In this document: positions 1 through 64,000 of the stretch, piece by piece
Numbering within the stretch: the stretch's first letter is position 1
How the letters are laid out: each line of letters starts with the position of its first letter
NCBI GenBank assembly: GCA_051294905.1
Contig: CM119371.1
Coordinates: forward strand, 33,854,001 to 33,918,000
Reading direction: 5' to 3'
DNA from: Botryllus schlosseri
Lineage: Eukaryota
DNA: 64,000 nt
Notes under the pieces: model-generated
What the model was told of the DNA's origin: nothing
Seen by the model: only the letters and a program-made list of their open reading frames with translations
Databases searched by the model: none
Translations under genes and position numbers: made by a program

Positions 1-544
1 AGCTGAACCGGAAATAAGACTTTTTATTTCAGTCAACCGAACACGAAGTGGACAAAATTTATCATACTTTCGGAATTTTCCTCCGGTATTGCAATTCTGA
101 AAATTTTGGAAAAGTGTCCTCTTTTCAGATTTCCAAAATATGGTAACCCTCATCTATGACGATTTCTCGCCCCAACGATTTTCAGTGTAGCTACAACCCA
201 CGGCGTGGGGTCCACGCTAATATTGTGTATAAGCGGATCGTAAACGGCAAATTCAAATTTGCCAATTGCTAAATAACAGTTTGTGCTCGTTTCAATTAGG
301 CTACTAGGGCCTTGGGAGAATAAAAAAAATATGCATGAAATTCTGCCATAACGAATACCGCTCCTCGTAGTTGAACGAGGACACGTATAGCCCACCTACA
401 ATCAACCGAATACGGCTATTGCGAGCCACCGTTACTAGCAACGGCAAAGAACAGCTCCGTTATGATTTACATCGGGTATCGTTGAGTTTTACTGATTTTA
501 TGAGAAGATGGTCAGGTTTCAAATTACATATACTCCACTCATAT

Positions 545-886
545 AGGAAAGGAAAGGACGTAGTTTATTTTTGTCCTTGCTGTTTTTGCGGCATATACAC
601 ACACACGATCTGCGCATATGCATATCATGAGTGCATGACGTGCATATCATGAGTGCATGACGTGCATATGCCGCTGGACAAGGAAGGTGCAGATATAGCC
701 TTGTACGCGAATTTCTAAGTCTTGCACCACGCCTCCATGCTATCCCAGTAATGCATGAGCGCCAAGCAGGGAAGCTATGGATACCAGTGTTACAAATCAG
801 GTCTTTGGTCTGACCCGGCCGGGGATCGAACCCACGACCTACCGATCAAGAAGCCGGGCGCTTAACCATTACGCTATCTTGTCGAT
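545..886 (-). mobile_element. tRNA-derived SINE, family A, copy 1
   Basis: Reverse complement has an A box (TAGCGTAATGG), a B box (GGTTCGATCCC), the body CCAAAGACCTGA...CTTCCCTGCTTGGCGCTCATGCA and a (CCTTT)n tail. Collinear with the copy at 37771-38110. Confidence 0.85.
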
Positions 887-1143
887 CAGAAACAACATTC
901 AAACTCCTGCTATCCAACCAACAATTCAACAGTTTCGATATTATTTGATCTAACCAGAGTGGTGATTATTGAATACTATCATTATTTTACGAGGATTAGT
1001 GGTAGGCCTATCCGTTGTGAACCAGAGATAACGGCGGTTCTCCCAATCACAATACTACGCCAATAGGCCAAAAGAACACATACAACACGTCTGTCAAATC
1101 ATATATCTCGAAATCGCAGCATAACAATCCGCTTGTTCTAGAA

Positions 1144-2703
1144 CAGAGGTCTCAAACACGCGGCCCGCGGGCCGCATGCGGCCCGCGAACGCATTTTGTG
1201 CGGCCCGCGACGGCATTTTGTATTTTCAAGTGTTCAACAATATATTCAAGTGCCATATATCTTTTTTAGATATATGAACCTAAAGTTCACGCTAAAACTA
1301 CTATAAAAATCGCTGAAATCTCAACAAACTTCACTATCACTTTTCAAAGCTACCTTGCGGTAAAAGATCAGCTATTACGTCACATTTCTAGTTCATGATG
1401 GCGAAACTTGACCCGTTGATGATTCGTGACGGAAAATTGTGATTTGGTTAGGTGTGAACTTCTCGTAAAATGACTCGATTTCGGATTGACTGGGTGATTA
1501 AATAAATATGACTCGAGTTGAGTCGGGTCAAACGTAAAATCAGAGATGGACTTGTGACTGGGAACGGTGACTTGGTAATCCTACGGACGCAACAATCCAT
1601 GAAACTGTCATGGGCAATAATAATACATTAAAAGGTTGTAGCTTGCGTTGCGTAGGGTATATAGCTATCTAATCAGGTAAGTATGGCAACCATTGGTATT
1701 ATGTGACCCCCCGTGACGTATAGTTGGTTATATGCTGGGTGTTGTGTGCTCTCTTTATTCATGCTATTATCGGGGACGAGTAAGGTAGCAGTACGCTCTA
1801 CAGCTGTAACACCAATGAATTCTTCGCCAATTGGATATTTCTATTCCAGGGGTTCTTAACCAGGGTCCGCAGGCCCCATCGGGGTACAAAGCACCACATC
1901 AGGGTGTACGAGATTCATTGTGGAATCGGGCCTATATTCTGTGGAATATTTTCTTGGTCAATTTATTCAACTATAAAATAATCTTCACTCTAGGCGTGAT
2001 TTCATGTGAATGGGTTTTCTGATTTCAATATGGGCTCCATTAGTAATTGTGTTGAAAATGGACAGGGGCTACAAGAAATCTTATTGGAAGCACAATGGGT
2101 ACGATCGCTAAGGTTAAGAAGCAATGCTATTACTCTGGCTCAATAATGATTATATTCAAGTTGTTATTGATTTGTTTCAATAATAATTGAAGGCAAAATC
2201 TGGCGATGATTTAATTTGGCTTTGGCAATGACAGTAACAACAGCCTATACTTATCACGACTATATCAACACCAGGATTAGGCTACACCGCTCAAATGCTC
2301 TGATATCAGATCAATCTTCAGTAGATTTTCAAATATTCTGCGTAAAGTTGTGGCTCGTCAAAGGTCCACTATAGCTGCAAATTATAACCCGACAGTTTTA
2401 TGATGCCATGATGCATCCTCTCGCATGATATCTATAACTAATTAGTTTAAAAAAGTATGCCCGGCACAAAAACAATGTTATTCAAATACTTCAAAATGTT
2501 ATTATTTTTTGTGTCAAGCGTGAATAGTACAATAGTAAATTACATTTCCTCAATGTTTGTGGAATGCCTGTCTGCAAGGTCCCCGTCAAATTAGGCCTAC
2601 CTGGAAGTTATACACTGAATATCCCTATTATTGAGGCTGCGGCCCGCGGCGTCATCAAAACTAGGAAATTGGCCCGCGAGCGCATTTGAGTTTGAGACCT
2701 CTG
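1144..2703. mobile_element. Non-autonomous hAT (Charlie/Buster-type) element inserted into a Penelope remnant
   Basis: TIRs CAGAGGTCTCAAAC...GTTTGAGACCTCTG, perfect 8-bp TSD TTCTAGAA (1136-1143 / 2704-2711), subterminal GGCCCGCG repeats. Confidence 0.93.
1847..2126. mobile_element. Small degenerate hAT MITE nested in 1144-2703
   Basis: Ends CAGGGGTTCTTAAC / GTTAAGAAGCAATG. TSD is not clean. Confidence 0.55.
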
Positions 2704-2927
2704 TTCTAGAACATAACCAGGCCATGAGTCAAAAATCTTCTATTGGCAAACATTTACTAGAAAATCATACATGTGCTGCTAACTACCACGAGGAAATGTT
2801 CTCTGTATTGGCTAAGGGTCGCAATTTATTTCATTTGTATGTTCTTGAGTCCACCATCATCACTATGAGTAAACCTAGTTTATGCCAACAGAAAGAATTT
2901 GTGTATCATTTGAAAATCGCGCATTAA
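2704..2927 (+). pseudogene. C-terminal part of a Penelope-like element GIY-YIG endonuclease (5'-truncated, split by hAT)
   Basis: Translation SSIGKHLLENHTCAANY...FSVLAKGRNLFHLYVLESTIITMSKPSLCQQKEFVYHLKI resembles PLE GIY-YIG C-termini (S.IG.HL...LE...I....P.LC.Q). The frame continues left of the hAT insertion (about 1090-1143, KSYISKSQHNNPLVLE). Confidence 0.75.
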
Positions 2928-3069
2928 CTTGTTTGGCTTCGCTATCTCCATGCCACCGCTTCCGTTCTCTCGTTTTCCTAACTTTGTATATTTTCTGTGT
3001 GACATCATAATTAGCGATATATATTGATGCTGAACATAGTTATTCGTATTCTCGCATTATTGCTGACGA

Positions 3070-3109
3070 TATTCCCCTGACGAGCGTCAGCCGAAAAGCC
3101 TCGCGAATA
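3070..3109 (+). ncRNA. Minimal type I hammerhead ribozyme (probably mutated) in the Penelope 3' region
   Basis: TATTCCC-CTGACGA-GCGTCAGCC-GAAA-AGCC-TC-GCGAATA: core CUGAnGA and GAAA, UC cleavage site, stem I TATTCCC/G(C)GAATA. It lies about 140 bp after the PLE stop codon. Confidence 0.7.
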
Positions 3110-4106
3110 AAATGAATATTTTATTCAAATGTGTTATGAAGTTCTGTACTCCTAAGCGTATCTTAATAGGCCATTCGCAGGACTTCGATCACGTGACTAG
3201 ACACGCATAGCAACCACAAATTGGTTAGCAAGCTACTTTCTCGCGCACCTGCTTCAGTGCTAAACACAGCATACTGTACTGTTGATTTCTGGTTGCAAAC
3301 GTTTCAGAAATTTGTTGTGGAAGTCATCAGAGATTCACCTATGCTAGACGTCAGTCATGTACAAAGCATTTCGAATGACATCGTCAGAATTACGCAGGAA
3401 TCCCTCGGTAACGTAGTCGTATTACGGTACTCAACTCAGATCATATGTACATAAATTCTGGCATTTGAAGTAGAGCGATTGGTTTGTATTCTGTTAAGAG
3501 TATTTGTTAGTTCAAGAAGTACTATATGTCTGTTGTGGAGCCTGATTTTGGATGGAAGATATGACTGCGGAAGCAGCTGGGACCCGCAAGGATCAGGATA
3601 TACTATCTGCTCTGATGTCGTGCTGACATAAAACAATGTCGCTGAACACATCGGAAGTATCTTTTGGGAAAACCTGACATCAAGACTAAACAAAGCAGTG
3701 CACTTCATTGTTGCCTTGTACAGAGCTGATTTTACCAGCACTACTTATTGACGACGTGATATTTAATGCAGCATCAAGTTAGGTGTTGAGAGTATACTAT
3801 AGCCTACTATAGTTGGATTGTATAGTGGTAGTTGGTAATCATTGCAGTATTTTGATGATTGATATCGTTTGCAATATATATAGGATACCGCCATTTGTAA
3901 GCCTGAAGAGACAATTGATTAATGACTGCCAGTATGCTGATTTGTTAGGAATTCATCCAACATGCTACATACCATAGATATATTAAACATCCTATCCTAT
4001 TGTATGGCTTCTCAGTTAAACAATTCAAAATATTTAGACCTCTATACCTATAATATATATACCTAAGTTATTGATCATTCTGTCATGCTGCCGAGTGCCA
4101 CTACAC

Positions 4107-5570
4107 CAGCGGGGCGGGCAACTTCTCCAGTCGGCGGGCCGGATATAGGAAAATTTAGTACTTGGCGGGCCGGATTGCTGAATCGATACATTATTCGCCC
4201 AATTATCCACATATACAAGGAATAAATTGTATTTAATGAATATATTTTAACGACAGCAATGTCACTTCAAAGCCATTTCTCGCCGATAATGACGAGGGTA
4301 TAATGTGGATTCGAGAAGAGCATTGTCATACAGGCGCCGCCATGTCTGCTTCTCTCTGATCATAGTGTCCTATACGGTGTGGAAACAGGCAAATCTCACG
4401 GCTCAATGAAATTGGTCTACGTCACACTTTCCATTTGGTCAAAGTCAATTTGACGGTAGTTTTTGACCGACTTGCCGAGCATTAAATTTGATAAAACGGT
4501 TATTAATCGAAAGCTACCGCGGTGCTGGTTGTGAAAATATAAATTCTATTCTGCTCGTGATTCTGGAGCCCCACGCAGCCATGCCGTCTGAGCAGCTCAG
4601 AAAGAAGCGCGCACGAGAGTGAGAGGGTGAAGTGAATGCACAATCGGTTGCGCAATAATGGCCAATACGCTTGCGGTTTACTCTGCTCCTCACTTGCTCC
4701 CAGACGGCATGGTTGCGTCACAATACCAAACTCCGTTACTATGCAACATTCGAAGCTGATTTTGGGGGGTTCCAGGGCCATGAGCAGAATAGAATTTATA
4801 TTTTCGCAATCAGTACCGCGGTAGCTTTCGATTGATACCCGTTTAATCAATTTTAATGCTCGACAAACCGGTCAAAAATTACCGTCAAATTGCCTTTGAC
4901 CAAAGGGAAAGTGTGACGTAGACCAATTTCACTTAGCCGTGAGATTTGCTTGTGTACACAACAAAAAGAACGCTATGCTGTGATCAATCAACTCACGGTG
5001 CAATCCCTAATAAATATTTGAAGGCGTTCGATAAGCCCGATACCCCAAATTTACCAATATAACAATTCATTAGGGCTGAGTAGGTGATGAGATAGCGTCG
5101 TTGTGTTCATTTTATCTCGATATTAAATTCATGAGGACTGCGGCATCTGCGAAATTTGAAAAGTGGCCCGCGACCCGTTTTGAGTTGGCGACCCCCGGCA
5201 TAAGCGGTGTCTTACAAAAGCCTACAAGTGTGCCGTGCTACAAGTCAGTGGTTACGGTCTGGTGTAAATAACCATTGTAGTCTAGAAACACCATGATTAC
5301 CTAAAACGATATTGGGGTTGAGTACATCGTAAATGCCGATAATGCAATTCTTCCCGCTTCGACGAACTTACGCGTAAGCTCCACTCGCACGCTGTGTATA
5401 AAAATAACATACAGTGACTAAAATTTGGCATAGTAAGCAAGTAGCGGGGTATCTCGGCAGACTGTAGTCGCGGGTCACATTATCATATAGGACGGAAAAC
5501 TGTCCGCGGGCCGGACAAAATCCCTTCGTGGGCCGGATCCGGCCCGCGGGCCGTATGTTGCCCACCCCTG
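4107..5570. mobile_element. Non-autonomous hAT (Charlie/Buster-type) element
   Basis: TIRs CAGCGGGGCGGGCAAC / GTTGCCCACCCCTG, perfect TSD CACTACAC (4099-4106 / 5571-5578), GCGGGCCGGA subterminal repeats. Confidence 0.9.
4361..4977. mobile_element. Foldback MITE with about 210-bp imperfect inverted arms (CATAG...CTATG), nested in 4107-5570
   Basis: 4361-4572 is reverse-complementary to 4766-4977 (e.g. GAAATTGGTCTACGTCACACTTTCC / GGAAAGTGTGACGTAGACCAATTTC). Confidence 0.75.
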
Positions 5571-5964
5571 CACTACACGAAGAAAATGATCATCAGCTCC
5601 AACTGCTGATGCAACAAACTGCCTGGATTACTTGATTGATCGCCTGGATTGGATTACTTTACTGTTTGGCACATTGCAAATATCTTGAGTTTCAAGACAT
5701 GGCTTTAACACATGTATACGAAGATCCGATGGATTATCCCAAGAGAGCCGCACATAGGCAGCTAAGAAATTGATGATGCCCTCGTCAAAAATTCAGCCTG
5801 GAGCCAATTATGATCACCACATAAAATTTGGGCATGCAGTAAAAGGCAGTGCGGTTTCATGCCGACAGAAATGTCAGCAGATGATCTGACCACTGACTAA
5901 CTGTCCTGAACTTCTTTCCCAATGTTGATATCTGCTTTGAAAATAATATTTCATTTGCGTACAG

Positions 5965-7251
5965 CAGGGGTTCTCAACTTTCCTTGCATAACGGGTCGCA
6001 TCTTAACAGCAAAAACCGCTGCGGGACGCAGAACATTAATACCGTATATTTGTGGACTACTCATTTATTTAGGTTAATATAGCCTATTTACCAGTCGTAT
6101 ATGGGCATTTAGTACATTTGTATGCATTCTGCAGCATTAATGGACAGCGTCCGTAAGCTTTTAGTTGCTGTTTCTAGTTAGATTATGTCATCTCTCAACG
6201 GAACAAGTAAATCCCTTCATGAAGCGTGCATTGCATTCGTTCCCGAATAGGTATGTGCAGTGTGCAGTTGTGTGTGCAGTGTGCAGTTGTGCACCTTCAA
6301 ACCCTTGCACCAGACAACTGAACTCTCTGTTTCAATGCGTGAGCGAGCAAGTATACAATTACGGTAACTTTTTCGTTACAGAGGCCATTGTCACTTTGAG
6401 CTCTCAGTGATATGATAAGAAGTCTCATGGCCGGGGTAATTTCTGAGCAAACCAATCAACCCTTATCATTTACTTCCATGGCTGATGCCCTGCACCAATA
6501 GTTAAGGAAGTCAGCTTTGTCAAGTTGATGTTGTCTACTAGTCCCCTCCCCCAACGTTTTCCCGACCAGAATTACGTCTACAAATATATCCACTCCGATA
6601 GAATACTCCAATACAATTAGCGTTGCAATGTCCGTGGATTTTGTCGAATGCTAGGTTAAAGTAGTCTACGCGGCAACGTGTTTCAAAACATGCGACAAAA
6701 GATCAACTAAGATTGCAGTTACTCTTCTTGTCACGGTTGAATCGGACAACTGCAGCTTCGAAATTTGTTAAATGAAGTTGTCCTTGCTGCTAAATTTCGG
6801 AAACAGCGGAGATTTGCACAGTATAGTAACGTTTTGTTGAAAACACACCTTTTCTAGCAGATTTCATGGGTTTAGCGATATACCAAGCAATTTTGAACCA
6901 TGCGTCTTTAACATCGTCGGCAATCTCAACAATGCCTCAAAATACGGATTGCTGGGCATGAGACCTAGCTAGCAACGCTTTTTTCTAAGATCAGGTGATA
7001 TGTATAACTCCAGACGGAACTGTCCGAAAACCTATTCAAAACAATAAGAATCTAAACTCGACCAAATATCAAGAAACCAGGACACATTGAAGAATGACAA
7101 TAAATCAAACGAAATAGAGACGGTGCGATAAGAGAGCTTAAGTAGCTAAACTATTATGTAACAATACTGTGCCGGTTGTGATTGCGATCATATCGAAAGA
7201 TCTCGCGGGCCGCAGAAGAAGCGTCTGCGGGCCGCGGGTTGAGAACCCCTG
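5965..7251. mobile_element. Non-autonomous hAT (Charlie/Buster-type) element
   Basis: TIRs CAGGGGTTCTCAAC / GTTGAGAACCCCTG, perfect TSD GCGTACAG (5957-5964 / 7252-7259). Confidence 0.93.
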
Positions 7252-7568
7252 GCGTACAGCAAGATAAGCGCTCTTACGTAGATGCCATGAATCTGTCTAG
7301 ACAAGTGGCTATGGAGGCCGAGGAAAAGACATGGGCATAAAGTGTCGGCAGTTATTGAACTTGATAAGGTTGACATGCATTCTTCAACTATTTTTTATGC
7401 TGTGGGTATCGAATGCAAAACAAAAATTAATAAATAGCCCTTTCCAAGTATATTTGTAAATTCAATGAATCAAAGAATATCATTTGTTCAGAATATTACG
7501 AAGTCAATGCAAAAGAAACAATGTTCGTCGTCTTTAAAGGGTGTTTCTGAGTTGTTTGAACCAATATA

Positions 7569-8094
7569 CAGAGGGGGTCAGCAGCGAAGTACTATTTTAC
7601 CTGAGTACTCGCGTCATTATGAGTTTAGGCTACTCCCACTTCTACTTGACACTTTTTAGGCAGTACCTTTTTGTCAGACTTGAGATCTTGTCAACTGGAA
7701 AGTAGCTTTAGCGCATGATTGACTCCCCTTCGAGCGTGAGGTTGTCATAACAACCGGGCATAATAGCCCCACAGTACAACGGTAACTAAATCAATTTTTA
7801 GAAAATTGCACCTATTTGTAGTGCCATTACTCTTTTGCGTTGATTAAGAAGATGCACCGTGCAATGTTAACAGTTGTCACCTGGCATAAATTTCTAAAAC
7901 TAAGCAACCCTCAACCAATTTCTACTTCGTGTAACGAATTTCTTGACTACTTTCCAGAAATTCATTTCTACTTCCACTTGAAGTACTTTTAACCGGTCTT
8001 GGAAGTAAATAGTTCTACTTGTACTGGAGTATAAATTACGGAGTTACTTCTACTTCTACTCGGTTCCCGACAATGACTACGTTGACCACCTCTG
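7569..8094. mobile_element. CAGAGGTGGTC-family hAT-like element, short degenerate copy
   Basis: Ends CAGAGGGGGTCA / TGACCACCTCTG with TACT-rich subterminal repeats as in 17888-19161. No matching TSD. Confidence 0.65.
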
Positions 8095-9432
8095 GGTATA
8101 GGATGACCGATCTTGTCACTGCGGTTGAGCTGCTCTAAGATTGATTTGATAGTTACTTCTCTTAGTTCCCTAAATAGCGCACATGTGAAATCAACTATTT
8201 GTCAAAATCGCGTGTGATTTTCCAAATCCACTTCCATCGCAGTTTCGAAGAAGTGCTAATAAAATCAGCATTGTATAAGGCAACAATGCAGTGCACTGCT
8301 TTGTTTAGTCTTGATGTCAGGTTCTCCCAAAAGATAGTTCCGATGTGTTCAGCGACATTGTTTTATGTCAGCACGATAGCAGAGCAGACAGTACATTCTG
8401 ATCCTCGCGGGTCCTAGCTGCTTCAGTCATATCTTCCATCCAAAATCAGGCTCCACAACAGACATATAGTACTACTTGAACTAACAAATACTCTTACCAG
8501 AATATAAACCAATCGCTCTACTGGAAATGCCAGAATGTAAGTACATATGATCAGAGTTGAGCACCGTAAACGACTACGTTACCACGTTACCGAGGAATTT
8601 CTGCGTAATTCTGACGATGTCATTCGAATTGCTTTGTACAGGACTGACGTCTAGCATAGGTGAATCTCTGATGACCCCCACAACAAATTTCTGAAACGTT
8701 TACAACCTGAAATCAACAGTACAGTAAGCGATATTTAGCACCGAAGCAGGTGCGCGAGAAAGTAGCTTGCTAACCAATTTGTGGTTGCTATGCGTATCTA
8801 GTCACGTGATCGAGGTTCTGCAAAAGGCGTATTATGACTACGTATAGATGACCCGTAAAGCAAAGCCGGGCATAGCCAATGCACGTGATGTAATAATGAG
8901 CAGCGGAATTTACAAATTCTAAATTCCTATACTATCGACAACTTGATAAAGGTGCTTTTCCTTGTTTACAAATTTTCAGTCGTACCATAGTACTCATGAA
9001 AAGCAATCATTCAGCTGACTAGAAATCTATTAGACATGCAAAGTAATCAATTACGATTAGTTCATATTGTTTTCGAATATAATCAATCGCGATTTCTTGA
9101 AAACTGTTGTAATCGTCCGAATCGATTAAAATTACAAAACACGATTACCCAGTGTCTGTATCTGATGTATCTGAACTTAGTGGTGCACCTGCAAGTTGAA
9201 ATAAAATCTGCTACTAAAATGGCCACATGATAGTCATCCTGTTTCTATTATCACTAAAATCATTCGCTATACGACTCCAACTTAATAACCAAACCCCAAC
9301 GCACAAAATGGACCTGTGACATTTCGTACCTGTATGCTAACAAACAAATGGCAGGCACGGTTCCCGGCCACGATTTTTGCCGTTCGGTTTCCATCGTACG
9401 GTTAATAGACCGTCTGGCCGTTGAAAGGCTAT

Positions 9433-11955
9433 AGGCTAATTCACACATGCACGGTTCCCGGCCACGATTTTTGCCGTGCGGTTTTCCATCGCACGGTTAA
9501 CAGGCCGCCTTGCCGCGTACAGGCGGCATGCCGGTATGATGGTACTGCCATGTAGTAATCTGCACTCAGTAGTAGTAATCAGTCGTTTTGTTATGTATGC
9601 TCGCCAGTTGTGGTTATTCTATATTACTATGCGATGAGTGTTTTGCGTCTGGCAACGATATTGCGATCAGGCTGACTCAGTTGCACGTGTTTCTACAGCA
9701 CTCTGTTTTCTGCATACCTGATAAATCACTGCTTGTGATCACAGGGCTGCCTGCTATTCACTTATTCTGGTTCAATGTGTGTGTCTGATTGAAGGACTGC
9801 TACAAGTCATTTCATAACCTTGTTATCCTTGTATATATGTAGTTGACGTTAATTATTTGCATTTGCCATTTTAACCTAGAATTCCATGTCCTGTGTTGTG
9901 ATTATCATGTAGCAAATGAGTACCTAGTTAGTTGATAGAAGCTGGTAATTTATTCCTGCAACACTATTTCATTTTATCAACTAAAATGAGTTCAGATTCA
10001 TATTATATTGATGCATGCATTTTTTCTACATAATGGTGTCTTTTCAATCTTACTACATCTGTTTACAAAAATTTTACTCTATAATCCTTTCCAGTAGTAG
10101 AAAATCAGGCCAGTTGTTGATGACAGCCTACATCAACATCAATTGCTGATGTACTGCAAATGCAAACATCTGGTATGTCCATTTCCATTCATTTCTAATA
10201 TTCATTTTAGTATTACTGCTGTAATTTCATTCAGTGGGGCAAGTGAAAACTCGATGGTCGACTTCGAGGAGCAATTTCTGGGAAAGGGGGAATCATTTAC
10301 TCCTAGTTGAAATGCTGCATTTGCACAAGATATGACGTCATACTAGCAGAAAATGTTTCTCGCATCCAACGCAGAGAATAGATCGTGATAAAGTATAAAT
10401 TTTTAGCTTCTTTGTTGACCATACTCATCTGTGTATCACTGTTGCCAACCTGCCAGATATTGAAAAAGTTTACTACTCTGATAGTTTGATTACTGCAGCA
10501 GGATAAGTTGAAGCAATGATTGGTTGAAGTGAGAACATCAGATATTGTGAATTGTGGTGAATCTTTGCATGAAGTAAAATTCCTTATGGCATATTAAATT
10601 TCAAAGGCATTGCTGTAAAATAACCTTTCAAATGTTTTAATATTGGAATTTATAAACCACTGCCAGAGACAAATGATGTGGAACCAGGTGATGTGTAAAC
10701 TAGCACTGCTACGTCATCTCTTGCATCCACCAACAACAACGCATCATTGAACTCTACAATTGGCAGACAATTACCAGGGAAGAGCGAAGATACTATGATG
10801 ACAGACATTTGATGCAGGTAGGTGTAGATGTGCTGTATGACTTGTCACGCTATGCATGTAACATATAAATTATATCTTATTCAGGGTGACATGATAAAGT
10901 TTCGACAGAAGAGCACTGACCACTTTTCTGCGCCCAAGACTAATATGATCATTTTGCGAACTTTATGGCGGAACAGTTGTGAGTCAACGGAGGCTGTGTG
11001 TGCTGCTGCAATAATGAAGGACATTATGCAAACTTTACAAGTTTATGATCACAAGAACCAGTTGAAAACTTGCACTGTTATTTCATGCATACTGTTTTGT
11101 CTATTATGATTATTACTACATCGATTTAATTGGTACCGTTGTATTGCATCTTATTCTTGTTTTTTCTTCAAATGTATGCATTCTCTATTTGCAGATGTTG
11201 CTTTCAAGTGTAACCATTTCATTTCATTGTTCATCAGTTCTTTGCATAACATGATTGAAGATTCAATTCTGTATTGTAAGACACACTTGATTTCTTGGAA
11301 TGATCAGGAATAGGTGTCTATTTATCCAAGGTGGTCCGAATATTCAGCGTTTCTACTCATACATTCGTATTGCTGTAAAGTTTTACTCGCCTTCAAGTAG
11401 CATTGGCAATTTCAGAGAAATGTGGAAACTACTTCAAGTGTAGGAAATGAAGAAATGAAAGATGATCAAGTAGTTTTAAATAGTAGATTTGGTTGATGGC
11501 TCGAATAGTTTTAGCAGAGGTGGTAACTTTGAAATTGCAGGGTGCATCTTTGTGACTATCGCAAACTGACTTGTGACACTACAAATAGGTGCAAATATTC
11601 CAAAGTGCAAAAAGTAGATTAGTTATGTTGTTGCGTGGAAGTGATATAAAACACAACCTATTGAAAAAGTAGACAAAACCTCTGAGTACTCCTTACTAAC
11701 CACCTGGGCTTTATATAGGCCTGTCATATTTCAATATGTTGGAAATAGGCATAGCAAACTGGAATGGAATCAGGGTGCACCGCTTGCAAACGTGGTTGAT
11801 CGACCGCGGCAGTGTGAATATACGTCCGGTTGGTCGTCGTACGGCTACCGTACAGTGATCGCGTATAATCGCGAGTCGTGAATATGTGAATTAAGTCTTG
11901 CGATACGTGCGTTAGGCGCGAATTTACCGTGCGAACCGGGTATGTGTGTATATTG
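9433..11955. mobile_element. PIF/Harbinger-type non-autonomous element, copy A (lacks the later insertions seen in copy B)
   Basis: Begins with TIR AGGCTAATTCACAC. About 2.5 kb is collinear in reverse complement with 43749-51053 once three insertions there are removed. The right end is degenerate and abuts a hAT element. Confidence 0.75.
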
Positions 11956-12881
11956 CAGCGGTTCTCAACCGGTGGTCTGCAAACCAATGTTCCCTCTAAT
12001 TTTTGACGAGTCTGCGCACACTCACCAACTCACTGCGCAGACCCTTGGACAACAGTGCGTAACGAGTGAAGAAAAGGTCATCACTTCAAATTTTTTGTGC
12101 GCAACTTAGATTGTCTGTGCGCAGAGACCGTGTTATCACTGCGCATTTGCGCACGTGCGCAGCTTAGAGGGAACATTGCTGCAAACCCCTAGGATTCCGC
12201 GAAACTTACAAATTAGAAAAATGTGCGATGACCTAATTTCTATCTTTTTGGTTAGATAAATCGCGAAGCAGTTTCGCTTCATAATTGCCAAAACTCCAAG
12301 GACTCACATAAACAGAATGGCAGTCTGAGATATGAAATTGCCTAAACTCATATTAACTGTGAAATTGCCAATAGCCTATACTGATACTAACATATTGCTG
12401 TTCAGAGAAGATTTGTTGGGGATTCGGGATAAATTCGCTGGCAAAAAAATCTATTTTCTTCTGTGATATATATATATAACCGATTAGACCCAAAGGTGTC
12501 GTCGGAAATGTTACGCGTTATTAACTTATTATTACATTCGCCACCACCTATCTTGGTGCAAGTTCATGGATTTTCGGTGCTCGTTCATGTCAAATCGACG
12601 GCGCTGATTTTAGAGGCATGGCAGTGTACTTCAAGAAATTCAGCCACAGAATTCGCTTTGAAATAATAAACGTCTTCCTGATTTCTGCATAAATATTATG
12701 ATGTTACTTTCAAGAAAAGTCATTTTGATTCCGTTTTTACTAGCCTACAGTTAATATTTGCATAGGACATATTACGGTTGCATGATATTTGAGTTAAATT
12801 TGAACTAAAGCTTTGGGGTCCGCGGGGGTCCGTGGTGGTCCAAAGGGGGTCTGCGCAGTCAAAAAAGGTTGAGAACCACTG
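11956..12881. mobile_element. Non-autonomous hAT element
   Basis: TIRs CAGCGGTTCTCAACC / GGTTGAGAACCACTG with GGGGTCCGCG subterminal motifs. TSD not matched. Confidence 0.75.
11985..12178. mobile_element. 194-bp MITE (CAATGTTCCCTCTAA family) nested in hAT
   Basis: TIRs CAATGTTCCCTCTAA / TTAGAGGGAACATTG, perfect TSD CTGCAAAC (11977-11984 / 12179-12186). Confidence 0.93.
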
Positions 12882-13343
12882 TATCTGTTCATTACATCGC
12901 ATTGTGTCTTATCGCATTGCTCAATGTTTGCGGTGTCTTGTTCAGAGGAAAATATAATCTGCCATCAAAACATTACATTGTCGTAGACTTGTATAGTATT
13001 CTATCTAAAGCAGTGGCTTACTGCTCCGTACCAATCTTTAGAACCTATATTGGCATTTATTGGCATAGGCTTAAATTATATCGCATGTGTTGGTGGATTG
13101 TGTATTACATCTAGGGTTGCATTTAAAACTAATTATTGTCTAAAAACACGTTGTTTAAAACAGTGTTTTAAACAAAAGCCTTTGGAAAAAATTGTGCTTG
13201 TTCAAGTTGCAATGTTATGCCATAATTGTGTTGTTGTTGTTGTTGTTTTTATTGTTGATTATTATTTGATTGGCCATTATAACGCAAGTGGTTTTGTTCG
13301 CCATATCCAAAAAACTCCAAGTTCGATTCATATCGGTAGCAAG

Positions 13344-14344
13344 TAGGGATGGTGTGAACCTCTGAAAGGTTCGGGTTCGTGCGAACGCGAACCTTTTTGA
13401 AAGGTTCTGTGTGAACACGAACGTGAACCTCGTGACGTCACGTGACGTCATATTGCTAATTCCAACCCTATCTTCCAATGAAGTGATAGCCTATATTAAT
13501 GTACACGATACCTAGCGAAGACTCGGTCCACATAATGCCACAATGCTGAAGTACATATTGGCGTTTTAAACGTCGCTAAATGTATCAACCGCGGTAATCA
13601 AAGAATATAATAATTGCATAAAATCAATACATTCCGTCGCTTTGCCAACAATTTCGACGAGGACTTATCAAGTAATATAAGTTTACGCCTTAACGGTCTT
13701 AGCCAGACCGGACAATGTGTTCGGAGTCTGAGTATTGCTACATTGATATTGAGCAGAGTGTACAACGGGTTTCTATACTCGCTACCGATACCACAAACTA
13801 CAACAAGTTATGCCGCAGTAGCAAGCACCTTAATCGCACGGATTTGGTTTTAATGATGTAGTAAAGATATGAAGTCAAGATTGACCCCGTACGCCCGTTC
13901 GATTTTTTACATCAGAAGACGATATCAATGTCATTGATTGGTTGAATAAGCATCATTCGCTGACTACGTATATATCGCTCGTGATGTTGTGTGATTGCGG
14001 GTGAAGCTCACAGCAGAGAGTCACTAAATATTCACAAACGGAAAGCTGTTTTTTCCGAGAAAATTTTTGCAACAAAGCAAGTAAAACTTTTAAGGTTGTC
14101 GAGGTGCATGGTGCATGCTCGTATAGCGTTGATTTTTTTATGGTGCCAGCACCATGCATGGAGTGGCCCGCAGTTGAAATGCAATAAATTTGAGCCAAAG
14201 ATCTTATAATGGAGTGAAAATTACAATTTACCAAAAGGTTCACAGTGCAGAACCTACCAAGGTTCTGTTGTGAACGCGAACCTCTAAATTTCCGAGGTTC
14301 ACACACAGAACGCGAACGTGAACCTCACGTTCACACCATCCCTA
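13344..14344. mobile_element. Non-autonomous hAT (Ac-type TAGGGATG ends)
   Basis: TIRs TAGGGATGGTGTGAAC / GTTCACACCATCCCTA, perfect TSD GTAGCAAG, subterminal GAACC/GGTTC repeats. Confidence 0.93.
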
Positions 14345-15894
14345 GTAGCAAGTTCTGCAGGGTCAGAGGCTCATTTGAGATTCTCCTCCCTCTCGTGCTC
14401 AGAACGTCTTTACAATAAAATGCCCAAAGAAAAACCTATCAAGGACCAATCCAAGGAAGATAATGAAAAGGGCTAGGAGGCGTAAAAAGGAAATATGAAG
14501 ACAGAAGACTGACATTAGGCTAATGGGGATGCCAGATTGAGAGACCGTAACTGTTCGTTCCGACATCATCCTTGTATCTGTTCACCGCGTTGCATAGTAC
14601 ATTGTGTGTCTTGATCGGGTGAAAATAATAAAACCACCAATAATACCACATTCAGAATTTGGATTCCCTAATTTTTGTTATAAGTCGACCTTGTTTACCA
14701 CCTTCGCTCGCGCCACTCCGGAGCAGTCCGATTGACACATTAGTGTGCCGCGCCACACCGCTTGAGAATAACTGTACTCGCAGTTAGCACAGTTTAATCA
14801 GTCCCTGCAAACCAGTATAATATCTTCAGCGGCGGAGACTATGGTAAACTGATATCATTTAGCTAACTTTACTACTCAATTCTGATATACAAACATTGGC
14901 TTCTCGATGCCTGCTTTTTTCTCTGATCGATCAACACATCCTCCAATTCAAGATCCCAGGAAATGCAATGTTACACTAAACTTACGAGGTATCTTGTTTG
15001 CCGGTGCGGTAGCAACTTCGTTTTTGCAATTCTACAAACTCGGCATTGAAATCAACGGATTAGATTTGTCCGACGTAGACCTCAAAATAACTGGAAGGTG
15101 TCGTAAGAGTCAATTATCACATAAAACACTATTATATTGAACTGTAGTAAAAGAGGAATTATCAGCAAGCACACTCTTGGCGAAATGAGTCTGTATTTCC
15201 ACCCGTGTACCACCCCTGATATACGGGTGGGATTATAAACTCATCGCACACGAAACCATAGAACCTATATCTCAGACTTATACCGCGGTACCAATCGACT
15301 ACAACATTTGAATCCAAACTATGCGTGCACGTAGGATTTATGACCGCGGAAATGAATACGCCAGTGTCCAGGCATCAGATGGATTTAGTGCTAGCTACCA
15401 CAAGAATAATTTTTCTAGTCGCCATGAAAATTTACAAATAAGTTGCAGCAATGCTGATAAATAAGTCCTAAATTTACAATTTATCAGAGAGCCATATTCT
15501 TCAAAAGAGCCATATATGACTCGCGAGACACAGGTTTCCGACACCTGCTTTAGATATTCGATATAGAATACGAAACCTCAGTAATTTGAGAAAAATTGAC
15601 ATGCTGCAACACACATAACCCACCTGCACATCTACAAGAAAAAACTTGGATCCCGCACCAATTTGTTGAATGTTCATGAGTAATATAAGCGTAAATAGCA
15701 CATCCGTTCAATTTAAATTATACAAAATGTTCGTTATGGAGAGCACGGAGCATGAGCAGCCCAGAGAACAACAATAACTGGCTATAGGTAGATACCACTC
15801 TAGCTATATCAACAAAAGTTCGGAGCAGAACTTCCTTTATGCACAATCTATTTTTTACATAAAAACGAAGGCTGAGGAATACCAGGCTGTACAA

Positions 15895-16558
15895 TAGGGC
15901 TCTTCAAAAATGATTTTTTTTTCTCAAATCGTACTGGCTACTTGATAAAATTGTTAGGTTACCTAATTTAGGCCTACGAACAAAATTTGGTTCAATTCCA
16001 GCCAGTAACCGCTTTGCTACAGGAGAAGAAAGTTTCTATTTATTATTTAAAAATAAATAATAAAAAATATGAAAATTTTTTGCTCACCCCGTAAAAGTGT
16101 CTATAGAAACGATGCTCACAAAATTTGGTTCAATTCCAACCAGTGGAAGCGGAGTTATTGCCGTCAAAAAATTTGGATTTGAATAAAATAGTATTTACGG
16201 TGACCACAACTATAATAAATAAACAAAGAATCGGTCACCGTAAATACTATTTTATTCAAATCCTAATTTTTCGACGGCAATAACTCCGCTTCCACCGGTT
16301 GGAATTGAACCAAATTTGGTGAGCATCGTTTCTATAGACACTAGACAGCCTAACACTTTCATGGGTTGAACAGAAAATTTTCAAATTTTTTATTATTTAT
16401 TTTTATATAATAAATAAAAACTTTCCTCTCTTGAAGCAAAGCGGTTACTGGCTGGAATTGAACCAATTTTTATTGTGTAGGCTTAAATTAGGTAACCTAA
16501 CAATTTTATCAAGTAGCCAGTACGATTTGAGAAAAAAAGTCATTTTTGAAGAGGCCTA
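15895..16558. mobile_element. Near-complete palindromic foldback MITE (arms about 315 bp)
   Basis: TAGGGCTCTTCAAAAATG...CATTTTTGAAGAGGCCTA, TSD CTGTACAA/ATGTACAA (7 of 8), short AT-rich spacer at about 16208-16231. Confidence 0.9.
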
Positions 16559-17887
16559 ATGTACAATCGTTGCATGACCGGTGCCACCCACAGTCAGAAC
16601 ATAGCAAGATATGGTATGGAACACGAAATCGCCATATTCCTTTATATTATCTTCTTTCCCTTTATATTCTGTGTGGATCCCTCCTTTTTACATGGCATAG
16701 GCCCATTTAGATGTTGATTTCAAAGACCACTTCAAGTCGTTTCGACTAGTCATATCTTTTCATTGCATCGCAATCTTTTGGTGTAATAATCTGAAAAATT
16801 GGTATTAAACTGAACTTAACTGAACCATAGCCACATTCCTCCGGATACTTTTTCATGCTCTCTCAGTCGCGCAACTTCGTAGATATTTTTCTATTTTTGA
16901 GATATGGAAATTCTCCGGCGTTTACATTCCATTTTTCGGATGAAATTTATCCAACTAAGCAGTTCTGCTGCATCTATTCTATTCCCAATTTCCTTGTTTC
17001 ATATCTCAGCGATGTACTGCTAAAAGAAGGGAAATAGACCCTTGACATGTAAAACCGGAGAGCTATCGCACTGCTAGCATTAGCACAGGCTACACAGAAC
17101 AACGGGATTGTCACGCTACCATAGATTAATTTCAGAACAGGATGTTACATCACTACGATATTAAAGTATCTGGCGAAACCGGATGATATGTCAATATCCC
17201 CGCACATGCATGTATGGATTATATTCGCTAGATTCAATAGCCAATACCAGTAGTATCCAACTTTTAGTGGTGTAACTGGAAAAACCCTTTCCTGCGGGCC
17301 TTGGGTAGATTAGTCCTATGCACATTGCACAGTTAGGTGCAAATTGTTCATAACTTCGGCCTCAATTCAGTGATAATGAGAGATCCAAATCACTACAAAA
17401 AGCGAGAAGTTGAAGATGAATGCATTTCAATCAATAAAGAATCAACTGACAGGTAGTTCTGTCTCTGCGTCGGAGGTAACGCATTATGTATTACTTGTCA
17501 TACTATGACGTTATTGTAATGAATTTGTCGCTCCCATTTTAAACATCACTTGAATCCGAGCATCCTAATTATAGGCCCCATGTATCAAATAAATCAACCG
17601 AATCATTCAAATGTTGGAGACAGCAGTAAATTATGTTGATGTCGTCCTCGTAAAGGAACGTGTAGAAGGCAAGTTTAACACTGTAAGCGTTTTGCTAAAA
17701 CGGTATTTAAAGGTAACATGCTGGTTATGATGATGTTAATATTGTGCGTTTTGAACCAAACGCAGTGTCAGCATATGTATGAGCCGATCGCTGCTTACAT
17801 ATTGAAATTTCCATCTTGTCCCAATAATCGACACAACCTATACCTCCATCCCTGATTTTGACGACTTGATTGGAGATGGCCAATAGG

Positions 17888-19161
17888 CAGAGGTGGTCAG
17901 TAACGAAGTACTTCTACTTTTTTGAAGTACTCAAGTAGTTTTCCTCTACTTCAGGTACTTACTCAGGTAGATCTGATTTTCGCTACTTCTATTTCGTAAT
18001 ATTTTATGATCTACTTACTTACTTTTCGCTATTTTCAGTTTGTCAAGTAGAAGTAGTTCAATATTCCAATCAGGAAGATAGCCTGAGGAGTTTCGAGCTG
18101 TTTTCACGGAGTATCAACATTTAATTTTCATAAAAGTTTAGTAAAGCCCAGAATTTTCGTCGCGCGCAGTGCTGGATACGGAGTAACCAGTATGATTTCA
18201 CGAAAGTATCGGTGAATATAATTTAGGTAGAGGGTTGGCGCGGTTCCGTTCACACCACATTGTCGCCCTTCGTCCATATCAAATAATTCATCACAGTATA
18301 TAACGTTTGAAACTGATGTTTTGCCATCTAGCATTTACTTGTCATATCGTAATCTAGCATGACCATGGCGTGTCCAAATCTGGAAAAGTGGACTCTGACT
18401 TTTTTTTACTTTTAGAGCTGTTTTAGCATAGCACTTTTGAAATTTTCTGGACTAAAAACATGAAATACATGTTCTGGTTTTAGAAGTAGTATATATATTT
18501 CACTTTCCATTCCCAGTATCATATACTTTGAGTTATAATTATTATCAGTTCTTTTGTCTGGATATCATACATGTTGAAGTATAAAAGCAAGTGTAGTAAT
18601 GCCTTAAATTTCTGGAAATAAAGCTACACAATATGGCATTTTCACGATCCACTATATTTTTTATTAACGTTTACTAATCGCGCAAAGTGTTTACACCGTA
18701 TTCTATACAACTTCTCCGTATTGCTCTTCGACTAAACTACGAACCTTATAATATGGGGAATGGCGCCACACCATGCTATTTTCTAAAACGTACTGTTCGA
18801 GAAAACATAGGATTAGCATCGCACTTCCATATGAATACTATCATTTTCATCCCATGATGTGGACGAATACTCATGCTAGCGAAAATTGGATACCTGCCGG
18901 TATGAATCAATCTGAATCAAGCTCGTCACCTATCGCATAGCTCAATTTGCACCTTTTTACAGTCCATGTGAACGAATTAGGATCGTTTTCATAACTACTT
19001 ACTTACTTGAGTACTTTTAAAGTCAGTCAATTCTACTTCTACTTCAAGTAGCTTTAGGTTGCTTATGGAAGAAGTACTTCTACTCGAACTTGAGTAGATT
19101 TTTTTCGTCGCTACTTCTACTTCTACTTGAGTAGATTTCTTGACTACTTTGACCACCTCTG
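17888..19161. mobile_element. CAGAGGTGGTC-family hAT-like element, full copy
   Basis: TIRs CAGAGGTGGTCA / TGACCACCTCTG, perfect TSD CCAATAGG, (TACT/AGTA)n subterminal arrays. Homologous to 62543-63604 and 35282-35590. Confidence 0.93.
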
Positions 19162-19239
19162 CCAATAGGGTTGTCGAAAATTTGGAAAATCTTACAAATC
19201 CTCCGTTGTAATGTCTGATCTTATAAATTATTGATAAAA

Positions 19240-20718
19240 AACGACACTAGACCTGAAAGAAGCTCACTAGGCCGTTAAGATTTCGTTCAAAGTGTTTGAA
19301 AGTAGCTGCCGAAGAATGGGCTTGCCACCGACCATAGAACGGCAAGAAGACTAGTAATCGCGAAACCACGGATCTTGATTGGCTAATCGGCTATGCTTCA
19401 ATGACCACGGCAGCAGCAGCTTGCTGATTAGGTGATCAAGGAAGGAGTCTGCTACCGGCGGCGATTATGATAGCGCATTGCATGTAGGTTGACAGAAAAG
19501 GATTAAGGATTGATTCAGGGTATGTTGAGGTACCAAATACGTGATGAACAAACAACTGCTGCTTCACAAAAACGTCTGAAGCATGACCGCTTTATTGTGA
19601 AGGTAGCCACCGTACCCAACATGACTTGTTTTCAACGAGGGAAAGCATATGAGCTTATGCGAGTGGCGTAGTTTCAGAAAGGATTTATCATTATTGAATA
19701 CAAACATAAAGCTTAACAATGACACTATAATTTGTGTGATCGTATTGGGCTCAGGTTATAGTACATAGTTGAAGTTTTGACAGCTCTAAGGATCGGCTGA
19801 ATCAGCAGGTTATGCTTTGCACTTATCAGGTGCTCACATCAAATTGTATTCACTTGCAAGTGTTGTCAAAGTCCTTAATGATGACGCAGAAAAGAAGTGT
19901 AAAAGTGAGCACATACTATGCTGGATATGATATGTTAATGATATGCCAAAGTCCTTAATAATCGCGCCGAAAAGGGGTGAACAGGTAAGCACAGACAATG
20001 CTGCTTAGTGCATAGTATCCAGCATAGTTTGTATATCATATCAAGCATAGTCTGTGCTTACGTTTACACCTCGTTTCTGCGGCATCATTAAGGACTTACA
20101 AGTGAATTCAATTTGCTGTAAACATCTCATAAGTGCCAAGCCTAATAGTCTGATTCAGCCGATCCCTAGAGCATTCCCAACTTCAACTATGTACTACCTA
20201 CAACCTGAGCCCAATAAGATGACACAAATTATAGCTTCGTTGTTAAGCTTTATATTTGTATTCAATAATGATAAATCCTTTCTGAAACTACCCCAATTGC
20301 ATAAGCTCCTATGCTTTCCCTCGTTGAAAACAAGGCATGTGGGGTACGGCTGTTTCCTTCGCAATAAAGCGGTCATGCTTTAGACGTTTTTGTGAAGCAG
20401 CTGTTGTTTGTTCATCGTGTATTTGGTGCTTCAACATACCCTGAATCAATCCCTAATCCTTTTCTGTCAACCTACATACAATGCGCTTTCAGAATCGCCG
20501 CCGGTAGCAGACTCCTTGATCACCTAATCAGCAAGCTGCTGCTGCCGTGGTCGTTGAAGCATAGCCGATTAGCCAATCAAGAGCCGTGGTTTCGTGATTA
20601 CTAGTCTTCTCGCCGTTCTATGGTCGGTGGCGCGCCCATTCTTTGGAAGCTACTTTCAAACGCTTTGCACGAAATCTTAACGGCCTTTCTGTGAGCTTCT
20701 TTTAGGCCCAGTGTCGTT
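19240..20718. mobile_element. Large foldback element with about 680-bp inverted arms
   Basis: 19240 to about 19920 is the reverse complement of about 20050-20718 (e.g. GGCTAATCGGCTATGCTTCAA / TTGAAGCATAGCCGATTAGCC). Exact ends and TSD are uncertain. Confidence 0.85.
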
Positions 20719-21589
20719 GTATAATTTCGCCAAATTAGAGCTAAATGCCAGTAATCTAATTCTAATCTAATTTGCGAAATGTTTCTATTCTATAATTCTA
20801 ATTGTAATCTAATTTGTAAAATATTCCTATGTTCTAATTCGAATTCGAATTTAATTTGTTAACCGTTGCTGTGCTCTAATTTTACTTCTAATCCAATTTG
20901 CTGTTTTCCTGAAAATGCCTCTGTCCGCGGCAATTTGCAGCGAGATGACAAGAATCTCCAGAGCCAAAGCCGACATGGCATTACTTACACCGTACAGTCA
21001 TAGTAGTAATTGTGACGACGATAAGCAATGCTGGCAAAATAGTTTGTAGTCTGCGAACAACATTCTAGTTTCGATCAAAACAGCGACGAACAGCAGCGAA
21101 GAAATGGAGATAGTTATTACAGGCTGTTCACTTTCATGCTCTCAACTACATCAAGACAAAAGACCGAAGAAAATATATAAGCAAATAAAGTGGAAGTATA
21201 CTTCGAAGCAGAGCGTGAGAGCATGGACTCCGGACTGTGATGTTTTGAGTTCGAAAATATAATATCATTTTCCTAATCTCAGCGCTGCTGCTCGAGAACT
21301 CGTAGGCATGACTGCAACATCCGCTCAACCGAAATAAATTTTCATTCATGGTCGCCAACTAAAGTCGGTCCAGGAGATACTGGAATCGTTTACAAGAAAA
21401 ATTCCTTTGAGACGCTTGCGGTGGGAAATTTGTTGCAAATACATTACTCCGACAAAGTATTGCAGTCCGGTGGTTCTCAACCTTTATCTGCTCACGGACA
21501 CGTAAAATATCATAAAATACTTGGCGGATCGGTGGATCTTCAAATATTAAAATCGATTTGAAATGTATAAGTATCCAACCCGGTATCCA

Positions 21590-21800
21590 ACAAGGTGTCA
21601 ACATAAGTATCATAGGCCCCGATCCTACCGTCTTTTGCAAGTGGTACTGCAGAGTGAAAAACTGAAGGTTTTGTTCGTAATAAAATATGCAGTTTCATGA
21701 TAGTGTATCTGCGGAGTCGAAGTAAAATGACTAGCCTATATAAACATGCTAACGCCGAGACTCGATTATAGTCGCCCGCATCAAAGGCTTAACCGACTAT
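21590..21800. repeat. Interspersed repeat fragment, inverted copy at about 41975-42210
   Basis: AAGGTGTCAACATAAGTATC...CCGAGACTCGATTATAGTC matches the reverse complement of 41975-42210. It is preceded by a hAT-like end (GTGGTTCTCAACC) near 21469. Confidence 0.7.
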
Positions 21801-21913
21801 GCCAACTCGAATGATATACTTCACTTCGACAATATCAAGATGGAAAAGTTTTGTCGTGATAGCTTGCTCCTTTCCCAATAGCACCAGACGTACTAAGAAT
21901 CAGACATGGGGTA

Positions 21914-22878
21914 GGGGAGATGTGGTACCGATGGATCAAAAATTGGAAAATGATCGCTGGCCCCAAAATGTTCAGCCGAAAACAGCAGGTCTTTTGCTGG
22001 CTCAGCACTTTGATACAAGCTCTACCTATCGCGCACATATACATGAATATCCGTCTTTTCAAAAAATATTTATGGACGTTCAAAATTTGTTGCTCGAACG
22101 TGTCATCGGTCCCCATCCGGTGGGTCCAATGGCACACGACCCGGGGACCTATGACACATATACCCTAAATACCTCAGATGTGACAACTTTTCTTGCTCAG
22201 TATTATAATCTAAGCTACAGTAAGCCAAAGAAGAATGTTTGATCGCAACCGTCAAGAAATAGAATAGACATTAACTCAAATTTTGTCATAAAATCACGTT
22301 TCGATTTAGGCTCGGACTTATAAATTTGAGGGTATACATACATATTGCCCGAAAATCGACAGTGTGACTTCCAAGCACCTCGTTATAGCGATAAAACATC
22401 ATATGCAATTTATTACATAAAGATTTTCTGTACTTAGGCATGTTTCATTTGTTTTATGATTAGTATGCTTGATTATTTTGCTTGATTTGGCTATTGTATC
22501 ATCGGTCCCCACCCTACGAATTTTTGACATGGATCGAAAAAAAGACCACTTAAGGAAATTGCTGGAAAAAATAATAGGTTCCATTATATAGCCTGACACA
22601 AGCCCTGCACTTCACAATAAAAATGATTGCTGGTTTGTTCCTGTTGAAGGTTACAAAGAAAAATGTATATGTCGATATAAATTTACTTTACACCCCCAAA
22701 AACAAAAAACATCTGTGAGAGACCCTATAACTCGCGCACGTCGAATTTTTTTGTATGTGAGGAAAGATTTTGCCAGCAAGCAATTGTAGACAAGTTCACG
22801 GAGTGTAATCATGAAATTATCATAGAGAATTTTCAAAGTATTTTCGGTCCCAGTGATCCATCGGTACCACATCTCCCC
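21914..22878. mobile_element. 965-bp TA-targeting DNA element, copy 1
   Basis: TIRs GGGGAGATGTGGTACCGATGGATCA / TGATCCATCGGTACCACATCTCCCC flanked by TA. Second copy, inverted, at 47938-48901. Confidence 0.92.
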
Positions 22879-24379
22879 TAATCATGATTAGTAATCGTAA
22901 TCGATTACGACGATTACAGCATTTTCAAGTAATCGCAATCGCAATCGATTACATTCGAAAAAAATCCGAAGTAATCGTAATCGACTACTTCCCATATCTA
23001 ATCGATTTCTCTGTGAGAGAACGATTACTTTTTATTTGTACAAGGACTATGACATAAACTGAACATTCGCGAACAAGGAAAAGATGTTATACCAGGTTCG
23101 TGACAGCACAAACGTCTGATTTTCAAACACCACTGCTCATTATTACGTCAGAAGCAGCCTATTAACTTTGAGCGTCACTGTGTAAGAAGTATCCACAGTA
23201 AATAGATATTCGATGTACGTACGTCGTCCATTAGTCTGATTGTAAGAACACCCGCCGTGCTGTATATCGGGTTATCAACGCGTTCCACACGCCACTACCT
23301 CGCAGCAGTATAATTTATCTCCGCTCTGCCTATAGTTTAAAATAGTAACTTATGCGTTGATGTTTGGTTATGCTTATTCTTAGTTAAACGCAGTTTGACC
23401 GTTGCTGCTTGGCGAGCAGAAGGCTTCTCCAGTCTACGTACGTACGTCGTACACCAGATAAAGATTTGAAATTTTGTACTCGTCAAATAAAACATTGCGG
23501 TTTCCACAACGAAGCAGTAAAAATCAACAGCTGGTGCTATAGTTGCCATTTCTCGTAACGGCGGCTTGCAGTACAATATCTGTATTAAGTTGAAGGCAGA
23601 ATTTTATATTCGATTCGTCTTATTCTCATACGACTCTACTTGAAACGGGCGTCTATCGTTATTTCATAATTCTTTATTCAACATTTGGACCTGCCGCCAT
23701 GGCTTATATATCATGTTAGCGTGGGTTGTAGCTGGAACCAGAACCAAAACAGCAATTCGTCCCTCAGTCCAAACGTTGGACTTTGGCTCCCGTAGGGTTG
23801 TAATCTCAAGTTGAAGACTGAATTTCGTCAAGAAATTTAGTAATTGCAATATAGCTGGTTCGTGGTACAGAACTTGAATATAGCTTTCAATACAACATCC
23901 ATTGTAGCAGTATATTTATTAAACTCGAAGACTTTTCGGGTGCCTCTTTTCAAGAGTTATCGGCACACTAAAGGGATTTAAACAGATTTAAAAGCAAAAC
24001 CAAAAAGGCAAAGTATGACGCAACAATGAAAATCACAGACCATGAAATTCGCATCGTATCAATGGCAACAATAACAAACTACGAAGTATACGGACATACG
24101 GTACTATAGTAGCAGCACAATTTGTAAATAAACAATTACACGCACGGAACAACACGCACTAATGAGAAATTTGTAGGTTATAGAGGAAATCTTTCTGTCT
24201 GCATAAAATAGGTTTGCTCAACTGAATAATAGTAGACTCCAACACTTTTAAATGAAACACAGACCTACCACGCGCAATGACAGTGAACATATTGTCATCA
24301 TAGTGCTGTGCACAATTGCAATATATTATTAATAATTTTTAATCCTCTCTCAGCCCGCGATGGTCAGATATACCTGCAG

Positions 24380-25182
24380 AGTTTATTTGTTTTAGGTATA
24401 GTCATGGTGTTTGTCGACCACCACAGACATTTACACCAGGCCGATTTTATGCATTTTCAATTCCGTATCTGTCAACTTGTATCACGACCCAATTCTCAGA
24501 CTTTTGTAAGACACCGCTTACGTGAAAGAGGCGGCGAGGAGAGGCCTAGATAAACCTCCAACACTTGGGGAGAAATTACGAAGTCGACCTCGTTCAGACT
24601 CGAACCCGCAACCCATTGATGTTGCAGTCGTGGATTATACCATTGCTAGGGCCGGGCACGATGATTCGAGTACTCGAATCTGAATCGAGTAATAATTTTA
24701 ATGATTCGAGTCGAGTGTAGTAAAATACCACTTTTTCGAGTACTGAAATTACGCTTCTCGCCACTGAAAGTTAATTTATCAACAAGAATTATAGTCTCGA
24801 TACTAATTTTCACTATTGAAGCCTTGAAACCTTGATTGGCGGTATCGTAGCATACGAAACATATAGTCCAAAGCTACGAAGGTGACTGGACGTAGCACAT
24901 TTCGGAAGTCATGATCATCGCACAACATTGTCACCAAGTGGAATGAAATCGGTAGGGTCGAAAAATACCAAAGTATCATTTATGAGATGGAAAAAAGGCA
25001 TCGTATTCTTTGTGGTGGCATAAACGGTATATATTAGAACTTTGACATATTACATTCTGATATGACGTCATAATGAGTGATACTCGATTACTCGACTCGA
25101 CTCGAAGCATATTACGTGATTCAGAATCGAATCACTCAGGTACTCGATTTTGCCCAGCCCTAACCATTGCGCTATCTCGCCA
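24380..25182 (-). mobile_element. tRNA-derived SINE, family B, split by a hAT MITE
   Basis: Reverse strand reads GGCGAGATAGCGCAATGG (A box) ... GGTTCGAGTCT (B box). The body matches 53408-53505 plus 58367-58520. Confidence 0.7.
24647..25162. mobile_element. hAT-type MITE inserted in the SINE A box
   Basis: TIRs TAGGGCCGGGCA / TGCCCAGCCCTA, perfect TSD ACCATTGC, TCGAGT subterminal repeats. Confidence 0.92.
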
Positions 25183-25866
25183 CACAATTACCTACCTGTA
25201 GAGCTCGGGCAACGTGATTCATAATTATGACCTCTGGTTTCTTGTTATAATTACTTTAGTGTATGTTCGTAATTCGTGACTTCCGGTTAGTTATATAATC
25301 AAAAGATATTATAGTGGCTCAAACGTAGCAGACTAAAAGAAAACTTTCGTGAGACGCATAAACAAATTGTCATGTCTTTATATCTGACTGCATGTATAGC
25401 AACTTAAGTTGTAAATTACTATACGGTCAGTGGCCACATTAACTACAATATGACTTGAAAACATTTCATCATGGTTAAAAAGCATTTATTCAATGCGGCC
25501 GTTGAACTTAACAATCAAGTCAAATATTCAATTGGTTTGCTGGTCAGATAGCGTTGTCAAACGTGTTGTAACACCACCTGCACTTAATTAAGTCTGGTGG
25601 TGAGCTGACTTAAATTTGAGTGCCGATCCAGACGCATTTGAGTGGCGTTTATAATTTAGAGTGAAGACCAATGTCTTTGGTGTCGAGTAGCGATTCTCTA
25701 CTCGGCAACGATTTCGTTACTCAACACACGTCAAAAAGTATGCTCACAGATCCCAAGCAAAGCAAGTGAAATTTTTGAATATCAATTTTTTTGTTATAGA
25801 TTGATTTTTTATTATTTTTGTTGGATTTTCCAACGTCAAGGGGAGCCCCAAGTTGTTAGCTTAGAG

Positions 25867-26255
25867 CAGTGGTTCCCAACCTTTTTCGACCCATCGCCCC
25901 CTTTTCAAGGTCAACAACGATCATCGCCCCCCAAATTTTGTGCACCGATAATTGGGCATACAGACTGTAATCACCAACGGGTTGACTAAAAAAAAAAAAA
26001 AAAAAAGGTCATCTTTCACCGCTCAGAGCTGAAAATAACGTTTTTTCGCTCCGCATTGCTAGGTGGATGACTAAAAAAAAAAAGGTCAGCCGTTTTTACG
26101 CGTCATCGCCCCCCTATCGCCCCCTTCGCTATTTTCGCCCCCCGTCGCCCCCTTTGTCCATTTTCGCCCCCCTGTCGCCCCCTTCGTCATTTTCGCCCCC
26201 CTAGATCGCCAAATCGCCCCCTGGGGGGCGATATCGCCCACGTTGGGAACCACTG
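25867..26255. mobile_element. hAT (Charlie/Buster-type) MITE with TCGCCCCC arrays
   Basis: TIRs CAGTGGTTCCCAAC / GTTGGGAACCACTG, perfect TSD GCTTAGAG. Confidence 0.93.
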
Positions 26256-26825
26256 GCTTAGAGCCACATGTGGCTCTCAGACCCGCGGTTGGCAATCATT
26301 GATCTAGAGAGGATTTTCAAGGTAATTAAATCTCTCGAAAACACTCTATAACTTATGTTGGTTTACGAAATACTTTTTGAGTCCCCTTCGCGCTCGCTCT
26401 CCACCCTATTGGGAAATTTGGAGTGCGGCAGTTATGGCCCTGGCAAGAATGCAAATCGTTGGGCGCGATAAATTGACCTCTGTGAAAATGGGCAATGGAA
26501 ACATTATGACGTAACAAACAAATGACGCATCTTTTTTAAAGGGAGTTTGTTATCTCATTAGGCCTTTTCAGCGCAATCCATATATTGCCTTCAAACATAG
26601 CTTCTAAGATGCAAAATAAAAGTAATCGTGAGTAATCGTGATTACTTTTCCAATGTAATCGTAATCGTAATCGACTACTTCCTGATTTTGCTGTAATCGT
26701 AATCGTAATCGCGTCATTCAGAAGTAATCGTAATCGCGTCATTCAGAAGTAATCGTAATCGCAATCGATTACATTCATGAAGTAATCACCCCAGGTCTGC
26801 TAAGAATACAATGTGCCGCACAGAA

Positions 26826-27500
26826 ACACCTGGCCACAGCGGCAACCGGTTATCCACAAAACAGCTTTAACGAATGATCATTATGGGGCGATTTTTTTTG
26901 ACATGTCAAAATAAGTCGAAATTTCGTCGAAATTGTAGCGTTCGGTCAAAAAATTGTCAAAATTGTTTAAAAAGTCAAAATTTTTTTGCAGCTGCATTTC
27001 GTTTTTATCGTAGATGTTTGCACTGTCGGTGAACTTTTCATTTGACATTTTACAGCTTGTAGCCTACTTTACAGGCCTACAGTTATGTCTACTCATTATG
27101 AATCCTAAATGGTCAAATTAAACAGAAATGTTGACATAGTGTAATGCTCAAGGTATCGCAATATCCTAACTAAAGACTACTCCAAGCTGTTTCAACACCT
27201 TTATTTCTACCATATTGCGTGATGTAATTACTGAAATTCTTTATAGGTCCAGATTTCGTTAAAATGAAGTTTTTTTCATGTAAAATTTCTCTGTTTTTAA
27301 GTCAAAAAAGTTTTTTTAGGCAAAACTACTTCGTTAGGATGGACATTTCCAACCAGAATTAATGATTAGTAATACAATTTCAACATTATGTGGGAAAACA
27401 CCTAATTTACATACATGAGGTCAAAATTTGGTTAAATTTAGGTTTTCTCAAGCTAAAAAGATGTCAAAATTTTGATTTTTTTTGGTCAAAAATCCATGCG
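26826..27500. repeat. Interspersed repeat arm, inverted copy at about 40975-41868
   Basis: CACCTGGCCACAGCGGCAACCGGTTATCCACAAAACAGC... matches the reverse complement of 40975-41868. That copy carries extra sequence at about 41270-41510. Confidence 0.8.
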
Positions 27501-27504
27501 ATTT

Positions 27505-27730
27505 TTGCTGATATCTGCGATAGCTGAGAATATCCACTGTAGCGCTAGCTGAGTATATGAGTACATATACACATCCACAGTAGGGATATCTGTGATAGCT
27601 GAGTATATCCACAGTAGTGATAGCTGTGATAGATATAATCAGCTATCACTGCTGCGGATGTGGATATATACTCAGCTATCACTACTGTGGATATACCCAG
27701 CTATCGTAGATATCAGCAAAAACCGCGGAT
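27505..27730. repeat. Short repeat cluster (GATAGCTGAGTATATCCAC) arranged as a small palindrome
   Basis: Direct copies at 27520-27630 followed by reverse-complement copies at 27638-27715. Confidence 0.65.
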
Positions 27731-27929
27731 ATAGAGGTCATATATGCGTCAGCGTCGTTTAGGACGCAGGTATCTCGTCAGACGCATGTATGTGTCCATT
27801 CAGCGCGCAGATATCCGGTCTGGAACATTCCTGGCTGTATTTAGTGCGCTGGTATCAGCTTCGGAGCATGTCCCGATAAAAATAGTGCGCAGGTATCAGG
27901 TCTGAGGCATATCTGGCGCAGAGCAAACA

Positions 27930-28280
27930 TATCCCAGACCCGATGTCCGAGTGACAACACAGTCCGAACACACCACAGGCATGATGCCCGAACACCCCCC
28001 AGACACGATGTCCGAGTAGCAATATACTCCTAACACACCCCATACGTAATGTTCGAACACGCCCTAGACACGCTGTCCGAATAATAGCACAGTCCGAACG
28101 CACCCAAGACATGATGTCCGAACACCTCCCAGACACGATGTCCGAGGGGCAAAAGAGTCCGAACTCACCCAGACACGATGTCCGAACGGCAACACAGTCC
28201 GAACACACCCAAGACACGATGCCCGATCACACTCCAAATATGATGTCCGCTAACACCCCGGACTCGATGTCCGGAAACGT
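27930..28280. repeat. Degenerate minisatellite (GTCCGAACACACCCAAGACACGAT units)
   Basis: Many GTCCGA-anchored units of about 17-24 bp in tandem. Overlapping ORFs show repetitive translation only. Confidence 0.8.
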
Positions 28281-28421
28281 CCTACTAGTACTGCATTTTC
28301 ATGTACAAATGGTGTGTGCTCTTGAAACTGCAATTTAATCACTTTACATTCTCAAAACCGAAATCAAACAGTTATGAACGAATTCTCCTTGAAGCAAACT
28401 TTTATTAAAGATCCTCTAACC

Positions 28422-30295
28422 CAGTGGTTCTTAACCTTTTTTCCTCCAGCGCCCCCTTTTAAAGATTATCGTGCTCCAGTGCCCCCCAACCTCATATTGT
28501 AAGAAATGTAATAAAGACAATGAGTAAGAGGGCGGGTTGTAACAGCACTTCTTCGACCCCCCTAAAAATGATTGCCTTGTGCACCCATAGCGTGATAAAC
28601 CAAACTTCTGAGGGCTTCACCCCAAAGAACCCCGTAGCGTGATATCGATGGTCAGCAAAGTTTGTGTGGCCTGGTCGCTCTAGTTGCCAAAATTTTCTAT
28701 TATGCATGAATGAATAGGTGGTAATTACATATATATACGTCGCTATAAACTTTTTATCCTCTCAGCGTACGTAATCAGATTTACCAGTAGCGCTAAGTGA
28801 GCTGTTGTATTGGAAAATAAAGGGCACTTAATTGATAATTAAACATATACAGGCGTGCCCGTAGGTACAATTAATTCGTTACCAGGGCCGTAACAGCACT
28901 TCGTCAACCCCCAAAAAAACGTTGGTCTTGTGCCCCCCATAGGGTGATAAACCAAATGTCCTGGTGGCTTCGCCCCAAGACCACCCTTTGGCTATCCGCT
29001 ATTTGCTGATACTGGTCATCTACATTGGGTGTGCATTTACTGAGACAGTAATTCTCGCCTAGACGCGCGAAGCGCGAAAAAGTTCACTAATTATTGATTG
29101 AAATGGTCAATATGATCGGGAATTGCATATATATTGATATCAATTTTGATCCTCTCTCTGCTCGCGTAAACAGATTTACCGGTAGAGCTGAGTGATGTGT
29201 GATTGAAAAGGTAGGACACCTCAATAATGATTATGCATCTTCGGGCGTATACCCGTTGGCAGGAACGAAACGGCACTTTGTCAGCCCCCCTCCCCCCTGA
29301 AAAAACTTGGGTCCAGGGCTCCCATAAGGTGATAAACCGACCGCCGCCCATCACGCTGTTCGCTTTTGCCACGATATCAGTTGTACTGTATAGCGAGCCA
29401 GTGCGAAGCGCGAAAATTTTCGATAATTCGTGATAAAATCAGTCAATAAGATCGGGAATTGCATATTATATCTATTGCTATCAATTTCTTGTCCTTTCTG
29501 CTCACGTTACCATATTTACCGGTTGAGCTGAGTGAGGTACAATGTTCCCTGTAAGCTGCGCACGTGCGCAGTGCTGACACGGTCTCTGCGAACAGAAAAT
29601 CTACGTTGCTCACAGCAAACCCGAAGTTATGACCTTTTTTTAGTCGTTACGCACTGTTGTCCTAGGGTCTGCGCAGTGAGTTGGTGAGTGTGCGCAGACT
29701 CGTCAAAACGTAGAGGGAACATTGTGAGGTGTCTTGGAATTTGTAGGGCCCGTAACTAATAATTAAACATATTCGGGCGGGCGGACCCGTTGGTATGACT
29801 TCGTTGCATGATGTCATTTCGTGACCTCCTGTCTGCTATATCAAAATATATAGAATCGCCCAACAGGGATATCGCCAAACAGGGATATCTAGTTCTATAT
29901 ATCCCTGTTGCCCAATCGTACTAAACTAAAAGACGCACACGATTTCAAAATGGTATTTTTTTCACTGGCATATAATTTTTCCCAGCCAGATGGAATTCGT
30001 CTTCTGAGGTTCGGATTGCCAAGACAGGAACATTCCGTGCCTGTCATTTAGGCGCCCATGGGCAATTGAACATATATGTCTTTTGTAGGCTATATATAAC
30101 GAAGTTTTCGATGTTAATTCGCTCTGAATACTCATTAAGGATATGTCCTACTACCACATTATCTACTGCGAAGCCATTTTTCTTCAGCGCTTCCCATAAC
30201 CCAGCGCCCCCCATATCGCCCCCTGAGCGTTTCCGCCCCGTTCAAAATCGCCAGCGCCCCTTGGGGGGCGCTGGAGGCAAGGTTAAAAACCACTG
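28422..30295. mobile_element. hAT (Charlie/Buster-type) element with AGCGCCCCC subterminal repeats, copy 1
   Basis: TIRs CAGTGGTTCTTAACC / GGTTAAAAACCACTG, TSD CTCTAACC/CTCTAAAC (7 of 8). Collinear with 45420-46942. Contains a CAATGTTCCC MITE at 29540-29724. Confidence 0.9.
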
Positions 30296-30727
30296 CTCTA
30301 AACCAAACTATTTTAATATGTTTTGAGCAATCCGCAGTCTAATCGTGTAATGCCTGACTGATGTTAGACCATTGACCGAATTTCCCCTCAATTTAACCTT
30401 TGCCCTAACCTGCAGTTTTTGGGTCGATACCGATACAACCGATAACCCCAATACATTCAGCCGATATTCAAAAGAAGTTGGATATATACACAAGCAATTT
30501 TCAAAGCTTCAGGGCAGCGGTTCTCAACCTTTTTGGACATGCGCCCCCCTTGGCGATGATCAGAAAAATTGCGCCCCCGACCCCCTGCACTTATCGTCAT
30601 GTAAAAAAGAGCACATCCTCTAATACAAAGGCGGGCAATCTCTTTGCTAATCACGGCCGCATTCCAGGGCATAGCCGTAATGAACTAATTCGACGCAAAA
30701 TACCTATGTTAAACTGTACATTTACAA

Positions 30728-32361
30728 TAGGGTGGTCCTTAAAATACGAATTTTGGAAAGTTGTTGGTCTGACCCTGCCAAAATGTTCCTTATGGTTAGA
30801 AAACACACTGCGTAAAATTTTATTGATAATAATTAATTGTTAAAGGTTGCTCAATGGATCCGAAATTTTACCTATATCAGCTATGGAGCATATACAGTAA
30901 ATTCATAGTTGCTATTGGGTCAACGTTGGAAGCCTGGAGTACCTCGTCTGGTTAATAGCTGATCATTGGTGGGAGTACCATGATGACCAATATCATTTTA
31001 TTTTGCCAAGAAAACTCCGAGGGTGTTGGGGCACATCTCGTGGAGGTCAGCAACAACCCCAAATGCAAACTGCTGTTGCTCCTCGTTTTATTGTGAGATG
31101 GGCAGAAATATCTATAAGCATTGCGTTGTACGTTCTGTGTGGTCGTTGGTGACGAACAATGTGAGTGTGAATGCGAATATAGTCTACATATCTAAAGCTA
31201 CAGTGAGGAGGAGTGTAGGGAAACTAGAGTTCCCGTCTGCAGGGTTGATTGGCATGGCGATGTTTAATGACAATCTGGATAAGGGCACCAACCATATTAT
31301 AGTTGTTGCTATAAAAGAGACGGACTATTAGAGTATGTATGTATTAACTTCAAACACATTCCACAGAAGACTTAAATCTAGGGTTATCATATTTTGGAAT
31401 CGGTAACGCAGGACATATTTTTAATATTTCCAGACTTAGAATTGCGGAGTAAAATTCGGAAAAAAATTGTAAAGTTTTCCCAACTTTGTGGTTGGTTGAC
31501 TAAAGAAAAGGTCAACTTTCCGGCTCGAGTTCCGAAATACAGTTTTTCTTTCACATTCTCCGTTGGTTGACTAAAAAAAGGTCGTCACTTACGTTCGAAC
31601 CACGAATTTCCTGTTTATCGTCATTTATGGCCATTTTCACTCAGATCTATCCATCAAATTAGCTCAATAAGCTGTAAAAGAGGACGAATTGCCAAAAATG
31701 GGAGGACATTTAGCCGTCCTCGGGGAACATTTTCAAAAACCTGAAAGTGGAGGGCAAATCCTCCTAAAGGAGGACGTATGGTAACCCTACTTAAATCGAC
31801 AAAGAATAGGCTACAACACTTATTTTGAGAAAACCTGCAACCCCGATGGTGCCTTGAATATCCGGCAGTTAAGTGGAAGGGGAATTCTGGTTTTATTGCT
31901 GAAAAAGCTTCACACTCACATTGTTTGTCTCCAACGATGACACAGAACGTCAAACGCAGTGCTTCAGGATGTTTATGCCCATCTCACAAAAAAAAAAACG
32001 AGGAGCAACTGCAGTTTGCATTTGGGGTTGTTGCTGACCTCCACAAAATGTGCCCTAACATCATCAAACAGAGCTTACTTGGCAAAATAAAATGATATTG
32101 GTCATCATGGTACCGCCACCAATGATCAGCTATTAACCAGACGGGGTACTCCGGGCTTTCCAACGTTGACCCAATAGCAACTATGAATTTACTATATATG
32201 CTCCATAGCTGATATAGGTTAAATTTGGATCCATTGAGCCACCTCTAAACATTAATTATTATCAATAAAATTTTACACAGTGTGTTTTTTTAACCAAAAG
32301 TAACATTTTGGCAGGGTCAGACCAACAACTTTCCAAAATTCGTTTTTTAAGGACCACTCTA
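30728..32361. mobile_element. Foldback element with about 400-bp inverted arms nested in hAT
   Basis: TAGGGTGGTCCTTAAAA...TTTTAAGGACCACTCTA. 30728-31120 is reverse-complementary to 31965-32361. Absent from the sister copy near 43085. Confidence 0.85.
31379..31789. mobile_element. hAT MITE (TAGGGTTACC-type ends) nested in the foldback
   Basis: TIRs TAGGGTTATCATA / TATGGTAACCCTA, perfect TSD CTTAAATC. A similar right end (TATGGTAACCCT) occurs at about 139-150. Confidence 0.9.
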
Positions 32362-33899
32362 CTGTACAACGGTCCATACTCATTCCCGATGAACACCGGA
32401 CTATTCTACTTTTCACAACGACCTATTGTACGCAGCGAAATCGTGAATGATAATGTTATGAATAATTGCTGGGATAGCATATTGTCGCGCAGAGCGAGAA
32501 ATTTTTTCAGATCCACGAATGAATTCCGTAATTAATAGTAGCGGTAACATATATTACTATTAAATGTTTTTTCTTTCTCGGCCCATGTGAACAGATTCCC
32601 CGGTAAAGTTGATGAAGGGAGTGCTTTCGAAAATTTACGGTAAGGTATAAATGATAATGCATCTTCGAGTGGGCCAATTGTTATTAGTCACTTTGTTGCA
32701 TATGATATTATATCTTGACCTCTCCATCGGGATTGTCATTCAATTGTATTGGTAGTGGAAATATATTGAAGTAACATAAAAGTAACATAAACAAATTTAT
32801 TTCGTGAGGACCACGCGATTCCGATTCCGGCTTAGACTGAGAAGGCGCTCCTATAATAAAATCGAGAAATGAAGTGCTAAATTGCGCGGAGCGCGAAGAT
32901 AGTTTCAAGATAAATTAAAATCACTCAAACATTCGGAAGTGAATTTGTAATTTCAATTTGCATGTCGACGACCGCCAACACATACTAATTGAATTAGGTG
33001 TCGACGACCGCACAAATTCCCTTCTACTGCCGCAGGTTGCCCACCCCTTATCTAATAGTCTACATATGGTATATGTTACGCCAAGTTTGAATCCGTATTC
33101 CAGTTGTAGAATCTTTTACATTTCTGACAAATTCCCCCAAACTTGTACAAAAAAACATTGACAACAGGACATCAACTTATTTCAAGGTAGGTTGCACTGA
33201 GACTATTATCCTAATGCTGGTAGTGATTACAGAGAGCACGGCGTTGTTCTGTCCAGCCATGCTAAATTTGATCAGTTTTGCAATTGAATTAAATTGTGTT
33301 GATTTAGGGTAGCCTAATTGAGGGCGAAGCTGGGCAATCTATATTGCATCCAAGTCTGTCTTAGGCAGTGCAGTTCGCCAGCTATTAACAAAGGCTAACC
33401 AGCGCAACGAGCTTTCGGCCACTGCCAAAGCTACAAAGTAATGAATGATTAACACGTGGGAATTGCTCTATATCTTCAAAGAATACCAAATGCTCAATTG
33501 AAGTTGAAATCAGCCTATAATCCGTAGAGTGCGACTGCTGGAGCTTGAATTTGGCAAGCCTTCTTTAATACGGAATAAGTTTCATCTTCAATAATCGTAT
33601 TTTCAGAATCGTTGTGAAACACATGTTTAGTCACAATTTATAAAGACTTTGTCAATTTCTCGCGCACCCCAAGGGGGACGCGCCCCCCAGGTTGAGAACC
33701 ACAGCTTCGGGGCATTTATTTGAACATCTTTACAGCCATTGCAATACTTGAACACGAAATAAACTAGAAAGACTGCATCTGGACACGTGTAAAGGGTAAG
33801 CTATATGAAATATATATCAAGATTCTCAGTCTAGCGGTCAAAGATTATAGTTTCCTGACTACCTTCCGGCATGTTGTGACGTCAAACGCAAATTGCCGA

Positions 33900-34560
33900 T
33901 AATTTTTCTGCTCCAATGGCCGCTACCGATAATTCATTCGAAGTGTGATATCGTCTCGATATTATCGGCGCACCGACAGTCGGTCGGGCTCCAGTATATT
34001 CAATCTCTAGACATCTGGTTAGAGTACCGGGCTTCCTGACAGGCATTTGCGATGAATAAGCAATAAGCATGATATCTCCAGACTTTCTCTCCATCTGGGG
34101 ATTCTGAAGTACGCAATCATGGCCCTTGAGCTCCATCTCGCATTGCGTAGGGATGGAAGTTTATGCCATTTGAATAGTGGTAATCTCCTATTTTCTTTGA
34201 AAGAGCGTCATGCTCTGCACAGGTCATGGATAAACTTAAAATCATCCCTCCATCCACGGTTTTCTAATATTTTATTCTGCAATTCTTGCTTGGTGGATTG
34301 TACCAAGTTTTCGTAGTTTTTACCACATCCTCTACAAATTTGTAGCTGATAGTTGGATTTGTTGAAGACGTTGGATTGAAAAACTCTAATATATGCTTTA
34401 AGAATCGATAATATGATGTTGGCGAACAATATATTGTGGTTTATCAAAACCCTTGCTCATCATTGCATTTTGCAGTTTCGAAACAACGCCATTCTGCCGT
34501 CCAGTATCAACAGATACTGCTGCGGTGTCACATATATGATATTTGAGATTTTCTAATTTT
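33900..34560 (-). pseudogene. Decayed DDE transposase, Spy-like (PHIS group)
   Basis: Minus-strand translation ICDTAAV..DTGRQNGVVSKLQNAMMSKGFDKPQYIVRQHHIID, then GWRDDFKFIHDLCRA*...KWHKLPSLRNARWSSRA. This resembles the DTTxxNTG, CxHHxLD and HxARW motifs as I recall them from Spy transposases. Stops and frameshifts are present. Confidence 0.62.
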
Positions 34561-35281
34561 CCTATACATCATATTCTTCTAATCGGGTTTCTAGACCGCT
34601 GAAAATATCTTGAGTTGTTCTACTTTTGCCTTTTTAAACGCCCAGTTTGATTTGCGTCAGACAAATTGAAATTATTCGGTAAATACAGTCTACATCTAAA
34701 CTCAGAATTAATAATTAATTATTCAATTTTGACTGTAAACAAGAACACAATATGATTGATTCAATCTTGGCAATCACAACTTACCAAAATACTATTTTTA
34801 TTCTTCGCAATTGGAATTGTGTAAGTTAAATTCAACTCAGTGGCTATATATATTATATATAGTCTGTATCTACAAGAGAAGGCCTATCCTTCACACAGTG
34901 AAAACTGGGAAAAAATTTTGAGGGATGTTTTTGTTGAAACAGTCTTAACTTTTGTGAATTTTGAAGTTAGGACCCAAAAGCTCATCATTTGTGACTCGGG
35001 ACACACAAAATTTTGAATTTTTTTTTCAAGTCATAACCCTAACGTACATACCTTCCTCCTATACGTTCCAGCAGAAGTTGGATTATAATGTTGTATTTGA
35101 TTTAAATCGCGGTGTAAGTCTAAGGTATGCTGTGGTTTCGTGTATCAGGGGTGCATATTTCCACCCTGTTGGTGATATAAGGGTGTCAATACACACTTTT
35201 TTCTCTACGTGTTTCATTACGACTTGTAAATTTTATCGATGCAGACTTTCGGTAAAAGGTTTTAATTGTATTAGAAGTTAT

Positions 35282-35590
35282 CAGAGGTGGTCGAAGTAGT
35301 CAAGAAAGCTACTCAAGTAGAAGTAGAAGTAGTGACGATAAAATCTACTCAAGTACGAGTAGAAGTACTTCTGACATGAGCAAACTCAAACTACTTGAAG
35401 TAGAAGTAAAATTGACCGACTTTAAATCTACTCAAGTAAGTAAGTAGTTGTGAAAACGATAATCGTAATTCGTTCACATGGACTGTCAAAAGCTGCAAAT
35501 TGAGCTATGCGGAAGGTGCAGCGAGCTTGATTCATATTGATGCATCCCAGGAGGTTTCAATTTTTGACAGAACAAGCAATCGTCCACATC
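35282..35590. mobile_element. Truncated end of the CAGAGGTGGTC family element
   Basis: Reverse complement of about 18850-19161 and 63300-63604. Confidence 0.8.
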
Positions 35591-35869
35591 ATGGGATGTA
35601 AGTTGCGAACGATGCCAGACGTGTCGAGTAAGACTCGAAACTGAGCAAAGCTAGAAAATGTCTTTGAATACCAAGGAGCTACTCCAATGGAGTTGAACTC
35701 CGCCTTTACTCCGTCGAGCAAGCCTTGAGTTTGAGTTCGAGGCGTCTCTTTGAATACGGGCCTCAGTCTCTCTCGCGCCCATGCGTCTCCATCGTTGTCT
35801 CTGCTGCCAACTTGTAGCACGCATCACTTGCAATACAGGCTTTTCAATGCACTACCATAGTAGTGAGAT

Positions 35870-35985
35870 CTGGGCGATGAGAAAACGGCTACACGTAGAA
35901 GAGGGTCAGCACCGGGATTCGAACCCAATTCTATTGATGTCGTGACTGGAGTATGCTTAACCAACTGTGCCACTCAATTCTTTGG
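35870..35985 (-). mobile_element. tRNA-derived SINE head fragment
   Basis: Reverse strand GTGGCACAGTTGGTTAAGC (A box) ... GGGTTCGAATCCCGG (B box). No complete cloverleaf. Confidence 0.55.
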
Positions 35986-36155
35986 CTAATTGATATAAAA
36001 CGATAGCTTCTGCGTATAACTGGAATCTGTCAAACTCTGGAAATGAAGACCACTATGGGAAAATTGCCCGCTTCGCAGAAAGACCTCAATACATTTGGTT
36101 TATCCTCGAATCAAGTTTATTCAAGTTCAGATTCGCGACGCGATAATGCCCGCAG

Positions 36156-37678
36156 CAATGTTCCCTCTAATTTTTCAAGAGTCTGCGCAAACACGCCAAC
36201 TCACTGCGCAGGCCCTCGGACAACAGTGCGCAACCACCCTCCAATAGGGTGATAAAACTAACTACTGGGGAGCTTCGCCCCCCAGACCCGCCTACGGCTT
36301 TAGGCTTCTTCCGGTACTTATCATGTTGCCTAGATTGGGTGGCCATTTAGTAGTAGCGTCCCTAAACGCGCGAAGCGCGAAAAAAATTCTATAATTCATT
36401 ATTGCATCGGCCAATATGATCGGGAATTGCCTATTTATTGCTATCAATTTTTATCCTCTCCCTGCTCACATAATCAGGTTTACCGGTAGAGCTGATCCAC
36501 TGAGGTGTGTTGGAATAGATAGGCCTTCTAAATAATAATAAAACATCTTCGGGCGTACCCGTTGATATAATGACTTCGTTACATGATGCTATTTCGTGAC
36601 CCCCTATCTGCTATGTCAAAAGATATTGAAATCGCCAAAACGTACTAAAGTAAAAGACATACACGATTTCAAATTGGTATTTCTTAACTGGAAAATAATG
36701 TTCCCTCGATATGGCATTTGTCTTGTTGTGGGACTCGGATCGCCAGGACAGGAACATTCGGCGCCAGCCATTTAGGCGCCCATGGACATGAACAATTACA
36801 CATATAGTTGTATATATCGAAGTTTTCGGTCAGCACCGGGGCAGTCTTTTTCGCCCAAGGTTTTCTCGCTGCTGATCGTTTTCTCGCACTTCTTGGATTC
36901 GCATGTTACATAGCCTTTAGCTTCATATGTCTTGGCGCGTCATGATGTGGTAACGACCGACGCCCAACTGCCCATTTCTATAAATCATGCCTAATTTTTG
37001 TTGGGAAAGGGTACCCAATAATCAGATATCTTACAATAATAAAACGCGCGTAGCGCGAAAAAAAATTCCTGAAAAATTTCAAAAAATACACCATGATTTA
37101 TGATAATTCTCGAAATAATTTCGGACCCCCTTCGAGCTCGGCCCCTCCAATTGGGGGGTTTGGGGTGCGAAAGTTACGCGGTCCTGAGTAAATCTTACGC
37201 AATGTTCATGCCACGCGGAGAAGACTATCATTCGTTAGTTTCTCGCAGATTAACTTCGAGCAAGCCCATTGTTGTTTATAACTTTGTTAAACCATGTTAT
37301 TTCGCCATTCCCAGAAAATAATGCGCTATTGAAATGATATCAGTATCGCTCACGTGTACGAGGCCATACTAAAAAAATATCTTCCATGAGGCGCAGGTGT
37401 TTGTGAACTCTCATTTCTTCACGGAGCGCAATAGTTACCTTTGCGGGGCGCACTTGTACCTCGGTTTCAGACTTCAGTGATAACACTATTTGGCCCTGGC
37501 AATGTTCCATCTTAATTTTCACGAATCTGCGCGCCTGCGTGGTCCATTGGACAACAGTGCGCAACAACTATAAAAAAACATCACTTCTGATTTTTTGTGC
37601 GCAGCGTAGATTTTCTGTGCGCAGAGACCGTTTCAGCACTGCGCATTTGCGCACGTGCGCAGCTTAGAGGGAACATTG
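36156..37678. mobile_element. Expanded 1.5-kb member of the CAATGTTCCCTCTAA MITE family
   Basis: Same TIRs as the 194-bp MITE, perfect TSD GCCCGCAG, and about 1.3 kb of extra interior between two copies of GGACAACAGTGCGCAAC. Confidence 0.9.
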
Positions 37679-37770
37679 GCCCGCAGGCGCTTATTTATTA
37701 AACAACTGCATCTTTCAACTGGTATATCAGTTCATGCGAAAGAAAAATAGCAATAGGCCTGCATCTTGCA

Positions 37771-38110
37771 ACCGACAAGATAGCGTAATGATTAAGCGTC
37801 CGGCTTCTTGATCGGTAGGTCGTGGGTTCGATTCCCGGCCGGGTCAGACCAAAGACCTGATTAGTAGCACTGGTATCCATGGCTTCCCTGCTTGGCGCTC
37901 ATGCATTACTGGGATAACATGGAGGGGTGGTGCATGACTTAAAAAGCCGTAAAGGCTATATCTGCACTTCCTTGTTCAGCGGCATATGCACATCATGCAC
38001 TCATGGTATGCATATGCGCAGATCGTGTGTATGTCTATCGTGAGTCGGTGTATATGCCGCAAAAACATCAAGTACAAAAATAAACTACGTCCTTTCCTTT
38101 TTTCCTTTCC
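37771..38110 (+). mobile_element. tRNA-derived SINE, family A, copy 2
   Basis: A-box-like TAGCGTAATGA, B box GGTTCGATTCCC, conserved body, AATAAA and a (CCTTT)n tail. Collinear with 545-886. Confidence 0.88.
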
Positions 38111-38113
38111 ATC

Positions 38114-38345
38114 TCAAGAGCACTTGCATGATTTCACTACCTCGTTTTTCAAGGTATTGAACACAGAGCGGACGTAACTCGCTTGCAAATCTTGCTCGAA
38201 GTCGGCGGCATATACCTTGACAGTGACATAATAGTCTTGAAGTCGCTTGATCCGTTGATGAACTACCCACTCGTGCTCGGGTCGGAGATACCTGATGCGT
38301 TGGGTAGGTATGTACAGTAGCTTGCGGTGCAAGGACAATACCTTT
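38114..38345 (-). pseudogene. Possible frameshifted TGF-beta-superfamily mature-domain relic
   Basis: Across frames, in order: C.RKLLYI, EWVVH, CQGIC, SYVRSVFNTL and NEVVKSCKCS-stop. These resemble CxxxxLYI, W..I, CxGxC and NMVVxSCxCS. The CCxP segment is missing. Confidence 0.45.
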
Positions 38346-38429
38346 TCAATTATGAGTTATCACAGCATAGGCTACTTCTCATAGGAAATGGCACTATGAT
38401 AAATATTCTCTCTATTTTTTTAATTGCAG

Positions 38430-38511
38430 CGAACGGCGTAATTCTTGTATCAAAGGACTCTTGGTTCTTGAAGCGATGGTACCAAGAATATAAATTCTTC
38501 GACGACAACCA
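38430..38511 (+). CDS. GT32/alpha-1,4-glycosyltransferase-like protein, third-last coding exon
   Basis: Acceptor TTTTTTAATTGCAG, donor GTCAGT. Peptide (A)NGVILVSKDSWFLKRWYQEYKFFDDN(Q) resembles the segment following the DxD motif in GT32-type enzymes. Ends in phase 2, matching the next exon. Confidence 0.85.
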
Positions 38512-38984
38512 GTCAGTTGACCATTATTCACAGACTTCACAAATATAATGCCACATAATGATAATATAATGCGTCCATATATATGTCTGCACTTGATGGC
38601 GCAAGTTGCTATAGCCTTGCATATTACACGAGGACGGATGGATGGATACTAATATTGCTACGGATATGATGACTATATCGAGCTTAATTGTCAACTGATT
38701 CTCAAGTGCATTGACGTAGTCATTGAGTCATTTTTCGATTATTATTCTTATTTTCTACCTAATACAAGTCGTCTGAGTTCGCCCTAGTAGGCCTATTCAA
38801 ATTATATTAGCGGCCAATCGCGATAGTTATAGTCGAGGAACTCGCGAAAGCGAAATAGCGATCAAAATCTAGAATCTTCCCCCTCAGCAATATTAACATG
38901 ACAGTCCAGTCATAATTGTTACAGGCTACGACTCCACTTACTACACTTTCTTATAGCGGACGCTCTTATTGAAATCACAAACAG

Positions 38985-39152
38985 ATGGAGCGATCATTCT
39001 TGTTACGTCCCTTGGGAATTGTCGAAGCTATTTCCCGACCTCATACACATTGAGTGGGACACCTTCATTCGTCCTAACGCACAAGAACTCGAGTTGCTTT
39101 ATCACGAAGTTTGGGACTGGACCAATAACTATGTCATCCACCTTTATTCGAG
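38985..39152 (+). CDS. GT32/alpha-1,4-glycosyltransferase-like protein, penultimate coding exon
   Basis: ACAG acceptor, GTATGT donor, 168 bp, phase 2 to 2. Peptide (Q)WSDHSCYVPWELSKLFPDLIHIEWDTFIRPNAQELELLYHEVWDWTNNYVIHLYS(R). This frame is not in the ORF track. Confidence 0.9.
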
Positions 39153-39897
39153 GTATGTGTGATATGCGATCTCTTTCCGTTTACACTGAGAATTTATGAC
39201 ATTGATGTGCGTTAAAATCTCGGCCAACGTATATTCTTTTCGCCAAACGCGTCTCAAGACCAGATAGGATCGAACACGGTAAAGACATTGGCGGAAAACA
39301 AGCGCATTCCACCAAAACGCTTGGTTAAAATCAGGCCATCGATACTTTCTGGTACCAAATTATGCTTTCACATTCATTCTTGTGGCTGGAAAGGAGTTCA
39401 ATAGCCCACATGAATACTTATGGAGATATATTCCCTGGGTGTAATGGCTACTGTTTTGCCGCATTGTTTCGTAGCCACTCATCGATTTCTAATTAAAATT
39501 AGCGGATACAAGGATCCAATCTACTTACTTGGGTATTTTTCGGTTCTCCGATGATATACTTCTACGTGAAGGGGTTTCGGAATGTACTGGAAATCATGCA
39601 TCCGAGTAGAAATTTACGGCATTACGACCACCTCTGTGTCAACATGACTAAATTTAAAATGTACAAACACGTAGCGAGACATCTTCGAAATCTGGCGAAG
39701 TAGAAGTCTACAAACATACCCTCTGTGTGTGGCGCAAGTGTAAATTCACCTCTGTAGTACTAGTGCGGGGGATCAAGGGTGCAAGTACAAATTAGCCTCT
39801 GTAGTAGGCCTGCTAGCCCGAGAGATCAAGGTCCTGGACAAATTTTGAGAGATCGGAACTTTGGCGTTGCTAATTCTGGCTTCTATTTTATGGTCAG

Positions 39898-40033
39898 ATA
39901 TCTGATAGAAATGGACGGGCAGGAAGAACGCCCGCTTAGGGAGTTCGCCGTGTTCAATACGACTTACGGCGAGATCGTCCGACTTGTGTTATGGGGAGAC
40001 CCTAAACCACGTGACGTCACGGAATGGCTGTGA
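39898..40033 (+). CDS. GT32/alpha-1,4-glycosyltransferase-like protein, last coding exon
   Basis: TTTTATGGTCAG acceptor, phase 2. Peptide (R)YLIEMDGQEERPLREFAVFNTTYGEIVRLVLWGDPKPRDVTEWL-stop. Confidence 0.85.
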
Positions 40034-43000
40034 AGGGCGCCTCGCGGTGATCAAGGTAGAATTTTTTTTCCAATGTGGTCAATGCCGTCATAGTGGTCAA
40101 TGAAATGTTATCTTGCTTTTATCAGTTTTGATACGCTGTACGGTTGCGCGGATATGTACGTTAAGAAGCAGACGAAAGGGGGTGTTTCTCGGTGGCGGCG
40201 GTGTTTCCTTTTTGTAGTCTCGCCAAGCGATGGGAGTGTGTCAATTTCACAAGAAGACTTTAGTAACGCTACACGATGGGAAAGTTTTTTTCGTCGTAAT
40301 GTTTTATTTGATTTTTCAACATAAATGACACTTGTATATCGATGCAATCAATTCTATCCAATCTTCAATCAGTCAATCATGTCTTTGCCAAGAATAATAC
40401 GATAATACTTTGAGTGGGGCCTATTATTTTAATATTGCACATTAATTTGTTCCGTTTGTGTCTGCGTAATATATATGTTGTATTTGGCATTTGAAACTTT
40501 ATCTCTGTGTAATATGATAATTTAAATGCCGATATGTGACCAGGGAATCGCATGACATATAGCAGGGGGGCAGAACTCATTCATTAGTGAGACGCATATC
40601 AAAAATCGTTGCTATGAAAGAGCAACAACACTAAAATTCAAAAAAATACTTCGCAATGGAATGCAGCCTATCGGATGAAGTTTATTATTGTGTGGTGGGT
40701 GATACTATCGAATGTTATCATGTTTACAATGTTTACATTCGATAGTGATACGGTGCTTCTCCACCTGGGCTGCTGGCTGACATCAGACTGATATGACGTC
40801 AAAGCAGTGCGGATCAGTTCCTTCAACTGTTGATGAAAATTTAGGGAATATTTCAGCTCGGTACTTTTATTAGTCCGTAAATCTGTTTTCGTCGGGTACC
40901 TTGTGGCATAGTTTTGGTGTTTGTTGGATTAGTAATACGTAATACCTCGGGCGATTTTTTTACCTAAAAAAGGGAAGATTTGGACCAAAAAAAAATCAAA
41001 ATTTTGACATTTTTTGAGCTTGAAAAAAACTAATTTTTACCAGATTTCGACCTCATGTATGTGAAATAGGTGTTTTCTCACATATTGTTGAAATTGTAGT
41101 ACTTATCTTCATTTCTGGTTGGGACTGTCTGTCCTTACGAAGTAGTTTGGCCTAAAATAACTTTTTTGACTTAAAAAAAGAGAATCTTTACATGAAAAAA
41201 CTTATTTTAACGACATCTGGACCTATGACCTATGAAGAATTCCAGTAGTTACGTCACGCAGTATGGTATAAATAATTAAAATTTGTTGTACTACAACGAC
41301 AGATATCTTCCTGCCTTCTCGGTGTCTGTCCTTAGTAAGTAGCTTGCCAAGAATGGAGAAAGGGCGTTCAACAGCAGCAGTTGCTGGCTAGCAACAGCGA
41401 AGTTGTGCTTACACCGCTGGTGACACACCGTGTTGCTTCATTCTGACAATGTTATCTACATAACAATTTTCCATCACGCGCTTCTTGATATAGGAACCAA
41501 TGTCCGCGCAGTCATGCTTTACTTAGGATATTGCGGTACGTTGAGCATAAAACTATGTCAATATTTCTGTTTAATTTGACCATTTATGATTCATATTGAG
41601 CAGACATAACGGTAGGCCTGTAAAGTAGGCTACAAACTGTAAAATGTCAAATGATAAGCTCACCGACAGTCCAAACATCTACGATACAAACGAAATGCAG
41701 GTTGCAAAAAAGTTTTGACCTTGTCTACAATTTTGACAATTTTTTGACCTAACGCTACAATTTTGACGAGATTTTGACTTGTTTTGACAAGTTAAAAAGA
41801 ATCGTCCTATAATGATCATTCGTTAAAGCTGTTTTGTGGATAGCCGGTTGCCGCTGTGGCCGGGTGTGCGGCGCGTTGCATTCTTACGTCTGGTGATATT
41901 GGGAAAGGAGCAAGCTATCACGACAAAACCTTTCTATCTCGATATTGTCGAAGCGAAGTATAATATTCGAGCTGGCGTAGTCGGTAAAGCCTTTGATGCG
42001 CGTGACTATAATCGAGTCTCGGCGGTAGCACGTTTGTTTATCTGGGCAAGGCAATTTTACTTCGACTCCGCAGATACTCTACCATGTAACTGCATAAATA
42101 ACATCATGAACATATTTTATTAGGAACAAAACCCTCAGAATTTCACTCTTTAGTATCATACTTGCAAAAGACGGTAGGATCGGGGCTTACGATACTTATG
42201 TTGACACCTTCACTGTAAAAAAAACACCTCGATATACCGCGAAATGTTTGGAAGCACGGTAGCCAGACAATTCGTGGTAATGTAACATTACCGTTAGTCA
42301 ATGTAAATTTAACTTACACTCGTCCGGTAATCTCACTTTACACGCCAGACTGTAATGTTACAGTCACCTCCGGTATATCCAACCTACATTTTATTCTGTA
42401 TATTTGCCACTCAGACTGTAATTTTACCGCCTACCTACATATATGCTGTCTGTGTAAATCAGGATTACATACCAGCTTGTAAATTCACGTACATCCCCCC
42501 ATACCTATCGCAAAGCAACCCGATGCTAAAATATCGCAAAAGCTTCTTCACACCCCCAAAACGACATTGGAACAAACTGTGTATATTCATTCATGATTCA
42601 CGATGAAAAGATTATCGATGGAAAAGTATTGCTGCTGGAGGTCTAATTCTTCTTTAGGAGACATGCAGTAACACGAGTGGTCTCCCACCATCGGCCAAAC
42701 TTCCAATTGTTTCTTTTTCTCGTCCTCATTTCTTCTGTGTAGCTAGTATCTTGCAGTTCCACTAAAAATAATTCATGCATAAGTCGCTATATTAAGCAAA
42801 GTTCCTAACCTAGACATGACATTATAAAGACTACTAAGACAAATAGGGTAACAAAAATGTAACAATTTTTGAAGTACCGGTACTGGTACATTGTGTGGTG
42901 ACGGCTCCGCCTTTTACATGATATAGCAGATACTCATGACTTACTTTATCTAATGCAGCGGTTCTCAACCTTTTTGGGCATGCACCCCACTTGGCGATGG

Positions 43001-45217
43001 CCAAAAAAATTGCGCCCCCTGCATGTATCGTCATGTCAAAAAGAGCACATCATCTAATATAGAGATAGGCTATGTTAATCTGTCCATATCCATTCCCGAT
43101 GAACTCCGGACTATTATACTTTTCACAAAGGCCTATTGTACGCACCGAAATCGCGAGTGGTAATGTTATGAGTAGTTGCTGGAATTCCATATTTTCGCGC
43201 AGAGTGAAGCGCATATTTTTTTTAGATTCACGAATGAATACCGTAAGTAATAGTAGCAGTATCATATATTATTGTCAACTATTTCTCCTTTTTCAGCCCA
43301 TGTGATCAGATTCACTGGTAGGGTTCACGAAGGGTGTGCTTTCGAAAATTTAGGGCAAGTTATAAATGATAATGCATCTTTGTGTGGGCCAATTGTTATT
43401 AGTCATGCACTTTGTTGCATGCTGTTATTTCTTGACCCCCGATCAGGATTGACCATCGTATCGGTAGTGAAATTATATTGAAATCACCCAAATGCACCAT
43501 AAAAAAAATTCTTTCATGAGGAGCACACGATTCTGATTCCTGCTCAGATTTAGAAGGGCGCTACTATATTGGAATCGAAAAATTAAGTTATGTTGAATTG
43601 CGTGGAGCGGGAAGAAAATTTCAAGAATAATTAAAATCTCTAAAAAAATTGGGAGTGAATTAGTAATTTCAATTTGCATGTCGACGGATGCTAACACATA
43701 GGCTACTAATTGAATTAGGTGTCGACGGCCGCACAAATTCCCATCTACAGGCGAATTCACACCTAGCCGGTTCCCACGGTAAATTCGCGCGTAACGGACG
43801 AATCGCAAGACTCAATTCACACATTCACGACTCGCGATTACTGTACGGTAGCCGTGCGACGACCATCCGAACGTATATTCACACTGCCGCGGTCGATCAA
43901 CCACGGTTGCAAGCGGTACACCCTGATTCCATTCCAGTTTGCTATGCCTCTTTTCAACATATTGAAATATGACAGGCCAACAACATAACTAATCTACTTT
44001 TTGCACTTTGGAATATTTGCACCTATTTGTAGTGTCACAGGTCAGTTTGCAATAGTCACAAAGATGCACCCTGCAATTTCAAAGTTACCACCTCTGCTAA
44101 AACTATTCGAGCCATCAACCAAATCCACTATTCAAAACTACTTGATCACCTTTCATATCTTCATTTCCTACACTTGAAGTAGTTTCCACATGTCTCTGAA
44201 ATTGCTAATTCTACTTGAAGGCGAGTAAAACTTTACAGCAATACTAATGTATGAGTAGCAACGCTGAATATTCTGACCACATTGGATAAATAGTCACCTA
44301 TTCCTGATCATTCCAAGAAATCAAGTGTGCCTTACAATACAGAATTGAATTTTCAATCATGTTATGCAATAAAATGACGAACAATAAAATGAAATGGTTA
44401 CACTTGAAAGCAACATCTGCAAATACAGAATGCATACATTTGAAGAAAGAAACAAGAATAATATGCAATACAACGGTACCAATTAAATCGATGCAGTAAT
44501 ATTCATAATAGACAAAACAGTATGCATGAAATAACAGTGCTAGTTTTCAACTGGTTCTTGTGATCATAAACTTGGAAAATTTTGCATAATGTCCTTCATT
44601 ATTGCAGCAGCACACACATCCTCCGTTGACTCACAACTGTGCCGCCATTAAGTGCGCAAAATGATCATATTACTCCAGGGTGCAGAAAACTGGTCAGTGC
44701 TCTTCTGTAGAAACTTTATCATCTCACCCTGAATAAGATATAATCTATATGTTACATGCATAGCGTGACAAGTCATACATCACAGCTACACCTACCTGCA
44801 TCAAATGTCTGTCATCATAGTATCTTCGCTCTTCCCTGGTTATTGTCTGCCAATTGTGGAGTTCAATGATGCGTTGTTGGTGGATGCAAGAGATGACGTA
44901 GCAGTGCTAGTTGACACATCAGCTGGTTTCACATCATTTGTCTCTGGCAGTGGTTTCTAAATCCCAATATTAAAACATTTGAAAGCTTATTTTACAGCAA
45001 TGCCTTTGAATTTTACTTCATGCAAAGATTCACCACAATTCGAAATATCTGATGTTGTCACTTCAACCAATCATTGCTTCCAACTTATTCTGCTGCAGTA
45101 ATCAAACTATCAGAGTAGTGAACTTTTTCAATATCTTGCAGGTTGGCAACAGTGATACACAGATGAGTATGGTCAACAAAGAAGCTAAAAATTTGTACTT
45201 TATCACGACCTATTCTC

Positions 45218-47725
45218 CAGTGTTGGGATGACTCGAGTCATGACTTGACTCGAGTCAGACTCGAGTCAACTTTTTCGTATGACTTGACTTGACTCGAGTC
45301 ACGTTGCAAAAATGGCTTGACTTGACTTGACTCGACGCTTCAAAAACGTGGATTGACTCGTGACTCGGAGCAAAATTGACGAGTCAATTTCAAGTCATCA
45401 ATAAGCAAACTGTGTAGACCAGTGGTTCTTAACCTTTTTTCGTCCAGCGCCCCCTTTCAAAAATTATCGTGCTCCAGCGCCCCCCTCAACTTCATATTGT
45501 AAGGAATGTAATAAAGACAATGAGTAAGAGGGAGGGCCGTAACAGCACTTCGTCAACCCCCCTAAAAACGATTGCCTTGCGCACCCATAGTGTGATAAAC
45601 CGAACTTCTGAGGGCTTCGCCCCCACGAACCCCATATCGTGATTTTGATGGTCAGCAAAGTTTGTGTGGCCTGGTCGCCCTAGGTACCAAAATTTGCTAT
45701 AATGCATGGTAATTACATTTATAAGTCGCTATAAACTTTTTATCCTCTCAGCCCACGTAATCAGATTTACCAGTAGCACTGAGTGAGCTGTTGTATAGGA
45801 AAATAAGGGGCACGTAATTAATAATTAAACATATTCGGGTGTTCCCGCAGGTACAATTATTCGTTACCAGGTCCGTAACAGCACTTCGTCAGCCCCCTCC
45901 CCGAACATAAAACGTTGGTCCTGGGCCCCCATCGGGTGATAAACCAAACTTCCGGGGGACCTCGCTCCCAGACCCCCATTAGGCTGTCCGCTATTTGCTG
46001 ATAGCCTATTAGGTATCTACATTGGGTGTACATTTACTGAGGGAGCTATTCTCCCCTAGTCGCGCGAAAAATTTCACTAATTAATGATTGAATTGGTCAA
46101 TATCATCGGGAATTGCATGTAAATTGAGTTCAATTTTTATCCTCTCTCTACTCACGTAAACAAATTTACCGGTAGAGCTGAGTTAGATGCAATGTTCCCT
46201 CTAAGCTGCGCACGTGCGCAGTGCTGACACGGTCTCTGCGCACAGAAAATCTACGTTGCGCACAACAAATCCGGAGTTATTACCTTTTTTTAGTCGTTAC
46301 GCACCGTTGTCCAAGGGTCAGCGCAGTGAGTTGTTGAGTGTGCGCAGACTCATCAAAACTTAAAGCGAACATTGTGAGGTTTCTTGGAAACTGTAGGGCC
46401 CGTTACCAATAATTAAACATATTCGGGCAGGCGAACCCGTTGGTATGACCTCGTTGCATGATGTTATTTCGTGACCCCCTGTCTGCAATATCAAAAAATA
46501 TAGAATCGCTCAACGGGGATATCGCCCAACAGGAATATCCCTGTCGCCCAATCGTACTAAACTAAAAGACGCTCATGATTTCAGATTGGTATTTCTTCAC
46601 TGACATATAATTTTTCTCTGCCAGATGGAATTCGTCTTCTGGGGTTCAGATTTCCAAGACAGGAACATTCGGTGTCAGTCATTTAGGCGCCCATGGACAA
46701 TTAAACCTATATGTATTTTGAAGGCTATATGTAACGAAGTTTTCGGTGTTAATTTGCTCTGAATACTCATTAAGGATATGTCCTATCACCACATCATCTA
46801 CTGCGAAGCCATTTTTCTCCAGCGCCCCCCATACCGCCCCCTGAGCCCAGCGCCCCCCATATCGCCCCCTGAGCGTTTCCGCCCCCCTTCAACATCGCCA
46901 GCGCCCCCTGGGGGGCGCTGCGGGCAAGGTTAAGAACCACTGGTGTAGACTAAATCATTGCATCATGTGTACGTTCGGATTATTCGCGATACGGCGCTGA
47001 CACTTGTGAGAGCAACCAGTCATTCACTCATTGTGCGTTCCACTGGTCCTCCATTGTTACATCACAAATAAATTGACCGCAAACGAAATGATAACGGCTT
47101 ACGTTGTCGTCGTAGTAGTAGTAGAATAATAGAAACGTATCTCTGTTTCTTAGTCGGCTCAGCGCTTACATTGAGCAGTGCGCACTTTTACCAACCCTTC
47201 TCTATGATTTAAATCGAATGAATATAGTTTATGCGTTTATATTCTCACGGATGTGTGTTGTAGATCGGTAGTGTATGTACCATATCAATTTGTTTAAACT
47301 TCTCGAAGCTTCGTATTCGATCCTTCATTTTGGCTGATAGTAACAGACTGTAGCATGTAACTAGTTAATCACGTATTCTATTAGCAAGTTCTACGTGTGC
47401 GCGTGCGATACATCGCCCTTTTCCTTGTATATTTAACTTTATATTCGTTATTTGATTCAAGCTAAATGGCCAATTAATCTCTTTCACGCAGCTGGCAAAA
47501 TGTTATCACTCATACGTCGAAGATTCAATTTGACTTGAATTGTGACTTGACTCATGACTTGACTTGACTTGACTCGACTTGACTCGAGTCACCTCCAAAA
47601 ATCGAGTGACTTGACTTGACTCGAGTCACCTTCGAAAATTGATTGACTTGACTTGACTCGAGTCAAAATCTGCAACGACTCGAGATGACTCGTGACTCGA
47701 AGGTAGTGACTTGATCCCAACACTG
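45218..47725. mobile_element. hAT-like element with GACTTGACTCGAGTC arrays
   Basis: TIRs CAGTGTTGGGAT / ATCCCAACACTG, perfect TSD CTATTCTC. Single-copy empty site in copy A near 10375-10382. Confidence 0.93.
45420..46942. mobile_element. hAT element with AGCGCCCCC repeats, copy 2
   Basis: TIRs CAGTGGTTCTTAACC / GGTTAAGAACCACTG, perfect TSD GTGTAGAC. Contains the CAATGTTCCC MITE at 46190-46374. Confidence 0.93.
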
Positions 47726-47937
47726 CTATTCTCTGCGTTGGATGCAAGAAACATTTTCTTCTGGTATGATGTCCTATCTTGTGCAAATGCAGCATTTCAA
47801 CTAGGAGTAAATGAATGTTTCCCTCTTTCCCAAAAATTGCTCCTCGAAGTCGACCATCGAGTTTTCACTTGCCCCACTGAATGAAATTACAGCAGTAATA
47901 CTAAAATGAATATTAGAAATGAATGGAAATGGACATA

Positions 47938-48901
47938 GGGGAGATGTGGTACCGATGGATCACTGGGACCGAAAATACTTGAAAAATTCTCCATGATAAT
48001 TCCATGATGACACTACGTGAATTTGTCTACAATTAAATGCTGGCAGAATCTTTCCTCACATGCAAAAAAATTCGACCTGCGTAAGTTATGGGGTCTGTGA
48101 CGAATGATTTACGTTTTAGAGGGTATAAAGTAAATTTGGATCGACATTTTCATTTTTCTATATCACCTTTCAGACTAACAAACCCGCCATAATTTTTGAT
48201 GTGAAGTATAGGGCTTGTATCAGGGTATATAATGGCACATATTTTTTGAATCAATACCATCCTCGAGTGGACTATTTTCAAGTCAATTACAATATTTATA
48301 GGGTGGGGGGCCTATGATACCATAGCCTAATCAAGCAAAATAGATGGACCAACTAATCACTTAACAACAGAAACTCGCCTAAATATATATATAGGCTGTA
48401 AATCATAGTCACCTGTGGTGTTTTATCGTTATTACGAGGTATTAGAAAGTCAAAATGTCGATTTGCGGGAAATATGTATGTGGCATTAATTTTGTAAGTT
48501 TAAGCGTAAATGAAAACATGATTTTAGGCCAACATTTGAGTTGATATAATCTATTTTATTCTTGAAGTTCGCGACGAAACATTCCTCATTGGCTTGCTGT
48601 AGCTTAGCTTGTAGTACACAACAAAACAAGTTAACAAATTTGAGTTTTTGAGCGTATGTCTCATAGGTCCCATGGTCGTGTGCCATTGGACCCACCGGGT
48701 GGGGACCGATGACACGTTCGAGCAACAAATTTTAAACGTTCATAAATATTTTTTGAAAAGGCGGATATTCATGTAAATGTTCGCGATAGGTAGAGCTTGT
48801 ATCGAAGTGTTGAGACAGCAAAAGATCCACTATTCTCGGCAGAAGATTTGAGGGCCAGTGATCATTTTGCAATTTTTGATCCATCGGTACCACATCTCCC
48901 C
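47938..48901. mobile_element. TA-targeting DNA element, copy 2
   Basis: Same 25-bp TIRs as 21914-22878. The TA duplication is confirmed by the empty site CTGGTATGTCC near 10170-10180. Confidence 0.93.
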
Positions 48902-49403
48902 TACCAGATATTTGCAGTACATCAGCAATTGATGTTGATGTAGGCTGTCATCATCAACTGGCCTGATTTTTTAGTAGTGGAAAGGATTATAGAGTACAAT
49001 TTCTGTAAACAGATGTAGTAAGATTGGAAAGACACCATTATCTAGTAAAAATGCATGCATCGATATAATATGAATATGAACTCATTTTAGTTGATAGTTG
49101 ATAAAATGAAATAGTGTTGCAGGAATGAATTACCAGCTTCTATCAACTAACTAGGTACTCATTTGCTACATGATAATCACAACACAGGACATGGAATTCT
49201 AGGTTAAAATGTCAAATGCAAATAAAATAATTAACATCAACTGCGTATGTACAAGGATAACAAGGTTATGAAATGACTTGTAGCAGTCCTTAAATCAGAC
49301 CCACACATTAAACCAGAACAAGTGAATAGCAGGCAGCCCTGTGATCACAAGCAGTGATTTATCAGGTATGCAGAAAACAAACTGCTATAGAAACACGTGC
49401 AAC

Positions 49404-50242
49404 TGTGGCAGCCGTGCTCTATACTGCCCCTTACGTCAGTTGTAGTATTATCGCATCGTGCTTTGACTTCCTCTTTTGCCTCTGGCCGCTTCGGCGGACA
49501 GACGTATAATAAAAGCTCTGCAGCAGTTGTTGAATCGTGTGTGATCAACTACAGACGGAGGTCTGCTACAATGGCGAGCACGCTAAAAACGTTACTTCAT
49601 TAATTTGGCTGCAAGTCTGAAGATTCCTGGACAGTAACGGTATGCTGAAAGTTGGCGGAAATTCGATTACGGCATTGGCTATTTGAACCGATTGAAGAAG
49701 CAGTTTTGCATCGATATGAGAAGTTTGAAGACTTGACTGATGGCTTCACTTCGTAATGACTGTTTCACTGGCGGAACTGATGTGAGCGCGCGTGGAGGGG
49801 ATGGAGCTTGTGACTCTCCCGGTCCGATGTCATGAAGAGGGGATGGAGCATGTGACTCTCCCGTTGATGTGGCGCGGCGTTGTTAGGGTTTTAGTTTAGG
49901 GAATTGTTCACTGATGTTAGTTTAGGGTTAGTGTTCTGCTAATGTGATGCGGTCATGCGGATGTTTGCGATTTTGTTGGTGATTTTGAACTTGTCGGTTT
50001 TGATGTTGCTGTTTTTTTTTATTGTAGTTTGTGAGAGTGCTTTTATAGGCACTTCTCGAGTTTGATGGGGAATAGTGTGGCAGCCGTGCTCTATACTGCC
50101 CCTTACGTCAGTTGTAGTATTATCGCATCGTGCTTTGACTTCCTCTTTTGCCTCTGGCCGCTTCGGCGGACAGACGTATAATAAAAGCTCTGCAGCAGTT
50201 GTTGAATCGTGTGTGGTCAACTACAGACGGAGGTCTGCTACA
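49404..50242 (+). mobile_element. Miniature non-autonomous LTR retrotransposon (TRIM-like), 839 bp
   Basis: 167-bp direct repeats 49404-49570 and 50076-50242 (TG...CA, one mismatch), PBS TGGCGAGC at 49572, purine tract GATGGGGAATAG before the 3' LTR, 4-bp TSD CAAC, empty site near 9678-9684. Confidence 0.93.
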
Positions 50243-50544
50243 CAACTGAGTCAGCCTGATCGCAATATCGTTGCCAGATGCAAAACACTCATCGCATAAT
50301 AATATAGAATAACCACAACTGGCGAGCATACATAACAAAACGACTGATTACTACTGCAGATTACTGCATCGCAGTACCATCATACCGGCATGCCGTCTGG
50401 TATGTATCTACACATCCTACCGCTACCGGTAAACTCACCTTCTCATATCACATATTTCTTCGTGCAACCAATATACACCCTGAACACAGCATAGAAGCAC
50501 TCTCCTTCGATAATTATTCAATACATTCAACACGACAAGCTGCT

Positions 50545-51053
50545 AAATCCATAGGAGCACACTTTCGACTGAGCTCACGGCAGCAACGATAGCCACGGAA
50601 AGTTCGTTTGATCCAACCCTCCGTACGGCAGCAAAAAAGCGAAGAAATCAACCGTGCGATAGCCGTGGCGACAGCCGCCGTGAACGAATCGTGCATGTGT
50701 AAACATTTCCACGGCAAGTCGGCCGTACGACCGTACGACCGTACGATGGAAAACCGTACGGCGAAAATCGTGGCCGGGAACCGTGCATGTGTGAATTAGC
50801 CTTTAATTCATAGGAGCACACTTTCGACTGAGCTCACGGCAGCAACGATAGCCACGGAAAGTTCGTTTGATCCAACTTTCCGTACGGCAGCAAAAAAGCG
50901 AAGAAATACACCGTGCGATAGCCGTGGCGACAGCCGCCGTGAACGAATCGTGCATGTGTGAACATTTCCACGGCAAGTCGGCCGTACGACCGTACGATGG
51001 AAAACCGTGCGGCAAAAATCGTGGCCGGGAACCGTGCATGTGTGAATTAGCCT
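50545..51053. repeat. Tandem duplication (about 255 bp x2) of the Harbinger-type terminal segment
   Basis: 50545-50802 and 50806-51053 are near-identical and each ends in GTGTGAATTAGCCT. Confidence 0.85.
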
Positions 51054-53407
51054 TACGGCAGCAGGTTGCACATCCATGATCTAATAGTATACATATGGTA
51101 TGTCTTACGCCAAGTTTGAATCCGTATTCCAGTCTTTAACATTTTTGACAAATTTCCCAAAACTTGTTTGAAAATAGCAAAAAAACATTGGACAGGACAT
51201 CAATTTGTTTCACGGTAGGTTGCACTGTGACTAATCCTAATGCTGGTAGTAACTACAGAGAAAAAGGCGTCGTTCTGTACTGCCATGCTCAATTTGATCC
51301 GTTTTGGAATTGAATTAAATTGTGTTGATATAGGGTAGCTTAATTGAGGGCGAAACCGAGCAACCTATATTGCATCTAAGTCTGTCTTACGCAGTGTAGT
51401 TCGCCAGCTATTAACAACAGCTACCCAGCGCACCAAGCTTTAGGCTACTGCCAAAGCTATGAAGTAATGAATGACTTACACGTGGGAATTCCTTTAAATC
51501 TTCAAAGAATATCAAAAATTTGCTCAAATGAAGTTAAGGGCGACTGCTGGAGTTTGAATTTGGCGAGCTTTCTTGAATACGAATCATCTTCAACAATCGT
51601 CTTCTGAAAATAGTTGCGAAACACATGTTTAGTCAGAATTCATACAGACTTGGTCAATTTCTCGCGTCCCCCAGGCTGAGAACCCCTGATCTTATGTATT
51701 GAAGCAAAAGGTTCCTCATTTGAGGTAGCATGTGTGCCAAACAAATCCAGCAGTGGATGAAAACATCTCTATGCTACGGCTCAAAAATGACATAAACATA
51801 CCAACAGTTTCAACTACTCCGCGGCTGAGTATGTGGTTTCACAGGTCAGTATATAGGTCGACTAATATCCCAAAATAGAACAGAGAATGCGGCGAATGAA
51901 ATATTTCAATCATGAAATCAAAGTCATCTCGGTGGTGTGCACAGTCGTAGATATTCACGGTAAAGAATACTATGTAGTACTGTACCTCCCAGCAAACACA
52001 AAACCGTAAAAGGATCATCCGGGATCATCCCGATTAGGTTCTGATTTTCTAAGTGTCGAGGGAATGTCTAAAATACGTAGTAGGATGGTCTTGTGGTTAT
52101 ATTCAATCAGAATAAATTCATACTCGGTGTTGTTCCATCTCATGCATTAGGCTTCGTTATATCCGGTAGAACCTAACAATGCAAATTTTTTTTCTCTCGC
52201 TGGTATGACTAAAATACGTAGAAAGGATGACTTTGTCGGTACATTCAATCACGATGAATTCCCATCCGGTTTTGTTCGATCTCATGCAGTAGCTTCGTTC
52301 TATCCAATAAAAAACAATGTTCTCCCTTCGTTTTATTGCGTGAGGATGTCACCGGTGTTGTATATTCGTGTTGTTGCTCTAAGGTCGAACAGTTTTGTTT
52401 TCTTCTGATATATATGATCTTCATTATAGATATATTCGCTCTTTCGGTAATCTCGCATGTTCAACGAGTATGGCTAATAGTTTTATTCAGAGAATAACTA
52501 AATAAGTGAGATGTACGTTTAGGAATGTGATTATCGATGCGTGACTTCTTGAATATTTCGGCGATTCAAATTTTACGTCATCGCGCCGGACAAAGATTTG
52601 ACGCGCAACAGGTCGCAGCCAGGCATAGTTCGCTCTTTCTGTATGGTAAATGCCGTAAATATATAGGAATTGTGACTGACTGAGGTAGCGGGTTAAAGGT
52701 ATATACGCAGTAGCATATAGCTTATGGGGTATTTCGAATTGCCTGTAGTATATGACGCCTGGAGCTGTTTGACTTTCTGCAAAACAGGTGTAGACAACTA
52801 TAGAAAAGTTTCAGCTTTTCCAGGCTAGAATTAGAGCTAAACCGTTTTTTCCGAATTATATTACAATTATATTACTGGAATTTCGCTCTAATTTAGTTAA
52901 ATTAGACCACTATAATTATCTAGTTGTCCAAGTCGCTTCAAACATCTGAATTACCGGTACCTATATACCTACGGTATATCATAATATTTATGCTTGAATT
53001 TTCTAGCTATATAAGTCATATAGATACATACCTGTAGAACACTGATTCGTGATTTTATAAAAGTTTGTGCAAGAATGGACATTTTCAACTTGATGTTGAT
53101 TAATGGAGCAAAATTTGATATTTGAGTGCAATTATACCTCGAATCCAGTGACAAGATTATTAATCGTTGAAACCAAACGCAGCTTGTTTATGTTGGCCCA
53201 GAGAATTTGGCTAGCCAGACCATATTGATAGAATATGGTCACAGTAAAATAATATTTTGGGCCAATTTACATGAACTTTCCAACATTTGATTTGATATGT
53301 CCGCTAAAACAGTTGTTATTCTGCTTTCGAATAAGACCTAAATTGCTGATTTCAATGGTAACTGTGTTTGTCAAAGGCTGTAAAGGTAATTCCTTTTCCA
53401 TGTTAGA

Positions 53408-53505
53408 TGTTTGTTTGTTTGTTTGTGGTGTTCGTGGTGGTGGTTCGACTACACTGGTCATTTTACACCAGGCCGGTTCTTATTATTATCATTCCGTATC
53501 TGCCC
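53408..53505 (-). mobile_element. 3' part of SINE family B (remainder at 58367-58520), split by a 4.9-kb insertion
   Basis: (GTTT)n tail, and CATTTTACACCAGGCCG...TTCCGTATCTG matching 24380-24480. Continues after 58367. Confidence 0.7.
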
Positions 53506-56500
53506 GATTACCAGTGAACTCGGCACTTAGTGAATTCGGCCGCACAAACTCGGCACTTGGTGAATTCGGCCGTGGTAGATCTGGTAGAGTTACCGGTCGC
53601 CATGATTGGTTACTGGAATGTTTGCCGGTGAACTTGGCACTTTAAGTGGTTGTCAATGTTGTACGGGGGTCAGGGCATGCGTAGATCACGCAGTCACGGC
53701 ATGATTAGATCACAGATTGCGTAATCGCGGGAAATAACGCGACGCTCTTCACTTGGTGAACTCGGCCCTTGGAGGAATTGGCACTAGAACACCTTCGCAT
53801 TAGAAATGCATTTAATATGAATGAACAGTATCAAAAAGGAAATTGAAACGTGTCGTGGCTTGCGGTAGATCTCGTAATCTTGGGATCCTTCAACCCTGTT
53901 ATCGAGACACCCTAACCCCAGAGTGGAATCGTCTCTCCTAAGGCAAAAAATAATTTATTTTGACGTGATCATGCGAAACATTTGTTGATGAGGAACACTG
54001 GCTTGTCGTGATCGATAAACGAAGAAGCGCCGCTTGATCTTCCATATTTTCGATCTCACATACAACGCCAAGATCCATCTTCCCAAAACTTACACGACAC
54101 AGGCCCGTCACTCACGCCATCGATTCCAAGCAGACCGCGCGTGGTCGGTATATGACAATGATATATATACAATGATTGGAAACTCCAGTGAGCTCTGCGT
54201 TTGAGCGCGTCGCGAGTCATGCTTCACTACAGGAATGAAATCGATGTAAACAAACGGTTCGCCAGCAATCTTTCTTCAGGAACTGACGTTAACGTAGTGA
54301 AAAGTTTTTTATCGAGACCTCTTTTGCACGTGAATTGTGTGCATACTGTACAGGTTTTGGCCAATACCAGTAGCATGGCTTAATATTCAGACGAAACTGA
54401 TGTACCAGTGTGCCTACGTGATGAACATTGTGATCGGAGGTGGTCTCGCAGTATCAAATAAAGGTGGATACTTCATAGTACGAGCTAGAGTTGGGATCAG
54501 GTCACTATCTTCAAGTCATTACAAATTTTTAATCAAGTCACGAAGTCATTTCTAATTTTTTCAAGTCAATTCAGGCAGGTTCTAAAACTGACTCTGGAGT
54601 CAGGCCTTCTGAAGTTGTGAAAGTTGGCAAAACCTACTTGAGGATATCGCAAAAGGCATCACGTTTTTGAAGTAATAATAGTCATTATTCCTTTGTTACG
54701 GACATTCATCTTGTGATCCGAATGCTCATATATACAAATGAATAAAAATAAAAATATTTTTGTTTGATACAGATCAGGAGTAATCGTCAGCAGCTTTTAG
54801 ATACAGTATACAATTGACTAACAGATGTATACAAAGTAAAGTCTAACTCATTTCTTCATACTACTCGTGTACTTTTCAGACCGTTCATTTTCTGCTTCAA
54901 CAAGTAGATTTCAATATCCAATTGACTAAGAAACGTCTGCAAAACCTGGTTATAACCTACTTTTTCAAACTACGGTACTTCATGAGTACAATTTACCATG
55001 ATATGATGGTAAATCTTATGAGTGTATGTGTGCGCAAGAGCGACCCACAATAGGTAGGAAGTTCCTGCCATTGTCCATGTCAGGTTTGATGGACTTGTAC
55101 ACAGCCAATGATCTATAAATGATTGTTCACAGCATATACTTTGTATAGTCATTAAATTGTAATGTTGTCCATGTCCAGTCCAGTTTGTCTGTCAACTCTT
55201 ACAATCATAGCTGACTTGCGAGATGGTGACTTCGAAGAATGGGACGGAATAGAGGCTATCCAACAATCCCCTTCACTCAACAAATCTCCGAACTTACACA
55301 TCACCATCTATTCCCTCAACGGTCCAGGTGATCATGGAAGAAGTTGATCGAATCCGAGAATCATAACAATGTGTCATCGCATGGGTATTACAGAAGCAGG
55401 ATTTTGAACAGCTCAAATACCTCACCTCTTCATGGACTCCTTAATGCTCTGATACTAGTCGTGTCTAAATTTCAATGAGGATACCAACACCATAATATCA
55501 TTGAGAAGTTTATACGGGGTATGGGTATTTCATTTACTATAACACTTGAAAACTGCATAAACAACTTTTGTTATCATGTCAGACTTGTTGTCATCTAAAT
55601 TCAGAATAACAAGAACCAAAATCCTAGTTAACGGAAAGCATTTAAGTCAAGTGAATATGTAGCAAAAAGGGATTTTCATATTTATGCAAATTACAATATC
55701 AGATATACCTATGTTTAAGCCATTCGATAAATGTACTGTCTGCATCTATTTTTGTCGTAATTTATGAAACTGTGCTGTGCTATTACGAACAATCGAATAA
55801 CTGTGCCTAGTAGTTGATAACGTCAATGTTTCTTGTCACGTAACAAAAATATATATTCTCAAATGTTATTTTTTCGAGCTTTCTTATCCTCTCTTAATGA
55901 CAATATCAGGACAGCAGTTAGATGGTAGAGCAGCGATCTCACATGACGTTGAACATCGGAGGGCATTCAAGCATCAAGTACCATGGCATTTGAACACTAG
56001 TATGTTTCAAGCCTCTTTAGAAATCAATTATTCTTTGAAAATTACCATATCGCAGGTGCGGCCAGATTTCCTGATCAGAATAAAAATGATTCCAATAACG
56101 GATCAAGACTCAATCTCTTGGTGATAATGAGGTAGTCTGCTCGATGGATTGGCAAAAATGTCCGTATCAAATTTATCATTGATGTTGTTTTCTTGTCTCT
56201 TTGATAAGCTTTCCTGCTCACGAATTTCGTTGCTGTTTCTGGGGCATAAGAATATCTCCAGTTTTGCAGTAGCGGCATATCTTTTTCCAGCTAGTACAAG
56301 TGAAGAAATATTATCTGGAATGCAATATGGCTTAAATGGCAGTTGTAGCTGAACTTGGTTGTCATATTCACAAGGCACACGAAATTATCCACAGGTTGCA
56401 TTGTAGTGTCCATCTCTTCACCTCTATCGTACTCGAATAATATGCATAGTCTTTCAGCAAGACTATTTTTCTCTGCATCAATCGATCCAATGAGTATCAA

Positions 56501-58366
56501 TCCAATCCGGCACCATTCGTCAAAGTAACATTCATATTGACTACAATCTTTGGAAATATCTCAATGTCTGAAGCAAAGTGGAACATGAAATGGTTGCTTC
56601 TCATGGACGGCCTGGCGTGCCGAAATCCCATAAGATAATGATTTGCACTTTTATTAGGATCCCTGAATCCTTTTCAATTTCCTCGCGACTGTGGGTTGCT
56701 TTGCGGCTGTTTCAATACACGAACAATCTTTTCTTGAAAGTTAGAATGGACTATGATTTATAAAAAAATGTTAACGATCCTGTAAAAAATTTATGCATTA
56801 GACATTTACAGAATGGGAATTTGTTATGTCACAGTTTTGCCAGTCAACTACTATTGAAATCAAGTTATTTATTCAATCCGTCAAGTATTTTCCGTACTGC
56901 CGCATATGCAATATTATGAGCAATGTGCATATTCAAGAGAGAGATTTGGCATTGGATGATTGTGGAGTTACATTGCTGGAAAAATAACCTGGGTAGCAGC
57001 ACATACAATGCAAGTTGATGCTCATGCTCAGGTCATAAAGCGTGATGCAAATGGCGAAAAGTTATGAAGGTTATACATAAAAAAACCATAGACGTACACA
57101 AATGCATAAATCATCTATTTTGTACAATCCTTCCAGCTATCAATCTTAACGAGTACTCCATGTTAATTTTCAAGGTTTACAGGCAATGCATGGGGAACAC
57201 TTCACAACGGGTAGTTCATATCAAAGTGCCAAAACGTTTACCAGGTATATTTTTAATAAATGGGCATTGGTAGCTACGCTTTCGGACACCGCGGTGTGAA
57301 AGATTCAACTAGTGAGAGTAGTACGGCATATCACGCCAGGTCGATGTGCACAATACCAACTATGGAGTGATTATCCTCAATATCATTCTAGTGCATTGTT
57401 TTGCCGATGGAATATTGTTTGGAACAATGCCGATTCTCATCATTGATGTGGAATGTGAATTCAACGGCCTGACCCGGTAAAAAGTTATATCTGTTAGCAT
57501 TTTACCAATCAGTACAATGTTAGTTTCGATTTTATATTATATTATGAATGTACAATCGCTATACTGATACTATGGTTGCCAGTGAACTCGGCCCTTGGTG
57601 AATTCGGCCTCACAATATTACAATATATACTATCTAAAACAACTTAGTTGCTCACACAATTATCGTAATCAACCCTTCTCTTTTAAAAAATCAGGTGACG
57701 TAAATGCTGCCAGAAAAATTTCAAATCCTCTTTCAACAATCCTTCCAGGTTCTGTACATCTATATTGACGCTCACCCACAGTATCTATAAATTCTTTAGG
57801 CTGTGTCGTAAATGCATGGTTGCAACTGATGCTAAAATACCTCGCAGCTAGTCTGTACTTTGATAAATGTGCATTGTTAAAAGTTGTATTACATCCTATT
57901 ATGCAGCACTGCCTCACTATGCTCAAGAAACCAACAAAAACTAAACCGATTGGGGAAAATCAGTGAATTAGTATGCCAGCAAGGCCGATCGCAGCACCCC
58001 ACCCACTGAGCTATATAAACACCACAGTCGACATACGCAATCCCGTTCCTGTACTCAAGCATATCCCGCGACGGACTGATTTCGCCGGGAAACTATCTTA
58101 TAGCGTTAAGGGGCGTGGCAGTTTCCAATCATTGTATATATATCATTGGTATATGAGCGCTGCGTTATTTCCCGCGGCTACGCATTCCGTGATCTAATCA
58201 CGCCGTGACTGCGTGATCTACGGATGCCCTGACCTCCTTACAAGATTGACGAATCACTTGATAATACTATTATTAGTTTGATAATTCATATTAATAGCTG
58301 TTAATACACTTCATTACAAAATTTCCCGGGGGCCGAATTCACCAAGTGCCGAGTTCATCGGCAACC
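53506..58366 (-). mobile_element. Degenerate Mutator/MULE-like element
   Basis: Ends GATTACCAGTGAACTCGGCAC / GTGCCGAGTTCATCGGCAACC, TSD ATCTGCCC (8 bp, possibly 9), repeated GTGAA(C/T)TCGGC motifs, and long imperfect inverted segments 53655-53750 / 58155-58255. Minus-strand fragments EATISC/FHFA near 56575-56610 resemble the MULE CxxH motif. Confidence 0.68.
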
Positions 58367-59237
58367 ATCTGCCCACTTATAGCACGGCCCACTCCTAGGC
58401 TTTTTAAGACATGGCTATGCGGATCAGATGGCGAGGAGGAGCCTAGATAAACGGCCAACACTTCGGTAGGAATTATGGAGGCGACGTGTCAGGCTGGAAC
58501 CCGCAATTCATTGGTGTTTAGCTATAATGGACCGTAAAATGGCACCGCAGCATTTGACATTTCGTGTGGCAATTGACTTTTGTGTGGAAAATTGTGTTCG
58601 TTTCAGAACTTATCCGAAACTTTTATTCCGTCATAGATTGTATATGATAAAACGATATCGTAATTGATCCTAGAAGAATTCCAAAGCCACTCACCACAAA
58701 GGAGGATTTAAAGAAGTTTGATGACATATTGAATGAAAGCAAAAGCCTTTGCAAGAGATGTGGTATGTTGAATCTGTTTTGTTATTTTCAAATGCTTGCC
58801 GATAGCAGACGGTATATATAAATGTAAGATGTGGAAGCTATCAAGGTGTTATGTTTATTATTTTTAGAAATTCAGTCAGTCAAAGTGTACGATCGTATTG
58901 CTTGGATTATATTTAGACTTATTTTAGCATCTTTGAGATGCAACTCTGAACGTGGACGGTCATGAACAGTCAACTAATTCTGTTCCTATATTGACATATC
59001 AGACATTTGCACTCGTACCGTTGGCGGCGACAATATTGGTCAGTCAGCAAAAAGCATCATGAAGAAGGTTGCCAGTCTGGTGAAATTATAGCAGAGTCGG
59101 AAAGAATGGGAAATACGCTTTCATCAACCTCCATTTGAACAAGATCACATATAGTAAGAGACATTCATGATATGCTGCAAATGTCACTGTGTTCTTTGTC
59201 TAGTCACCCCACTCATGTAACTATTGAGGCTTCATGC

Positions 59238-59718
59238 CAGGGTTGTAACCAAGTCACAAGGCTCCGAGTCGCAAGTCAAACTCACTTTAATAGTTTTGAC
59301 TTGAGTCATTTTCAATTCACCACCGAGTCAAGTCCGAGTCCAAGTCAGCGAGCAGAGGTCCGAGTTATGGTATTATGACTCAAGCCAGAGTCATTGTGTT
59401 AGCTGCTCGGTTTCCAATTTAAGTCTTGTTAAACCAACTTTTTATATATTTTTTGTGATATCGAGTGGGTCGCATTTATAATATACGAATTTTCCTTACT
59501 TTTAGCAGTTTCTGGCCGCATTTTCAAATACCAGCATCAATAGACGAAATCCCAATAGCGATTTGCTGTACTATTCTTTGAAATAATAATGAAATGTCGG
59601 TCTTGGCCGTCTGAGTCTCAAGTCATGCGCAATGAGTCGAGTCATTTCAGTACTTTGAGAAGATGACCTGAGTCAAGTCGAGTCAACAGAAAAACCTGAC
59701 TCGAGTCTTACAACCCTG
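59238..59718. mobile_element. hAT-type MITE with GAGTC arrays
   Basis: TIRs CAGGGTTGTAA / TTACAACCCTG, perfect TSD CTTCATGC. Confidence 0.92.
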
Positions 59719-60034
59719 CTTCATGCAATGAACATTTACTTTGAAGATAAATAGTAATTAAATAACTGGTTGGTGGTACAAAATTTTAATACCGCTTTCA
59801 AAAGTACCTTCATGATAAACGTTATTGAAACCCGAAGAACTTTTCGCGTGCCTATTAAAGAGCTACCGGCACCATAAATAAAGGAAGCAAAACAGAGTTG
59901 AATTCAAAACCAGATGGAGAATTATGACGCATTAATGTCGAATTTAGAAATGACATCAATGGAGCCAGAACACAGCAACAATGCAGTGCATAACAACGGT
60001 TGCGTAAAACAGTATGACAGCGTGACACAATTCT

Positions 60035-60372
60035 TTAATTATTTATTATAGTGGTGCCCACCGTAAATACTATTTTATTAAAATCCGAATTTTTCGATGG
60101 CAATAACTCCGCTTCCACTTGTTTGAATCGAACCAAATTTGATGAACATCGTTTCTATACATAACCTAACATTTTCATGGGGTGAACAGAAAATTTTCAA
60201 ATTTTTTCTATTTATTTTTATATAATAAATAGAAACTTTCTTTTCCTGTAGCAATGCGGCTACTGGTTGGAATTGAACCAAATTTGGTGTGTAGACTTGA
60301 ATTAGATAACCTAACAATTTTATCAAGTAGCTAGAACGATTTGAGAAAAAAAAGTCATTTTTAAGAGCCCTA
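60035..60372. mobile_element. Single arm of the 15895-16558 foldback MITE
   Basis: CACCGTAAATACTATTTTATT...CATTTTTAAGAGCCCTA matches the right arm 16235-16558. No partner arm is adjacent. Confidence 0.85.
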
Positions 60373-62542
60373 ATGTCCATGTCAGAGAAACGTTTTAGGG
60401 TAGGCCTACTCACATGTCTCGCAGCGTTCTCTACATAATTGTCAACTGCGATACAAACTGTTCGCTTGTATTGGTTAAGCCATCCAACTTCGAATTGTAA
60501 AATGTTGGGAGTCTTGATATCAAATTTTTGAAAGGTGCGCTTTGAGAAGATTTCGGAATCTGTCAAATTATACAAAAAAATTTAGCAAATTCTTTGACAT
60601 ATTTCATCCATTTGGGACTCGATCAACGTAAAAGAATTAGTAATTATTTTATACAATGTATTGTATTTGTAGTTGAAGTATAGTAATAATTCTTATGGTT
60701 ACCGCACTTGTAACGATTCACGGCCATAACTGGAATAATTATAATGATGTAACTTTCAAATTGTCATGCATTTTGCAACAACATTGTTCTCAATTTTCAA
60801 GGTGCTGACCATTGGAGGAAGAATCACCCTTAAGCCGGGAATTCACGATCCGTAAACGCGGCCGACTGTTTCTCTCCTCAAGAGGAAGGAAGAGAAAAAG
60901 GGAGCAGAAATAGCAAGAGTGTGACAAGTCGCGTCCATTCGCTTTAATGCGTATTTCCATCCGCGAAGCGCGAAGTAGTAGGTGGGAAAACTAATGGGCG
61001 TTTGGTTAGCGCTTTATAAGGTTGACTCCAGTGCTGTATTTGCTAAATGTTGCGGTGAAATAGGGGTGGTGTCATTTGGTATCAATATTGACTATTAAGA
61101 GACCATTTGTTAGTGGTCATGGATTTGTTCGGCCAGTATGCAATAATTTCTGATGGTCACTTCCCGGGCTTCTGTTCTCTAACCCCTCATGATTGTTATT
61201 CTGCTTCTAGTAAGACTGTCGATTCTAATGTTTTATCGTATCATTTGTCGGATGTTTCGCTCGCTTTTTTACAAAGTTTTGCTCTCTGCTAGGTCAATTA
61301 CTGGCTGAGTATCACTACAGCCTAACAAACTGCACCAATTCTCATTTTAATGTCTTGCTGGTTATCTTGCTGTCAATTCTAATAATTTGTTGATGTCTAT
61401 ACCAGTGCCGCCACTCAAATGTTTTGTTCTCTGTACACAATATTGTTAGGTCTTCAGCTTTCCAGGCAGAGTATCATTCCGCTTTCTAGACTTGAGTATA
61501 TATCTCTCCAACTAGCTGCCAAATAACTGATTCATTTGGATTGTTGAATTGATCATTTTTGACAGAATGTGAAGAAATTTTAGTCAAGAATTCTTTTTGT
61601 GTTAGTGGCGGTTTTCAAAGATTGCGGAAGTAGTCATCGTTGATCTTGATAATCAAGTAGAAGTGGCGATTGAAGTCAGTTCTCTAGTCATATAATATTA
61701 AAAAATATGATAATAAAAACTTGAAAACATGAGTGGAAATAGTCCAGAATCAAATCAATTTTAGTAAGTATGGGTGAAAAAAATGTAGGAGTCATTCGTT
61801 ACTCGCTACCTCTGCCATTTTCACAGTACGAATGTCTTAGCTAATAATCGTCATTTTCATTTTATTTCTACAGGGTGTTGAAAAGAAAACGCCAGAGGGA
61901 TTATCATCATCAGACGATGAAACCTTCTGATTACTGACTGTTCTCATAGTTTCATTCATTGCTACTTGGCCCTGCAAGTAATTTCGTTCGTTTCATTTTT
62001 TACACCGGCATAATTTACTTGCCAATTCGTTTTGAATTAAATTACCGCAAATGTGATTAATATGTAGTAGATAATGTGGTGTGTGTGTGTGTACGCAGCC
62101 GTGATCAGGTTATCCCCAGTCGTAGAAAACAGGTTATTATATCAGGATATTCTTTTAATGTAGGATCTACATTCTACTCACCATGTTTAAAGGTTGTAGC
62201 ATCTGCATAATATTTACATTATTGAAGGACATGGAAAAGACATTGAATTGAGTCGACACAAAATCCCCCTTTCTACGACCTGCCGAGATCTAATATCTAC
62301 TATATCAGGCTCGGCTTTCTACATCTTTGGTCTGTACTGTGTTTACTGGGCTTTTACGATGCGTATCCCAATCAGCATTCCTAGGAATCTTCAACGATCG
62401 TGTCCACTTTCTTCAAGTACAAGCTTCGCTCCACCCTTAGCTCAAATCTCAATAATGGCCAGACGACGATACGACACTCTAACGATTTCGAAATAAGTGG
62501 TATTCATCCGCTGATATGCCACCAATAATATTTACTGGCCAC

Positions 62543-63604
62543 CAGAGGTATCAACATTTAATATTCATAATAGTAAAGTAAAGCCCAGAAATTTTGTTGC
62601 GCTTCGCGCCTAGATAGTTATGGAGTGACATATATGTTTTCACGAAAGTATCAGTGAATATAATTTAAGTAACGGATTGCTAATGGTTCCGCTCACACCG
62701 CATTGTCGTCCATATCAAATATTTCATCCCAGTAAATATGGCCCACCGTAACGTTTGAAACTACCGTTTCGCAATCCAGCAATTACTTATCCTATCGTTA
62801 TCTAGCAGCCCATTACGTGTCTTGTTAATCTGGAAAATCCAGCTTTTTGGAACGTTACACCTGTTTTAGCAGATCACCTTTGAAGCTTCATGGACAAAAG
62901 ACATGAAATATACTCCCCGCCATTTAGAAGTGGTATTTGTATTTCACTCTCAATTCCGAGTATGATACTTGGAGTATCATACTTTGAGTTCTAATTACTT
63001 TCAATTCCTTTGTTTGCAGAGCATACATGTTGAAGCTAAAAGCAACTGTAGTAATGCCTCTATTTTCCGAAAATAAAGCTACACTAAACATAAATTTTAC
63101 GATTCACAATATTTGTTATTAACGTGTCGCGCAAAGTGTTGAAACCGTATCCGATACAACTTCTCCGTATTGCTCTTCGCCTAAGCTTAGGGCCTTATAA
63201 TACGGGGTAGGGTGCCATGCCATGATATTCTCTAAAACGCGGTCTTCTTGTGAATAAAGGGTTAGTATCGCAATTTCATATCAATGCCATAATTTGCATC
63301 CCATGATGTAAAGAAAGGCTTATTCTGTCGAAAATTGATACCTCCCGGGATGCATCAATACAAATCAAGCTCTCCTAACCTTCCGCATAGCTCAATTTGC
63401 AGGTTTTAACAGTCAATGCGAGCGAATTAAGACTGTTTTCCAAACTACTTACTTACTTGAGTAGATTTAAAGTCGGTCAATTCTACTTCTACTTCAAGTA
63501 GTTTTAGGTGGCTTATGAAAGAAGTACTTCTAATCGTACTTGAGTAGATTTTTTCGTCACTACTTGTACTTGAGTAGCTTTCTTGACTACTTTGACCACC
63601 TCTG
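62543..63604. mobile_element. CAGAGGTGGTC-family element with a deleted left subterminal region
   Basis: Perfect TSD CTGGCCAC. The left end CAGAGG is fused directly to TATCAACATTTAAT (18113 in the full copy). The right end is intact. Confidence 0.9.
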
Positions 63605-64000
63605 CTGGCCACTGCGTTATAATGTTTGATTTAGGTCGTTTTTTACTGGGAAATCTCTGTAAATTTTGCAACGAATTACCGGTAGCTGCCAATAACTGTG
63701 CGTAGCTTGTAATTTTACATTTTGATATGTAATATTACCTCAATTTAGCTCTAAAGTCAAGTTACCAGAATTTCTTCGAAAAATTACTGACAGTTACTCG
63801 TTGCTGAAGTTTACCAGGCTATTGGCAAAATTGATTAGCTTGAAAATCCCTGCAGCCAATGTATACATGGAACTGAATGTTACTGATATCATTCTCGTGG
63901 TGATTTGACCTGATTCAACCGCGTTCGCGAGACTGGGGTCTGTCATACCGAAACTGTTGGCCCTAGTACCAATTTCAGTATAGTACATAGTAGGGTAAAA

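What the first reader, a model, noticed from the sequence alone, without database searches (positions are those of the whole stretch)
49404..50242. Very young miniature LTR retroelement (TRIM-like) with its own empty site in the window
Seen: 167-bp TG...CA LTRs differing at one base, a PBS, a polypurine tract, TSD CAAC and a 505-bp non-coding interior. The paralogous empty site (GTGCAACTGAG, reverse strand near 9680) shows this is an integrase-type insertion. Established: TRIMs are best described in plants with few animal examples; 4-bp TSDs are common in Ty3/gypsy elements; TGGCGAGC is complementary to the 3' end of tRNA-Arg(ACG). Inference: a recently active parasite of a gypsy element, possibly an undescribed family.
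Basis: partly seen in the sequence, partly recalled or inferred. Interest (0 to 1): 0.8.

Follow-up and report, generated by a model that had tools for sequence, protein, structure and literature searches.

The report
Transcribed miniature LTR parasite in tunicate
This is one copy of a young, multi-copy, strongly transcribed family of protein-free miniature retrotransposons (TRIMs) in what is likely a sea-squirt genome; it likely moves by borrowing the proteins of full-size gypsy elements that share its primer site and ends, a known kind of genomic parasite.

Summary
In detail: 167-bp TG..CA LTRs with one mismatch, a 505-bp non-coding interior, TSD CAAC, and an empty site in the window and in 11 other host-repeat copies. 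The element belongs to a dispersed family: about 30 near-full 0.8-kb copies, with 33 resolved TSDs (28 of 4 bp, 5 of 5 bp). The PBS is 12 nt and matches the host's own tRNA-Arg(ACG). Two RNA runs show the family transcribed sense-strand and polyadenylated inside the LTR; in one run it gave about 500-fold more reads per kb than gypsy family A. No coding element carries this LTR, so it is not a fresh deletion. Two gypsy families with young, open-framed copies (A and E) share its PBS, terminal bases and pre-PPT motif, and are the likely helpers. 5-bp TSDs occur in A (9 of 20) but not in E (0 of 19). It meets the published TRIM criteria; the closest precedent is the tapeworm ta-TRIM/lennie pair. 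I found no tunicate TRIM paper in the library, but Repbase could not be searched.

The parts
49400..49403 (+). Left target-site duplication CAAC
49404..49570 (+). 5' LTR, 167 bp. U3 about 49404-49470, R about 49471-49534, U5 to 49570 (borders inferred from family RNA ends)
   Evidence: RNA ends
49471..49471 (+). Likely transcription start (LTR position 68): 46 reads of one run carry an adapter-like loose end before this place, 64 before the matching place 50143
   Evidence: run X23; the adapter was recognised as a template-switch oligo from memory; one run only
49481..49502 (+). Predicted hairpin with a UUCG loop at the start of R; the 12-nt core is exact in 25 of 30 copies
   Evidence: function untested
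49571..49603 (+). 10-codon frame whose ATG is the first base after the LTR and overlaps the PBS, the position of the gag start in gypsy families A and B
49572..49583 (+). Primer-binding site, 12 nt complementary to the 3' end (with CCA) of the host's tRNA-Arg(ACG)
49795..49863 (+). Two 27-bp direct repeats 42 bp apart in the non-coding interior
   Evidence: read
50031..50063 (+). Pre-PPT motif shared with gypsy families E and A and with sister TRIM family D; candidate cis signal
50064..50075 (+). Polypurine tract (10 purines of 12) abutting the 3' LTR
50076..50242 (+). 3' LTR, with AATAAA at 50180-50185 and poly(A) sites equivalent to about 50197 and 50206
   Evidence: poly(A) tails laid at 49525 and 49534 in the identical 5' LTR; read ends at 50206
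50243..50246 (+). Right target-site duplication CAAC
48910..50399 (.). Host: a piece of a multi-copy non-coding repeat (at least 2.5 kb), split by the insertion
9520..10161 (-). Paralogous uninterrupted copy of the host repeat, empty site at 9683-9680

Best explanation
The element is a copy of a dispersed, non-coding TRIM family whose RNA is likely packaged, reverse-transcribed and integrated by the proteins of a co-resident tRNA-Arg-primed Ty3/gypsy family (A and/or E). Shown: the anatomy, the dispersed copies with individual TSDs, the PBS match to host tRNA-Arg(ACG), polyadenylated sense RNA of the family ending in the LTR, and coding gypsy families with the same PBS and similar ends. Inferred: the LTR starts a ~730-nt RNA (R-U5-PBS-interior-PPT-U3-R), probably by Pol II. 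Helper Gag packages it. Helper RT primes on tRNA-Arg at the PBS and on the PPT, and rebuilds both LTRs through the R and PBS strand transfers. Helper integrase recognises the TG..CA ends and makes a 4-bp, sometimes 5-bp, staggered cut. The family is an old independent lineage with many template copies rather than a fresh deletion of A or E.
For: 30 loci fetched, 27 with a TSD (23 of 4 bp, 4 of 5 bp); six more resolved later. LTR pairs: 8 of 27 identical, 17 of 27 with at most one mismatch. PBS to tRNA match. RNA: 6494 reads in X23 and 2899 in X21, nearly all inside the element, with poly(A) tails 12 and 21 nt after AATAAA. Family A: 5.9 kb, several copies with identical LTRs and open gag (~494 aa) and pol (~1297 aa) frames; 9 of 10 first and 12 of 14 last LTR bases match the TRIM, same one-base spacer. 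Family E: 5.7 kb, LTR 157-160 bp, first 10 bases identical to the TRIM in some copies, one copy with identical LTRs and open frames; 3' interior z 6-7. Families B and C share the PBS but score far lower at the 3' junction (24 and 17 against 50 and 56 for A and E). Gypsy domain order RT-RNaseH-integrase was shown for the related element L075 and for relatives of family A pol. Copies differ from each other (terminal branches median 0.017) more than their own LTR pairs do (median 1 of 167), which suggests many templates.
Against: Trans-mobilisation is not observed, only inferred. No coding element shares the whole LTR or the 5'/middle interior. The TRIM's 5-bp share (5 of 33) differs from A's (9 of 20; p=0.025) and is not significantly above E's (0 of 19; p=0.15), so TSDs do not name one helper. 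Family A RNA is scarce in the three RNA runs laid (92, 684 and 287 reads), and E's RNA was not tested. The window copy's private letters are almost absent from the RNA reads (0 of 710 at 50058 in X23; 2 of 175 keep the window letter at 49465 in X21), so this copy itself is not shown to be transcribed. The integrase search scored 150 of 1267 candidates, so a closer helper may be unseen.
Confidence: 0.88

Rival explanations
1. Chimeric two-helper TRIM: the family arose by template switching between an A-type RNA (U5, PBS, leader) and a D/E-type RNA (3' interior, PPT, U3), and is mobilised by both A and E.
For: U3 is closest to sister TRIM family D (z 7.0), whose ends are E-type. U5 positions 127-167 are closest to A (z 4.9 against 0.9 for E), and the spacer and bases after the PBS are A-like. 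The 5-bp TSD share lies between A's and E's. Locus L165 joins an A-like 5' LTR (82%) to a D interior and a D-type 3' LTR.
Against: With wider windows and several copies per family, the U5 scores for A and E are equal (22.7 and 22.3). A and E share terminal motifs anyway, so retention from a common ancestor explains the pattern. TRIM against E+B+C gives only p=0.054. L165 lacks a readable 5' end, so its origin as one integration is untested.
Confidence: 0.2
2. The helper is a gypsy family not examined here (missed, absent from this assembly, or extinct), and A and E are only relatives.
For: Similarity to A and E is limited to short cis regions. The searches are capped, and 10 of the 20 loci gave no LTR pair.
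Against: The exact and the 2-mismatch junction patterns returned only TRIM, A-type, B/C-type or degenerate loci among those fetched. TRIM copies with identical LTRs need a recently working helper, and A and E both have such young copies.
Confidence: 0.15
3. One-off internal deletion of a full-length element, or passive copying by segmental duplication.
For: One old truncated relative was indeed copied passively: eight loci share the same left junction, and seven of them the same or nearly the same right flank.
Against: The young copies have different flanks and individual TSDs and keep one length, mostly 830-850 bp. No coding element with this LTR was found.
Confidence: 0.02

Closest known systems
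ta-TRIM of taeniid tapeworms with its candidate gypsy helper lennie (PMC4558846; passages and section 19 read)
   Same: Small non-coding LTR element, strongly transcribed from LTR to LTR. Helper proposed from shared first LTR bases, PBS and TSD length. TSDs mostly 4 bp with a minority of 5 bp (52 and 5 of 57 there; 28 and 5 of 33 here).
   Different: tRNA-Leu primer there, tRNA-Arg(ACG) here. No intact lennie was found, whereas families A and E here have copies with identical LTRs and open frames. Canonical AATAAA here, absent there. No sequence comparison was made.
Plant TRIMs as defined by Gao et al. 2016 (PMC4717578; passages read)
   Same: Meets the three stated criteria: under 1500 bp, several copies with different TSDs, no retrotransposon protein.
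   Different: Animal host. 4-bp TSDs dominate; the rice insertions cited there have 5 bp.
Helenus, Ajax and Cassandra (TRIMp3; PMC10886601; first sixth of the text and passages read)
   Same: Animal Helenus has 4-bp TSDs and gypsy-type PBSs, including tRNA-Arg in hymenopterans.
   Different: No tRNA- or 5S-derived sequence in this LTR (Rfam). The RNA is polyadenylated after AATAAA, which points to Pol II.
PbTRIM (ant; PMC3532108, listing only) and biv-TRIM (bivalves; PMC6934838, passages read)
   Same: Animal TRIMs under 1 kb with 100-250-bp terminal repeats.
   Different: biv-TRIM has no clear PBS and no autonomous partner found; this family has a clear PBS and candidate partners.

Membership tests
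TRIM | Length under 1000 bp (1500 bp in Gao et al.) with terminal direct repeats of 100-250 bp | tested here: met
   839 bp, 167-bp LTRs; copies 799-885 bp
TRIM | PBS after the 5' LTR and PPT before the 3' LTR | tested here: met
   12-nt match to host tRNA-Arg(ACG); PPT 50064-50075
TRIM | At least two complete copies with different 4-6-bp TSDs | tested here: met
   27 of 30 loci with a TSD; six more
TRIM | No retrotransposon protein coding | tested here: met
   No long frame. Interior against families A, B, C by tblastx: best E 0.17. Gag N-termini against copies: best E 0.011, on the antisense strand.
TRIM | Mobilised in trans by an autonomous LTR element | not testable with these tools
   Inferred from shared PBS, termini and TSDs
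TRIMp3 (Helenus/Ajax/Cassandra) | tRNA- or 5S-derived Pol III promoter in the LTR | tested here: not met
   Rfam scan to E=5 gave only a chance snoRNA hit at E 2.7, outside the LTR
Retrozyme | Hammerhead ribozyme in the LTR | tested here: not met
   No ribozyme family
Ty3/gypsy (helper families) | pol order RT-RNaseH-integrase | tested here: met
   Pfam on the frames of L075; family A pol relatives carry the same families; RT and integrase motif order in family A
Named gypsy clade (for example Cigr-1) | RT tree placement with the clade's reference elements | not tested
   No reference sequences were at hand; PMC6238403 passages only name the clade

The most novel reading that the evidence does not exclude
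A hybrid TRIM built from the cis parts of two gypsy lineages, using both living helpers. Its RNA outnumbers helper RNA by hundreds of times, and its mixed 4/5-bp TSDs record which integrase inserted each copy. It would also be the first TRIM system described in a tunicate.
Probability: 0.2. Interest if true: 0.58.

Novelty: new member of a known kind. Interest (0 to 1): 0.36.

Why it matters
How a TRIM is recognised by its helper is still open (PMC10886601, passage in section 4.2), and the best animal case lacks an intact helper (PMC4558846). This genome holds a young TRIM, two candidate helpers with young open-framed copies that differ in TSD length, sister non-autonomous families, and public RNA data. 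The retained cis parts (LTR ends, PBS, a pre-PPT motif) and the choice of helper can therefore be studied by observation alone. The family is also an abundant non-coding RNA in one run (about 500 reads per million) that TE-blind analyses would misread. The element type itself is well known.

Tried and rejected
Gag remnant in the interior: not supported. Small-RNA promoter or ribozyme in the LTR: none. Families B and C as helpers: same PBS, but weak terminal and 3' similarity and 0 of 11 five-bp TSDs. An apparent 'older subfamily' at 77-85% identity is one truncated insertion multiplied inside another repeat. 5-bp TSDs confined to one TRIM subgroup: no, three changes for three rows on the tree. 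U5 advantage of A over E: seen, lost. Strong global RNA structure: z -2.2 on 20 shuffles, weak. The joint skipping the element in DNA runs X3 and X13 (depth 205 and 391) comes from the many host-repeat copies and is no evidence of an empty allele at this locus. Literature: (tunicate, TRIMs, retrotransposons in miniature) found 0 papers; one search found 2, by their listings not about tunicate TRIMs; one search listed general tunicate papers; one search found 0. Chimeric TRIMs are already described in sugar beet (10.64898/2026.03.01.708851, passages; its supplements are closed). Repbase, Dfam and the Helenus/Ajax supplement were not seen, so prior annotation of this family is not excluded.

Full report
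Observation. The element at 49404-50242 is as described. Two 167-bp LTRs (TG..CA) differ at one base and enclose 505 bp; CAAC lies on both sides. No frame exceeds 93 codons. The flanks match window 10161-9520 (minus) at 92-93% with one CAAC. That flank is a multi-copy repeat: 12 of 12 copies fetched have the single-CAAC site. The insertion is therefore much younger than the spread of its host repeat.

Family. A search of the 495-Mb genome scored 40 of 235 candidates and returned 43 matches, about 30 of them near full length at 87-100%. Of the 30 loci fetched, 23 have a 4-bp TSD, 4 a 5-bp TSD and 3 none; flanks differ. Four further copies (two with insertions, one with an internal deletion, one diverged) and two solo LTRs add five 4-bp and one 5-bp TSD; one truncated solo LTR was left out. 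Total: 28 and 5. Among 27 copies with both LTRs whole (three left out), 8 have identical LTRs and 17 at most one mismatch. Terminal branches in the tree (median 0.017) exceed what the LTR pairs imply, which suggests many template copies rather than one master (inference). Counts are lower bounds.

Primer. A pattern built from the PBS found 13 places. In five loci scanned, ARAGORN called eight tRNA-Arg(ACG) genes and one tRNA-like copy inside a retroelement. The gene end plus CCA pairs with 12 bases at 49572-49583.

RNA. Two raw RNA runs were laid on the window stretch. X23 gave 6494 reads of 12.9 million and X21 2899 of 22.2 million, almost all inside the element. In X21, a single-cell run, reads pile up before the 3' LTR, and poly(A) tails follow LTR positions 122 and 131, 12 and 21 bases after AATAAA; this fixes the sense strand. 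In X23, adapter-like ends sit before LTR position 68 (46 reads at 49471; 64 at 50143, with mixed letters); I recognised the adapter from memory. This gives a likely ~730-nt RNA holding every cis part needed for reverse transcription. The reads come from other copies: the window's private letters are nearly absent (0 of 710 at 50058 in X23). On a family A copy the same runs gave 92 and 684 reads, and a third run 287. That is about 500-fold fewer per kb in X23 and 4-fold fewer reads in X21. Identity cut-offs differed (90 and 88), and the X21 reads on A are mostly LTR variants.

Helper search. The exact LTR-end/PBS junction occurs 78 times. Loci not already known as TRIM were fetched. They hold gypsy family A (5.9 kb, LTR 237-244), family B (6.0 kb, LTR ~248), element C (L075; Pfam RT, RNase H, integrase in gypsy order) and short derivatives. 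An integrase search (150 of 1267 candidates scored) led to 20 more loci, 10 with an LTR pair, among them family E (5.7 kb, LTR 157-160). A and E each have copies with identical LTRs and open gag and pol frames. No coding element carries the TRIM's LTR. A matches 9 of 10 first and 12 of 14 last LTR bases, the spacer base and the 3' half of the LTR (z 5.3-6.6). E matches the first 10 bases in some copies, the LTR size and the 3' interior (z 6.2-7.3). A sister TRIM family D (about 1.0 kb, E-type ends) is the closest match in U3 (z 7.0) and 3' interior (z 8.2). Across several copies the 3' junction scores were D 80, E 56, A 50, B 24, C 17, and U5 scores A 22.7, E 22.3, B 15, D 13, C 11. So the TRIM belongs with the A/E/D group, B and C are poor candidates, and A against E is unresolved.

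TSD fingerprint. I paired left and right flanks by hand. A: 11 of 4 bp and 9 of 5 bp (four unclear pairs and one likely duplicate dropped). E lineage: 19 and 0 (four unclear dropped). B/C: 11 and 0 (two with one mismatch dropped). Fisher tests: TRIM against A p=0.025, against E p=0.15, against E+B+C p=0.054; A against E p=0.001. Five-base duplications occur only in A and the TRIM, but less often in the TRIM. This fits two helpers, or one helper whose cut depends on the element's ends. A similar 4/5 mix is reported for ta-TRIM (PMC4558846, section 19), so it is not unique.

Mechanism. Shown: structure, dispersal, TSDs, primer match, polyadenylated sense RNA, and coding relatives with the same PBS. 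Inferred from established LTR biology: packaging by helper Gag, tRNA-Arg and PPT priming, two strand transfers, integration by helper integrase. Confidence that it is a gypsy-dependent TRIM 0.88. The chimeric two-helper version 0.2 and an unseen helper 0.15 are variants within that reading.

Host group. A cellulose-synthase family search gave one exon over the cut-off, whose frame has QTPQ, TED and QRSRW motifs (motif identity recalled). The abstract start of PMC6523144 says tunicates are the only animals that make cellulose (listing). This supports a tunicate host from a single gene.

Comparison and novelty. The element meets the three TRIM criteria of PMC4717578. It fails the TRIMp3 and retrozyme tests. 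Animal TRIMs are known from hymenopterans, cestodes, bivalves, fish and nemerteans (PMC10886601). The nearest parallel is the massively expressed ta-TRIM. Chimeric TRIMs are described in sugar beet. Searches showed no tunicate TRIM paper; the library is partial and repeat databases were not searchable. The scan's own look-up by sequence found nothing.

Verdict. Real, well supported, a new member of a known kind. Its value lies in the living helpers, the high RNA level and the TSD contrast, which make helper choice testable. Interest 0.36.

Noticed in passing
L082 (G000:C3:23459726-23460524): An E-type short element whose PBS runs on for about 65 bases as an antisense copy of tRNA-Arg, as if RT copied far into its primer; ARAGORN calls it a tRNA.
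   Followed up: partly
L165 (G000:C3:32163383-32164450, minus): A-like 5' LTR (82%) joined to a family D interior and a D-type 3' LTR: a possible inter-family recombinant.
   Followed up: partly
family A, for example L094, L114, L116, L124: One gypsy family makes 4-bp and 5-bp TSDs almost equally (11 and 9), while E, B and C gave only 4 bp (0 of 30 five-bp; p=0.0001).
   Followed up: partly
families A and B, for example L096:806, L109: The gag ATG is the first base after the 5' LTR and overlaps the PBS, so Gag begins MAST.
   Followed up: no
L076, L078, L080, L081; L174, L176, L184; E-type pairs: At least three more non-autonomous families use the same tRNA-Arg PBS: about 1.3-1.4 kb C-like elements with internal tandem arrays, about 1.0 kb family D, and about 1.0-1.35 kb E-type elements.
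   Followed up: partly
L074 (G000:C1:39208070, minus): C-like LTR whose PBS is followed at once by an inverted copy of the PBS and LTR end (fold-back).
   Followed up: no
L061-L067, L118: One old, 5'-truncated TRIM insertion carried in eight copies of another repeat.
   Followed up: yes
window 43755-51054: The host repeat copy is split by several nested insertions besides the TRIM (about 45218-47725, 47936-48905 and near 50400-51054); the window as a whole is almost all repeats, with one frame over 150 codons.
   Followed up: partly
window 49908, 49951-49952, run X21: Nearly half of X21 reads carry variants here; the one checked (49951) is absent from the 30 assembly copies, suggesting a dominant transcribed copy private to that animal.
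   Followed up: partly
G000:C5:5093638-5103020: Cluster of eight tRNA-Arg pattern matches within 10 kb, several confirmed as tRNA-Arg(ACG) genes.
   Followed up: no
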